Assembly: GCA_951406725.2 (NCBI GenBank)
Contig: OX597817.1
Location: forward strand, 170,562,001-170,626,000
Source: Octopus vulgaris
Taxonomy: Eukaryota
DNA: 64,000 nt
Direction: 5' to 3'
The translations under genes were made by a program, and so were the position numbers. Below are positions 1 to 64,000 of the stretch, piece after piece (positions within the stretch are counted from its first letter, which is position 1; the number at the start of each line of letters is the position of its first letter). The notes beneath the pieces were generated by a model. The model made no database searches, had not been told where the DNA came from, and saw only the letters and a program-made list of their open reading frames with translations.

Positions 1-3000
1 AACCCAAAAAAATGAGGGATGTCATTTTTTTTTTTTTAAATCAATTATATATTGCGACAGTGAGAAGATGGCAACATGTTTTTAATGATAGCTTGTCAGG
101 TTAAACCTTGAACTAGTGATGTGTTTCAATCAGCAGTTCAAGTATTAAGTAGAATATAACTTCACCATACAGAAGTAGAATAAAACTTCTATCATGGGCC
201 TTAGTTTAGTTGTAGTCAGGTAACTTCCTCACCAGTAGCCTCTTTGTTTACCATGTTAAATCTTCATGGTCTCCAACTAGATAGCAGGAGGTCATCTTCA
301 TATTTTCTTAATACTGCATTATATTATCTCTAATCGGAGAGTGATCAACAATTTCTCATGTGATCAGTGCCTCGATTGATTATTTCTTTTATTTACCTAC
401 AATTTACAGAAGGGCATCTAAAAAAAAAAATGTGCTCCCATTTCTGTTCAATTATCTTGAAAGTTCTTTAGTTACTCTCTTGACATGCCAGAAAATCTAA
501 TATTTTCTATAAAAGAAAAGCAATTTTTTTTTTCTTGTTTTAACTGAGAAGCAATCAAGTGAAAATTGTTTGATGATTTTTACATTTCTAACAACATGGC
601 ATTGTTTTCCTTTTATTGTTTTGGTTTTTCCTTTCTTTTTTCTTTTTTAAAATTTTTAGCAAAGCTGTATTTTTCTACTTACTTGATGAAAACTGTTTCA
701 CTTTTTTATAAGTCAATTTTTATATTTAGCAGTTAAACATTTCTTTCCCTTTTCTGCAGCTTTCCACTTTTCAAAAATTTATGACAGATGAAAACTACTT
801 CCTGTTCAATTAAACTGTCATCTGTTTTGTTTTTGTTTTATTATTGTACAATAAAAAAAAGTCGCTTTTTGGATGAAAATGTTTATTTTTTTTTTAGTTT
901 AACACTATCTTTATTTTTTTTTTATTTGACTGTTTATTTATGGTAATCTTCGATTATCTGTTATTTTATGTTTTAAATACAACTCTACTGGAGTATGGCT
1001 CAACTGAATGTGACTGAACCAAGCACTCAGTATTTTTAGCATGCTTAATATTCTCATAGTTTTCTATATAAATTTTAATTTCTTTTTGTATTAATCCAAG
1101 GTTTGTACAGAGAATGTTTGTTTAAACAAAAGTATTGGGGTGGCTATAAAGACTGTATGAAAGAGAATTTCCTTGCGACTTTTGGAAATTGGAATTCTCA
1201 TTTATATAAAATGTTATGTCTACAACCACACACTGTTTAAACATATATCTGAATAAATGTTAATTAAGAAAGAGTTTAATGATTAGAAAATATCCTTTTG
1301 CTTATATAGGTTATTTTAGTTATCCAGTCATGTATGCCTATCTTTTGTGATAGCAAGACTTAATTGTAGTTACTTTTACCTAATTTCCTACCAAACTGCC
1401 ATAAAGTCACCAGGTAGATTAATCCACTGCCAGGAATTCTTTAAAGCATGAAGTTAGTCAATATTTTCAGTTCAATAATTGATTATATTTACCTAAAACT
1501 ATAGCTCATTAGCATGGTCAAGATAAATCTTGGTCTTCAAACCGCCTTTAAATTTGGCTTATTTCAGCTCTTGTTAATAAAACATTGCTTACTTCTCAAT
1601 AAAATAGATGAGTGCAGTGAAGCATTTGCGAATGCTCAATATTGCTGTTAGTGTTATTATGTTGATATTCTTTAGCATTACTATTAATACAAACTATTTT
1701 TATTGTCTTGAAAACCCTGGTTTCCTCTCTATTGAGAATAGTTCAAAAAAGATATGCTTCCCACTCTTTTATGATTTAAAATTTGTTTCCTAAAATCTTG
1801 AACTGATCAGATCTTTCAAACTTCTTGGGTTTGGGTTTTTCATCTATTGCTCTCTTCTATCACTTTTAAGAGGGCCTCCACAGGCGTCAGATCAGTCTCT
1901 ACTTTCAGCCAATAGTTGACAATATTCCCTGTATTGATAATATCTTATGAAGATAGTAAATGATGGCCTAAACATTTATACTTTTCCCTAACTATTTTCA
2001 TAAACATTTTTTTTTTTTTTCATTTGGGTTTTAGTGCCACACTTTCTGTCAACTGGCTATTAATTACTGGTATGTAATGATCCAGAGATTCAATCTGATT
2101 CTCAAAACTGATCATTATGATTACCTGAAGTCACCCAATTACCTCTTACCATTAATCTAGTTGTTAAGGATGCAATGAGAAAACTGCCAGGGCAGAAAGT
2201 ATTGAAGTAAAATCTATGTGAAATTGACAAGCATAACTTTGATTTAAAAAAAAAATTTTTTTTTTTTTTATGGTATGTTTGAGTGAAAATGGTGAAGAAT
2301 GCTAAATAATTTATTTGATTGGAGATTCCGTAATCAGCGTTGGGGTTGGTAAAGAAATCAACAAATATATATATAAGTGGCCGACAACATGTGTTTATAT
2401 TTAAAACATTGACATCATTTAATACTGATTCCTTTAGTGGGTCTGTGAATGTATGGTAGGCTGAAAGAGGCTTGTAGTATGGAAACCTTCCTCCTCCATC
2501 AGGCAATCAATGTAACACTATTGACTTTTAATTATTAGTGTTTGGTCCTACCAGTGAACACTAGGTTTGTTGAAATATATTATTGAGATACTGTGTGGCT
2601 GTAGAAGGTAGCTAAGTAGTTAGTGTTTGTGTTGGTATATTTGCGCTAATTACCTACAATTGCAGAACACCTGCACATTAGATGCAAGCTAAAATAGTGG
2701 GGGGGAAAACGAGAGAGATAAAGGAGAAAGATATTATGTACAACATGATTCAGTGACCTTTGCTTTTTTTTTTTTTTTTTTTGTTAGATTTGAACCTCTG
2801 CATCTGCCCACCACCCCAGACTGCTAGCACTCAGAATCAAACTCAGATTCACATGGTTATTTGTTCATGTCAGTCTATCATTAGATGACTTTTCAAAGAA
2901 TTGTCTTTTTTGTTTTGGTTCAACCAACACCTGAGGTTGTTTAGTTTGGTATCACCCTAAAATTTTTAATCAACCTTCTCTGTTGAAATTCATTGTAATA

Positions 3001-5869
3001 TGTCCATTTAAGAATCGAATCTTCTTGAGTACATTTTTGGGGGTATCAACTTGTAAGTTGATCAGTTCTTGTGAGTTACTTTTTCATTTAAATCAGACGC
3101 TGTATGTCAGTAGCTGTAGTTGCTAAAACTTGGCTACTTTTTCATATGGTACTTGCTTTCCGTGGAATGATTTAACTTCAGATTATTTTTGTTGGGTTTT
3201 TTTTTATCCAGTTTTTATTCTTTGTTAACAGACAACTCTAGCAATAACATTATTGATAGATTTAGTTCCTTCATATTGGGAAAATCTCTGAACCACTTTC
3301 ACTTCAACCAGGTCTCTGAATTCTGGGGTTTTGCTTTGCCTACAAACCTACCCTGTTAGATACAACTATAATGCTTTAAACTTGACTGCATAATCCTAAA
3401 ATTAGTTTTGAAGTTTATCTCACAATTATTCCGGGCTCAATTTTCAAACCATTTTGATGGCTATGTCTTACAGAATAAATTGTTTGTTTTGTTATATTTT
3501 GTTTGATTTGTTGCTTTTTATTTTGTTTTATTTGTTGTTTTCTTTTTCCTCTGGGCAGGTTGATTTTATTTTACAAATAACCAGGCTTTTTGCTCCTCTT
3601 CAAATGTTCCTCCTCTTCTGCCTTGTCCTCATTAGCAGTTAAATACAATCCTTTCTCATTCTATATATTCAAAACATACAAGTCTGACAATCAGTTTTAA
3701 TATCATTGAAGTGTTTAACTATGGTTCTGACCCTCTCACACATCCAAACCATTCACGGTGCATAAACCATTCCTTAATATGATAAAATAAAAGACTTATT
3801 TCTACATTTACCACTTTCAATGTCTCTAGGAAAATAATGAATACCTCTGCATTCTAATTTCCCATTTCTTTTCATTCCTAATTAAGAAATTATATATATA
3901 TATGGATTTACCATGCCACCATTGGTTTCATACGGAAACATTGCAATTATCAAGCATTCCACTAAACAGTGTTGGTAATCCATCTCTAATCTGACTAAGG
4001 CTCTCTATCTCTCTCTATATATATGTATACATACATATATATTTATATATATATATATATTTAATTGTCATTTATTGGCTTTTTTTTAATACAAGTAAAT
4101 AGGAAGTGGCATAGACTTTAGTAGTCTTATGGAATAAGATCTGTGAAAAGATTAACAGAACCCTGACTGAACATTTCCCTATAAAACTGAAAGTTCGTCA
4201 GAACCATAAGGTAAAAATACTGAGGCCGATGTTAATGTAGTGATGAAAATAAATCCTTGAGGTTAGAATCTGTAGAAGCTTTGAACATTGGTTAAACTGA
4301 CATGTTTTCATACTTATCTAACTTTATTAACTTCAATAATAATATTTAGTTCTTCTACTGATATTGAACCTGTAACCTCTTGTTTTACGCCCCATTCTCA
4401 AATGGCATGTCAACATTACATCAACACATTCAAATGGCAGAGTACTTTCTTTGATCTTTATGTTCACTTCTTGAATAATGTAGTTGTACAGCTCCTGTTT
4501 CTTTTAGTGCTGTCTCAACATCATTTCAGACTTGACTATTCCCCAAATCCAAATCTTAGTCTGTGTGTATGTGTGTGTATATATCTGTGTGTGTGTGTGT
4601 ATGTATCTGTGTGTGTGTGTGTGACCTAGTTTTTCAGAACTTCTTAAAGGAATGCTATATGTAGAATGTTACAAGAGTTACCTCTATCTGACATTTATTC
4701 CCAACTGATGAGTTCTCAATGATCAGGTCAATAGATGTCCAAAAGAATTTTGGCAACACTAACAACAGAACAACTTAGAAATTTGACTGCCTTAGGTTAT
4801 GTGTGTAATAGTGCATGTGTGTGTGTGTGTGTGTGTGTATCTGAACAGACAGATAGATAGACAGACTGTTAAATATGAATTTAGTTTGGAATGTAATCAT
4901 TTTGGTTATTTACTGCCATCCAAACACTGATATGTTGGTGTTTCATTTAGAATAGATGAATTATATATTGTAACTGCAAATAATGGTGTATATATATACA
5001 TATATATATTCTGTATCTTCATCAAACTGTTAGGTAGATTTTTCTTACCTGTATCCATCAATTACTAGTAAATATGTGTGTGAATATTGCTCCAAATATT
5101 TATATATATTTCTCAACAGAGAAGAGGAAACCAGCATAGAATTTGGTATTTTTGTGGGAATTTTATATGAATAAGACCATAGTATTGATTCCAATCCAGG
5201 AATTTAATATTCATTCAGGAGGGGAGGAGGGAATTATTTAACTGTCTCATAAAGTTCCACTGCTCATGTTAAATATTTATGTGAAACCATCGCATAATTC
5301 TTTATATGGATATCATTCTGAATTTACTTAAATAATTAGTACACAAGAGATTGCCAAGATTTTAATATTGAGACAAACATTACTCATCTTTATAGAGATT
5401 TTAGGATCAAAGCTGAATTGCTTTTGAACTAAAGTAAAATCTTCTCATTCAAACTCTTTTCCAAACAGTATTTCACTGTGTAAGTTTTTCAAGGTATGAT
5501 AGTATGTGCGCTACAAATATTAGGTGTAATATTTTTCCCCCCCGCATCTTTTATTGAAACAGTCTGAAGTCTGTAGATTGTGATGTTGTCAGCACCAAAC
5601 CATTGTTGAAAATTTATCAAAGCAGATTGAAGAAGAATCCATTTTATTTGTCATTCCCTGCTCCCATACTCTTTGTTCCAGTTTCAAATGGTCAACCACA
5701 ACCTTTGCTTTTGTGTTATGAAAACATACTTTTCTTCTTTTATTCTCCAATAACAAGACAACTGTATATTTTTATACCAATTTATCATTCAAATCATTTT
5801 ATAGAGATACTCTAATTTTGTTTCATATATAGATTTTTTTTTTCTTTTGTATCTTTCATTATTTATTAT

Positions 5870-6259
5870 AATTCTGCTGGGGTTGACTTTGCCTTTCATC
5901 CTTCCAGGATTGATAAAATAAGTTACAGTCATATGTGCTGGGCAGGAGGGGGAGAGGGCAATTAAATCAACTTCTACCCGCCTCTCAAAATATATGGCTT
6001 TGTGCCTATGTTAGGAAACAAAAGATATTTTTATTACGGCAGAGGAGTGACAGAAATGATAGAGCGCCATACTGAATGCCTTATAGTGTTTAGTTTTGCC
6101 TCATGACATTTTGAGTTCAATTCCTGCCAAGGTCAACTTTGCCTTTCATCTCTCCAAAGTTGATAAAGTAAGTACCAGCCAATGTATTGGTGTCGATTCA
6201 ATTGACTATTTTCCTCCTTTATAGGTTTGGGGCCTTGTGCCAACGTGACAAATCATTGT

Positions 6260-6309
<50 letters not shown>

Positions 6310-6450
6310 TGTAATATCCCACCAGAGTCAACTTTGCTTTTCATCCTTTCAGGGTTGATAAAGTAAAGTACTTGTCAAGTATTGGAGTGGATGTAATCAA
6401 CTAACCTCCACCCCACCCCTTAAATTGCTGGCCTTGAGCCAAAATTTGAC
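5870..6450 (+). mobile_element. Cluster of three decayed tRNA-derived SINE copies (family B, core CTTTGCCTTTCATCC...GATAAA.TAAGTAC) with (TTA)n tails
   Basis: Three diverged matches to the core seen intact at 20893-21172 and 57596-57827; B-box-like GAGTTCAATTCC near 6113. Confidence 0.7.
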
Positions 6451-8400
6451 ATTATTATTATTATTATTATGTTCAGCATTATGTTAACAATATTTGATGT
6501 TAATTTCCTGTAATTCTTCTAGTCTCAGTGTTTGTTTGTTTGTTCCCCCCACCCCACCCCGCCTGTTTTATTTTTCTCCCCTCTTTTGTTAACCTTGCCT
6601 CACACTATTCTGTATTTTAAACCTGACTATGGAAATTTGCAGCTAAGTTTCTGAACGAATCCCTCTCATTTACCTATGAAAAGAAATTATCATTTTAGGG
6701 ACACATTTATATCTGTCTGTACGAGCCATGGAAATCTCTCGTTGCTCAACAGTCGTCAGATAGTTCTAAATAAAGCAATTCACAGTGTTGTGTTTCACTT
6801 CCAACCTTTGGTCTACAGGCTACATTAATTCCTTATCTACATAGAACAGAACTGATATATTTTGCCTTTTTCCCCCTACAGTCTTGGAAAATTGAGTGTC
6901 CAAAAACAGTTGAAGATCTTATTTATTTTTGTGCTTACATCTTGTTATAAACATAAATGGTACTGTAATAATTTTGGTCAGATGGATTTTTCTAGAAGCA
7001 ATAACACCATCAACTAAAACCAAATTCAGAAAACTGCCCTCCACCTTTAAATCTTAAATTCTCAGTTATTCAAGAAATTAGGTCTAAATAAACCTTTTCA
7101 AATACCTTCTGCCACTTCTTAAAATTTGGCACCACTTTGACTACATTTTGTTACAAAGTTTATTTTTTCCACTGAAGAATTTAATATTCCATTCAATCTG
7201 TCCAAAGCATCTAAATACAAATTAAAACATGCATAGTTTCCTCACTTTGACATATATATGTTTATTTATATATTCATCTACTTACCTGTCTATCTCTCCA
7301 TCTATATCTATCTATCTATCTATCTGCCTGTCTATCTCTCTGTCTGTCTACCTGTTAATTTATCTATTTTCTTATCTGTCTGTCACGCATGCAGACACAT
7401 ATGCACACACACACACACACACACACACATGTACACATACACATACACATACACACATGCACACACACACACAAGAATGGTAAAATCTCAAACTGGATGA
7501 CCTGTTTTTTAAATGAAAATCTTATTTCAAAAACAAAACATGAACAACTGAAGTGATATTTCAAGAAATTTCCTGTGAAAATGAATCTCAAATTAGCAGT
7601 ACTGGAATCTCTTCTTCATTTACTTTGCCCATCTCATCTCAGAGTTCAATTCTCGCCCTAGCTTTCATAAACCAATACTTCAAGAACTAAAAGTTTTTCT
7701 ATATAACAAGAAATAATTACATGATTTCTATTTTTTCATATTTTTCTTTCTCAAAAAAAAAATTTTTTTTTTTTTTTTTTCTCTTCATACCATTCTTGAG
7801 TGATTCTTCATACTGACACTTTCTGCTAAACATTCCTGTCAAGATATCGTTGCTCTCTATTTTTTTCCGAAGACATTTCATATTTTCTGAAAACCTACAA
7901 GTATTCCAATGGAAAAAAAAATCCTCCCTCACCCCCACCTGTAGTGTTACATTAAAGAAACTTCAAGTACAAAGTTCTTTTTCTATTTTAAAATTATTTC
8001 CCAATTACAACAACCCAACCCAACCCAGCATGGATTAAATAATAACTACAATAGCATGACTATACAGAGAAAAACTCTGTGTAAATAAAAATATTTATAA
8101 ATAAAAATAAAGAAAGAAATCCTTTGAAATTACCAGAAAAGGGACATCTGCCCCCTTAATGTAGTTCTCCTCACTTTCTCCTGGTCTAACCCACTGATTA
8201 ACAGGCTCAATACCGCCTGACGTTGGAGTCTGGCGTTAATGTCAAAAGTATGCTTTGAAGACCATTTCAGTGGTGAACCCCTTGTTACACCACCATTCTG
8301 CGTTGCATAACATTCCTTTTTACTCTGACTTTCAGTACAGCATTATGTCTTAACAGTAGAAACTTTGCAGTCAATACATACATATATACCATATATATAC

Positions 8401-8431
<31 letters not shown>

Positions 8432-8727
8432 TGTGTATATATATATTGACCTTTTTCTTAGATCTTGGTTGTAAGATTTGTTGTAATAAATGTCCTATAA
8501 ATAATAAACAGGCTCCGTTTTGTTGCTTCACTTCACATTTCTTATTATACATACATATATGAAAGCTAAAATGATGCAAAGCACATTCCGACCAGCAGTA
8601 CGAAACAACATCTGACAATCCGGTTGGTTATGTGATCACATGACAAAATAATATAAGTTACAGTGCCCCAGCATGGCCACAGCTTGTGAGCTGAAACTAG
8701 ATAAAAATTTAAAAAATAAATAAAAAT

Positions 8728-8905
8728 CACCTTCTTTAGCTTACAGCTGTTTTTGCTTTAAGATGCAGTGCACTCATAGCAGAGAGCTTGTGTAACTTCC
8801 TATCGCTTCTTCAGAGCCATTAAAACTAAGTATATGTTTATTTCAAAAAGCAGTCCAAAATAAACATGTTCTGCTTCTTATAGCAAAACCAGCTGTAAGC
8901 TAATG
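8728..8905 (-). mobile_element. Penelope-like remnant with degenerate hammerhead motif and short inverted duplication
   Basis: Minus strand GGCT-CTGAAGA-A-GCGATAGG...TCTTAAAGC-AAAAA-CAGCTG-TA-AGCT (G12 lost); 8736-8768 is inverted-repeated at 8871-8903. Confidence 0.5.
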
Positions 8906-9040
8906 AGAGTAAACACATAACATGTTCTTTTGTCATTTAATAGCTGATATTATTCTCTGTACTCACCTGATTTTTTACTCTAAAGCATAAGACAATTGAC
9001 TTTCAACAATTGATTATTAGTATTGCCTAAGCGAAATCAT

Positions 9041-9082
<42 letters not shown>

Positions 9083-9084
<2 letters not shown>

Positions 9085-9491
9085 TGCAGGAGTGGCTGTG
9101 TGGTAAGTAGCTTGCTAACCAACCACATGGTTCCTGGTTCAGTCCCTCTGCGTGGCATCTTGGGCAAGTGTCTTCTGCTATAGCCCCAGGCCGACCAATG
9201 CCTTGTGAGTAGATTTGGTAGACGGAAACTGAAAGAAGCCTGTCGTATATATGTATATATATATATGTATGTGTGTTTGTTTGTGTGTCTGTGTTTTTCC
9301 CTCTAGCATTGCTTGACAACCGATGGTGGTGTGTTTAAATCCCCGTTACTTAGCGGTTCAGCAAAAGAGACCGATAGAATAAGTACTGGGCTTACAAAAA
9401 GAATAAGTCCCGGGGTCGAGTTGCTCGATTAAAGGCGGTGCTCCAGAATGGCCGCAGTCAAATGACTGAAACAAGTAAAAAGAGAAAGAGA
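9083..9491 (+). mobile_element. tRNA-derived SINE, family A (~400 bp, internal TA/TG tract), full length
   Basis: A-box TGGCTGTGTGGT, B-box GGTTCAGTCCC, 3' end TGACTGAAACAAGTAAAAAGAG; many similar copies in window. Confidence 0.9.
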
Positions 9492-10147
9492 TTTATACAC
9501 ACACACACACCCTCTCAATGTTGATGTGGTCACTGTTACAGTTCTTATTAACAGCAGAATCATTTGAGCACCACATTAATGCACTACTACATATGTTCTG
9601 GGTTCAAATCCTGTGAATGTCAATTTTTGTCTTTTATTCTTCTGTGGGGCCAATAAAACATAGTACCACTCAAGTACTGAGGTTGCTAAAATTTGTGGCC
9701 CTGTACTGACAATAGAAATCATCGACATCATTATAGACTCATTAGAGTCCTGAAGTGGAAGAACAGTAATGATTCTTAATATTCAAATTACATCAAAGTA
9801 CACACAGTAAAGTTACTGGTATTAGGAAGGGGCATCCAGCCATAGAAACTATGCTGAAGCTGATATTGGAGTTCAGTGCAGGTCTGCAGCTTAGATCCTG
9901 TCAAATACTCTAACTCATGCAAACATGGAAAACAGACAGTAAACAATGATGGGAATGGGGGTGATGATTGACTTTGCCCTAAATCCTTCAAAAAAGTGGT
10001 AAAATAAGTTTTGTTCAAGTACTGGGCTTGATACAGTCCACTATACTTTAATCACTGAATATCTTGCTAATGTTTTTTCTTAGAAAATGTTATTATATGG
10101 TGCAGTAAATATTATCAGCCTATAGTATCATTATATCTTGATATATA

Positions 10148-10302
10148 TCATCATCATCATCATCATCATCGTTTAACGTTCGTTCTCCATGCTAGCATGA
10201 GTTGGACGGTTTGACCGGGGATCTGGGAAGCCAGAAGGCTGCACCAGGCTCCAGTCTTATCTGGCAATGTTTCTACAGCTGGATGCCCTTCCTAACGCCA
10301 AC
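10148..10302 (-). mobile_element. Family D short retroposon (RTE-type 3' end with (GAT)n tail), 5'-truncated
   Basis: GGATGCCCTTCCTAACGCCAAC motif and (CAT)n tail; same family at 15400, 23700-24466, 28183, 45395, 48540. Confidence 0.8.
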
Positions 10303-10317
10303 TATATATATATATAT

Positions 10318-10626
10318 ATTTATTTATGCGCCCTTTTCAAGCCTAGCCAGGCTCATGGGCCCGCTTTCCTGGTTTCTATGGCGTATGTGTTCCCCCCAGC
10401 TGGACGGGATGCCAGTCCATCGCAGCATTACTCAAGAAACAGGAAGAAAGAGTGAGAGAAAGTTGGGGCAAAAGAGCACAACAGGGGTCGCCACCACCCC
10501 CTGCCGGAGCCTCGTGGAGCTTTAGGTGTTTTCGCTCAATAAACACACACAACACCTGGTCTGGCAATCGAAACCACGATTCCCTGACCGCGAGTCCGCT
10601 GCCCCAACCACTGGGCCATTACACCT

Positions 10627-10628
<2 letters not shown>
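10318..10628 (-). mobile_element. tRNA-derived SINE, family C, full length
   Basis: Minus-strand head GGAGGTGTAATGGCCCAGTGGTTGGGGCAGC...GGTTTCGATTGC; similar copies at 11477-11714 and 29915-30217. Confidence 0.85.
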
Positions 10629-10671
<43 letters not shown>

Positions 10672-11476
10672 CCCAGGGCCACATTAGTTATTGTTTCTGA
10701 TTTAAGCACAAGGCCAGCAATTTTGACTGGAAGGGTTAATTGATTACATCAACCCCAATACCTAACTGGTATTATATTTTTGCAACCAGACATTAGTAAT
10801 CATCATCATAGTCAATCGTCTTAATGCTCACTTTCTCATGCTTGCATGGGTTGCACAGAGGTTATTGAGGCAGATTTTCTATGACTAGATGCCTTTCCTG
10901 TTGCTAACCTTGACCTGTTTTCAAACCGGGTTATATTGCTGCATGGTCAGACATGTTTTGGAAATGAATGAGTCTGCTTGTATGACAACAACACTCATTT
11001 ACAGCAATCACTCAAGGCACAGAGATATTAACACACACACACACACATACATAAAATGGGCTTCGTCCACTTTCCATGTGAGACATTACAATCTATTGAT
11101 TGAACGTGATTGACATAACCACTTTCCCTCCTGTCATACAAATAAAGAGAAATATCCTCACACATAAAATAGAGTGAGAGAAAGACATTGAAATACCTGA
11201 TATCAAATAAATCAGCATTGAATCAGTCGCACCAAATAGGCAAAGCTAAACTGACTGTGCCTATTTCATGGCTAGAACAATTTTATTCTGAAGAAATATG
11301 AAGAGCACTCCGCAAGTGAAAAGTATCAGCTGTCTTCACCAACTAGTACTGTTATTGTTGTTTTTTAAAATAGTGTTACCTATTAGGGTAATATATTAAA
11401 TATTTCCAGCCAGGGTTAAATTTACATAGAAATGTAAATGACTATAAAATTGATACATGTTATAAATATCAAAGTA

Positions 11477-11714
11477 CCATGGGCCCAGTTTCCTGGTTTC
11501 TGTGGAATATGTGTTCCCCCCCAGCTGGACGGGACGCCAGTCCATTGCAGCGCTACTCAAGAAACAGAAGAGAGAGTGAGAGAAAGTTGTGGCAAAAGAG
11601 TACAACAGGGGTCGCCACCACTCCCTGCCAGAGCATCGTGGAGCTTTTAGGTGTTTTCGCTCAATAAACACACACAACGCCCAGTCTAAGAATCGAAACC
11701 ACAATCCTCCGACT
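11477..11714 (-). mobile_element. SINE family C, truncated
   Basis: Aligns by eye to 10355-10590. Confidence 0.8.
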
Positions 11715-11746
11715 AAAAATAAGTATTTGGAATTCTGTTCATATGT

Positions 11747-12420
11747 TTAATCCTTTCAGGTCGCTCAGATTATTCTATCAAATTCAATACTTATTTATTC
11801 ACATTGTTTTGAATTAATCATGCATATATATCATAGCTTTGAGATTTTGGTGTTGTGACTGTATATTTTTAAAATAACATTGTAGGGTATGTGTAAGAGG
11901 TTAGAACTGGACTGTTTGAACATAAAACAGGTAAAATATTTGTGTTGGATATGACCGGTTTAAATGCTACTAGTACTTGTACTTGTGACGGCATTCACCC
12001 AGGGTGGGTTGAGCCAGCTTCTTCTCTGTTCCTCACAGCATCACGAACCATGGTGACCCACGCTCGACGGTCCTGTACGAGGTAACTGGAGATAGCAAGC
12101 CATTTGCGGTTCCATCTGCGCAGACCGACTACCTGCGGACCTGAGAGTTCGGAGAGGTCCTCCTTTATCGTCGTTGCTCAGGTCTTCAGCTGTCCACCCG
12201 TGCGTTTGCGCCCGCTGGAAAGTGGAAATGGGAGGGGGACATCGTGAATCAGCTCACCCTCTGGACGCCGGGCCGCATGACCGAACCATCTTAAGCGCCG
12301 TTGTAGAAGCACCAAAGGGAGGGGTCAGAGATTCAGGCGGCGACGAAGACGGGCTGTAGGAACCCGATCAATGCATCTATGAATCCTATTCCTACCATGG
12401 CTTAAATGCTAGATGGTTAA
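11747..12420. mobile_element. TTAA-flanked piggyBac-type MITE interrupted by an RTE LINE fragment
   Basis: TTAA at both ends, diverged CCTTT/ATGG termini; uninterrupted inverted relative at 62699-62929. Confidence 0.6.
11970..12401 (-). mobile_element. 5'-truncated RTE-clade LINE 3' end (pseudogenised ORF C-terminus)
   Basis: Minus frame reads LLQRRLRWFGHAARRPEGELIHDV...RKRTGGQLKT*ATTIKEDL...QDRRAWVTMVRDAV...GSTHPG*; (CAAGTA)n tail; 10-bp TSD TTAAATGCTA at 11960-11969 and 12402-12411. Confidence 0.9.
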
Positions 12421-12500
12421 TATTGCCGTATTTAGTATTACTGTGAAAGTAGACCATGTGGTTAAATCAGCAGGCTTTGGGCAGCTTGAAATGGAGATTA

Positions 12501-12542
12501 AACCAACTAGTTTCAGTTTTCATTAAATACTCATCAGTGATT
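12501..12542 (-). ncRNA. Degenerate minimal type I hammerhead motif
   Basis: AATCA-CTGATGA-GTATTTAATGAAAAC-T-GAAA-CTAG-T-TGGTT; stem I AATCA/TGGTT pairs only if cleavage-site nucleotide 17 has been deleted. Confidence 0.45.
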
Positions 12543-12723
12543 GCTTATTTCTATCTTGCAAGTTGCTAAAAGAAAGTAACATATACTACTTATAAATATG
12601 TTAGCAAAATTATGCTAAGCATAATCTGCCCTAAAGCTCAGTGGTGGGTTATTGAGAATTTCATGCTCACAATTAATTCATAGTGAATCTATTTATTACA
12701 CAGCTTTTGAGATAATTTGAATT

Positions 12724-12951
12724 TTAACCCTTTCGTTACTGTATTTATTTTGAGATGCTCCATGTTTCTTTCAATTACTTTAAATATTACAAAGAATTTA
12801 GTAAAATAACTTGGTTATTATTAAGCTAGTGTTAGGAACACTGATTGTGACTTAGGTTTGGTGGAAGATTTTAATTCAAAACTTATGAAAACAAGACATT
12901 TGTACTCAGAGCCAGAGCTGGTTAAACCGGGTTTTTTAACGAAAGAGTTAA
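12724..12951. mobile_element. piggyBac-type MITE (~220 bp)
   Basis: TTAA-CCCTTTCGTTA...TAACGAAAGAG-TTAA; inverted copy at 17361-17590. Confidence 0.85.
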
Positions 12952-13012
12952 GGTATGTTTTTTTAATGAAAATACACACATACATATATTATGTTGAAAC
13001 AGTCTAGAGTAA

Positions 13013-13099
13013 AGGACCCTGAAGAAACTGCATCGACCATGGTGCAAGGTTGCACATCCAACAACATGCAGTTGCTGCAGTTGAAACACATGTAGTTCT
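13013..13099 (+). ncRNA. Type I hammerhead ribozyme with extended stem II (Penelope pLTR-like remnant ~12995-13180)
   Basis: CTGAAGA (13019-25), stem II AACTGCA/TGCAGTT, GAAA (13083-86), stem III C-ACAT-G, GUA triplet (13092-94), stem I AGGAC/GTTCT with one extra C. Confidence 0.7.
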
Positions 13100-13176
13100 G
13101 GAGAATATGCTGTAAATAACTGTTAAATAAAATTTATGGATGCGAAAAGTCTCCATTCTCTTTATCATTATTAATG

Positions 13177-13211
<35 letters not shown>

Positions 13212-13477
13212 AGTACACACACACACTAAGCTTCCACACAGTTTCTGTCCACCAAATTCAAAAGGCATCGGTCAGCCCAGGACTTAAAAAAGACACCTAC
13301 CCAAGGTACCACAGAGTGGGACTGAAACAGATCACATGGTTGAAAAGTGGGCTTCTTAACCACATAGCAATGCCTGTGCTTATAAGAAAAAATCTATATT
13401 TAAAAGTATATATTGTGTATATATATATATATATATATTTGATGATGATGATATATATGTATATATATATATATATT

Positions 13478-13711
13478 AACAACTTATTAGCAAGGGCAAA
13501 AGAAAAAAATTCTAATACCAAATATGCCGGAAATAGACAACCCGTCAATAACCATATAGACGATTTGTCTATTTTCAGCATATTTGGTATTAGAATTTTT
13601 TTTTTTTTTCTCTTTGCTTATAAGTTGTTTAGAAATTTAACCTTTAAGGGTATTTTTTAATATGCTGGCCATTGATAGAATTTTTTTCGAAAAATTTTAT
13701 CCTATATTAGA
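13478..13711 (+). mobile_element. Fold-back Penelope-like insertion in (TA)n
   Basis: Arms 13478-13540 / 13564-13629; 3' segment TGCTGGCCATTGATA...TTTTATCCT shared with 41573-41921 and 21905-21950. Confidence 0.6.
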
Positions 13712-14074
13712 TATATATATATATATATATAAGGTAAAAAACAAAAACTTATATTTGAAATTATCTTTACATTTCAAATCACAATGTTAAGGCTATAAAG
13801 GAAAGCTGTGTTTGATCCTTCTGTGTGGTACCACACAACTGCATTAAACCTAGGACCATGTATTTGAAAAACAAACTTCTAAACCACAATGGCTTTACTT
13901 GGTCATAGTTTTGGCATACAGTGGGGGAAATAAAAAGGATTTTAGGCGACCAAATTTCCTTTCTCAAATTCTCACATCAGGAATCTATACTAAAATTTAT
14001 GGGCATTTAAATAACCACAATTTGAAAGCTTTAAAAAAAAAGAAGATGCTAGTAAACTTAACAGAAAGGGTTTC

Positions 14075-15342
14075 TTTCTTTACTCTTTTTTTAGTTGCTT
14101 CAGTCATTTGACTGCAGCCATGCTGGAGCACCGCCTTTAGTCGAGCAAATCGACCCCAGGACTTATTCTTTGTAAGCCTAGTACTTATTCTATCGGTCTC
14201 TTTGGCCGGGGACTTAAACACACCAACCATCGGTTGTCAAGCGATGTTGGAGGAACAAACACAGACACACAAACATACACACATACAAACATAAGTGATT
14301 AGAAGTGAGATTTCTTTGTCTAATCTCTTCCCTGAATTATCCACCAAGAACAAAAAAACACCAGAGTATCCTTTCTGTTGTTAAAAAAAAGTGTAGGAGT
14401 GGCTGTGTGATAAGTAGCTTGCTTACCAACCATTTGGTTCAGGGTTCAGTCCCACTGCGTGGCACCTTGGGCAAGTGTCGTCTACTATAGCCTTTTGAGT
14501 GGATTTGGTAGACAGAAACTGCAAGAAGCCTGTCGTATATATATGTGTGTGCACGTGTTTGTGTATCTGTATTTGTCCTCCCCCCCTCACCATCGCTTGA
14601 CAACCGATGTTGGTTTGTTTACATACCCATCACTTAGCGGTTCAGCAAAAGAACCGATAGGATAAGTACTTGGCTTACAAAGAATAAGTCCTGGGGTTGA
14701 TTTGCTTGACTAAAAGCGGTGCTCCAGCATGGCCACAGTCAAATTACTGAAACAAATGAAAGAATAAAAGAATCCAAAATGGTTAGAACTGAGACAATGA
14801 TGTGGGAGGCAGGAGATTAATTGCTCCAACTGGTGTCACTCTCTCACTGCCAGAACCGATCTTTTTGATGCCAAAAGAAAAAGAAAAATCAAGAAATTTA
14901 AAAAGAAACATAAGATGCAATAATAATGACAGCCAGGAGTGGCTGTGTGGTAAGTAGCTTGTTTACCAACCACATGGTTCCGGGTTCAGTCCCACTGCGT
15001 GGCACCTTGGGCAAGTGTCTTCTACTATAGCCTCGGGCCGACCAAAGCCTTGTGAGTGGATTTGGTAGACGGAAACTGAAAGAAGCCCGTCGTATATATG
15101 TATATATATATATATATACGTGTGTGTGTTTTTGTGTCTGTGTTTGTCCCCCTAGCATTGCTTGACAACTGATGCTGGTGTGTTTATGTCCCCATTACTT
15201 AGCGGTTCGGCAAAAGAGACCAATAGAATAAGTACTGGGCTTACAAAAGAATAAGTCCCGGGGTCGAGTTGCTCGATTAAAGGCAGTGCTCCAGCATGGC
15301 CGCAGTCAAATGACTGAAACAACCACTAGGCCATTGCGCCTC

Positions 15343-15403
<61 letters not shown>

Positions 15404-16297
15404 TGGACTGGTGCAGCTTTCGGGCTCCCCAGACCCCAGTTGAACCGTCCAACCCATGCTAGCATGGAAAGCGGACGTTAAATGATGATGATGATGATGA
15501 TGATGATGATATATATATATACATATATATGGCAGGCTTCTTTCAGTTTCTGTCTACCAAATCCACTCACAAGACACTTGCTCAAGGTGCTACGCAGTGG
15601 GACTGAACCTGGAACCATATGGTTGGTAAGCAAGCTACTTACCACACAGTCACTCCTGCACCATTTTTAACAACAGAAAGGATGTTTTGGTCTTTTTTTG
15701 TTCTTGGTGGGTAATTCAGGGAAAAGATTAGACAAAGAAATCTCTTTCCTAATCACGGAGATTCAGGTACAACTCATTTTTTGCCTGCTGGGTGGACTGA
15801 TGCAATGTAACATAAAGTGTCTTGCTCAAGGACACTTTGCATCGCTGGGAATTGAACTTGTGACCTTGCAATCTTAACAATTATACTCTCTTTGCTCTTT
15901 TTACTCTTTTACTTGTTTCAGTCATTCGACTGTGGCCATGCTGGAGCACCACCTTTAGTCGAGCAAATCGACCCCAGGACTTATTCTTTGTAAGCCTAGT
16001 ACTTATTCTATCGGTCTCTTTTGCCGAACCGCTAAGTGACGGGGACGTAAACACACTAGCATCGGTTGTCAAGCAATGTTGGGGGGGACAAACACAGACA
16101 CACAAACATATACACAGACATATATATATATATACGATGGGCTTCTTTCAGTTTCCGTCTACCAAATCCACTCACAAGGCTTTGGTCAGCCTGAGGCTAT
16201 AGTAGAAGACACTTGCCCAAGGTGCCATGCATTGGGACTGAACCTGGAACCATGTGGTTGGTAAGCAATCTATTTACCACACGGCCTCTCCTGTGCC
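14075..16297. mobile_element. SINE cluster: family A copies 14075-14290(-), 14391-14772(+), 14932-15321(+), 15530-15662(-), 15886-16297(-); family D 15400-15510(+)
   Basis: Direct similarity to 9083-9491 and 10148-10302. Confidence 0.85.
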
Positions 16298-17261
16298 TGT
16301 ATTCACTCTTGTTTTATTTCTCATGCAGTATGGTTATGTATCTCCTCTATAGCAAGACACCTACACTTGTCCCTCTATCATACTTTAGCCTCTCAACATA
16401 CTTTGTCAAGGAGGCTTTTTCCTTTCCAGTTTCACAACTTATCTGGTGACCTCAGTAGCAAGAGAGGTGGCTTTATAGTAGATGTTGAGCAGCTAAAGTG
16501 TGATACGACATGAACAGGTTTCTTACTGTAGAGAACATATGTGACTACTCTGTATTATATAAGGGTAAAAGTACCTGGAAAAGATGGTGGAGACATGGTG
16601 TCAGTGTGTACCTCAAGGTGTAAGAAGGTAAGTAAAAAAAGAGAATGTAATATAAAGTCTTGTAAATATGTTAACATATCACCTACAATATCGAAACCTC
16701 TTATAAAGTTTTGTAATATGTAATGTAAAGTCTTGCGACTGGTAATAAAAAGTCATGTAACAAGTAATATAAAGTTCTATTACATGTAATAAAATGTTCT
16801 GTAATATATTGCCATATCTCTGGCAGTATTGTAGCCTATTAGTTCCAATGCAAGCTGATTGAACAATTTCAAAAAAGTAAAGCTTGCATGCTGCTAGTCT
16901 AGCTGAATATTTGTCTTTGATAAAAGCAATTAACAGGTCTATTCTATCATAGTGAGATCTGTACAATAACAGAACGGCTCAGAGAAGAGAGAAATACTGA
17001 ATATCACTTTCTTAACAATTTATTCTTGGAATTCATTTCTTACATAGGAGAAATAATAAACGACTAATTGCAAAGAGTGTGAACTTTCTTAATTGATAGT
17101 ATTTTATATTCAGAAAAATGAATCTTGATTGGACATGCTTTGAGAAAACTAAACATATCACTGGCCTCTCTTTTGAATCACAAAATTCAAGCAACAGTTC
17201 ATTGCTTTTATAAAAGAATTTATGAAAGACTTATATTTCACAAGTTAATGATGATCTAGGT

Positions 17262-17826
17262 TAGTGGTTCTCAACCAGAGTCTGTATGCCCCCTGGGGGT
17301 CCATGTAAGACTTTTGGGGGTCCACACAAGCCAGTGAAACTGGGAATTCACAGTAGTATTTTAACCCTTTCGTTACAAACCTGGCTGAAACCAGCTCTGG
17401 TTCTTTAGTATAAATGTCTTGTTTTCATAAGTTTTGAATTCAAATCTTCCACCAGATCTTAGTTAAAATTCATGTTCCTAATACTAGCTTAATGATAACT
17501 AAGTTATTTTACTAAATTCTTTTGTTATATTTAAAGTAATTGAAAGAAACACAGAGCATCTCAAAATAAATTCAGTAACGAAAGGGTTTAGGGTCCATGG
17601 AAAAATGTTACTTTAGATGTATTTATTACAAGAAACAGCTAAGTTTTTTTTCTCTTAATGTCTTACACAGTTCAGCTTTCAAAAGAGAATGTGTAATAAA
17701 CAAAATAAGAATTTTGAAAGAAACATCTATAAAACTAGTTTTAAACATCAAATGGCTATGGAGGTCCCCTAGAATACAACAATAATCAAAGGGGTCAATA
17801 GGCAAAAAAGGGGTTGAGAACCACTG
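17262..17826 (+). mobile_element. hAT/Charlie-type MITE with nested piggyBac-type MITE
   Basis: TIRs TAGTGGTTCTCAACC / GGTTGAGAACCACTG; relatives at 18462-19382 and 42920-43452. Confidence 0.8.
17361..17590. mobile_element. piggyBac-type MITE nested at a TTAA
   Basis: TTAACCCTTTCGTTAC...GTAACGAAAGGGTTTA; empty site AGTATTTTAAGGG visible in the copy at ~18557-18570. Confidence 0.85.
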
Positions 17827-18644
17827 AACAAGACAAATGCAGTATCAGATTTAGTTTGCATTTATTTTTTTCTTATCTTTTCGTTAGTGGGCAAGGTGGG
17901 GCCCACGACACTCAGAAGATTATTAAGAATGGTGAGATGGAAGGAAGAAGGTATTTGCAAGTCAGTGTACTGGCCAAAATGCTTGCAGTGGAGTGGACTT
18001 TGTTAAATGTATCCAAGGTGTTAAACCAGGTATCAGGTTAAGTCTACTCCACCACACAGACCCATGATGGGGTTCGAATTCAGAATGCCAGGAACTGGAA
18101 CCTACTCTGTAAGACTTCCAGACCCAATATTCTTATAATTCCACTATATCCACACCCTAGATTGATATTTTTGTATTTGAACCTAAAAGAGTAAAGTTGG
18201 CCTTGGTAGCAATTGAACTCAGAGCACTGGGAAGATGTGGATGTTGTCACAGACAAGTGCAACGGCAAAAGTGAATTGGCCAATGTTGAATGCACAGTGT
18301 CTCTTACATTGCAGTCTATTATGGAAATATAAGTGGATGTCAGAGATAATGAACCTATTAGTAACCCTGTTGCAGTCTTGTTCCCTACTATTTGTTACAG
18401 TTTCATAGCATATCAGCATTTATATTTGCTATAGAGTGGCTTGCAAATAGCTTGCAAGTACAAGTGGTTCTCAGCTGAGTTCCATATAGCCCCTAAGGGT
18501 CCATATAAGATTTTTGGGGTTCCATGCAACAAAATAGTAAATTGGGGATCCACAATAGTATTTTAAGGGCCCCTAAATAAATTAGCTTTAGGTATATGCA
18601 TTGGTATGTATTGCAAGAAACAGGTTTCTTTCTCTAACATTTTA

Positions 18645-19210
18645 TTGGGTTGTCCGGAAAGTTCGTTCCAATTTTTAAAGGAAAGAAAAAGGTCAATAAA
18701 TAGTTGCTGTTGCATTTTTAATCAACCAAATATGAACCATTTTGTTGCACAATGCGTCTCCATCTTTCCTTTAACTTGAAAATACCCTCTTCCCAGAATT
18801 GAAGGGGTTTCATGGCAAAGAATTCATCAAGGTATCTTTTTACGTCATCCAGAGAATTTAAATTTTTACCATTAAGACTATTCTGCAGAGACCTGAATAA
18901 GTGGAAATCCAAAGGAGCAATATCTGGTGAATATGGAGGGTGGGGTAACACATCCCAGCCGAGCTGCAGCAATTTTTGTCTGGTTCCCAAAGCATCAAGT
19001 GCCAAAAATGAACTTTCTTATCTTCCATTTTAAAGGGTTACAGAATTAACACAGGTTATAGGAACATAAACCTTCTTCCACGAAAAGATAGCTTAAACTG
19101 TGCTCTAAATGGAGGTGTAATCAAATCCTATTTTATGGACTCAACCGTGTTCTAAAATAAGTTGAAAGGTAAGCTACTATAAATCGGCACGAACTTTCCA
19201 GACAACCCAA
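18645..19210 (-). mobile_element. Internally deleted mariner transposon (566 bp)
   Basis: TIRs TTGGGTTGTCCGGAAAGTTCGT / ACGAACTTTCCAGACAACCCAA, TA duplication both sides. Confidence 0.95.
18718..19028 (-). pseudogene. Mariner transposase remnant: N-terminus fused out of frame to C-terminus
   Basis: MEDKKVHF.HLML start at 19028, then LGWDVLPHPPYSPDIAPLDFHLFRSLQNSL...GIFKLKERWRRIVQQNGSY; YSPD(L/I)AP motif is diagnostic of mariner. Confidence 0.95.
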
Positions 19211-20450
19211 TACTTAGTTCAACCTACACAAGTGAATGTGTGGAAAACATAATAAGAATTTTAAAAGAATTCTCTGTAAAACTAGCTTTTAAATATCGAA
19301 TGGTTATGGCGGGGGGGGGGGTCTACCAGAACAGAATAATAATTAAAGGGGACCATAGATAAAAAATGGTTGAGAATCTCTGATTTACACCGTGCCAGCA
19401 TGAAAAACAGATATTAAATAATGATGATAATGATGGTGGTGGTGGTGGCGGTGGTGGTGGCAGTGGCGATGACGATGATGATAATAGATTTATATAGTAA
19501 TTAAAACCTCTTATTTTTCTCATATTTATGCACAGAATTATATATCTTAATAACCAAAGAATCATTTATCCTACAGGCGATGACAATCGAAAACCAATGA
19601 CTGAAGTAGCTTCAACATTTCTTATTCGCTCTATAGAATCCCGTATTTTTTTTTGTTATACAAGTTTCTGTTCACGTGTTGTATAAAACTGTATCTAACT
19701 TAGGTAAGAAAATTGCCTCATCCACCATCTTCAACATCAGATTTGCTGCTACCTGAAATATATTGTATGCATAAAATATTTACTCGTGTTTGAGATGTGG
19801 GAAACTACTCAGAGCCATTCCAGAAATTTCTATCACTTTCTGTGATACAGTTTCCTATCAATTGAAATATTCTATGGCAGCAGAGAAATACAGTTCTACA
19901 GTTTAACACGTAAGAATCTGAATAAGAATTGAGTTCCATTGAAATTCCAAGACAATATCTGTGCATGTTTAAAGAAATGCCCTGACACACGTTGCTATAA
20001 ACAACTGCATTCTCAGCCATGGTGAGAAATACTCTTTTCACACATAATTTTCAGAATTAAATGGGAATAATTTTCTTTTCTTCTTCCTTTCTTTCCAATC
20101 TTTCCGACTTTCTTTTCTTTTCTTTTTTTCTTTATTTCCCAGGATTATTCCAAGATGAAGAATGTTACAATGACAATAGTATACACTTCTTCACTAAAGA
20201 TACCACTAAAGATACATCTCTCCTCACTTGAACCTACCTCTCTTTATCTCTCTCATTTTCTTTCTTTCTTTCTTTCTTTCCCCTCCCTCTTCCAACCAAT
20301 TTTAATTTAATACACACAGATTAGTCTACACTCATTATTAAAAAGCAACCTATAATATATTCTGCAAATGAGGCTCTGACAATCCAGATATATTTTCCAA
20401 TAGCAAAATTCAAACATTAATTTTCAAAACTTAAATTAAATTCAATTGTA

Positions 20451-20840
20451 GGCATAGGAGTGGCTGTGTGGTAAGTAGCTTGCTTACCAACCACATGGTT
20501 CTGGGTTCAGTCCCACTGTGTGGCACCTTCGGCAAGTGTCTTCTACAATAGCCTCAGGCCAACCAAAGCCTTGTGAGTGGATTTGGTAGACGGAAACTGA
20601 AAGAAACCTGTGGTATATATATATATATGTGTGTGTGTATACGTTTGTATGTCTGTGTTTGTTCCCCCAACATCGCTGGTGTGTTTACGTCCCCATCACT
20701 TAGCAGTTCGGTGAAAGAGACCAATAGAATAAGTACTAGGCTTACAAAGAATAAGTCCTGGGGTCGATTTGCTCAACTAAAGGCGGTGCTCCAGCATGGC
20801 CACAGTCAAATGACTGAAACAAATAAAAGAATAAAAGAAT
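20451..20840 (+). mobile_element. SINE family A, full length
   Basis: Similarity to 9083-9491. Confidence 0.9.
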
Positions 20841-20892
20841 ATGTCTATATATATATGTGTATGTGTGTCTATATATATATATATATATATTT

Positions 20893-21172
20893 ATACGAGC
20901 TGGCAAAACGTTAGCACGCCGGGCGAAATGCGTAGCCGTATTTCGGCGAGGCGACGAGGGCAGAAACGTTAGCACGCCGGAAATGCGTAGCCGTTTTGTC
21001 TGCCGTTACGTTCTGAGTTCAAATTCCGCCGAGGTTGACTTTGCCTTTCATCCTTTCGGGGTCGATTAAATAAGTACCAGTTATGCACTGGGGTCGATGT
21101 AATCGACTTAATCCGTTTGTCTGTCCTTGTTTGTCCCCTCTGTGTTTAGCCCCTTGTGGGTAGTAAAGAAAT
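20893..21172 (+). mobile_element. SINE family B with duplicated 5' head and Tx1-like tail
   Basis: AAACGTTAGCACGCCGG..AAATGCGTAGCCGT occurs twice; B-box GAGTTCAAATTCC; tail GCCCCTTGTGGGTAGTAAAGAAATA. Confidence 0.85.
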
Positions 21173-21194
21173 ATATATATATATATATATATAT

Positions 21195-21853
21195 AAACTT
21201 ACTGTTAACAAAAGTCAGGATGCATGGCGTTCAGCTATTACATAAATGAAAAATGTGTTACATACTACAAAACCTACACATAGGACAGACAGCAGGACCC
21301 TAATTCTTCCTCAGTTATCGATTGAAAATATTAAAACCTAGTTTCATGCTTTTAACGATAAGACTAGGAACTTCACATATTGGCAGCGCCTGCAAGATTT
21401 GCTTAGAATTGGGGCTTGAGCAAACAAAATAATACAGGGTGGAGGTGTGAAAGTAAACAAAAGTAATTTGAAACGATAGACGAAGACAAAAAAGTCTACA
21501 ATTAAGTGTCAGAAGACAAGAGAGAGAGGATGAGAGGAAGTAGGGATGCTAGAAAAGGAATATTAATTTGCTGCTACACATAGCAGAGTGAGATGTTGTC
21601 ATGAGTTAGAGGAGAACCAACATGAAAGTGGTGACCACCTTTCTGTAGGAATAACCTGATTTGGTGGTGCTACCTACGTTGGACTGTCAGCATGGATGGA
21701 TCTGTAGTCTATATAAGTGATAAGAATTAGGTGTTGTACTCTTGAGAATAGAGCAGGCAAACCTAAGTTGGTATATCTAGGTATTAATATTTTTGGTCCA
21801 TAACTGATGAAGAATTAGGGTCCTGGTGTCTGTCTTATGTGTATATTTCATGC

Positions 21854-21860
<7 letters not shown>
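21195..21860. mobile_element. Penelope-like remnant between (TA)n tracts with ~65-bp inverted arms
   Basis: 21276-21341 inverted at 21777-21843; arms carry CTGAGGA/CTGATGA hammerhead 5' core, 3' core decayed. Confidence 0.5.
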
Positions 21861-21895
<35 letters not shown>

Positions 21896-21972
21896 TAACT
21901 TATATTGGCCATTGATAAAAATTTTTTAGAAAAAATTTTATCCTACATTAGTTGTATATATATATATATATA

Positions 21973-22168
21973 TAACGGGAAGGTTTACAAAAATAAACAA
22001 AAGACGAAGGCAGGTGGAGTACAAACAAACAAATGTATTAGTATGGCGCTCAGGAATAGAAATAGAACAAGTCTTTTACGTTTCGAGCCTATGCTCTTCG
22101 ACAGAAAGATACACAGAAAAAAAACAAGGAGAGAAAAAAAAATGCGTGTAGGAGCTAACGATCTATCA

Positions 22169-22170
<2 letters not shown>
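21973..22170 (-). mobile_element. ~200-bp (TA)n-embedded element carrying a variant minimal hammerhead
   Basis: Relatives at 54905-55090 and 53985-54035; all flanked by (TA)n. Confidence 0.7.
22072..22109 (-). ncRNA. Minimal hammerhead variant with loopless stem III
   Basis: TCTTT-CTGTCGA-A-GAGC-ATAG-GCTC-GAAA-C-GTA-AAAGA; perfect stems I and II, A6>U core change. Confidence 0.6.
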
Positions 22171-22205
<35 letters not shown>

Positions 22206-23699
22206 CATACATATATATGTAGTCTTCAAATTAGCTTTCTCCTCTCTGGTTTTGAGAAGCCTAATTTCTCAAGATTGGTATGTATGTATGTATCATATCA
22301 GATACATGCATATGCATGTATGTATGTATGTATCACATCAGAAGAGTTATCACATGGAAATTAGAACAATTCTTTGCTAAGTTAGCTATCTCTTTTTTTA
22401 TTTCATTAATCTCAGAATGAAGGCTGAAGACATGTAAACCTTTAAATATGATTGGTCATAGGTTCTCCATATATCATTTCCATCATGGTATTCATTTTAG
22501 CTTGATGAAATTTCCAGTAAATTTGGTACGAAATCTTCAGTAAATGTACAAGATATTGGCAATATCCTGCAGAAAGTAGACCAATTTATTTCAATAATTT
22601 AATAGAATTTCTCATTTGGGATATAAAATGGCATCACTTCCATAGTTAAGTAACTGTGTAAAAAAATCAACAAAAAAAACCTAATATTTTGGTGACAATT
22701 GTTTTTGAGTAGTAGCAAAGTGGCTGAGTGGATACAGAATGTGAATTACCAGGTAATTAGCATGTTGGAAGTTCAAATCTCCTACATGTTTTTCATTGTA
22801 TCCTTGTGTATGGAGTCTTATTTTACTAAACCTGGGATGACTTATGTGAAAGAATAAGCCACCAGATATTTTTGGAAGATTACTTTTTTTGAGTTAATAT
22901 ACCATCGTGGGATATTAATTTCACATCTACTTTACACTATAATATATACAGATATATGTCCTCTGTGACATTTGAAGGTAGTGATATTATTGTTACCATA
23001 GTGATATTATTATTGCATTAGTGATGTTATAACTTTTAGAAATATCATCGTTACTTTCATGTTATTGTCATTACTTTTGAGATAATATCATTACTTCACT
23101 TATATTAGAATTGCTTTTGTTATTCTTTGTCCCTTTAGACATATTAATCAGCTGACAAAAGTCATGAGAGTATTCCATTGTCTGAAGTATTGATGGAACT
23201 GGTGGACTGTACTGCAGATTTGGTAAGGATGGTGAAATATGCTGCAGTGTTTGAAGGAATGGTGAACTGTTATATATTAGATTGCATTCTAGTTCTACCA
23301 ACACAACAGTTCTATCAACACTGCAGTACAGTCTACTGAATCTACCAAAACTATATTATTTCACCTGTTCTGCCAATGTTTCACTATAGTCAACCAGTTC
23401 TTATTTCTTTATTGCCCACAAGGGGCTAACAGTCAACCAATTCTACCAATCAACCAGTACAGTCAACCAATTCTACCAACTTACATTATAGTCCCTAAAT
23501 TTTATAAACATTACATCACAGTCTACCACCTCTGCTACCACTACATTCCATTCCACCAATGCTAACAACACTACATACACTACATAACAGTCTTCTAGTT
23601 CTACCAGTTCTACCAACACTATTTTACATCCCAGCAGATTTAACATCACTGTGAAAATTAAACCAAATCAAAATACATGAACATCAATGGAATTTGTAT

Positions 23700-24466
23700 C
23701 TTTGTGGTACCAGTGCCGGTGGCACATAAGAAAAACATCCGAACGTGGCCGTAGCCAGTACCGCATCGACTGGCCTCCGTGCTGTGGGCACGTAACAAAC
23801 ACCATCCGATTGTGGCCGTTCGCCAGCCTCGTCTGGCACCTGTGTCGGTGGCATATAAAAAACACCATCCGATCGTGGCCGTTTGCCAGCCTCGTCTGGC
23901 ACCTGTGTCGGTGGCATATAAAAAACACCATCCGAGCATGGCCGTCTGCCAGCCTCGTCTGGCGCCTGTGTCGGTGGCACATAAAAACACCATCCGATTG
24001 TGGCCGTTCGCCAGCCTCGTCTGGCACCTGTGTCGGTGGCACATAAAAACACCATCCGATTGTAGCCGTTCGCCAGCCTCGTCTGGCACCTGTGTCGGTG
24101 GCACATAAAAAACACCATCCGAGCGTGGCCGTTCGCCAGCCTCGTCTGGCACCTGTGTCGGTGGCACATAAAAACACCATCCGATTGTAGCCGTTCGCCA
24201 GCCTCGTCTGGCACCTGTGTCGGTGGCACATAAAAAACACCATCCGAGCGTGGCCGTTCGCCAGCCTCGTCTGGCACCTGTGTCGGTGGCACATAAAATC
24301 ACCCACTACACTCTCGGAGTGGTTGGCGTTAGGAAGGGCATCCAGCTGTAGAAACACTGCCAGATTTGACTGGCCTGGTGCAGCCTTCGGGCTCCCCAGA
24401 CCCCAGTTGAACCGTCCAACCCATGCTAGCATGGAAAGCGGACGTTAAACAATGATGATGATGATG
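23700..24466 (+). mobile_element. Family D retroposon with internal minisatellite and (GAT)n tail
   Basis: 3' part matches other family D copies; ends GCGGACGTTAAACAATGATGATG. Confidence 0.85.
23796..24298 (+). repeat. Tandem repeat, 8 x 62-63 bp
   Basis: ACCATCCGA recurs at 23801, 23864, 23927, 23989, 24051, 24114, 24176, 24239. Confidence 0.95.
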
Positions 24467-24599
24467 AACACTCAACCAGTTCTCTCTCGACCTCAATAAA
24501 ACTACCAGTTGTACTATCACTGTATTATATTCCATTCTACCAACACTACATTACTATATTTTAGTCAATTGGTTCTGTCATCCATACAATACAGTCCTT

Positions 24600-25558
24600 C
24601 AGTACTACCAGCATCACAGTAATATCCACAAGGAACATTAGTTTGAAACAACCAGAGCTGTTAATGTATTATTATATAGTAGTCAACTGGTTCTGTCTTC
24701 AGTACAATACAGTTCTTCAGGTCTGCCAGCCTTACATTACTTCCCACCAGTTCTACCAGCATCACAGTAATATCCACAAGGAACATTAGTTTGAAACAAC
24801 CAGAGCTGTTTATGTATTATTATATAGTAGTCAACTGGTTCTGTCTTCAGTACAATACAGTTCTTCAGGTCTGCCAGCCTTACATTACTTCCCACCAGTT
24901 CTACCAGCATCACAGTAATATCCACAAGGAACATTAGTTTGAAACAACCAGAGCTGTTTATGTATTATTATATAGTAGTCAACTGGTTCTGTCTTCAGTA
25001 CAATACAGTTCTTCAGGTCTGCCAGCCTTACATTACTTCCCACCAGTTCTACCAGCATCACAGTAATATCCACAAGGAACATTAGTTTGAAACAACCAGA
25101 GTTGTTTATGTATTACTATATAGTAGTCAACTGGTTCTGTCTTCAGTACAATACAGTTCTTCAGGTCTGCCAGCCTTACATTACTTCCCACCAGTTCTAC
25201 CAGCATCACAGTAATATCCACAAGGAACATTAGTTTGAAACAACCAGAGTTGTTTATGTATTACTATATAGTAGTCAACTGGTTCTGTCTTCAGTACAAT
25301 ACAGTTCTTCAGGTCTGCCAGCCTTACATTATGTCTCACCAGTTCTACCAGCATCACAGTAATATCCACAAGGAACATTAGTTTGAAACAACCAGAGTTG
25401 TTTATGTATTACTATATAGTAGTCAACTGGTTCTGTCTTCAGTACAATACAGTTCTTCAGGTCTGCCAGCCTTACATTACTTCCCACCAGTTCTACCAGC
25501 ATCACAGTAATATCCACAAGGAATATTGGTTTGAAGCAACCAGAGCTGTTTATGTATT
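24600..25558. repeat. Tandem repeat, ~6.5 x 148 bp
   Basis: Near-identical units; track ORFs recur every 148 bp. Confidence 0.95.
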
Positions 25559-25782
25559 TGGAATTTATGTACACATGGTAGTGAACTTGCCAGTATAAAG
25601 AGAACAAATATAGATTTTTTTTTACTAATGTGTGTAGTTGGATACAAAGAGAGTAGTAAATATGGGGGCTTTATTCATAGAAATATTGCTGACAGAACCA
25701 TCATGGTTGAAGATTAATGGGTAGAATGGTTTCACAAAATTTAAGTAAATTAACAAGCTAAGAAAACAAGGAAAACAAAAGC

Positions 25783-26142
25783 ACTCAGGCAATGCAAACC
25801 ATCGCCAAGGCAACATCAATGTCCTCTCAACGATTAGCCAGAGATGATTTTTAAAATGAGAGTATCTGAAATAAACTTGACTGCTCTCACAAACGAGAAT
25901 ACTAAAAATGAACCTGACCGCTCTCAAAAATTAAGTAAAAACTAGAAAAGTAATCCAGAATCCTTGTCTGGTATTGGATCGATCCCAAAATCTAATCAAT
26001 TCATGCCAGTCATGAGGCCAAACATACCTGAAAGTTTCATCCGAATACTTTGAGTGGTTCTTGACATATCTTGTCCACAGACAAACAAACAAACAAACAC
26101 AACTGAAAACAATACCTCTGTCTTTGCTAAAGCTGAGGTAAT
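25783..26142 (+). mobile_element. Helentron-associated (HINE/DINE-1-like) non-autonomous element
   Basis: 5' AACAAAAGCACTCAG..GCAAACCATCGCCAAGGC, (ACAA)n tract, 3' hairpin TACCTCTG...CTGAGGTA followed by ATAA. Confidence 0.6.
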
Positions 26143-26299
26143 AATGACTGCATTTAGACTATACCACTCTGAAGTTGATACAGAAAAAGATAATGAACTC
26201 AATACCTGTAAAGACTAGGGAGAGTAGGAGACAATAAAAATATCTTAGTGCTAGCGTATAGGATAGTTGATTGTTCAACATAAGACTAAGTTTCCCCTC

Positions 26300-26900
26300 C
26301 AGAAATTACCAATAACATATAACAAAGTGGAATATGTGGAGCCATCAAGAATTAATCGATTACATTGTTGCTGGTTACTTAGTTTTAGCCATAAATGGAA
26401 TATGTATAAATAGACATGGCAATAGTTGGAGTTTTTTATACGCAGGAAACTATGCTGGCATTTTGGAATATTTAAAGAAATTAGGTGGTACAACATACAG
26501 TACAAAAGGTGAAGGTTTTTGAGAATGATGAAAGCGGTCATACTCAGAGACATGTCAAATTATACAGACAAGGAGACTGAGGCAAATCATCTTGATATCA
26601 TTGTTAAAGAACACCAGGCAAAGAATATCTCCTAATCGATGTGTCAGTTTTAATGGAAGCTACTATATCTAAATGGAGAAAGTATCCAAATATAAAAAAA
26701 GCCTGAAGATAAAAATATCCAAAATGGAGGGATTGAAAACACAAACAATCCTTACAATAATAAGTGCCTTGGGAATGGTAAAAAAGAAATGCGGAGAAGT
26801 ATTATTTGGAATCAAAATACAAAGACTTACATAAATACAAAAGATACAGAAAATAGCACGATTTAGAAGCTGTAGATATATAATTTTCAATATAATAGGG
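26300..26900 (+). pseudogene. Decayed R4/Dong-like LINE C-terminus (CCHC zinc knuckle plus restriction-like endonuclease)
   Basis: With frameshifts: ICG..QELIDYIVAG...NRH, TDKETEANHLDIIVKEHQAKEYLLIDVSV, EKVSKYK, LKTQTILTIISALGMVKK, IQKIA. Confidence 0.75.
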
Positions 26901-27019
26901 AAAATACACTGCACACAAAGCTGGACTTGGTTCTGAAAGGAAGGCTTGAAATATGTTGTGGAAGGATTCTGATCACCCCTCAGATGACTAAAGGTGGACT
27001 GACTCTTTGTTATAAATTA

Positions 27020-27034
27020 AAGAAGCCTGTCGTA

Positions 27035-27068
<34 letters not shown>

Positions 27069-27290
27069 TATGTGTGTGTGTTTGTGTTTGTCCCCCTAGC
27101 ATTGCTTGACAACCGATGCTGGTGTGTTTACGTCTCCGTCACTTAGCGGTTTGGCAAAAGAGACCGATAGAATAAGTACTGGGCTTACCAAAAAGAATAA
27201 GTCCAGGGGTCGATTTGCTCGACTAAAGGCGGTGCTCCAGCATGGCCGCAGTCAAATGACTGAAACAAGTAAAAGAGTAAAAGAGAGTAA
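27020..27290 (+). mobile_element. SINE family A, 5'-truncated
   Basis: Similarity to 3' half of 9083-9491. Confidence 0.85.
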
Positions 27291-27984
27291 CTGTGAGCGA
27301 TTGGTAGTTCTTGTTGGTAAGCAGTTCACTGTGAGCCTTTGATATAGTGTTGAGTCTCATGTAATAGTAATAGTAGTGTGTCGTGTATATACTTTCTTCC
27401 CTCCTACTTTGTTATATTATATATCCAATACAAGGCTATATAAAAAATAACAATAAAATTAGTGAAATGATGATGGTGGTGTTGGTGGCTATGATGATGA
27501 TACATTCATTTATTTGCCACAAGGGTCCTAAATTCATATAACAACATGTTACTAAAAGGGCTTATGGGATGTGTTGGGACATAGTTATATAAAAACATAG
27601 TATGGGTTTAAAATGTTATCCCATATGTTATGTAAAATATTATGACATCTTAAAAACTAGTAAATAATAACCCAGATAAATGACACAAATAAGTGAATAA
27701 ATAAGTATATTATATATATGAGTGGTTAGGAAGCTTACTTTGCGACCATTTGGTTTTGGTTTCAGTCCCTCTTTGCAGCACCTTGGACAAATGTCATCTA
27801 CTATGTAATAATAATAATAATTTCTGATTTAGGTACAGGGCCAGAAATTTTGAGGTGAGGGAATTAGGCAATAGCATTGACTCAATTCTTGACTGTTGAT
27901 TTATTTTATCAATTGCCTGGAGGTATGAAAAGCAAAGTTGATGGAATTTGAATGCAGAACATAAAGAGCCAGAATATGATGATG

Positions 27985-28060
<76 letters not shown>
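27985..28060. repeat. (TAA)n microsatellite
   Basis: Direct. Confidence 0.95.
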
Positions 28061-28063
<3 letters not shown>

Positions 28064-28608
28064 TATTTCGTTTTTGGATTTGGTTTGCAAGATTCTTTAT
28101 GTGAGTTCGTGTGTTGAAGCATATTCTGTTGTGTCTGGGGTGAGTCATTTTCTTTTTGTGCCTTATAATGTACGTTGCCAGCGCCACCTTGGCTGGCTTC
28201 CGTGCCGGTGGCACGTTAAAAGCTCCAACCGATCGTGGCCGATGCCGGACCCCCCTGGCACCTGTGCAGGTGGCACGTAAAAAGCACCCACTACACTCGC
28301 GGAGTGGTTGGCATTAGGAAGGGCATCAAGCTGTAGAAACTCTGCCAGATTAGACTGGAGCCTGGTGCAGCCCCTGGCTTCCCAGACCCCTGTCAAACCG
28401 TCCAACCCGTGCTAGAGCGGAAAACGGACGTTAAACGATGATGATGAAGATGATGAATGTAACACACTCACTGGTAAAACTGCCACTTATTTCTTATTTT
28501 CATTTTCCTAAAATTTTCATTGCATCTTGCAACCTTTTCAATAGTCTTGACTCTGTCCATTATTTACACTGCGTTCCTTTTTGTTTGTTTGTGCGAATGT
28601 GTGTGGGT

Positions 28609-28645
<37 letters not shown>

Positions 28646-28947
28646 TGCCTATTCATTCATTTCTTTCACCTGATTGTTGTTCTCAGGGTTTTGGGTGGGT
28701 GCAGTCCAGCCACTCAATGCATACATAGGCATACACCCACACACACACTGACCCACACACATGCGCACAAACAAACAAAAAGTATGCAGTGTAAATAACA
28801 GAAAGATTCAAGACTATTGAAAAGGTTGCAAGATGCAAGGAAAATTTTAGGAAGATAAAAATAAGAAATAAGTGGAAATTTTACCAGTGAGTGTGTTACA
28901 TTATAAGGCACAAAAAGAAAATGTCTCTCCCCAGACACAACAGAATA
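28061..28947. mobile_element. Fold-back element between (TAA)n tracts; left arm interrupted by family D retroposon
   Basis: Arms 28122-28652 and 28725-28947; insert 28183-28455 with AATGTA duplication is absent from right arm. Confidence 0.75.
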
Positions 28948-29000
28948 ATAATGATAATGATAATAAAAATAATAATAATAAAGACTCTACTATAATAATA

Positions 29001-29141
29001 TAAGGTTGTCCCAAAAGTTCGTAGAAAGTCTTGGAAAATAATGGTCTTTATTTTGAGGAATAATTTTTGTTGTTTTTGTTAGTACTTGGCGAGTAAAAAT
29101 TCAATTTTCGCAAGTGTTTACGAACTTTTGGGACAACCTAA
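29001..29141. mobile_element. Mariner-type MITE (141 bp)
   Basis: TIRs AGGTTGTCCCAAAAGTTCGTA / TACGAACTTTTGGGACAACCT, TA flanks; resembles TIR of 18645-19210. Confidence 0.85.
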
Positions 29142-29914
29142 TAATAATAATGATGGACAACATATGAGCATTCAGCTTCCACTGAGCAACCCGCACAAAT
29201 GATCTGGTTATAGTGATCAAATGTAAGTGTTGCACATTAGTTCACTCTCTGCATCAAATCATTGTTGTCTGAACAGGCGCATGGTGTGTCATGCATCAGG
29301 TGTCAAAGTGATCACAGAGCTTTGCAAGATGAAGTGCTTTGCTCAAGAATGCAACGCACCACCCAGTCTAAGAACTGAAATCATGATCTAGCAATCGTGA
29401 GTGCAGCACAAGGTCAGCAAGTTTGAGGGAAGGGGTAAGTAAATTACAGTGACCCCAGTACTCAACTGGTACTCATTTTATCAGCCCTGAAAGGATAAAG
29501 GGTAAAGTCGACCTCAGTGGAATTTGAACTCAGAATGTAAAGACGGATAGAATGCCAAAAAGGCATTTTGTCCAGCATGTTAACAATTCTGTCAGTTTGC
29601 CGCCTCAGTAATGATATTGATGATGACGATGATGATGATGATGAGGAGGAGGAGGAGGAGAACAATGACGATGACAAAAATGAAGACAACACCATCACCA
29701 ATAATAATAAAAATAATAATAATCATAATAGTCAACAACAACAGCAACAACAATAATAATATTCATGACTTTGTTGACAATAATCTAAAATATAATAATG
29801 GAACACGTGGTTGTAGATATACAATAAATGGGGGTGCGAGAAGGGCAAAAAATCTATTGTAATAATAGGGGTAGGTTTAAAAGTTTGATACAATATTTTT
29901 TTTCTGTTTTTTCT

Positions 29915-30217
29915 CACCCTTTTCAAGCCTAGCCAGGCTCATGGGCCTGGTTTCCTGGTTTCTGTGGCGTATGTGTTCCCCCCAGCTGGACGGGACACCA
30001 GTCCATCACAGCGTTATTCAAAAAACAGGAAGAGAGAGTGAAAGAAAGTTGGGGCAAAAGAGTACAACAGGGGTCGCCACCACACCCTGCTGGAGCCTCA
30101 TGGAGCTTTTAGGTGTTTTCGCTCAATAAACACTCACAATGCCCAGTCTGGGAATCGAAACTGCGATCCTCTAACCATGAGTCCGCTGCCCTATTTTGAC
30201 TGGGTCATTGCGCCTCC
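29915..30217 (-). mobile_element. SINE family C
   Basis: Similarity to 10318-10628. Confidence 0.85.
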
Positions 30218-30959
30218 ACTTGATACAAATTATAAAAAATATATATAAATGAAGGAAATGTATAAATGTGCCAGTGCCATGTAGAAATAACCCATACTGG
30301 TGCCATATATAAAGCCATGTAAGAGCACTGCTGTTGGTGCCGTGTAAAAAAGCACCCAGTACACTCTGTGAAGTGGTTGGCATTAGGAAAGGAATCCAGT
30401 CACAGAAACCATGCAGACAACTGGAGCCTGGTGCAGCTCTGTGGTTGGCCACCTCCTGTCAAAGCATCCAACCCATGGCAGCATGGAAAAAGGACATTAA
30501 ATGACGCCGACGACGATGGCAGTGATGGCAGCGGCGGCGGCGGTGGCGGCAGCGGCGGCGGTGGCGGTGGCAGCGGCAGCAGCAGTGGCGGCGGCAATGG
30601 CGGCAGCGGCGGTGGCGGATAATAATAATAATAATAATAACTGCAAATAAGATTTTCAGAACCTGCCATCTTTTGGTAAACAAAGTAGGCGCATGTAGCT
30701 ATTGACAATGCAACTTGTAGTTTACTGAGTTTCCATTAGGTTTGATGTATTGCTTGCGGCATTGATAGTGGAAACAGTTTGGCAAATATAGAAATTAATT
30801 AATAAAGCAATTAATTGGTTATCTTTACGATGGGATGGAGGGTCTTCCAGAATTTTTCCTTTTAATTTACTCAAAGTAGAGCCATGTCGCATTTTATTTT
30901 GTAGGTTGTAAAATTAGATTTATAAACAACAAAAACATCAACAGCATTGCCAACACATC

Positions 30960-33900
30960 TAGCACCACCACAAGCTACCACCACAGCCACCACAACAACA
31001 ATAGTCACCACCACAACCACCAGCACTGCCACCACCAACACCACCACAGCCACAACCACAACTACAGCCACAACCACAACCACCATTGTGTCACCACCAC
31101 AGCTACCTCCACAACCACCACCACCACCACTACCAACACCACAGTCACAACCACAACCACCATTGCTTCGACCACCACTTCCACCACCACCACCACCACC
31201 ACCACCACCACAACCACAACCACAACCACCATTGCTTCCACCACCACTACCACCACCACCACCACCACCACCACAACCACAACCACCATTGCACCACCAC
31301 CACCACCACCACCACCACAACCACAACCACCATTGCTTCCACCACCACCACTTCCACCACCACCACCACCACCACCACCACCACCACCACCACCACCACC
31401 ACCACCACCACCATTTTCCACCACCACCACTTCCACCACCACCACCACCACCACCACCACCACAACCACAACCACAACCACCATTGCTTCCACCACCACC
31501 ACCACCACCACCACAACCACAACCACAACCACCATTGCTTCCACCACCACTTCCACCACCACTACCACCACCACCACCACCACCACAACCACAACCACCA
31601 TTGCTGCCACCACCACTTCCACCACCACTACCACCACCACCACCACCACCACCACAACCACAACCACAACCACCATTGCTTCCACCACCACTTCCACCAC
31701 CACTACCACCACCACCACAACCACAACCACAACCACAACCACAACCACCATTGCTGCCACCACCACTTCCACCACCACCACCACCACCACCACAACCACA
31801 ACCACAACCACCATTGCTGCCACCACCACTTCCACCACCACTACCACCACCACCACCACCACCACCACCACAACCACAACCACCATTGCTGCCACCACCA
31901 CTTCCACCACCACTACCTCCACCACCACCACCACCACCACAACCACAACCACCATTGCTGCCACCACCACTACCACCACCACCACCACCACCACCACCAC
32001 AACCACAACCACAACCACCATTGCTTCCACCACCACTTCCACCACCACTACCACCACCACCACCACCACCACAACCACAACCACCATTGCTGCCACCACC
32101 ACTACCTCCACCACCACCACCACCACCACCACAACCACAACCACAACCACCATTGCTTCCACCACCACTTCCACCACCACTACCACCACCACCACCACCA
32201 CCACCACCACAACCACAACCACCATTGCTGCCACCACCACTACCTCCACCACCACCACCACCACCACAACCACAACCACCATTGCTGCCACCACCACTAC
32301 CTCCACCACCACCACCACCACCACCACAACCACAACCACAACCACCATTGCTTCCACCACCACTTCCACCACCACTACCACCACCACCACCACCACCACA
32401 ACCACAACCACCATTGCTGCCACCACCACTACCTCCACCACCACCACCACCACCACCACAACCACAACCACAACCACCATTGCTTCCACCACCACTTCCA
32501 CCACCACTACCACCACCACCACCACCACCACAACCACAACCACCATTGCTTCCACCACCACCACCACCACTACCTCCACCACCACCACCACCACCACCAC
32601 CACAACCACCACCACCATTGCTTCCACCACCACTTCCACCACCACCACCACCCACCACCACCACAACCACAACCACAACCACCATTGCTTCCACCACCAC
32701 TACCTCCACCACCACCACCACCACCACAACCACAACCACCATTGCTGCCACCACCACTTCCACCACCACCACCACCACCACCACAACCACAACCACCATT
32801 GCTTCCACCACCACCACTTCCACCACCACCACCACCACCACCACCACCACCACCACCACCCACCACCACCACCACCACCACCATTCCACCACCACCACCA
32901 CTTCCACCACCACCACCACCACCACCACCACCACCACCACCACCACCACCACCACCACCACCACAACCACAACCACAACCACCATTGCTTCCACCACCAC
33001 TTCCACCACCACCACCACCACCACAACCACCACCATTGCTTCCACCACCACTTCCACCACCACTACCACCACCACCACCACCACCACAACCACAACCACC
33101 ATTGCTGCCACCACCACTTCCACCACCACAACCACCACCACCACACCACCACCACCACAACCACAACCACAACCACCATTGCTTCCACCACCACTTCCAC
33201 CACCACTACCACCACCACCACAACCACAACCACAACCACAACCACAACCACCATTGCTGCCACCACCACTTCCACCACCACCACCACCACCACCACAACC
33301 ACAACCACAACCACCATTGCTGCCACCACCACTTCCACCACCACTACCACCACCACCACCACCACCACAACCACAACCACCATTGCTGCCACCACCACTT
33401 CCACCACCACTACCTCCACCACCACCACCACCACCACAACCACAACCACCATTGCTGCCACCACCACTACCTCCACCACCACCACCACCACCACCACAAC
33501 CACAACCACAACCACCATTGCTTCCACCACCACTTCCACCACCACTACCACCACCACCACCACCACCACAACCACAACCACCATTGCTGCCACCACCACT
33601 ACCTCCACCACCACCACCACCACCACCACAACCACAACCACAACCACCATTGCTTCCACCACCACTTCCACCACCACTACCACCACCACCACCACCACCA
33701 CAACCACAACCACCATTGCTGCCACCACCACCACCACCACCACCTCCACCACCACCACCACCACCACAACCACAACCACCATTGCTGCCACCACCACTAC
33801 CTCCACCACCACCACCACCACCACCACAACCACAACCACAACCACCATTGCTTCCACCACCACTTCCACCACCACCACCACCACCACCACCCACCACCAC

Positions 33901-34832
33901 AACCACAACCACCATTGCTGCCACCACCACTACCTCCACCACCACCACCACCACCACCACAACCACAACCACAACCACCATTGCTTCCACCACCACTTCC
34001 ACCACCACTACCACCACCACCACCACCACCACCACCACCACAACCACAACCACCATTGCTTCCACCACCACCACCACCACTACCTACCACCACCACCACC
34101 ACCACAACCACAACCACCATTGCTTCCACCACCACTACCTCCACCACCACCACCACCACCACAACCACAACCACCATTGCTGCCACCACCACTTCCACCA
34201 CCACTACCACCACCACCACCACCACCACCACAACCACAACCACAACCACCATTGCTGCCACCACCACTTCCACCACCACCACCACCACCACCACCACCAC
34301 CACCACCACCACCACCACCCACCACCACCACCACCACCACCACCACAACCACAACCACCATTGCTGCCACCACCACTTCCACCACCACTACCACCACCAC
34401 CACCACCACCACCACAACCACAACCACCATTGCTGCCACCACCACTTCCACCACCACTACCTCCACCACCACCACCACCACCACCACCACCACCACCACC
34501 ACCACCACCACCACCACCACCACCACACAACCACAACCACCATTGCTGCCACCACCACTTCCACCACCACTACCACCACCACCACCACCACCACAACCAC
34601 AACCACCATTGCTGCCACCACCACTTCCACCACCACCACCACCACCACCACAACCACCATTGCTGCCACCACCACTTCCACCACCACCACCACCACAGCC
34701 ATAACCACAACCACCATTGCTGCCACCACCACTTCCAGCACAGCTACCTCCACCACCACCACCACCACAGCCATAACCACAACCACCATTGCTGCCACCA
34801 CCACTTCCAGCACAGCTACCACCACCACCACT
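30960..34832. repeat. ~3.9-kb complex (CCA)n-derived satellite
   Basis: Recurring module (CCA)n-(CAACCA)1-4-CCATTGCT(G/T)CC-ACCACCACT(T/A)CC. Confidence 0.95.
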
Positions 34833-35129
34833 ATAAATACAATAATGGACATACAGAATGGTTATTGATCAGTTGATGTTGTGCCATTTTGGGGAATATT
34901 TCTATAGCAGAAGCTTCACAGTATGCAAATTCTACGCATTTTATACACCACATTGTATCTGATAGAATGTAGCATGATGTGGAAAGTAAACTTATTATCA
35001 TCACTTAGCCCCAGGCAACCTGTGGAAGAGCAGACCAATGATCATATCCATGCCAGTCATGACCATCTAATAGAGAAAGAGAGAGCGAGAGAGAGAGAGA
35101 GAGAGAGTGTAAGTGAAAGCAAGAGAAAT

Positions 35130-35530
35130 GGTGTGTGTGATAAGTAGCTTGCTTACCAACCACATGGTTCTGGGTTCAGTCCCACTGTGTGGCACCTTGG
35201 GTAAGTGTCTCCTACTATAGCCTTCGGCCGACTAAACCCTTGCGAGTGGATTTAGTAGACAGAAACTGAAAGAAGCCCGTCGTATATATGTATATGTATG
35301 TATGAGTGTGTATATGTTTGTGTGTCTGTGTTTGTACCCCACAACATCGCTTGACCACCAATGCTGGTGTGTCTACATCCCCGTAACTTAGCGGTTTGGC
35401 AAAAGAGACCGATAGAATAAGTACTAGGCTTACAAAGAAAAAGTCCTGGAGTCGATTTGCTTGACTAAAGGCGGTGCTCCAGCATGGCCACAGTCAAATG
35501 ACTGAAACAAGTAAATGAGTAAAAGAGTAA
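35130..35530 (+). mobile_element. SINE family A
   Basis: Similarity to 9083-9491. Confidence 0.88.
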
Positions 35531-35591
35531 GCATTTTATCTGCTAAGGTAATGCTTCTCCAGCTCACTGCTTTAAAGCAAATGTTACATAT

Positions 35592-36060
35592 TATCATCAT
35601 CATTTAATGTCCATTGTCCATGCTGACTTGGATTGGATGGTTTGACTAGAGCTGGCAGAAACATTAGCACACCGGGCGAAATGCTCAGTGGTATTTCATC
35701 TGCCACTACATTCTGAGTTCAAATTCCGCCGAGGTCAACTTTGCCTTTCATCCTTTCGGGGTCGATAAAATAAGTACCAGTTACGCACTGAGGTTGATAT
35801 AATCGACTTAATCCGTTTGTCTCTCTTTGTTTGTCCTCTCTGTGTTTAGCCCCTTGTGGGTAGTAAAGAAATAGGTTTGACTAGAGCTGGCAAGCTGCAG
35901 AGCTGCACCAGGCTCCAGTTTGATTCAGCATGGTCCCAACAGCTGAATGCCCTTCCTAACGCCAACCACTTTACAGAGTGTGCTGGTTGCTTCTATGTGG
36001 CATCGTATGAGTGCTTTAAAGTGGCACTGGCACAAGTGTTTTTTACATGGCACCAGTACA
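35592..36060. mobile_element. Family D element (-) interrupted by family B SINE (+, ~35658-35873)
   Basis: GGTTTGACTAGAGCTGGCA duplicated either side of the SINE. Confidence 0.75.
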
Positions 36061-37214
36061 GGACTCTTGCATGCCAATCCTCTTCACCAGGGGAGCAGCC
36101 TTAACACTTTTGCCATGAAATATGGGTCTACTCTTTCCTTCTTTATTGACAAAGAAACACTGGATTTGAGGAAAATTTAGCACCTATCTCTAGCAGGTCA
36201 AATAACTGTGTGGAGGAGTTGTTCTCAACCATTTTTTACGTATGAACCCTTTCAATTACTATTTCATTGTGGTGGGCCCCCATAGCAATTTCATGCTTAG
36301 ATACTCCTTTAAGATACTCCTTTAAGAATTCCTATTTTGTTATCCACACATTCGCTTGTAAGTACGAACATCATACTTACAACAACAATTTTTCTTCAGG
36401 CCTCCATAATATAATGTCTACTGAGTTCAGCAAGACACCAGATATCTTGGTCCTTTGTCATCTCATCTGAATGTTTCAGTATCCTGAGGTCCTCCTTCAG
36501 TTCTTCATCCCATGTACTTCTTGGATCTCTTTCTTCCATGTATTCCACCTACTTTGAGAGATTGGCACTTCTTTTTGGAACTGTCAGCATCCATCCCCAT
36601 TGCATGACCAAACTAGTGCGGTCTTCTCTGTTGCACACTGCATAGGGTAGAAGTAAGTTGTAGTGTGTAGTATGGAAGATGTTAATAAGGAAGGAACTTC
36701 TACATGGTGGTTTGACAAGCTAAAAATAGCTGACAAATCTCCTTGAAATCAAACCTTCCTTTGCAGTTCAATTTCCTGTCCTTCTGTGTTTGTTCGATGT
36801 ACTGTGTATGTTCTTTTGACTTTCATTGCACTCTTTCTTTAATTGACTTACAACTACTTTCTATCCCATATTTGTGATAAGTTCTAGTGCACCTGAGTAG
36901 CACTGTATACAATAAACTCATTATTATTATCATTATGATTTACAAATACTTCAGAAGAAATATATAAATTAACTTGGACCATAGCAATGACCTCATCAAC
37001 ATCAGCAATGATGGAGTGAGGGAAGTTTTTCCCTTCTCAATGTCACATGATTGCCCAGAATGCATTTAAAAATAACACTTCACTCTTGAAAATATACTCT
37101 GTAAACATGATAGAACTCCTCCTCACCACCACCACCACCACCACCACCACCACCACCACCACCACCACCACCACCACCACCACCACAACACCTAAATCTA
37201 TCTCTTTCTTTTTT

Positions 37215-37418
37215 TCTCTTTTTTACTTGTTTCAGTCATTTGACTGCGGCCATGCTGGAGCACCGCCTTTAGTCGATCAAATCGACCCCGTAACTTATTC
37301 TTTGTAAGCCCAGTACTTATTCTATCGGTCTCTTTTGCCGAACCGCTAAGTGGCGGGGACGTAGACACACCAGCATCGGTTGTCAAGCAATGCTAGGGGG
37401 ACAAACACAGACACACAA

Positions 37419-37449
<31 letters not shown>

Positions 37450-37621
37450 CATATATACGACAGGCTTCTTTCAGTTTCCGTCTACCAAATCCACTCACAA
37501 GGCATTGGTCGGCCCGGGGCTATAGCAGAAGACATTTGCCCAAGATGCCACGCAGTGGGACTGAACCCGCAACCATGTGGTTGGTTAGCAAGCTACTTAC
37601 CACACAGCCACTCCTGCGCCT
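37215..37621 (-). mobile_element. SINE family A, full length
   Basis: Reverse complement of 9083-9491 type. Confidence 0.9.
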
Positions 37622-39689
37622 ATAATTTTGTTATACTACAAAAATCTAAAATTCCTGTAGTATAACTTTAATGACAGTACAGACATGCTTTTGGAACTAA
37701 AATAGTTTCTAATCATACATGACATTCATGTAGAGATAATTCAAAAAACGTTCTTACTAGTTGAACACTGAACTCCTTCTATTCCAGTTTAGACACAAAT
37801 TGGACGAGACAGATCCTTTCATAATGGTGGTAGTTGGATTGCTTATAAAAAATTGCTCATCCAACAAATGACAATTTGCAAAGTAATGGGAAATGACAAT
37901 ACACTAGAAATGCAAGCTTTCTGGATAAGAAACCAGAAAAACAAAATACATTAATATAAATGTATCTGTATACACACACACACACACATGCAAGCACAAT
38001 TCTAAAAACCTCTCCAAAACATTATACACATCAGTTAGACACTTTAATCAAATAACACCATTGTGAAAACTTCAATGCGTTAAACACCTGGTTTTCAAAT
38101 GGCACAAATAATAAAAGAGTTAAAATAATAGCGTCTGAAGTAAACTCCCTTTACATCCTAAACAGTCCACACCAATGAACATCATACTTACAACAATTTT
38201 TCTTCAGGCCTTCATAAAAAAAAAACACACACATAAAAAGAGAATGTTGCAAACATTTGTCTCTAACAGAAATCACAAAAAACCAACAGGAAAACACTTT
38301 AAAGAATAATTTACATCATCAACAAAACTGTAAGAATGGTTACATTACACTCCTTTACAACAGGAAAAACTTTAATATACCCACACTACAACTCCAAGAA
38401 ACTGTTCTCTCTTATCAGGCATTTCTTGAATATCAACCATCAAAAACTACACAAGGTTGGAATATAAGATGAAAAATAACACCCTTTACTAAGATCTTAA
38501 TTTTGACTCTTTCCATCCTTCAGATAATCAAATGAAATGGTCTTTAAGACCTGGCAAAATCTTAAATAAACATCTAGGGCCCTAAGGAATTAATTCACTC
38601 ATCGGCTACTCATACAACTTGTACCAATATTGTTACATGTACAGAAATCTGTCCAAAAGACACAAAAAGAACGATATCCTTTACACAAAAGAAATAACAC
38701 TCCTGTTCCATGATGCATGGAAGGTCCTAATTTCATGGGAACCAGCAAAACCAAGAACTGCCTCAATTACTTCTAACACAAAGAAAATGGAAAAAAAAAG
38801 AAAAGAACTGAACCTGGAACGATGTGGTTGGGAAGCAAATTTCTTACCACACAGCCATGCCTGATCATGTTAGGCACCTACATAGGAAGTGTTTTGAATG
38901 TCTTTTCCAGGGGACTTGACATCATAGATCTGCTACCTATTCCAAACAGAATGAAGAATTCTGGTGCCTAGTAAAATGTCTAGAATTACAATGAAAGATC
39001 GCGACACAGAACTATATTTGACATCTTTCTCAGTTCACATCTTAGTTTCTAGAAAATTGTGTTCTTAAACATATTGAAAATCAAATTTTTTTTTCATCTT
39101 CCTCTTTCTTATTATTTCCGAAGAAGATTTAATATAATAAGTAAGATTTATTTTGCCTGTTATTACTTTAAAATATTTAAACTAGATTATCTAAAAAAAA
39201 AGTTTATTTGATTACATAGCTAATGAGAACTAAACCTCTCCAGTCATCAGCAGTTTTCAGTGTAGGAAATTTTGTTAGCTCTAACATTTGAAGAATTTCT
39301 CCAGCAATGAAAGAAAGCTATTTAGCAATTGAAAAATTCACCTTCCAAAAAAACAAAAACCAATTCAGCATGTCAAATCTGATTTAGCATTTTAACAAAA
39401 AAAAAAAAAAAAAAAAAAAAAGAAAAGAGAAAAAATGGCTAAAAAATGGATTAAGAGTTCATTTTGTCATTTCTGTTCAAGAAGTGAGTTTGAGTGTAAC
39501 AAGTGTAACGAGTGTTTACTTACCAATGTGTTAAAGTTACCAAGTTGAAAATATTTGGTTGATTAAATTTTCCTTCAGTCATTTCTTTGAAATGAAAGTG
39601 AAAAAAAAAAAAATTATTGATTCACTGAAGTTTCCTATAAAACATTTTACATTGCTTGTTCAACTCATCTAGATTACTCATGCATAATA

Positions 39690-40255
<566 letters not shown>

Positions 40256-40609
40256 TGTGTGGGAAGGGTGTATAAATACACACACAATTTTTTCTCTTAT
40301 TTATATGATAGTAAAAGAGTGATGTGAAATATCTAGCATGAAGACCAGTTGGCATTAATGAAAATATTAAACTAAACTAAAAATCGAATTTGAGCAAAAT
40401 TCCTTAACTGACGTTTAAGTGTAGATTTTGAACATTATTTTATGCTGTAATAAAACTAAAAACGTGATTTGAATTTCACCACTGAATATGGCATGGCATG
40501 GTATGGCATGGTAACTTGTAAGTTATCACGCACCATAGTTCTTGTCAATTTAGTTTGAGGAAATTTGCCTAAGGAAGATTGCCAACTGGATTTTACTGCA
40601 GGACAATTT

Positions 40610-40664
40610 CATCATCATCAGCACCACCACCACCACAACCACCACCACCACCACCACCACCACC

Positions 40665-40726
<62 letters not shown>

Positions 40727-40822
40727 TATCACCATCATCCCCATCATCATCATCATCATCATCGTCGTCGTCGTCGTCATCATCATCATCATCACCATCA
40801 TCCCCATCACCATCATCATCAT
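40610..40822. repeat. (CAC)n/(CAT)n compound microsatellite
   Basis: Direct. Confidence 0.95.
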
Positions 40823-41572
40823 TTAGTTTCCACTTTCCATGCTCGAAGGTAATATTTCACCATGACCAGACACGTCTCAATGAAGAATGACATTTGCATG
40901 ATGGTGACATTCACTTAAAACTATTACATGATGCCACAGCAAAGAGACAGTGTCACACACACACACACACATGTGCACGCGCGCACACACACAACACACA
41001 CATACATATCATCATCATAATCATGGGCTTCTTTCAGTTTCCATCTACCAAGTCCACCTGCAAGGCTTTGGTCGGCCTGGGACTCTAGGAGAAGACATTT
41101 ACCTCCGGTACCATGAAGTGAGGTTGAACCCAAAACCAGGTGGTTCGGACGCAAACTTCTTACCACACAGCCATGCCTGAGAATTTACCTCATGCAATTC
41201 AATCTGAAACTATTTCCCATGAAAACAAGTTGGTGTGTCAGAATTGATGACAGATGAATGCCAATGACTATTGATTCTAACAGCAGTTGGTATGTCCTCT
41301 CCTTTTCAAGCCAGTTCAATGAGGCTACGAATTTAAGTTTTGAGGAAGAATTATTTTCATATTTTATTGTTTTAAATCAATAGGCATAGGAGTGGCTGTG
41401 TGGTAAGTAGCTTGCTTATGAACCACATGGTTCTGGGTTCAGTCCCACTGCGTGGCACTTTCGGCAAGTGCCTTCTACTATAGCCCCAGGCCAACCAAAG
41501 CCTTGTGAGGGGATTTGGTAGATGGAAACTGAAAGAAGCCCGTCGTATGTATATATATATATATATATATAT

Positions 41573-41919
41573 ACAATTCATAAATGAGGGCAAAGGAAAA
41601 AATTTCTAATGCCAAATATGCCGAAAAATTGGACATATTGTCCATTAACCATATAATTTTTTCCGATATGGTAATAATAGAATTCTTTAGAAATGTCTGT
41701 CGACCTTTTTTCGAGTAGCGTGTGTATTGTGAAAAAATTATATGGTTAATGGACAATATGTCCAATTTTTCGGCATATTTGGCATTAGAAATTTTTTCCT
41801 TTGCCCTTATTTATGAATTGTTTATAAATTTAACCGTTTAAGATATTTTTTAATATGCTGGCCATTGATAAAATATTTTTCGAAAAAATATTTTTTTCAA
41901 AAGAAATTTTATCCTCATT

Positions 41920-41921
<2 letters not shown>
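41573..41921 (+). mobile_element. Fold-back Penelope-like insertion in (TA)n
   Basis: Arms 41573-41663 / 41731-41821; same family as 13478-13711. Confidence 0.65.
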
Positions 41922-41970
<49 letters not shown>

Positions 41971-42147
41971 TTGAGTAGTTGAATGAATTATCTTGTTATG
42001 GATAATTCGGTTAACCGATACCTGGGTAGCAAATTCACATCAGAGAAGACACGTTTGAAGTTACGTGCTTTCATGTGGAAATTTGTATGTTTTTTTTTAA
42101 ATATAAATATATGAAAGAATGGAGTTGAACAACGAATTAACAAAATT

Positions 42148-42242
42148 CCTTTATTTTCGACATATGTTTCGAAGGCTGCATATTCCTAATTGCGAAGGAA
42201 TAAGGAGTACATTATGCCGCTTTCTCATCAGGAAAAGCAAGG
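42148..42242 (-). ncRNA. Type I hammerhead ribozyme (left palindrome arm)
   Basis: CCTTGCTTTTC-CTGATGA-GAAAGCGGCATA...TATGCAGCCTTC-GAAA-CATATG-TC-GAAAATAAAGG; C17 at 42159. Confidence 0.8.
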
Positions 42243-42280
42243 AACTTATGTCAACATCAATCTTGATGTTGACATAAGTT

Positions 42281-42375
42281 CCTTGCTTTTCCTGATGAGA
42301 AAGCAGCATAATATACTCCTTATTCCTTCGCAATTAGGAATATGTAGCCTTCGAAACATATGTCGAAAATAAAGG
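42281..42375 (+). ncRNA. Type I hammerhead ribozyme (right palindrome arm)
   Basis: CTGATGA 42292-98, G10.1-C11.1 pair 42299/42352, GAAA 42353-56, palindromic CATATG stem III, GUC triplet 42362-64, stem I TTTTC/GAAAA plus distal CCTT/AAGG. Confidence 0.8.
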
Positions 42376-42420
42376 AATTTTGTTAATTCGTCATTCAACT
42401 CCATTCATTCATTTATTTAC

Positions 42421-42488
<68 letters not shown>

Positions 42489-42919
42489 GTGTGTGTTTGT
42501 GTGTCTGTGTTTGTCCTCCCAACATCGCTTGACAACCGATGCTGGTGTGTTACGTCCCTATAACTTAGCGGTTCGGCAAAAGACACCAATAGAATAAGTA
42601 CTAGGCTTACAATGAATAAGTCCTGGGGTCAATTTGCTTGACTAAAGGCGGTGCTCCAGCATGGCTTCAGTCAAATGACTGAAACAAGTAAAAGAGTAAA
42701 AGAGTAAAAGATAGAGAGAGTCAGCAGCACTTTCTTTTGAAAATTTGTCTATAGTTTAAGCTGTTCTTTTCAGATCAAGATCCTTCTCTAACCCCTAACC
42801 AAATAGGAATGACTTGTTAGCCAACCTCAAACAATACAAAGATTAAGTACTTTACTCAAGTGTTACTTGGGAATGGTGATACTAAGGTTTGAACAAGTCC
42901 AATAAAGAAGTCTCTACAT

Positions 42920-43452
42920 CAGGGGTTCTCAACCATTTTTTACCTTTGAATCTCTTTGATTATTATGTTATTCCGGTGGACCCCCATAGCCATTCCATGT
43001 TCAGAACTAGTTTTATGGAAACTTCTTTCAAAATTCCTATTTTGTTCTTCACATATGTGTAGGTTGAATTATCTAAAATAGGCGCGGGCATGGCTGTGTG
43101 GTTAGGGAGCTTGCTCCCTAGCTACATGGTTTCGGGTTCAGTCCCACTGCGTGGCACTTTGGGTAGGTGTCTTCCGCTATAGCCCCAAGCCGACCGGAGC
43201 TTTGTGATTGAATTTGGTAGGTGGAAGTTACTGCCGTGTGTGTATGTGTGTGTGTAGGTGCTTGTGCCTCTCCGAAAGAGAGTGAGAGGGATTAGAGACA
43301 GACACCTGGCTGTTTCTTGCAATAAATATACCTAAAGCAAAATTATTTCTGGGGCTCTTAAAATACTATTGTAGATCCCCAATTTACTATTTTACTGTGT
43401 AGACCTCCCAAAATCTTATATGGGCCCTCAGGGGCCATATAGACCCCAGTTG
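42920..43452 (-). mobile_element. hAT/Charlie-type MITE with nested SINE head (~43081-43300)
   Basis: CAGGGGTTCTCAACC terminus; 8-bp TSD CTCTACAT at 42912-19 and 43453-60. Confidence 0.85.
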
Positions 43453-43634
43453 CTCTACATGGTTACCCAATATGCAAGATATGGCAGCTGAATCGCCTTC
43501 AAACTACATCATACCATGTCAAAAAAAAACAGTACAAGATAGTTATAATAGGAATGTTTTTGGGTCTTGAGTTCAATCAGGATTGACCTGGAGGTTAAGC
43601 AGCAGCAACATCAGAAAGAAGGAGGAAGATGCTA

Positions 43635-44100
43635 TATCTTTGTAGTCTTACATGGTGTATAAAATAATGTGTGGTAAGTGGAATTGATCCTACCTCAGAA
43701 GTACCATATGCACATGGGTTAAACTACACCTTTATTGTGAATGCTTCTTCCATCAAAAAGCACCTCCAGAAATGCTATACCTATGACACCTGAGTTTCTA
43801 TAGAAGCTACCAAAAGAAACAATGGGAACTTGAGAAAAAAGAAGTTATTTTAATTAAGAAGAACAAACCACACAATAAGTACAGACCTGAACTACAAGCA
43901 GCTGATTGGTTACCATGGCAATGCAAAACAACCCTTCATACACATTTGCTACAGAACAGCGAAGCAGAGAAGTCAGCTAACATTGCCTTTTCTCCAAAGA
44001 TTTTCTGAAGAAGGGATCTTAACTATGAAATATAAGGTATCCATCAAGCAGTATATTCAATTTTTATCTCTTGCATTGTTTTGATCATAAAAAAATTATA
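43635..44100 (+). mobile_element. Decayed Penelope-like element 3' end: GIY-YIG endonuclease remnant plus pLTR with degenerate hammerhead
   Basis: SYMVYKIMCGKWN*SYLRST, SSIKKHLQKC, KEVILIKKNKP across frameshifts; CTGAAGA...GAAATATAAGGTATC at 44005-44041; ends in (TA)n. Confidence 0.6.
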
Positions 44101-44247
44101 TAATATATTATATTATATTATATCATATTATATATATATATATATATATCGACCACCACTGAAATTAATGAACCTTTTACATTCTAACAAATTAATGTAC
44201 AGTTTTAATTTCAAACTTACACCTTCTGTTTTGAACATGATAATTTA

Positions 44248-44335
44248 TCAACATTGAAACATTTTAACTTAACAACATCGAAACATTTCAGTTTGTCAAC
44301 ATTGAAACATTTTGATTTGTCAACATTGAAACTTA
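44248..44335. repeat. Minisatellite, ~4 x 24 bp (CAACATTGAAACATTT core)
   Basis: Direct. Confidence 0.8.
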
Positions 44336-44397
44336 TAAAGATGTTTTTCTAATTTTAAACTTTTACCATTGATAAACAAGAAATATTGTTGAAACTA

Positions 44398-44952
44398 CAG
44401 GGTCAGGCAAAATGATCTGACACATTTGTAGGTTATATTAAAGGCATTGTTTTTCGTTTCTTTTTCAGTTGCTGCCATGAATTGGACTGGTGAGCATCAC
44501 GCTTTCATTGTGGAAACGTTTATCAAAACAAACGATTCTGTAACTGCAACACAAAGAGCGTTCCGTTTGCACTTCAATCTTGGTAGACATGATCCCGTAC
44601 CAGCTCAAAACACGATCTTGTTATGGGTTACCAACTTCAGAGCTACTGGATCTGCATTGAAACGAAAATCAACCGGCCGACCTCGCACCGCCAGAACTTA
44701 AAGATGCAATTCGTCAAGAAATTACTGCCATTCCAAATGAAATGACCCGCTGAGTTATCGACAAATTTCGTGAACGCCTTCGACAGTGTGTGGACAATAA
44801 TGGATCCCATTTGACTGATTTAATTTTTAAAACATAATCAAACAAAATGGCATTATATGTACTTTTCAAAAATAAAAACACTTTTTTGTTTCTTTACTTC
44901 ATTTGCCTTTTATTTAACCTACAAATGTGTCAGATCATTTTGCCTGACCCTG
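44398..44952 (+). mobile_element. Internally deleted Tc1/mariner-superfamily transposon (555 bp)
   Basis: 49-bp TIRs (CAGGGTCAGGCAAAATGATCTGACACATTTGTAGGTTA..., 2 mismatches), TA duplication. Confidence 0.95.
44477..44838 (+). pseudogene. Transposase remnant: DUF4817-like HTH N-terminus joined to C-terminal helix region; catalytic core deleted
   Basis: MNWTGEHHAFIVETF...SVTATQRAFRLHF...WVTNFRATGS...GRPRTART then ELKDAIRQEITAIP...RLRQCVDNNGSHL. Confidence 0.85.
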
Positions 44953-45209
44953 TAGTTTGGTATATATGTAAATAAATGTATTTTAAACATTTACGAGTTT
45001 TTGAAATCTAAGTGCATTTTCAGCAACACATTTCCCTATATATATATATATATATATATATAGCTGTAATAATGAAGTCAAACCAAATAAGATTTTGAAA
45101 TCACTTAATACACACCTGGCAGTTTTGCGTGATATATAACAGGAAATGCAGCCATTACACAAACCTTTTTCCATTTCTTAATATTACATGAATTTTATAT
45201 CTATATCTA

Positions 45210-45282
<73 letters not shown>

Positions 45283-45307
45283 CTCTCTCTCTATATATAT
45301 ATATATA

Positions 45308-45657
45308 ATATTAATAATAACAAAGTATATGGGGACTTGTACATCCACAAAATTTATTTTATAGTTATATACAGCATATTTTATTATTATTATTATTCAT
45401 CGTTTAGCGTCCGCTTTCCATGCTGGCATGGGTTGGACGGTGCAACTGGGGTCTTGGAAGCCAGAAGGCTGCACCAGGCCCAGTCTGATCTGGCAATGTT
45501 TCTACGGCTGGATGCCCTTCCTAATGCCAACCACTCCATGAGTGTAGTGGGTGCTTTTTACGTGCCACCAGCACAGGTGCCAGACGAGGCTGGCAATAAA
45601 TATAAAATAAATTTTGTGGACGTACAAATCCTCATATTCTTTATTTTTATTAATATT
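45308..45657. repeat. ~60-bp inverted arms enclosing a family D retroposon (45395-45596)
   Basis: 45308-45368 is the reverse complement of ~45596-45657. Confidence 0.75.
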
Positions 45658-45798
45658 AATACAAAGGCAGTGAGCTGGCAGAATTGTTAGCATATATGCT
45701 AGATAATACATGCCTAATCCTTTGTTTTTGTGAAACAGGAAGAAATGTTCTTTTAATATAGAAACCTTTAACATTTATTCTTTATATTCTGTTGAAAT

Positions 45799-46754
45799 AT
45801 AGGCAGTGAACTGGCAGAAACATTAGCACACCAGGTGAAATGCTTAGCGGTATTTCATTTGCCACTACGTTCTGAGTTCAAATTCCGCCGAGGTCGACTT
45901 TGCCTTTCGTCCTTTCGAGGTCGATTGAATAAGTACCAGTTACGCACTGGAGTCGATATAATCGACTTAATCCGTCTGTCTGTCCTTGTTTGTCCCCTCT
46001 GTGTTTAGCCCCTTGTGGGTAGTAAATATATAGGTATTTCGTTTGCCGCTACATTCTGAGTTCAAATTCTGCCGAGGTCGACTTTGCCTTTCATCCTTTC
46101 GAGGTCGATTAAATAAGTACCAGTTACGCACTGGGGTCGATGTAATCGACTTAATCCGTTTGTCTATCCTTGTTGGTCTCCTCTGTGTTGAGCCCCTTGT
46201 GGGTAGTAAAGAAATAGGTATTTCGTCTGCCACTACGTTCTGAGTTCAAATTCCGCCGAGGTCGACTTTGCCTTTCATCCTTTCGAGGTCGATTAAATAA
46301 GTACCAGTTATGCACTGGGGTCGATATAATCGACTTAATCCGTTTGTCTGTCCTTGTTTGTCCCCTCTGTGTTTAGCCCCTTGTGGGTTGTAAAGATATA
46401 GGTATTTCGTTTGCTGCCACATTCTGAGTTCAAATTCCGCCGAGGGCAGCTTTGCCTTTCATCCTTTCGAGGTCGATTAAATAAGTACCAGTTATGCACT
46501 GGGGTCGATGTAATCGACTTAATCCGTTTGTCTATCCTTGTTTGTCCACTCTGTGTTTAGCCCCTTGTGAGTAGTAAAGAAATAGGTATTTCGTTTTCTT
46601 TATGTTCTGAGTTCAAATTCCACCGAGGTCGACTTTGCCTTTCATCCTTTCAGGGTTGATAAATTAAGTACCAGTTGTATACTGAGGTCGATCTAATTGA
46701 CTGCCTCCCCCCACCTCCCACAAAATTTCCAGCCTGGTGCCTAGAGCAGAAAAG
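45799..46754 (+). mobile_element. Family B SINE multimer: one head plus ~5 tandem 184-bp bodies in a single 15-bp TSD
   Basis: TTCTGAGTTCAAA at 45870, 46054, 46238, 46422, 46605; ATATTCTGTTGAAAT at 45784-98 and 46755-69. Confidence 0.9.
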
Positions 46755-47324
46755 ATATTCTGTTGAAATCTGTTGGATGTTATTTATGTATTTCAGGAAT
46801 ATAAAACACTGAATATTTTGTTCAATAGGGATTCTACATTAAATACCCATAATATCTTCTCATTGTTATAAATCTAAATTTCCATTGAAATATTTTAAAA
46901 TGCTGAACATTGAATGCTAAAGAGCAATGTGTACAAACTATACTGTTACTCGCACCAAACAAATTTTTATTAACATACATCTCATATTCAATATTCTTGT
47001 CATAAATAGCAATTGTTGTTGAAATATTTTAAAATATCTCATGCCTGAAAGTTGGATGGTCTATAATCATAATATTACATGTGCCAAACAGATCAAAAGG
47101 TCTTTTATTGCTAATGGATATCTCATATTCAATTTTATATTTAAGAATATAAGATCAGATGATTCGTCACTTTTATTATTAAGAATTGGTTAAATTTGAA
47201 ACTCAGTCACAATTTGTAAAGTTTCAGCCTAAAATTAATTTTACATCTGTCCTCTCTTCTTTCTATCTTTTACTTTCGATACACATGCATACACATACAA
47301 ACACATATAGATAGGTAGACAGAC

Positions 47325-47377
<53 letters not shown>

Positions 47378-47394
47378 TAGATAGATAGATAGAC

Positions 47395-47479
<85 letters not shown>

Positions 47480-48058
47480 TGTTTCTTTATTAGCCACACA
47501 GGGCTGCACACAGATTGAACAAATTACAAGGTAGAGCTTTTCTTTTTGGGGAGAAAGAAAAAAAAAGAAAGAAAAAATGGGGGGTAGGTTTTCAATCAAA
47601 AGGGATTGTAAAAGGAAAGAAAAAAGAAAGGGAAAGAGGAGAGACAGGAAAAAAAGTGGTGGAGAAAAAAACGATCAATAGGGATCGTGTATCACAGAAA
47701 TGTCATGATATAAAGTATAAAGGGGGAAACAGATGAGGTTTATCCATGTCACATGTTAACACATTTATTTGCAAGTAAGTTACTCTCTATTTAACATTTT
47801 TCCGGATTCATAGGATCATACTCAGGGTGGCTTCGTCATTCATACGTGCATCCTTGCTACATTCACCCAACTTTTTTTGAAACATTCGCTAGACAAAACT
47901 TGCCTCTCTACTCTCACTTTCCTTTTCAAGTGATACTTGAAGAAGTTGATGAGAGATTGACCAGAGAGGAAAGTGTTTGTCTGTAATCCTTTCAGACACA
48001 TCCACCAGATACATTCTTTCGCCATAGCCACAAGAATGATGAAAATAGCTCCTGTTTG
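47480..48058 (-). mobile_element. 5'-truncated Tx1/L1-like LINE 3' end inserted in (GATA)n
   Basis: ORF end AIFIILVAMAKECIWWMCLKGL...LINFFKYHLKRKVRVERQVLSSECFKKSWVNVARM*, T-rich 3' UTR, AATAAAGAAAC end; (GATA)n on both sides. Confidence 0.7.
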
Positions 48059-48519
48059 AAGATATAGATAGACAGGTAGACAAACAGACGACAGATAGAT
48101 AGATAGATAGATAGATACATACATGCACATGTGCATGTCTGTGTAATTAAATACGACTGTGCATGTGAATGTGTGGGTATGTGTGTGTATGTTGTATGTA
48201 TACTTTCTCATCCTCATCATGATGTTGTTTATGATTACCGTAAAAGTATGCCTTGCCATTCTGTTGTTAATTTGGCAAAAGTCCAGAGGGTAAAATTCTT
48301 TATCTGGATACAAGTAAGGGTTGGTGGTAGGAAGAGCACGCACCTGTAGAGTACTATCTTGACAAAGTCTCATCCAATCCATGCCAGCATGGGAAAAAGT
48401 GTTTGTGAATATTACGATGTTGTCAATATATCATCATCATCACTTCTTCTTTTAGCATCCACTTTTCCATGCTTGCACAGGTCAATAAATTTGTATGTAT
48501 GTATGTATGTATGCATGTT

Positions 48520-48860
48520 TATCATCATTATCATCACCATCATCGTTTAACGTCCGCTTTCCATGCTAGCATGGGTTGGACGATTTGACTTAGGACTGGC
48601 AAATCAGATGGCTGCACCAGACTCCAATCTGATCTGACAGAGTTTCTACAGCTGGATGCCCTTCCTAATGCCAACCACTCTAAGAGTGTGTGCTTTTACG
48701 TACCACCGGCATGAGGGTCAGTCAGGAGGTACTGGCAACGGCCACGCTCCAATGGTGCTTTTTATATCTGCCACCTGCACAGGAACCAGTCCAGCGGCAC
48801 TGGCAATGACCTCGCTCAAATGTTTTTTCACGTGCCGCCAGCACAAGTGCCAGTAAGGCA
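48520..48860 (-). mobile_element. Family D retroposon
   Basis: Similarity to 24300-24466. Confidence 0.8.
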
Positions 48861-50079
48861 ACACAGGTGACGATATAAATGTATATATATATGTATGTCT
48901 GTATGTATGTATGTATGTATTTGTACGTGTATAGGCACAGACATAACTGTGATTAAGAAGCTTGCTTCCCATATATACTTACTTGAGTAATCTCACAGAT
49001 TTGGTGTTTTTATCATCGTTACTTATGATTGTAAGCACAAAATGACACTTGATGGAAAATATTGCTTTTTTTCTTTTGTTGTAATCCCTTCTGAATAATG
49101 CTAAGTTATTAAGTAAAAATCTATATCTTTTATTTATACAGAAAAAAGAAAATACTTACTGATTAATCTTTACTGCAGAAAATCTGGGTACCTCAGTTCT
49201 TTACATGTGCACTTGAGACATAAGAACAGAATTGACTCATATTTGATAGCAGGGTACTTTCTAGAATTCTCCACATTTCATATGACATATTATGCAGATT
49301 ATATTTTTGCTGGTTGTAGGAACTGATTTGCATATGATTTGCATGTTACATCACCAGCAAAAATTTTATCTGAACAGTAAAGGTTAAAGCTCAGAAAGTG
49401 CACCAACCTGTAGAATACTATCTCAACAAAGTCTCATTCACCCCATGCCAACATGGAAAAAAGTGGTTGTAAAAATTATAATACTGTTGTCAATATATAC
49501 CATCATTGTCGTTGTCATCATTGCCATCGTTATTATATCATCCTCATCATTTTAGCGTCTGTTGAGATAGATTAGCTTAACCACAGAAGAAAACTTAGAA
49601 GCACATTTTAAATGTTCCTCTATGCCTACATGTCTGTTGTTGATGGTACTAGAATAAGAAGATATAAACATCTATTTGTATTCTAAGACTTCCATTTTCG
49701 CAACAGATTTTATTGTTTGTTCTTTCTGTGGCACAAATAAACACTTTTCAATGCAATTTCAACATTTTAGAAAAGGTAACGTGAAAATACTGACTTTGGT
49801 AAATGGAATAAAAATGTTTTCAAATGTTTGCCTTTGTGATTTATTTACTATCATTTCCATTACTAAATTAATTAGAAATGGCTTTCTTATTAATGTAAAT
49901 GAAGACGCATAAGTGCACAATATCTGCTGTGGTTATTTTGATGTGGGGTTGGTGATGGCAACAGTCAGTGGCACATTTCTAAGGCAGCTAAGTGGTGTAT
50001 GTACATATGATTCTTCTTTGAGCTTCATCCAAGTTCTTCTTATAAGAGTTCAAGCAAGTTCCTAATAAAGTAACAAGGC

Positions 50080-50696
50080 TATGTATGTATGTATGTATGT
50101 ATGTATGTATGTATGTATGTATGTATCTATGTATGTATGTATGTATGTGTGTATGTATGTATGTGTGTATGTGTGTGTATGTATGTATGTATGTATGTGT
50201 GTATGTATGTATGTGTGTATGTATGTATGTATGTATGTATGTATGTATGTATGTGTGTATGTATGTGTGTATGTATGTATGTGTGTATGTATGTATGTGT
50301 GTATGTATGTATGTGTGTATGTATGTATGTGTGTATGTATGTGTGTATGTATGTGTGTATGTATGTATGTATGTATGTATGTGTGTATGTATGTGTGTAT
50401 GTATGTGTGTGTGTATGTGTGTATGTATGTATGTATGTATGTATGTATGTATGTGTGTATGTATGTGTGTATGTATGTATGTGTGTATGTGTGTATGTGT
50501 GTATGTGTGTATGTATGTATGTATGTATGTATGTATGTATGTATGTGTGTGTGTATGTGTGTATGTGTGTATGTGTGTATGTATGTATGTATGTATGTAT
50601 GTATGTATGTGTGTATGTGTGTATGTATGTATGTATGTATGTATGTATGTATGTATGTATGTATGTATGTATGTATGTGTGTGTGTGTGTGTGTAT
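50080..50696. repeat. (TATG)n/(TG)n microsatellite, ~620 bp
   Basis: Direct. Confidence 0.95.
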
Positions 50697-51098
50697 CACT
50701 TGTTTCAGTCATTTGACTGCGGCCATGCTGGACACCACCTTTAGTCGGTAAAATCGACCCCCAGGACTTATTCTTTGTAAGCCTAGTACTTATTCTATCG
50801 GTCTTTTTTGCTGAACCGCTATGTGACGGGGACATAAAGACAGTTGTCAAATGATGTTGGTAGGGACAAACACAGACACACAAACATACAAACACACATA
50901 CATATATATATATACATATATATACATATAAGCTACGACAGGCTTTAACGTCCTTCAGTTTCCATCTACCAAATCCACTCACAAGGCTTGGTCGGCCCGA
51001 GGCTATAGTAGAAGACACTTGCCCAAGGTGCTACGCGGTGGGACTGAACCCGGAACCATGTGGTTCGTAAGCAAGCTATTTACCACATAGCCACTCCT
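50697..51098 (-). mobile_element. SINE family A
   Basis: Reverse complement of 9083-9491 type. Confidence 0.88.
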
Positions 51099-51205
51099 GT
51101 ATGTATGTATGTATGTGTGTGTGTATGTATGTATGTATGAATGTAAGTATGTATTCATATAAGTATAAATATATATACATGTATTTGTATATGTATATAA
51201 AAGGG

Positions 51206-51630
51206 TCAAGACCCCCTTCGGTCATGAATGACCATGGGATTGCACCTAGATAGTTCCCCTTCAAGGTTTGAATTAAAGACAAGATTATCACAGCTGGTAC
51301 ATTTTTCATCACAGGTCTGTATGGATCAATAACGATCTGATTGCTAATTTAGAAGACCTCCTTCAGTCATGAATGACCGTGAAATTGTACCTAGAATGCT
51401 CTCCTATGAGGCACAAGTCTGGGCAAGGTTGCCTATGGAAGACCAGCAGTCACCCGAGCATACCAGCCTCCCCTCTCACCCTTCTAATGTTATCCAGGGA
51501 AAAAGCTAATACAGCAACTCATTTCTGCAGCAACATGAAATAAAAGGTCTTGCTCAAGAACACAACAGCCACCCCAGTCTGGAAATCGAACTCGCAACCT
51601 CACAATTGTGAGACTGATGCTCTAACCACC
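51206..51630 (-). mobile_element. SINE with RTE-like tail, 3' end duplicated
   Basis: AAGACC.CCTTC.GTCATGAATGACC occurs twice; tRNA-like B-box GAGTTCGATTTCC on minus strand near 51590. Confidence 0.55.
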
Positions 51631-51643
51631 ATATATTTGTATA

Positions 51644-51734
<91 letters not shown>

Positions 51735-51773
51735 ATATCTATGTATGTATATGTTTGTGTGTGTGTGTGTGTG

Positions 51774-51811
<38 letters not shown>

Positions 51812-51819
<8 letters not shown>

Positions 51820-52250
51820 AGGAATCCACTTAGTGTGAGATTCAACACATTAGAGAGAACATCTAGGTTCTATAAACCACAAAAATAACGGATAAAATTC
51901 GACAGGAATAAATTTGGAAATGAGGTTGGACCTCGCCAAAGAAGATCAGACCTTGCGAGTTCCCCTGACTTGCTAAATGAAGATCAGAAACCAATTTGGT
52001 CTGGGGTACTAGATGGTAAATGTTTTTCATTTCCAAATTTATTCCTGTCGAATTTTGTCCGTTATTTTTGTGGTTCTCTAATGTGTTTAATCTCACACTA
52101 AGTGGATTCCTTATGTGTATAAATATGCACTATCGTATGACTAATATATAGTCTTCTTGACTAATTTTTTTGCATGTTAGACCACTGGAAATGTAAATTT
52201 TGTTTGGATATTTTAAATTTAATTAAATTCCATTTCCCTTTGATATGATT
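51812..52250. mobile_element. Fold-back element in (TA)n
   Basis: Arms 51812-51923 / 52027-52120; spacer has hammerhead-like 3' half GAAACCAATTTGGTC. Confidence 0.7.
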
Positions 52251-52518
52251 ATATATTTATATATATATATATATATATATTTTTAAACATAAGGATAAAA
52301 TCTTTATAAGAAATTATCAGTAGTTTGCATGAAAAACCTCGCAAGAGAAAAAATCTGTAAATTTTTTCAACTTTGAAATATTTATTTATATTATATAGAG
52401 GGTACTATTATTCATAGGTACCGCACGCTAGGAGGGACTTTTGCAGTCAAAACTACTAAAATAAACAAATTGTACCGAATGCAAAACTTCAAAGCAAGTC
52501 ATTTAAAAACAGAATTTA

Positions 52519-52582
52519 GTTACATATCACCTGTGATTTCGCAATCAATGCAGAATATGCATTCTATGCTCTTCAGTGCAAC
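52519..52582 (-). ncRNA. Type I hammerhead ribozyme, canonical core
   Basis: GTTGCA-CTGAAGA-GCA-TAG-AATGCA-TATTC-TGCATT-GAT-TGC-GAAA-TCAC-AG-GTGA-TA-TGTAAC; all three stems pair; predicted cut between 52525 and 52524 (AUA). Confidence 0.88.
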
Positions 52583-53010
52583 AAACTCAAGACATATAAG
52601 AAAAATCACATTACATACCCGACAACCAACCGTAGAATTCGCCGCAGCATGTACGAATGTTTATCTTTACATATCTATGAAAATGGCGGGCTTTTTCGCA
52701 ATGCATTTTGGTAACAACTTGCCTACTCGGAACAAAAATTCAGTATTGAACTATTCCGGTGAAAAATATAAATTTAAAAATAAGGATAAAATCTTTATAA
52801 TAAATTATCAGTAGTTAGCGTGAAAAACCTCGTAAGAGAAAAAATCTGTAAATTTTTTCAACTTTGAAAATATTTATTTATATTATATAGAAGGTACTAT
52901 TATTCATAGGTACCGCACGCTAGGAGAGACTTTTGCAGTCAAAACTACTAAAATAAACAAATTGTACCGAATGCAAAACTTCAAAGCAAGTCATTTAAAA
53001 ACAGAATTTA

Positions 53011-53074
53011 GTTACATATCACCTGTGATTTCGCAATCAATGCAGAATATGCATTCTATGCTCTTCAGTGCAAC
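53011..53074 (-). ncRNA. Type I hammerhead ribozyme, canonical core
   Basis: Identical to 52519-52582; predicted cut between 53017 and 53016. Confidence 0.88.
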
Positions 53075-53502
53075 AAACTCAAGACATATAAGAAAAATCA
53101 CATTACATACCCGACAACCAACCGTAGAATTCGCCGCAGCATGTACGAATGTTTATCTTTACATATCTATGAAAATGGCGGGCTTTTTCGCAATGCATTT
53201 TGGTAACAACTTGCCTACTCGGAACAAAAATTCAGTATTGAACTATTCCGGTGAAAAATATAAATTTAAAAGTAAGGATAAAATCTTTATAAGAAATTAT
53301 CAGTAGTTAGCGTGAAAAACCTCGTAAGAGAAAAAATCTGTAAATTTTTTCAACTTTGAAAATATTTATTTATATTATATAGAGGGTACTATTATTTATA
53401 GGTACCGCACGCTAGGAGGGACTTTTGCAGTCAAAACTACTAAAATAAACAAATTGTACCGAATGCAAAACTTCAAAGCAAGTCATTTAAAAACAGAATT
53501 TA

Positions 53503-53566
53503 GTTACATATCACCTGTGATTTCACAATCAATGCAGAATATGCATTCTATGCTCTTCCGTGCAAC
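53503..53566 (-). ncRNA. Mutated hammerhead copy (probably impaired)
   Basis: U4>G (CGGAAGA, position 53559) and C11.1>U (53525). Confidence 0.75.
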
Positions 53567-54035
53567 AAACTCAAGACATAACAAAAAACACAACATTACA
53601 TATATATATATTTGTATATGTATATATAATGGGTGTGCAAATATGTATGTATGTTAGTATGTATGCATTCATATAAATATAAGTGTGTGTATATAGAGGC
53701 TGTTACTAGAATGGGAGTGTAAATTAGTGTGTGTGTTATTGTATGGTGGTGCATAGCAAGTTTGCTGCGTTAATGCAAGCAATGTATGTATGTATGTATG
53801 TGGTGGAATTCAAGTATGACTCATTTCGTAGTTGATGTACTTACCTCTGGAAGTACATTTAAATATACCCTACTGCAGAATTATATGTTTACATCATATG
53901 CTAATGTCAATATTTACACAAGCTACTTCTATTTAATAAGAATATATAAACACGGAATTGAGTGCATATATCTGCATATATATATAACAGGAAGCTTTAC
54001 GAAAATAAACAAAAGACGAAGGCAGGTGGAGTACA

Positions 54036-54045
54036 ATATATATAC

Positions 54046-54106
<61 letters not shown>

Positions 54107-54119
54107 CATATATATATAC

Positions 54120-54184
<65 letters not shown>

Positions 54185-54207
54185 CATGCATATATATATA
54201 TATATAC

Positions 54208-54251
<44 letters not shown>
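54036..54251. repeat. (TA)n microsatellite
   Basis: Direct. Confidence 0.95.
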
Positions 54252-54253
<2 letters not shown>

Positions 54254-54856
54254 TGCAATGCATATTAATGAATAATCCTTCATCACTGGAATTTGAATAA
54301 CAACAACGGAGAAGAGTTACATGTTGAAGTTGGGAAATTCTTGCATATTTTTGCTATTCAGCTAAGCAAATTGTATTTGTAAATTGCATGTTAGTCACTT
54401 TCTTTCCTGAAAATGCCAGCTGTTCAAGGTTGCCATTTAGATATTTCTAACAATAATTAGTATTGTAGCTAGAATTTGCACCGTTTGGGAGCCCTTGAGT
54501 TTTTCTTTCCTATTCAAAGGCATATAATATCTATTGAAAATGCTTAAACGAAAAGGTGGACAGACATACAGAGAAAATCTTTTATACTTTCTTTTATCTT
54601 TTACATGTTTCAGTCATTAGACTACGACCATACTGTGGCATTGCCTTGAAGAATTCTTTTGTTGAATGAATCAACACCAGTAATTAACATTTTTCTTTTT
54701 TTTGCTAAGCATGGTACTGATTCTGTCGGTCTTCTTTTGTCGAACCACTAGGTTGCTGGAATATAAACAAATACTGGTTGTCAAGCAATAATGGGGACAA
54801 ACGCAAACTTAAAGACACAATCACACACACACACCCATATATATATATATATATAT

Positions 54857-54893
<37 letters not shown>

Positions 54894-54904
54894 TATATAT
54901 ATAG

Positions 54905-55090
54905 AAAGAATTCACAAAAAGACAAAATACGAAGACAGGTGGTGTAGAAAACAAACAGATGTATTAGTATAACACTTGGGAAGTGAAAAAGTCTTTAACA
55001 TTTCGAGCCTGTGGTCTTCCACAGAAAGGAACACAGAAAGAAACAAGGAGAGAAAATAAAGAATGTGTGTAGTGGCTAGGGATCTATCAT
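54905..55090 (-). mobile_element. Diverged relative of 21973-22170, inserted in the TA tract of an old family A SINE (54590-55240)
   Basis: Colinear similarity; hammerhead motif decayed (CTGTGGAAGACCACAGGCTCGAAATGTT). Confidence 0.65.
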
Positions 55091-55897
55091 ATATATGACA
55101 GGCTCCTTTCAGTTTCCGTCTACCAAACCCACTCACAAGGCTTTGGTCAGCACAAGGCTATAGTAGAAGACACCCAAGGTGCCATGCATTGGGGCTGAAC
55201 CCAGAACCATGTGGTTGGGAAGCAAGCTTCTTATCACACCATTTTTACATTGACTATGCATGTGGCCGAGTGAGTAGTGAGTTGCACTCTTGATTGCAAG
55301 ATTGTGGTTTCAATTCCCACACTGGGCAACATGTTGTGTTCTTGAGCTAATCACTTCATTTCACATTGCTCCAGTCAACTCAGCTGAAAGTGGGTAGCCC
55401 TGTGATGAACTGGCTTTCTGTTCAGCGGGAATGTTTGCCTGCCTACCTAACTAGTGGGATAAAAAGGCAAAAGTAAAGTTACCTTCTTGAGTCATACCGG
55501 CCCATAGGGGCCAGATACCCAGTTCCATAATATATATTTTCCCCACCTGGATGAAACACTGGTCCATTGCAGGATTATTCATTTTTCTCAGCTGGTTGAA
55601 CTGGAGCAATATGAAATGAAGTGTCTTGCTCAAGGACACAATGTGTTGCCTGGTCCAGGAATCAAAACCACAACACCCTAACCACTAAGCCATGCACCTC
55701 CACATACTAACCAGTGTGGTGACATCATTCAAAAGCTATAACAATGTGAGGAAGCACATTGTGACCAGCAGTGTATAACAACATCCAATAGTCTTGTTCT
55801 TACAGTGATACAGTGATTTACTTCTAAGATGAGAAATATTGGCTGCAATATTCTGCAGTTATTTTTCTTGGTTTTCTGCTGGTCAGTTTGGGGCTAT

Positions 55898-56325
55898 ACT
55901 CTCTCTCTCTTTTACTTGTTTCAGTCATTTGACTGTGGCCATGCTGGAGCACCACCTTTAGTCGAGCAAATCGACCCCAGGACTTATTCTTTGTAAGCCT
56001 AGTACTTACTCTATCGGTCTCTTTCACTGAACCACTAAGTGATGGGGACATAAACACACCACCATCACAGACACACAAACATATACACACACGTACGTAT
56101 ATATATATATACATATATATATATATACATATACATATATATACATATATATACATATATATGATGGGCTTCTTTCAGTTTCCATCTACCAAATCCACTC
56201 ACAAGGCTTTGGTTGGCCCAAGGCTATAGTAGACGACACTTGCCCAAGGAGCCATGCAGTGGGACTGAACCTGGAACCATGTGGTTGGTAAGCAAGCTAC
56301 TTACCACACAGATACTCCTACACCT
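55898..56325 (-). mobile_element. SINE family A
   Basis: Reverse complement of 9083-9491 type. Confidence 0.88.
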
Positions 56326-56342
56326 ATTAAAGGATAGAAAGA

Positions 56343-56460
56343 CATTTACAGCACCTAGGTTTTCCAAGCAGTCGCCCATCTAAGTACTAACTAGGTTCAA
56401 CGTTGCTTAACTTCGGTGATCGGATGAGAACCGATGTTTTCAAAGTGATATGGCCGTAGA
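56343..56460 (-). pseudogene. 5S rRNA pseudogene (near full length)
   Basis: Minus strand TCTACGGCCATATCACTTTGAAAACATCGGTTCTCATCCGATCACCGAAGTTAAGCAACG...GTTAGTACTTAGATGGGCGACTGCTTGG...GTGCTGTA matches invertebrate 5S rRNA; solitary with several substitutions. Confidence 0.9.
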
Positions 56461-56580
56461 AGACACTTGCTGTAGCTGCCATGCAGTGGGACTGAACCTG
56501 AAACAACATGGTTTGGAAGTGAACTTCTTTAACTACACAGCTACACCTGCACAAAGCCTCACCTATACCATACTCATGAA

Positions 56581-56732
<152 letters not shown>

Positions 56733-57595
56733 GCCACACACATGTAGACTGCAGAATCAAAGAGCTGCATAAACATTTAACAAATTTGAGAGATGTCTTT
56801 TATATATTTTCAATTTACTTAGCTTTGCCATGAAAATCTCATAAAAAGAAATTTCATTTATCAAAGACCTTCTGAATTCTCTACATTTTAATCAAGAAGC
56901 TTAGATGGATAGCTTTTACACAATCTTCAACTGTGAAAACACTTCCTCCCTTCACTTTACAAATGGTCTGTTCTAGACAATTTAATAACCAAATATTGAG
57001 ACTCCAAGATATTTAGTAATATTGAAGGCATGCATCATGAATATTTATTTGTAAATACTAATCATAAAATAAATCAATACATTTTAGAATTATTTGAGTA
57101 AATATTACATTTACTGATATTAAATGTTGCATAAGAGATTTTTCAATTTTCTAGTTAAGTTTTACAGAAATTCTCTTGACAGTCACTAAAAACTCATAAA
57201 TAAGTATTTTGTACCCAGGAATTTGAAAACTGGTTCAATGAACAAATAAGATCAGTGTACAAATTGTGAGAATTAAAAAAACTTCTATTTCTGTATAAAT
57301 AAATATTTAGCATTTTAGTTTTAGAATATATATTTTTCCATTCTATGTGGGTTGACTAGATCTGCTGAATAAAAGGGTAGATTCACTGTCGATATTTAGA
57401 CTCAGCATTTTGCCTAGCATACTAACAATTCTGCCAGCTTGCCACCTTACTAATTAGAAATATTAACCAAATCTCCCTCAGATCAAGCCCTGCAGTCTTT
57501 AGAAAGGAAGACCATATTAAATGATATGAACTTCAATGCTTCCTGTTTGAAAAGACAATGAGATGGTCATGTTGAAACATCTGAGTCTTAGATCT

Positions 57596-57827
57596 ATTTC
57601 TTTATTACCCACAAGGGGCTAAATATAGAGGGGACAAACATGGACAGACATAGGTATTAAGTCGATTACATCGACCCCAGTGCTCAACTGGTACTTAATT
57701 TATCGACCCCGAAAGGATGAAAGGCAAAGTCGACCTCGGCGGAATTTGAACTCACAACGTAACGGCAGCCGAAATACCGCTAAGCATTTCGCCCGACGTG
57801 CTAACGTTTCTGCCAGCTCGCCGCCTT
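57596..57827 (-). mobile_element. SINE family B, young full-length copy
   Basis: 12-bp TSD AGTCTTAGATCT (57584-95, 57828-39); intact A/B boxes. Confidence 0.92.
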
Positions 57828-58559
57828 AGTCTTAGATCTGCTGTATCAGAGACTAACCATTAACACATCAATGACTCTAACTCCTCTCAGGTACTTAGTA
57901 AAATACTGTATTTTATATATCAGAGTATCTTCAATTTAGATTAATGTATTCAATTCATCTGTAATGTTTTCGAAAATCCGTGAATGTGTTGTTAACAAAA
58001 GATTTAATAACTTGAGGTGAATTAATGCTTTATAATACTTTACACATAAGCACATTAATAATACACTTGTATGAGTGTAATATGATACCAAAGGTGATAT
58101 ATCCAGCTTGTATCTTTACTTCTATATAATTTTGTAATAATAACATTCAGGTCCTGTCCTATTAGAAGCTTACATTCTTCTATTCATTTTCCAATTTGCA
58201 GACGTTGGTTGTTAACAAAAGGACCTCTGAACATTACACAATCTCATTTTCTTTTCCCTATAAATTTAAGGTGTGACAGCAGCTATGCTATAAATAAATT
58301 ATTATATCATAAAATGATGAATTGGTATTTCTTTGTCAGTATATATCATATTCCTCTTCAGTTTGTTAAGGAATGAGTTGTACCCATAGGTTTGTCATGT
58401 TTAGTATTGTTATTAGCAAGTAAGAGGTTTCGGCTTTATTTTCATTTTTATTGATGGGAAGTTGGGAGATTGGATAACAGTTGTCATCTGTTTTATACTT
58501 TTATGTCACTTTTGTTTCTACTTTTCTGAGTTAGTATGTATTTGATTTATTATTATCGA

Positions 58560-59170
58560 CAGAGAGCTGGCAGAATTGTTAGCACACTGGACAAAATGTT
58601 CCATGGCATTTCATCCATCTCTTTTACTCTTTTACTTGTTTCAGTCATTTGACTGCAGCCATGCTGGAGCACCGCCTTTAGTCGAGTGAGCAAATCGACT
58701 CCAGGACTTATTCTTTGTAAGCCTAGTACTTATTTTATCAGTTTCTTTTGCCAAACCGCTAAGTTATGGGGACATAAGCACACCACCATCAGTTGTCAAG
58801 TGATGTTGGGGGGACAGACACAGACACACAAACACACACACACATACACATATATATATACATATATACGATGGGCTTCTTTCAGTTTCCATCTACCAAA
58901 TCCACTCACAAGGCTTTGGTCGGCCTGAGTCTATAGAAGGAGACACTTGCCCAAGGTGCCACGCAGTGGGACTGAATCCGGAATCATGTGGTTGGTAAGC
59001 AAGCTCCTTACCACACAGCCAACTCTGAGTTCGAATTCCACTGAGATTGACTTTGCCTTCCATCCTTTTGGGGTCGATAACATAAGTACCAGTTGAGCAA
59101 CGGGGTTGATGTAATCGATTTATCCTCTTACCTGAAATTGCTGGCCTTGTGCCAAAATTTGAAACCTTTG
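58560..59170. mobile_element. Family B SINE (+) split by family A SINE (-, ~58618-59020)
   Basis: B head 58560-58618, B body resumes CTCTGAGTTCG at ~59023. Confidence 0.75.
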
Positions 59171-60215
59171 TTATTGGTGGAGAGCTGGCAAAATTGTCCA
59201 CCTGTTGATATTGAGCCTCTTTAGAGGCTCGACATTTTGAGATCAGTCTTCACCACTTTGTCCCATATCTTGTTACATCTGCCTCTTCTACATGTTTGTT
59301 CCTCCCATATGTAGTGGCCAGCACTTCTTTATATATCTGTCCTCATCCATCCATATAATATAAAGTAGGCTCCCAAACAGTTTCTTTCTATCAGATTCAC
59401 TCAAACAGTATTCATTAATCTGGAGTTATAGTAGAAGATACTTGCCCAAGGTGCTGTGCAGTGGTACTGAACCCAAAACCACATGGTTGCAAAGTGAACT
59501 TCTTAACCACACAGCCACGCCTGCAGCCTTATAAAATATATTTAAATACAAAATATATTTTCATCAGGAATGAAACACCAACTGATTTGCAGATTAAGAT
59601 AAACTGCAAAGAATACCATTAAATCCAAAATGAAAATATGGACACTGGACATAAATTTTTCCACAGCCATTTGCTTGAGGAAATCAGAAGGACAAGCTGG
59701 GGATGTGAAGACAATAAATATTCTTGTCTATAGAATATTCACAAGTTGTTAACTTTATTCCAATGATGGAATTTATCTATAGCTACTTCATCACTCTCTC
59801 TGGCGCCAACACACAAAGACTTGTGAAAAATGCTGAAATTAAATAATCAGAAGGCATTAAGCTTTATGGCAAATTCAATATTGATTTTAGTTCCAGGAAC
59901 AAGAAGATGGAGATTGTTCTGTTGTTCAAGAATTTCTCTTAAGTAGGAAAGAAATTATCAAATAGAAAAGGTTCAGGAAAAAAAAGTGTGATGAATGAAA
60001 AAATACTTACTCTATGAATGGAGGAAGGAATTTGTCTTAAATTCTGGCTCTTTCTATTTTAGATGAGAACATTAAACAATTAACAAAATTATAAATATAC
60101 TGAGCATAAGTTGTTCGATTAAGAAATTCATTTCCTTACTATGACGTTTCAAGTTCAAGCCCACTGTATAGCACTTGTGTACATGCCTCCTACTAAAGGA
60201 AACTGAATAAAGCCT

Positions 60216-60255
<40 letters not shown>

Positions 60256-60337
60256 AGGGAATATTATTCTAACTTACAGGAAAAAATTCAATTTAGAAAT
60301 ACTAAATCAAATTTCACAAAATATTATATATATATAT

Positions 60338-60639
60338 AATAAATTAGAAAAAAACACCTTTTATCAATTCAAAATGAACAATTAAATTACACCATCTAGA
60401 AAATTACTTATAATAGAAACATTAAATATAAAATAACAATAATATTCCAATGATTAAGTAATGTGCAAAATAATAAATAAACATATATACTTGGGATATA
60501 TTTACGTTTTATTTATTATTTTGCACATTAATCATTGGAATATTATTGTTATTTTATATTTAATATTTCTATTATATGTAATTTTCTAGATGGTGTAATT
60601 TAATTGTTTATTTTGAATTGATAAAAGGATTTTTTTCTA

Positions 60640-60645
<6 letters not shown>
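60338..60645. repeat. AT-rich fold-back, ~140-bp arms, ~25-bp spacer, in (TA)n
   Basis: 60338-60481 is the reverse complement of 60507-60645. Confidence 0.9.
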
Positions 60646-60671
<26 letters not shown>

Positions 60672-60675
<4 letters not shown>

Positions 60676-62358
60676 TGCAAAGTCCCCTCTCGTCCCAAGG
60701 TGGTGGAACAATGTAGTTGACAGGGCCATAAAGGAAAAGAAACAGGGATGGAAGGACTGGAAGAACAGTGGTAGCAGGGAATTGTATCAGATTGCCAGAA
60801 GGGAAGCCAGGAGACAGATTTACTTAGCCAGAGAGGAAGGAGATAAGAAAAAATTTGCCAATGTTCTGTGTAGTGAGGACCAAAGACTTGAAGTGATTTG
60901 TGTTGCAAAACAGTGTGTGAGAGAGAATCGTGATGTCTTAGGAGAGAAATGTGTTTGCATGGATGATGGCTCACTTGCATTTAATGAGGCTGCAAGGAGA
61001 GAGACTTAGAGATGCCACTATGAAAGGTTGCTAAATGAAGAGAATGAGTGGGAGAATGAGAGTCTGCCATATGTCAATCCAACAGAGGGACCAGCTATCC
61101 AAATTGACAGTACCTTGGTAGATAAAGCAATTAAGAGTATGAAGACAGGGAAAGTCCCTGGCCCATCAGGAATCACGGCAGAGATGCTTAAAATATCTGG
61201 CTGTGTTGGCCATAGCCTAGTCACCTGTATAGTTAACCAGGTGATACATGAAGAAGTCATACCCAATGACTGGTGTAGTAGCACCACAGTCAACTGCTAC
61301 AAAGGTAAAGGTGATGGATTAGATATGAATAATTACAGAGGTATCAAGTTGCTGGATCAGGTAATGAAAGTCACAGAGAGGGTCATAGCCCAACTAATTA
61401 TGGATAGAGTCAGTCTAGATGAGATGCAGTTTGGGTTTGTACCAGGGAAAAGCACCACTGATGCTATATTTCTAGTAAGACAGCTGCATGAGAAATATTT
61501 AGCCAAAGATAAACCTCTGTACCTGGCTTTCGTTGACACGGAGAAAGCCTTTGACAGGAGCCACTGATCCCTTATCTGGTGGTCAATGCAGAAAGTAGGG
61601 ATAGATGAGTGGTTAGTGAGAGCTGTACAAGCCATGTACAAGGATGCTGTCAGTAAGGTGAAGGTTGGCAACCCTTCAGGTAGATGGCCCTGCTCAATCT
61701 GTAGAAAAGGTGTATGTAGAAACTCCATAAGATGTACTCAGTGTAAGCTATGGACACATAAGAAGTGCAGCAATATCAAAAGAAGGCTAACTGGGAAGAT
61801 ATTTTATGTATGTGGCAAATGCTCAGGTGCTATAAACACAGAAAATGTGCAGAGAACAGCTTCTGTCACATTCCAGGGAGAAAAACTAGAAGTAGTTGAT
61901 AGCTTCTGTTACCTAGGGGACCAAGTCAGTAGCAGGGGTGGATGCTCTGAGAGTGTAGCTGCTAGAATAAGAATAGCCTGGGCAAAGTTCAGAGAGCTCC
62001 TGCCTCTGTTGGTGACAAAGGGCCTCTTGCTCAGAGTAAAAGGTAGCCTGTATGGTGCATGTGTGTGAACAGCTATGCTACATTGCAGTGAAACATGGGC
62101 CATGACTGCTGAGGACACGTGTAAGCTTGCAAGGAATGAAGCTAGTATGCTCCGCTGGATGTGTAATATCAGTGTGCATATACAACAGAATGTAAGTGCC
62201 CTGAGAGAAAAGTTGGACATAAGAAGCATCAGATGTAGTGTGCAAGAGAGAAAACTGTACTGGTATGTTCATGTGTTGCATATGGATGAGGACAGCTGTG
62301 TGAAAAAGTGTCACACGCTAGCAGCAGAGGGAACCTGTGGAAGAAGTTGACCCAGGAA
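60672..62358 (+). mobile_element. Decayed RTE/RTE-X-type LINE: reverse transcriptase with internal deletion and PHD-like zinc finger
   Basis: WWNN motif, KTGKVPGPSGITAEMLK, YKGKGD..NNYRGIKLL, QFGFVPGKSTTDAIF, AFVDTEKAFD, LEVVDSFCYLGD, ARIRIAWAKF, SETWAM; stops and frameshifts. Confidence 0.92.
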
Positions 62359-62698
62359 GTGCATATTCAGGAAAAAAAAAAATTCTAGTGCATTAAAACT
62401 TGCAAGAGGTCTAACTTTCCATATAGGACCTGGTGTGACATTTTGAAACATTTTGTTTTGATAAAAAGCATGTTTTATACACCAACAAAGCAATTCTACT
62501 GTGAAGGAAAGGAAGAGAAATCAACATTTTAAATAGTTGTATATCATCAAAAGAGAAAAGAGAAAGGTAGAAGTAAAGAGTTGGCAGGAAAAAGAAGCAA
62601 TTTTGAATCAGAGATGAACATGATAGACTAGAAGATAGGAAATGAGTAGAGTAGAGTTGAGTTGGTGTTGTTCTCCAGCAGAGAAGAGTGAGTGTGCA

Positions 62699-62929
62699 TT
62701 AACCATTTCACATTTAAACTGATCATATCTGGCTCAAATATTCTGCCTGTTTTATGTTAAAACTGGCCAGATCCGGCCACTCACACCTGCCCTACATGGA
62801 CACTCTGAAACTAGCAATCGTAGAAATCATTGAAAACACAAAGCTACAACATAATGCATGATATATTCAAAATTATGTAACTAAATAAGCATTGCCTTTG
62901 ACCAAGTCATCTGAATGTAAAAAGGTTAA
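62699..62929. mobile_element. TTAA-flanked piggyBac-type MITE (old)
   Basis: TTAACCATTT...AAAAGGTTAA; inverted relative of 11747-12420. Confidence 0.6.
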
Positions 62930-63169
62930 GGAAAACGTGATGAGCAAAAGCAAGTGTTTTGAAGTATGAGTGAAAAAGTTTATGTATGCTTGTTGAGTGC
63001 CATGTCCTTTGCTTTGACTGTCTCCCAGAGCTTTACTTTCTAAAATAAAGATGTAAAAAATTGGAGTAGAGGAGAGGGATATAAAATGGCATAAAATAAA
63101 GAGTTAAATAAAGGTGAAGGAAGAAAGGAACCAAGAAACATAATCTATCTTCTGTCTTTTATTTGCTTC

Positions 63170-63610
63170 TGTAACAGGATCTGGAATCGGTGTCACTGGA
63201 GGGGTGTCCGATCCGATCCGATCCCATCACATACAATATAGTTAAATATAACAGACGAAGTCAGGTTATCTGGGAAAGACAGCAAATGTTGTTTTATTAC
63301 TCATGATGGTGTTGATCTGGTGTGCCTATTTCTGAGGGGGGACCGACAGTGCCGTTTCTGTTGTACTGCTTCTTGTTGGTTGATCGAAGTGATTCGATGT
63401 GGTCCGCTGCTAAGTCGGTGCGTAGTCCTCAGAGACTGCCAATACATGTCTGTACACGAAGGCTGCAAGGGCCAGAGAGGCTGAGTGAGTGGACGGTGTT
63501 TTAGGGGTCAGTTTCCCCGCACATGCACATGGGGAAGACTTCCGGTGGCCACTCGGAAGTAGTCCCATTCTGCGCATGTGCGCTGAACCTTACACAGCAG
63601 CATCACTACA
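63170..63610 (-). mobile_element. Solo LTR (441 bp, Gypsy-like) inserted in a SINE
   Basis: TGTAAC...ACTACA termini, 4-bp TSD CTTC (63166-69, 63611-14), AATAAA on minus strand near 63295, GC-rich relative to flanks. Confidence 0.75.
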
Positions 63611-64000
63611 CTTCAGTTATTGAATTATGGCCATGTTTGAATGCCAGCTTGAAGTGTTTGGTTGAACAAATTGATACCAGTGCTCATTCACTTTTAAATC
63701 TGATACTTATTCTATTGGTCCCTTTTTTGCTCAATAAACACTCACAACACCCGGGCTGGGAATCGAAACCAAGATCCTGCGACCGCGAGTCAACTGCCCT
63801 AACCACTAGGCCATTGCGCCTACACACAGCCACTCCTGCACCTGGGTTTCCAAACAGTTTCTGTCTACCAAATTTACTCACAAGACCTTGGTCACCTAGC
63901 ACTATAGCAGAAGACACATGCCCAAGGTGCTACAGAGAAAGACAGAACCAGGAACCAAGTTATTACAAAGCAAGCTTCTTATCCCCATAGATATGCTGCA

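What the first reader, a model, noticed from the sequence alone, without database searches (positions are those of the whole stretch)
42105..42418. Perfect-centre palindrome with a hammerhead on each strand
Seen: ~157-bp arms, 2-nt centre; each arm holds CUGAUGA, a long stem II, CGAAA, palindromic CAUAUG and GUC, facing outward. Established: Penelope-like elements carry minimal HHRs with palindromic stem III that can cleave as dimers, and often insert with inverted pLTR copies. Inference: any read-through transcript contains the antisense arm first, so the ribozyme would be locked in a long dsRNA hairpin (ADAR or Dicer substrate) whichever strand is transcribed; a single arm should be active.
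Basis: partly seen in the sequence, partly recalled or inferred. Interest (0 to 1): 0.75.

Follow-up and report, generated by a model that had tools for sequence, protein, structure and literature searches.

The report
Head-to-head Penelope retroelement stub
This mirror-image DNA with a self-cutting RNA motif on each strand is real, but it is one of hundreds of such stumps in this genome, most likely left when a Penelope-type jumping gene copied the start of its RNA onto both cut ends of a TA repeat, and nothing here shows that it has a job of its own.

Summary
The palindrome is real: 157-nt arms, 2-nt centre, 8 mismatches, a type I hammerhead motif on each strand. It is half of the picture. 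The left arm runs on for about 135 nt into a 'tail', and both ends sit in (TA)n. The unit (41967-42420) is two 5'-truncated ends of a Penelope-like element joined head to head. Full-length parents with RT and GIY-YIG motifs are in the genome and fit the Hydra clade. It is common: 4,637 exact ribozyme-core matches and 318 loci with two intact cores head to head. In 41 of 45 junctions one arm ends at a short stop and the other at the tail end, as expected from two reverse-transcription starts. The stems covary. The hairpin lock is predicted, but a single arm is predicted to misfold, and no transcription, editing or cleavage was shown. The layout is published (PMC3846280, PMC4209133, PMC8557442), and this scan noted it before in this and other genomes. 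New details: a long tail, and (TA)n targeting without the linker zinc finger.

The parts
41967..42260 (-). Long copy: 5'-truncated PLE end, from -101 to about +192 relative to the cleavage C (left arm plus tail)
   Evidence: continuous match to young family copies (96.8% over 344 nt to L002)
41967..42103 (-). Tail, about 135 nt, present at this end only; in full-length copies it leads on to the ORF start
42154..42236 (-). Type I minimal hammerhead motif (CUGAUGA 42231-42225; cleavage C 42159)
42260..42262 (.). Head-to-head junction: 1-nt overlap (A42260) between the two copies; T42261/C42262 unpaired
42260..42420 (+). Short copy: 5'-truncated PLE end, from -104 to about +56, stopping at the TA-rich short stop
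42287..42369 (+). Type I minimal hammerhead motif (CUGAUGA 42292-42298; GAAA-CAUAUG-UC 42353-42364)
42015..42024 (-). Candidate splice donor CAG|GTATCGG inside the tail (its candidate acceptor TATACAG lies beyond this copy's end); unproven
   Evidence: no spliced joint seen
41922..41969 (.). (TA)n target tract, left
42421..42514 (.). (TA)n then (TG)n tract, right; no target-site duplication can be read in these repeats

Best explanation
The palindrome is the overlap of two 5'-truncated ends of a Hydra-clade Penelope-like retroelement joined head to head in a (TA)n tract, likely made in one insertion event by reverse transcription primed from both cut DNA ends. Shown: identity of both pieces, parent elements, TA flanks, one short and one long end, hundreds of sister loci. 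Inferred steps: (1) the element's GIY-YIG nuclease nicks both strands of (TA)n; (2) one end primes inside the RNA at the tail end (about +192), the other about 135 nt upstream (about +56); (3) both cDNAs copy back through the uncleaved ribozyme and stop near -101 and -104; (4) repair joins them through 1 nt of overlap. Because the two pieces overlap in template position, two RNA molecules, or one RNA read twice, were needed. The ribozyme is a passenger: it is under selection in the parent element, likely works there as a dimer or with protein help, and would be locked in a long hairpin in any transcript that reads through this stub.
For: Parent: pLTR-ORF-pLTR copies with 833-904 aa open frames, motifs FD..FYPSI, MGS, YRDD and IYQC..YIG; Hydra-clade marks RW, DKT, no CCHH, C-terminal CxxC and CxH (against PMC8557442 section 11). 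Abundance: 4,637 core matches; among the first 100 on C1, 14 outward pairs within 2.5 kb, 0 inward, 0 tandem (counted from the list); 318 loci with two exact cores 10-160 nt apart. One short plus one long end in 41 of 45 scored junctions (46 found, 1 not anchored). Ends in (TA)n: 38 of 46 classified ends (7 more unclear) against 8% background. Junction positions differ from locus to locus, so the palindrome is not copied as a unit. Arms of a pair are sisters and share private variants (L018, L125, L111). In vitro precedent: a lizard PLE nicks and extends both strands and starts at two internal RNA sites that define the tail, on uncleaved RNA (PMC11167929, parts 1-2 read). No excess of truncation at the cleavage site: 19 of 25 hits against 18 of 20 at a matched control position.
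Against: The steps are read from genomic copies; no activity was measured for this family. The tail (about 135-155 nt) is far longer than the published 30-40 bp. Four of 45 junctions do not fit the short/long rule (L018, L028, L076, L131). Near-symmetric junctions are somewhat enriched (9 of 32 within 30 nt, 4.5 expected, p=0.017; not significant within 5, 10 or 15 nt), which a self-priming model also predicts. The arms of this locus differ more than most (5.3% against a median 2.0% in 37 pairs). Pfam finds no RT domain and only one weak GIY-YIG hit among 13 aligned proteins (E=0.012); no structure was obtained.
Confidence: 0.88

Rival explanations
1. Same origin, different route: one cDNA or antisense template folds back on itself and is copied (self-priming, as proposed in PMC3846280), so the mirror arm is a copy of the first arm.
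For: Arms in a pair are usually sisters; mild enrichment of near-symmetric junctions; the family has a small hairpin-prone sequence at -100 to -105.
Against: In 13 of 32 C1 junctions the long piece starts at +26 or later and in one more the short piece does, so one arm holds sequence the other lacks (values read into). Here the short arm reaches 3 nt further 5' than the long arm and the long arm 135 nt further 3', so neither can be a full copy of the other.
Confidence: 0.07
2. A kept, working hairpin RNA: the locus is transcribed and serves as an ADAR or Dicer substrate, or as a switch that silences its own ribozyme.
For: The hairpin is predicted to be very stable. Octopus has very high hyper-editing, and Penelope is heavily edited in a lizard (PMC5625713, passages).
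Against: The arms have decayed independently, including CpG changes on opposite strands, and two changes weaken stem II of the right arm. The locus is one of at least 318. It lacks the -140 to -158 zone where many copies begin, the likely RNA start (13 of 64 ends). Young copies show no A>G excess on the sense strand (2.9 per 1000 against 5.3 for T>C).
Confidence: 0.03
3. A non-autonomous palindromic element or retrozyme that moves as one unit.
For: Nine other loci have a centre near -100; very high copy number.
Against: Those nine were picked by this query and their junctions differ base by base. No tandem arrays among the first 100 core matches. The arm is contiguous with the ORF in full-length copies.
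Confidence: 0.015
4. Fold-back assembly artefact.
For: No public contig spans the whole stretch; no long reads were available.
Against: Eight arm mismatches with reciprocal CpG decay, different flanks, an asymmetric tail, and the same short/long rule as other loci. Inverted joints at many positions also appear in contigs of three other runs.
Confidence: 0.005

Closest known systems
Insertions of endonuclease-bearing Penelope-like elements with inverted pLTR and optional tail (PMC3846280; PMC8557442 Fig. 2)
   Same: Head-to-head inverted 5'-truncated copy, tail at one end only, palindromic junctions, N-rich inserts in the ORF
   Different: Here the insertion is only two pLTR stubs; tail about 135-155 nt, not 30-40 bp; no readable target-site duplication
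Hydra clade of PLEs, including Hydra-1_Obim (PMC8557442 section 11 and supplement)
   Same: C-terminal GIY-YIG, RW and DKT motifs, no CCHH, C-terminal CxxC and CxH, hammerhead, (TA)n insertion; motif order agrees with Hydra-1_Obim when read by eye
   Different: A different family: other ribozyme sequence, unit about 3.5 kb, N-rich insert, and no CxCX5C linker in 3 of 3 aligned ORFs; its motifs were not found in the held supplement text (long runs there are cut)
Minimal type I PLE hammerheads (PMC4209133; dimers reviewed in PMC6765202)
   Same: CUGANGA and GAAA core, tiny palindromic stem III, long stem II; opposite-strand pairs 100-700 bp apart were already reported in Schistosoma
   Different: Stem II region is 54 nt in three segments; G follows A9 directly; activity untested
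PAc (Poseidon, Anolis carolinensis) in vitro system (PMC11167929)
   Same: Two internal RT start sites that define the tail, both strands nicked and extended, AT-rich targets, uncleaved RNA as template
   Different: Other clade; there the ORF starts inside the ribozyme, here the ATG lies about 260 nt downstream, after a candidate intron
Non-LTR retrozymes (PMC7229834; bioRxiv 10.64898/2026.07.22.740005)
   Same: Short non-coding repeat with a type I hammerhead, PLE-related
   Different: No tandem array; inverted rather than direct; contiguous with a coding parent

Membership tests
EN+ Penelope-like element | Single ORF with RT followed by C-terminal GIY-YIG in the parent | tested here: met
   Motifs in 833-904 aa frames; 293 homologs. 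By motif only: Pfam weak, Atlas lead GIY-YIG in 11% of one cluster, no fold obtained
EN+ Penelope-like element | pLTR formed by partial tandem, with hammerhead | tested here: met
   L031, L053, L054, L055, L069
EN+ Penelope-like element | Inverted 5'-truncated copy at the 5' end | tested here: met
EN+ Penelope-like element | Tail at one end only | tested here: met
   41 of 45 junctions; longer than published
EN+ Penelope-like element | Target-site duplication | tested here: inconclusive
   Flanks are (TA)n
Hydra clade | RW(K) and DKT motifs | tested here: met
   RIRWL and SDKT; third residue is L, not K
Hydra clade | No CCHH in the nuclease; CxxC and CxH near the C-terminus | tested here: met
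Hydra clade | CxCX5C linker | tested here: not met
   Absent in 3 of 3 aligned family ORFs, present in 9 of 10 homologs (the tenth is truncated); so 'Hydra-type, linker lost', not a typical member
Hydra clade | (TA)n insertion | tested here: met
   38 of 46 ends against 8%
Hydra clade | RT phylogeny with reference Hydra elements | not tested
   Reference sequences were seen only as paper text
Type I hammerhead | Core CUGANGA, GAAA, NUH | tested here: met
   CUGANGA in 84 and the 3' core in 89 of 99 copies; N7 varies U/A/C; triplet GUC or GUA
Type I hammerhead | Stems I-III kept by covariation | tested here: met
   87% of cells paired against 35-47% for slid controls; 9 of 26 pairs with two-sided change; stem III invariant (17 related sequences, structure drawn from them)
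Type I hammerhead | Self-cleavage | not testable with these tools
   No raw RNA reads
Non-LTR retrozyme | Tandem direct repeats, each with a hammerhead | tested here: not met
   0 same-strand neighbours within 2.5 kb among the first 100 matches; one arm pair only in the window

The most novel reading that the evidence does not exclude
These stubs are a genome-wide record of the Penelope insertion machine: a dimeric protein holds two copies of one RNA, paired through the palindromic ACAUAUGU of the uncleaved ribozyme, primes them at two fixed sites about 135 nt apart from the two ends of a cut (TA)n, and finds that target without the zinc-finger linker thought to guide it. The ribozyme's main job would then be to pair templates, not to cut.
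Probability: 0.12. Interest if true: 0.65.

Novelty: new member of a known kind. Interest (0 to 1): 0.22.

Why it matters
The locus itself is ordinary debris. The family is useful because thousands of young copies give counts on how Penelope-like elements insert, which is still open: one short and one long end per insertion, no pile-up of ends at the ribozyme cut, and (TA)n targeting that persists without the linker motif proposed to cause it. The 318 or more perfect-hairpin loci are also a ready list for asking whether such stubs feed the heavy RNA editing known in cephalopods.

Tried and rejected
Rfam: no hammerhead hit; only generic hairpin matches below gathering score. Truncation at the cleavage site as a sign of cutting in vivo: 6 of 8 hits among 744 young copies looked enriched against 0 of 1 at +9, but a wider test gave 19 of 25 against 18 of 20 at a matched control, 9 of those from one microhomology spot; rejected as unproven, a weak excess is not excluded. 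Arms from two different subfamilies: generally not; for this locus one diagnostic site differs, inconclusive. Editing of template RNA: no A>G excess. Expression: no RNA holder listed on record; contigs of runs guessed to be RNA cover the pLTR but show no ends, strand or level, and no spliced joint. Host gene: no PLE ORF in the window and no host exon recognised among 12 of 43 long frames translated; small exons were not sought. PDB sequence searches: nothing. Homolog search with the C-terminal half: nothing. Structure prediction did not finish. One search used wrong coordinates and was discarded. The Lunse et al. dimer paper was not held; it is cited through the review PMC6765202 (passages). 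Searches for cephalopod PLE hammerheads returned only PMC8557442 and PMC5625713.

Full report
Observation. The sequence at 42105-42418 is a palindrome about T42261/C42262, perfect for 42 bp and with 8 mismatches over about 157 nt. Each strand carries CUGAUGA, a 54-nt stem II region, GAAA-CAUAUG-UC and a stem I, facing outward. Rfam has no matching model. Positions below are counted from the cleavage C (0 = 42364 on the plus strand, 42159 on the minus strand).

The real unit. The arm is a high-copy repeat in this 2.8-Gb genome. Compared with other copies, the left arm continues on the minus strand to 41967, about 135 nt beyond the palindrome, and ends in (TA)n. The right arm stops at a TA-rich site near +56 and runs into (TA)n(TG)n. 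The two pieces begin at -101 and -104 and share one base. So the insertion is a long and a short piece joined at their 5' ends.

The parent. Walking upstream in longer copies gives about 570 nt of untranslated sequence, then the end of an ORF. Full-length copies have the order pLTR-ORF-pLTR, with open frames of 833-904 aa. These carry RT motifs and a C-terminal IYQC..YIG nuclease motif and have 293 homologs, named ones from an argonaut and a coral. Against the description of the Hydra clade (PMC8557442, section 11 read) the family has RW, DKT, no CCHH, C-terminal CxxC and CxH, a hammerhead and (TA)n ends. It lacks the CxCX5C linker in 3 of 3 aligned ORFs, where 9 of 10 homologs have it. The paper's supplement lists another octopus Hydra family with a different ribozyme; this family's motifs were not found there (text partly cut). 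The domain calls rest on motifs: Pfam gave one weak GIY-YIG hit in 13 proteins and no structure was obtained.

How common. The 17-nt ribozyme 3' core has 4,637 exact matches, the control none. Among the first 100 on contig C1 I counted 14 outward pairs within 2.5 kb and no inward or tandem pairs. Two exact CUGAUGA cores lie head to head, 10-160 nt apart, at 318 loci. Junction positions differ from locus to locus.

Rules of the insertions. Of 46 abutting inverted junctions, 45 could be scored; 41 have one end at +47 to +89 and the other at +187 to +223 on the reference scale (this set mixes position-ordered and query-picked loci). Ends lie in (TA)n in 38 of 46 classified cases, 7 more unclear, against 8% background. 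Of 64 piece starts in 32 C1 junctions, 13 fall at -140 to -158, a likely RNA start (values read by eye; inference). In 13 of the 32 the long piece starts at +26 or later, four of them at +44 to +68 beside the short stop, as one RNA primed twice would give; in the others, as here, the pieces overlap. Arms of a pair are mostly sisters and sometimes share private variants. This locus has among the most diverged arms (5.3%, median 2.0% of 37 pairs), with CpG decay on opposite strands, which argues for a real and aged insertion.

The ribozyme. In 99 copies the core is kept, the free N7 position varies and the triplet is GUC or GUA. On 17 subfamily representatives (18 clusters plus the window arm, two unrelated clusters dropped) 87% of cells pair, against 35-47% for slid controls, and 9 of 26 pairs change on both sides. 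The sequences are related and the structure was drawn from them, so this supports but does not prove selection. A single arm is predicted to prefer another fold by 5.9-6.7 kcal/mol; stem III is unstable in a monomer and gives an 8-bp duplex (-7.0 kcal/mol) in a dimer; the whole insertion folds into one hairpin from either strand. Copies truncated exactly at the cut site are no more frequent than at a matched control (19 of 25 against 18 of 20 hits), so the templates were mostly uncut.

What is known. Head-to-head inverted pLTRs with a tail at one end are described for PLEs (PMC3846280, passages; PMC8557442, passages). Opposite-strand minimal hammerheads 100-700 bp apart, and inactive monomers, are in PMC4209133 (parts 1-2 of 4 read). 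Two internal RT starts, extension of both strands and a protein-assisted, dispensable ribozyme are in PMC11167929 (parts 1-2 of 4). Retrozymes are tandem (PMC7229834, passages; bioRxiv 10.64898/2026.07.22.740005, part 1 of 5; its supplements are closed and could list related elements). Earlier notes of this scan reach the same reading on other DNA; I had it before opening them and count them as no support.

Verdict. A real, ordinary by-product of a Hydra-type Penelope-like element. The hairpin lock is a predicted consequence of the geometry with no evidence of use. What may be new is small: a family not found in my searches, its long tail and its loss of the linker motif.

Noticed in passing
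L066:3062-5773, L063:3066-5738, L060:1741-4239: The parent ORF lacks the CxCX5C linker (N-rich stretch in its place), yet the family still ends in (TA)n; PMC8557442 links that motif to TA targeting.
   Followed up: partly
L053 4590-4660; window 42015-42024 (-): Candidate 5' UTR intron, CAG|GTATCG ... TATACAG, about 65 nt, just upstream of the ATG; acceptor kept in 19 of 21 read-through copies. The long end lies inside it, so the template would be unspliced. No spliced joint seen.
   Followed up: partly
L160 (G000:C16:51921856-51921900): Tiny palindrome whose two arms both begin at the ribozyme cut site; L156 is similar. Single cases that would fit cleaved templates.
   Followed up: partly
window 41562-41832; part copy 13471-13558: Element with 102-nt terminal inverted repeats (96%) between TA tracts, 140 nt left of the finding; MITE-like, with relatives in three fetched loci.
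   Followed up: partly
L103:3265-3370 (-): A second, unrelated hammerhead family with the same CAUAUG loop, also with an inverted piece upstream.
   Followed up: no
L046:2-772 (-): RT fragment of another Hydra-type PLE family.
   Followed up: no
L124 413-2196: A 1.8-kb near-symmetric palindrome of the same family with the same short/long ends.
   Followed up: partly
L018: Inverted pair with no differences over 248 nt and both arms running into the tail: a recent duplication, conversion or assembly effect.
   Followed up: no
window 56343-56461 (-): 5S rRNA gene.
   Followed up: no
window 60641-62068 (+): Broken LINE-type reverse transcriptase fragment (family judged by eye).
   Followed up: no
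window 31006-34831: 3.8-kb (CAC)n array; also tandem arrays of 63, 148, 184 and 492 nt.
   Followed up: no

Follow-up and report, generated by a model that had tools for sequence, protein, structure and literature searches.

A dispersed hammerhead retrozyme of Octopus vulgaris whose insertion ends point to Penelope-like elements

The 492-bp hammerhead repeat in the window (the whole 64,000-nt stretch of Octopus vulgaris DNA analyzed here) is best read as one insertion of a dispersed, noncoding hammerhead element, an animal non-LTR retrozyme, that was likely inserted in trans by a Penelope-like element (PLE); we place the probability of this reading, including the circle-based mechanism proposed below, at roughly 0.55. 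PLE-driven insertion from two sites on the RNA is very probable, and a 492-nt circle as the template is favored at slightly better than even odds. Judged by its sequence, the family belongs, as an unexceptional case, to the animal non-LTR retrozymes and is neither an autonomous PLE nor a satellite; its value likely lies in the genomic evidence that it provides for two-site priming of retrozyme insertion by PLEs. It offers a PLE insertion footprint in hundreds of countable copies and names two reverse transcriptase (RT) start sites together with a conserved RNA domain. An intact young Neptune-type PLE resides in the same genome, and trans-mobilization, the choice between circular and linear templates, and double priming are directly testable in a published in vitro PLE assay.

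The tandem array and its ribozymes

The array on the minus strand has a period of 492 bp, 2.7 copies, and a 97% match between copies (TRF) and lies between TA-rich tracts, as the first-pass annotation had described. Positions in the predicted monomer (window 52525-53016, minus strand) are prefixed with q, where q1 is the first base past the predicted cut; S1 and S2 are the two recurrent 3′ ends of the family. The features of the locus are as follows.

52275-53602, minus strand: whole insertion of 2.7 tandem units, reading q400-492, q1-492, q1-492, q1-251 on the ribozyme strand
52275-52283, minus strand: 3′ end of the insertion, placed at S2 (q about 245-251) and continuous with the (TA)n tract of 52250-52280
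53590-53602, minus strand: 5′ truncation at q about 400, next to a short TA tract
53011-53074, minus strand: intact type I hammerhead with its CUGAAGA core at 53068-53062 and a predicted cut (AUA) at 53017/53016
52519-52582, minus strand: second intact hammerhead, predicted cut 52525/52524
53503-53566, minus strand: third hammerhead with the core change CGGAAGA, likely inactive judging by sequence
52525-53016, minus strand: predicted 492-nt monomer between both intact cut sites, 65% paired when modeled as a circle
52870-52884, minus strand: internal copy of S1 (q about 133-147), an AU-rich linker just 3′ of a hairpin
52766-52869, minus strand: internal copy of the roughly 104-nt tail from S1 to S2 (terminal copy at 52275-52377)
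52816-52922, minus strand: conserved RNA domain around S1, with closing helix UAGCGUG/CACGCUA and a hairpin at 52893-52914
52436-52779, no strand: 344-bp tract identical to 52928-53271, from local homogenization or assembly polishing
52836-53306, plus strand: stop-free frame of 156 codons, antisense to the ribozyme; it is open in subfamily A alone and is unlikely to be a gene

With a type I descriptor we found two intact hammerheads on the minus strand (H17 at 53017 and 52525), compared to a mean of 0.017 hits per window in 60 shuffled windows, so that two consecutive tandem units carry a type I hammerhead, as expected of a retrozyme. The earlier statement that each copy holds a full type I hammerhead is correct for these two copies but not for the third, whose CGGAAGA core is accompanied by a C-to-U change in stem II. 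Both canonical motifs are backed by the descriptor and by stems conserved with compensation: in an alignment of 28 ribozymes from subfamilies A to C, pairing is kept in 93.4% of cells, and subfamily C has replaced both partners of two stem II pairs (C-G to U-A, A-U to G-C), compensatory changes that represent two or three events on a three-subfamily tree and not independent repeats. Conservation of the hammerhead core among homologues, a test named in the first-pass annotation, is evident in the same alignment. Subfamily C has a CUGAUGA core and mostly an AUC site; subfamily B has a perfectly palindromic stem III, and its first stem II pair is mismatched (A.C). A search with the Rfam hammerhead models, which had been suggested as a check, returned no family match to the window motifs, either at gathering thresholds or at E<=10.

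Stem III had been drawn as UCAC/GUGA, a form that would close a 2-nt loop; it is instead a near-palindrome, AUCACAGGUGAU, whose computed energy is -11.2 kcal/mol for a duplex between two molecules and 0 kcal/mol for a hairpin. Its pairing probability in the monomer is 0.2 to 0.3, and that of stems I and II is 0.77 to 0.96. Because stem III is nearly palindromic, weak in the monomer, and stable between molecules, folding models identify the window ribozyme as a dimer-type hammerhead; according to PMC4209133, hammerheads with such a stem III require dimers. Taken by itself, the ribozyme segment shows no folding advantage over shuffled sequences (z about -0.3), and the whole 492-nt monomer folds better than they do (z -3.6).

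The unit has a GC content of about 30% (low GC being defined as <45%), and its ribozyme strand is noncoding, with no frame longer than 57 codons. An RT plus GIY-YIG frame, the mark of an autonomous PLE, is absent from both the unit and the window. The 156-codon antisense frame has a frequency of about 0.001 in shuffles and is unexplained; we rejected it as a gene because fixed stops interrupt it in subfamilies B and C, where 0 and 3 of 24 alignments, respectively, are free of stops, and it has no Pfam or Atlas match. Identity over 344 bp between neighboring units has a chance of about 3e-5 at the 3% within-insertion divergence of the family and points to local conversion, duplication, or assembly polishing; because of this tract, the copy number of the window array may partly owe to such later events. 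The 2.7 copies had been offered as a sign of rolling-circle reverse transcription, but given this identical tract and the exceptional length of the array they are no evidence for it.

Dispersed copies and their two 3′ ends

At least 1,016 dispersed ribozyme junctions with no more than 2 mismatches occur in the 2.8-Gb genome, along with 189 exact matches to the 3′ half of the ribozyme, and reversed controls gave none, which agrees with the genome-wide dispersal anticipated in the first-pass annotation. A similarity search with the unit gave 2,210 candidate loci, of which the best 40 were scored. Most copies are pieces shorter than one unit, and there are two sister subfamilies, B at 85 to 89% and C at about 80%. 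Many dispersed copies thus exist alongside autonomous PLEs, as is typical of retrozymes, and assignment to that class, which had been proposed, is supported by tandem type I hammerheads, low GC, absence of coding capacity, and dispersal together with PLEs. The accompanying term satellite does not suit the family: its 3′ ends keep to two fixed sites, the majority of copies fall short of one unit, and instead of long head-to-tail arrays the longest insertion seen is the window 2.7-mer (1,328 bp), with the other 122 insertions reaching at most about 905 bp.

Across 183 loci and three subfamilies, 251 of 267 ribozyme-strand 3′ ends fall at S1 (115) or S2 (136), in intervals (q128-154 and q234-253) that together make up about 10% of the unit; these loci were picked by similarity or exact patterns, those of subfamilies B and C via queries reaching S2, and the set leaves out the loci of the window itself, three additionally retrieved sequences, and 34 loci that were duplicates or nested. 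S1 lies about 147 nt and S2 about 251 nt past the cut. A stricter pass, in which 156 loci were grouped into 122 insertions, placed 155 of 173 3′ ends at S1 or S2, and TA directly follows 128 of these 155, indicating a microsatellite (TA)n target. The 5′ ends are spread, with about 10 to 15% of arms ending per 25 nt (91 arms with the exact q101-125 pattern); truncation is geometric, with a mild excess of ends at q385-420. The window insertion has its 3′ end at S2 and its 5′ truncation at q400 and lacks an inverted arm.

Rolling-circle reverse transcription that began at any phase of a circle and so built a satellite would produce a noninteger tandem array and seamless junctions, as observed, but the geometric 5′ truncation and the mostly submonomer copies speak against it, and the variable, random start phase expected earlier is refuted by the fixed positions of those 251 of 267 3′ ends. 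We therefore give this account next to no credence.

Two outward 3′ ends are present in 85 insertions: 73 combine S1 with S2, 1 combines S2 with S2, none combines S1 with S1, and 11 have an unclassified end. The S1 plus S2 arrangement therefore accounts for 73 of 74 classifiable inverted insertions, and for 58 of 59 in subfamily A alone (p about 9e-17). A tail-to-tail retrozyme pair at L113:1061-1529, in which S1 faces S1 across a TA tract, is the sole orientation exception. The family thus shows the PLE signature of fixed 3′ ends with 5′ truncation and of an inverted, 5′-truncated copy with a tail on one end; PLE insertions are described as having 5′ truncation, inverted copies, and a 30- to 40-bp tail on one end (Craig et al. 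2021, PMC8557442). Two-site PLE insertion is indicated because the S1/S2 3′ ends, TA adjacency, and S1 plus S2 pairing match this one-sided tail, and because S1 and S2 correspond to the pair of internal sites at which RT starts in the anole PLE, between which its tail lies, downstream of the hammerhead (PMC11167929, Frangieh et al. 2024). The Penelope-type RT named as mobilizer in the first-pass annotation gains support from the same ends, TA adjacency, and inverted pairs. In the RNA domain around S1, the hairpin shows compensatory changes between subfamilies and the 7-bp closing helix is nearly invariant (21 sequences).

Another account starts from solo pLTR debris of an autonomous PLE that was amplified locally to a minisatellite by unequal crossover, the scenario of Li et al. 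2026. It draws on the homogenized 344-bp tract in the window array and on the matches of Xenopus retrozymes to pLTRs (bioRxiv 10.64898/2026.07.22.740005). Against it, the unit junction and the q252-492 spacer reappear in numerous independent insertions that have fresh S1/S2 ends and are spread over many contigs, and no PLE coding sequence was found beside retrozyme 5′ ends; the few nearby PLE fragments are separate insertions, located beyond the TA tract or downstream. This origin is largely refuted for the family and very improbable overall, and it may account for the extra unit at the window locus.

Penelope-like elements and the RNA template

A search for GIY-YIG domains yielded 148 matches among the best 150 scored of 6,136 candidates, 16 of them with an open 781-aa frame that carries an RT plus a GIY-YIG domain at the C terminus (Pfam) and represents a Neptune-type PLE. 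Its copies are 95 to 99.7% identical, and an extra upstream 479-aa frame overlaps the 781-aa frame. The linker motif is Cx4CxxC, as described for Neptune/Nematis (PMC8557442), and the pLTR has a U3-A8 hammerhead variant and CCAAT/CRE-like repeats. The 13 copies whose ends we compared all end in (TA)n, in two ways (10 short, 3 with a 33-nt tail). The young copies are found at L184-L193, for example:

L187:1068-4768 (G000:C6:133342700-133351700): young Neptune-type PLE

Other PLE families are also present in the genome. We found no retrozyme homology to an autonomous PLE or pLTR in 40 GIY-YIG loci (of the 6,136 candidates), the one retrozyme match among these loci (L171) being a separate copy, and the likeness of the S2 motif to the Neptune-type tail is not significant (shuffle test, best p 0.011 of 35 comparisons). 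At L031:3005-4682, a 1.68-kb element whose single frame of 300 aa weakly resembles a zinc knuckle and has no Pfam match is inserted at q390 of a retrozyme copy with a 15-bp target duplication, and the locus is triplicated; we rejected it as the parent PLE because it is a nested element with that duplication.

In the mechanism that we propose, a tandem transcript would self-cleave via dimeric hammerheads with palindromic stem III, and a host ligase would close the cleaved RNA into a 492-nt circle. A PLE protein (RT-GIY-YIG), probably a dimer, would then nick both strands of a (TA)n target, and one nick would prime reverse transcription within the RNA at S1, the other at S2. Each RT would fall off after a few hundred nucleotides, and the two cDNA ends would be joined head to head, or a single arm would be joined to the flank.

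Arms that reach the cut site mostly cross it (48 of 61). The remaining 13 stop in q1-26 (p about 0.03 versus the mean rate), with only 1 at q1, and could mean that a share of the templates were linear after cleavage or that the RT stalled at stem I. No pile-up of 5′ ends exactly at the cut was seen (3 arms within q488-5), and no ligation or jump scars were found there: indels occur at 1 in 872 aligned positions near the cut versus 324 in 37,555 elsewhere, and in only 1 of 87 junctions. Because most arms cross without a scar, the template appears to have been mostly continuous across the cut, either as a ligated circle or as an uncut multimer.

If it was an uncut multimer, PLE two-site insertion would have used an uncleaved linear tandem or read-through transcript, with the hammerhead inherited from a pLTR and no circle needed. 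The anole PLE can do without ribozyme cleavage and mainly copies uncut, unprocessed RNA (PMC11167929); seamless junctions fit a linear template equally well, the 5′-end excess at q385-420 could mark a transcription start, and stem III is weak in the monomer. However, arms of 800 to 900 nt need sources of at least 1.7 units, and hardly any source comprises two full units or more: three tandem junctions occur only in the window array among 100 of the at least 1,016 junctions, and none of the 122 other insertions exceeds the length given above. This rarity favors a circle as the supply of long templates, and the related retrozymes of mussel, coral, and axolotl form circular RNA (Cervera & de la Pena 2020, PMC7229834). 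We regard the linear template as possible, at well under even odds. What counts against the PLE circle model is that no partner with a homologous pLTR was found, together with the ribozyme data from anole and from Xenopus, in which 8 of 9 retrozyme dimers did not cleave in vitro (bioRxiv 10.64898/2026.07.22.740005), the subfamily B mismatch, the arms that stop soon after the cut, and the likeness of S1 and S2 to the TA target, which has no parallel in the anole.

The two arms of an insertion tend to share sequence variants. Lineage-diagnostic sites are discordant in 6.5% of comparisons within an insertion (tandem 12/183, inverted 14/216) versus 41.7% between insertions, and 14 site pairs carry variants seen in one insertion only yet in both of its arms; this sharing could come from one dominant source locus at a time. 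Inverted arms could also be made if one cDNA (or an antisense template) folded back and primed itself, with an endonuclease then trimming the other site, a model put forward for rotifer PLEs (PMC3846280). One arm could lie inside the other in 49 of 70 two-arm insertions, and in 14 of 70 both inner ends are within 12 nt of the same unit position compared to 5.6 in permutations (p 0.0006). In the other 21 of 70, though, neither arm is contained in the other, and these insertions cannot be fold-back copies for that reason; inner ends differ by more than 25 nt in 50 of 70, and two RTs meeting on one RNA would also give coincident stops. The coincident ends fit either such meetings or fold-back in a subset, and as a general explanation we judge fold-back unlikely.

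Returning to the circle, a tentative and more specific reading is that one self-cleaved, ligated 492-nt molecule is primed twice, at S1 and S2, by a dimeric Penelope RT at a single (TA)n target, so that both enzymes would copy the same molecule and sometimes meet. If true, double priming would explain the strict S1 plus S2 rule, the rare variants shared by arms, and the excess of coincident arm stops, and it would supply the missing insertion step of retrozymes as well as a minimal RNA cassette for PLE-driven insertion.

Parts of the 492-bp unit are present in data of four organism labels, and among the listed data sets holding the unit none is on record as RNA. In four contig sets that we guess to be RNA, possibly DNA, coverage falls mainly on q430-492 plus q1-251 and some contigs bridge the cut site; contig sets under the same guess have loose TA ends at S1 and S2 in two organism labels. 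The low coverage of q252-430 in these contigs is not evidence, because poly(A) libraries lose circles and the contigs may be DNA.

Related systems and other features of the window

The closest known systems are the animal non-LTR retrozymes, with which newt satellite 2 and Sm-alpha rank. Like other animal non-LTR retrozymes, including the Mytilus family, the octopus family has an AT-rich, noncoding tandem unit with one type I hammerhead and occurs as dispersed monomers, dimers, and short multimers together with PLEs. Its 492-bp unit is longer than the 170 to 400 nt given in PMC7229834 and within the 51 to 972 bp given in bioRxiv 10.64898/2026.07.22.740005. Dependence of retrozymes on PLEs has already been proposed in both sources (the latter by Li, Clavereau & Pollet), where the link rests on shared ribozymes, co-occurrence, and pLTR homology and the route back into DNA is stated to be open; fixed 3′ ends, a tail, and inverted arms are not described for retrozymes in the accessible portions of either. 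In our literature search, mostly of freely readable papers, we found no cephalopod retrozyme and no tail or inversion signatures in retrozymes; the accessible text of a squid genome paper counts 235 hammerheads without analysis.

The octopus insertions resemble those of EN+ PLEs (PMC8557442; PMC3846280; PMC11167929) in 5′ truncation, partial tandems, an inverted 5′-truncated copy, a tail on one end, a microsatellite target, and two RT start sites downstream of the hammerhead. Unlike those elements, the octopus retrozyme lacks an RT-endonuclease frame, and its tail is about 104 nt versus 30 to 40. S1 and S2 share TA microhomology with their target; in the anole element, the start sites have no homology with the DNA that is cut (PMC11167929). 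MRC1, a nonautonomous Chlamys element, is likewise a noncoding PLE dependant with head-to-tail insertions (PMC8557442), but elements of its type share 3′ sequence with their autonomous partner and most Chlamys elements are described as having no hammerhead, whereas the octopus retrozyme has a conserved, canonical-size hammerhead and no partner homology was found for it.

A second, unrelated hammerhead family is present in the window at 41962-42420, where two inverted copies sit head to head between (TA)n tracts; the core is CUGAUGA, stem III is palindromic, H17 lies at 42159 and 42364, and one arm only has a tail, of roughly 140 nt. This family has 2,229 candidate loci, the best 40 of which match at 97 to 100%; longer copies reach upstream to a TATA-like and CRE-like region, and no PLE coding match was found within 1.5 kb. 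It is either a young PLE pLTR or another nonautonomous family.

The window also contains an isolated 5S rRNA match (56343-56461, minus strand, 93.5 bits) and a degenerate (CAC)n array of 3.8 kb (31006-34831). A 148-bp tandem with 6.5 copies at 98% (24600-25558) includes CUGAAGA and a hairpin; we rejected it as a canonical hammerhead because CAAA replaces GAAA. Two further tandems, of 63 bp and 184 bp (23705-24298 and 45849-46702), presumably resemble stacked SINE pieces.
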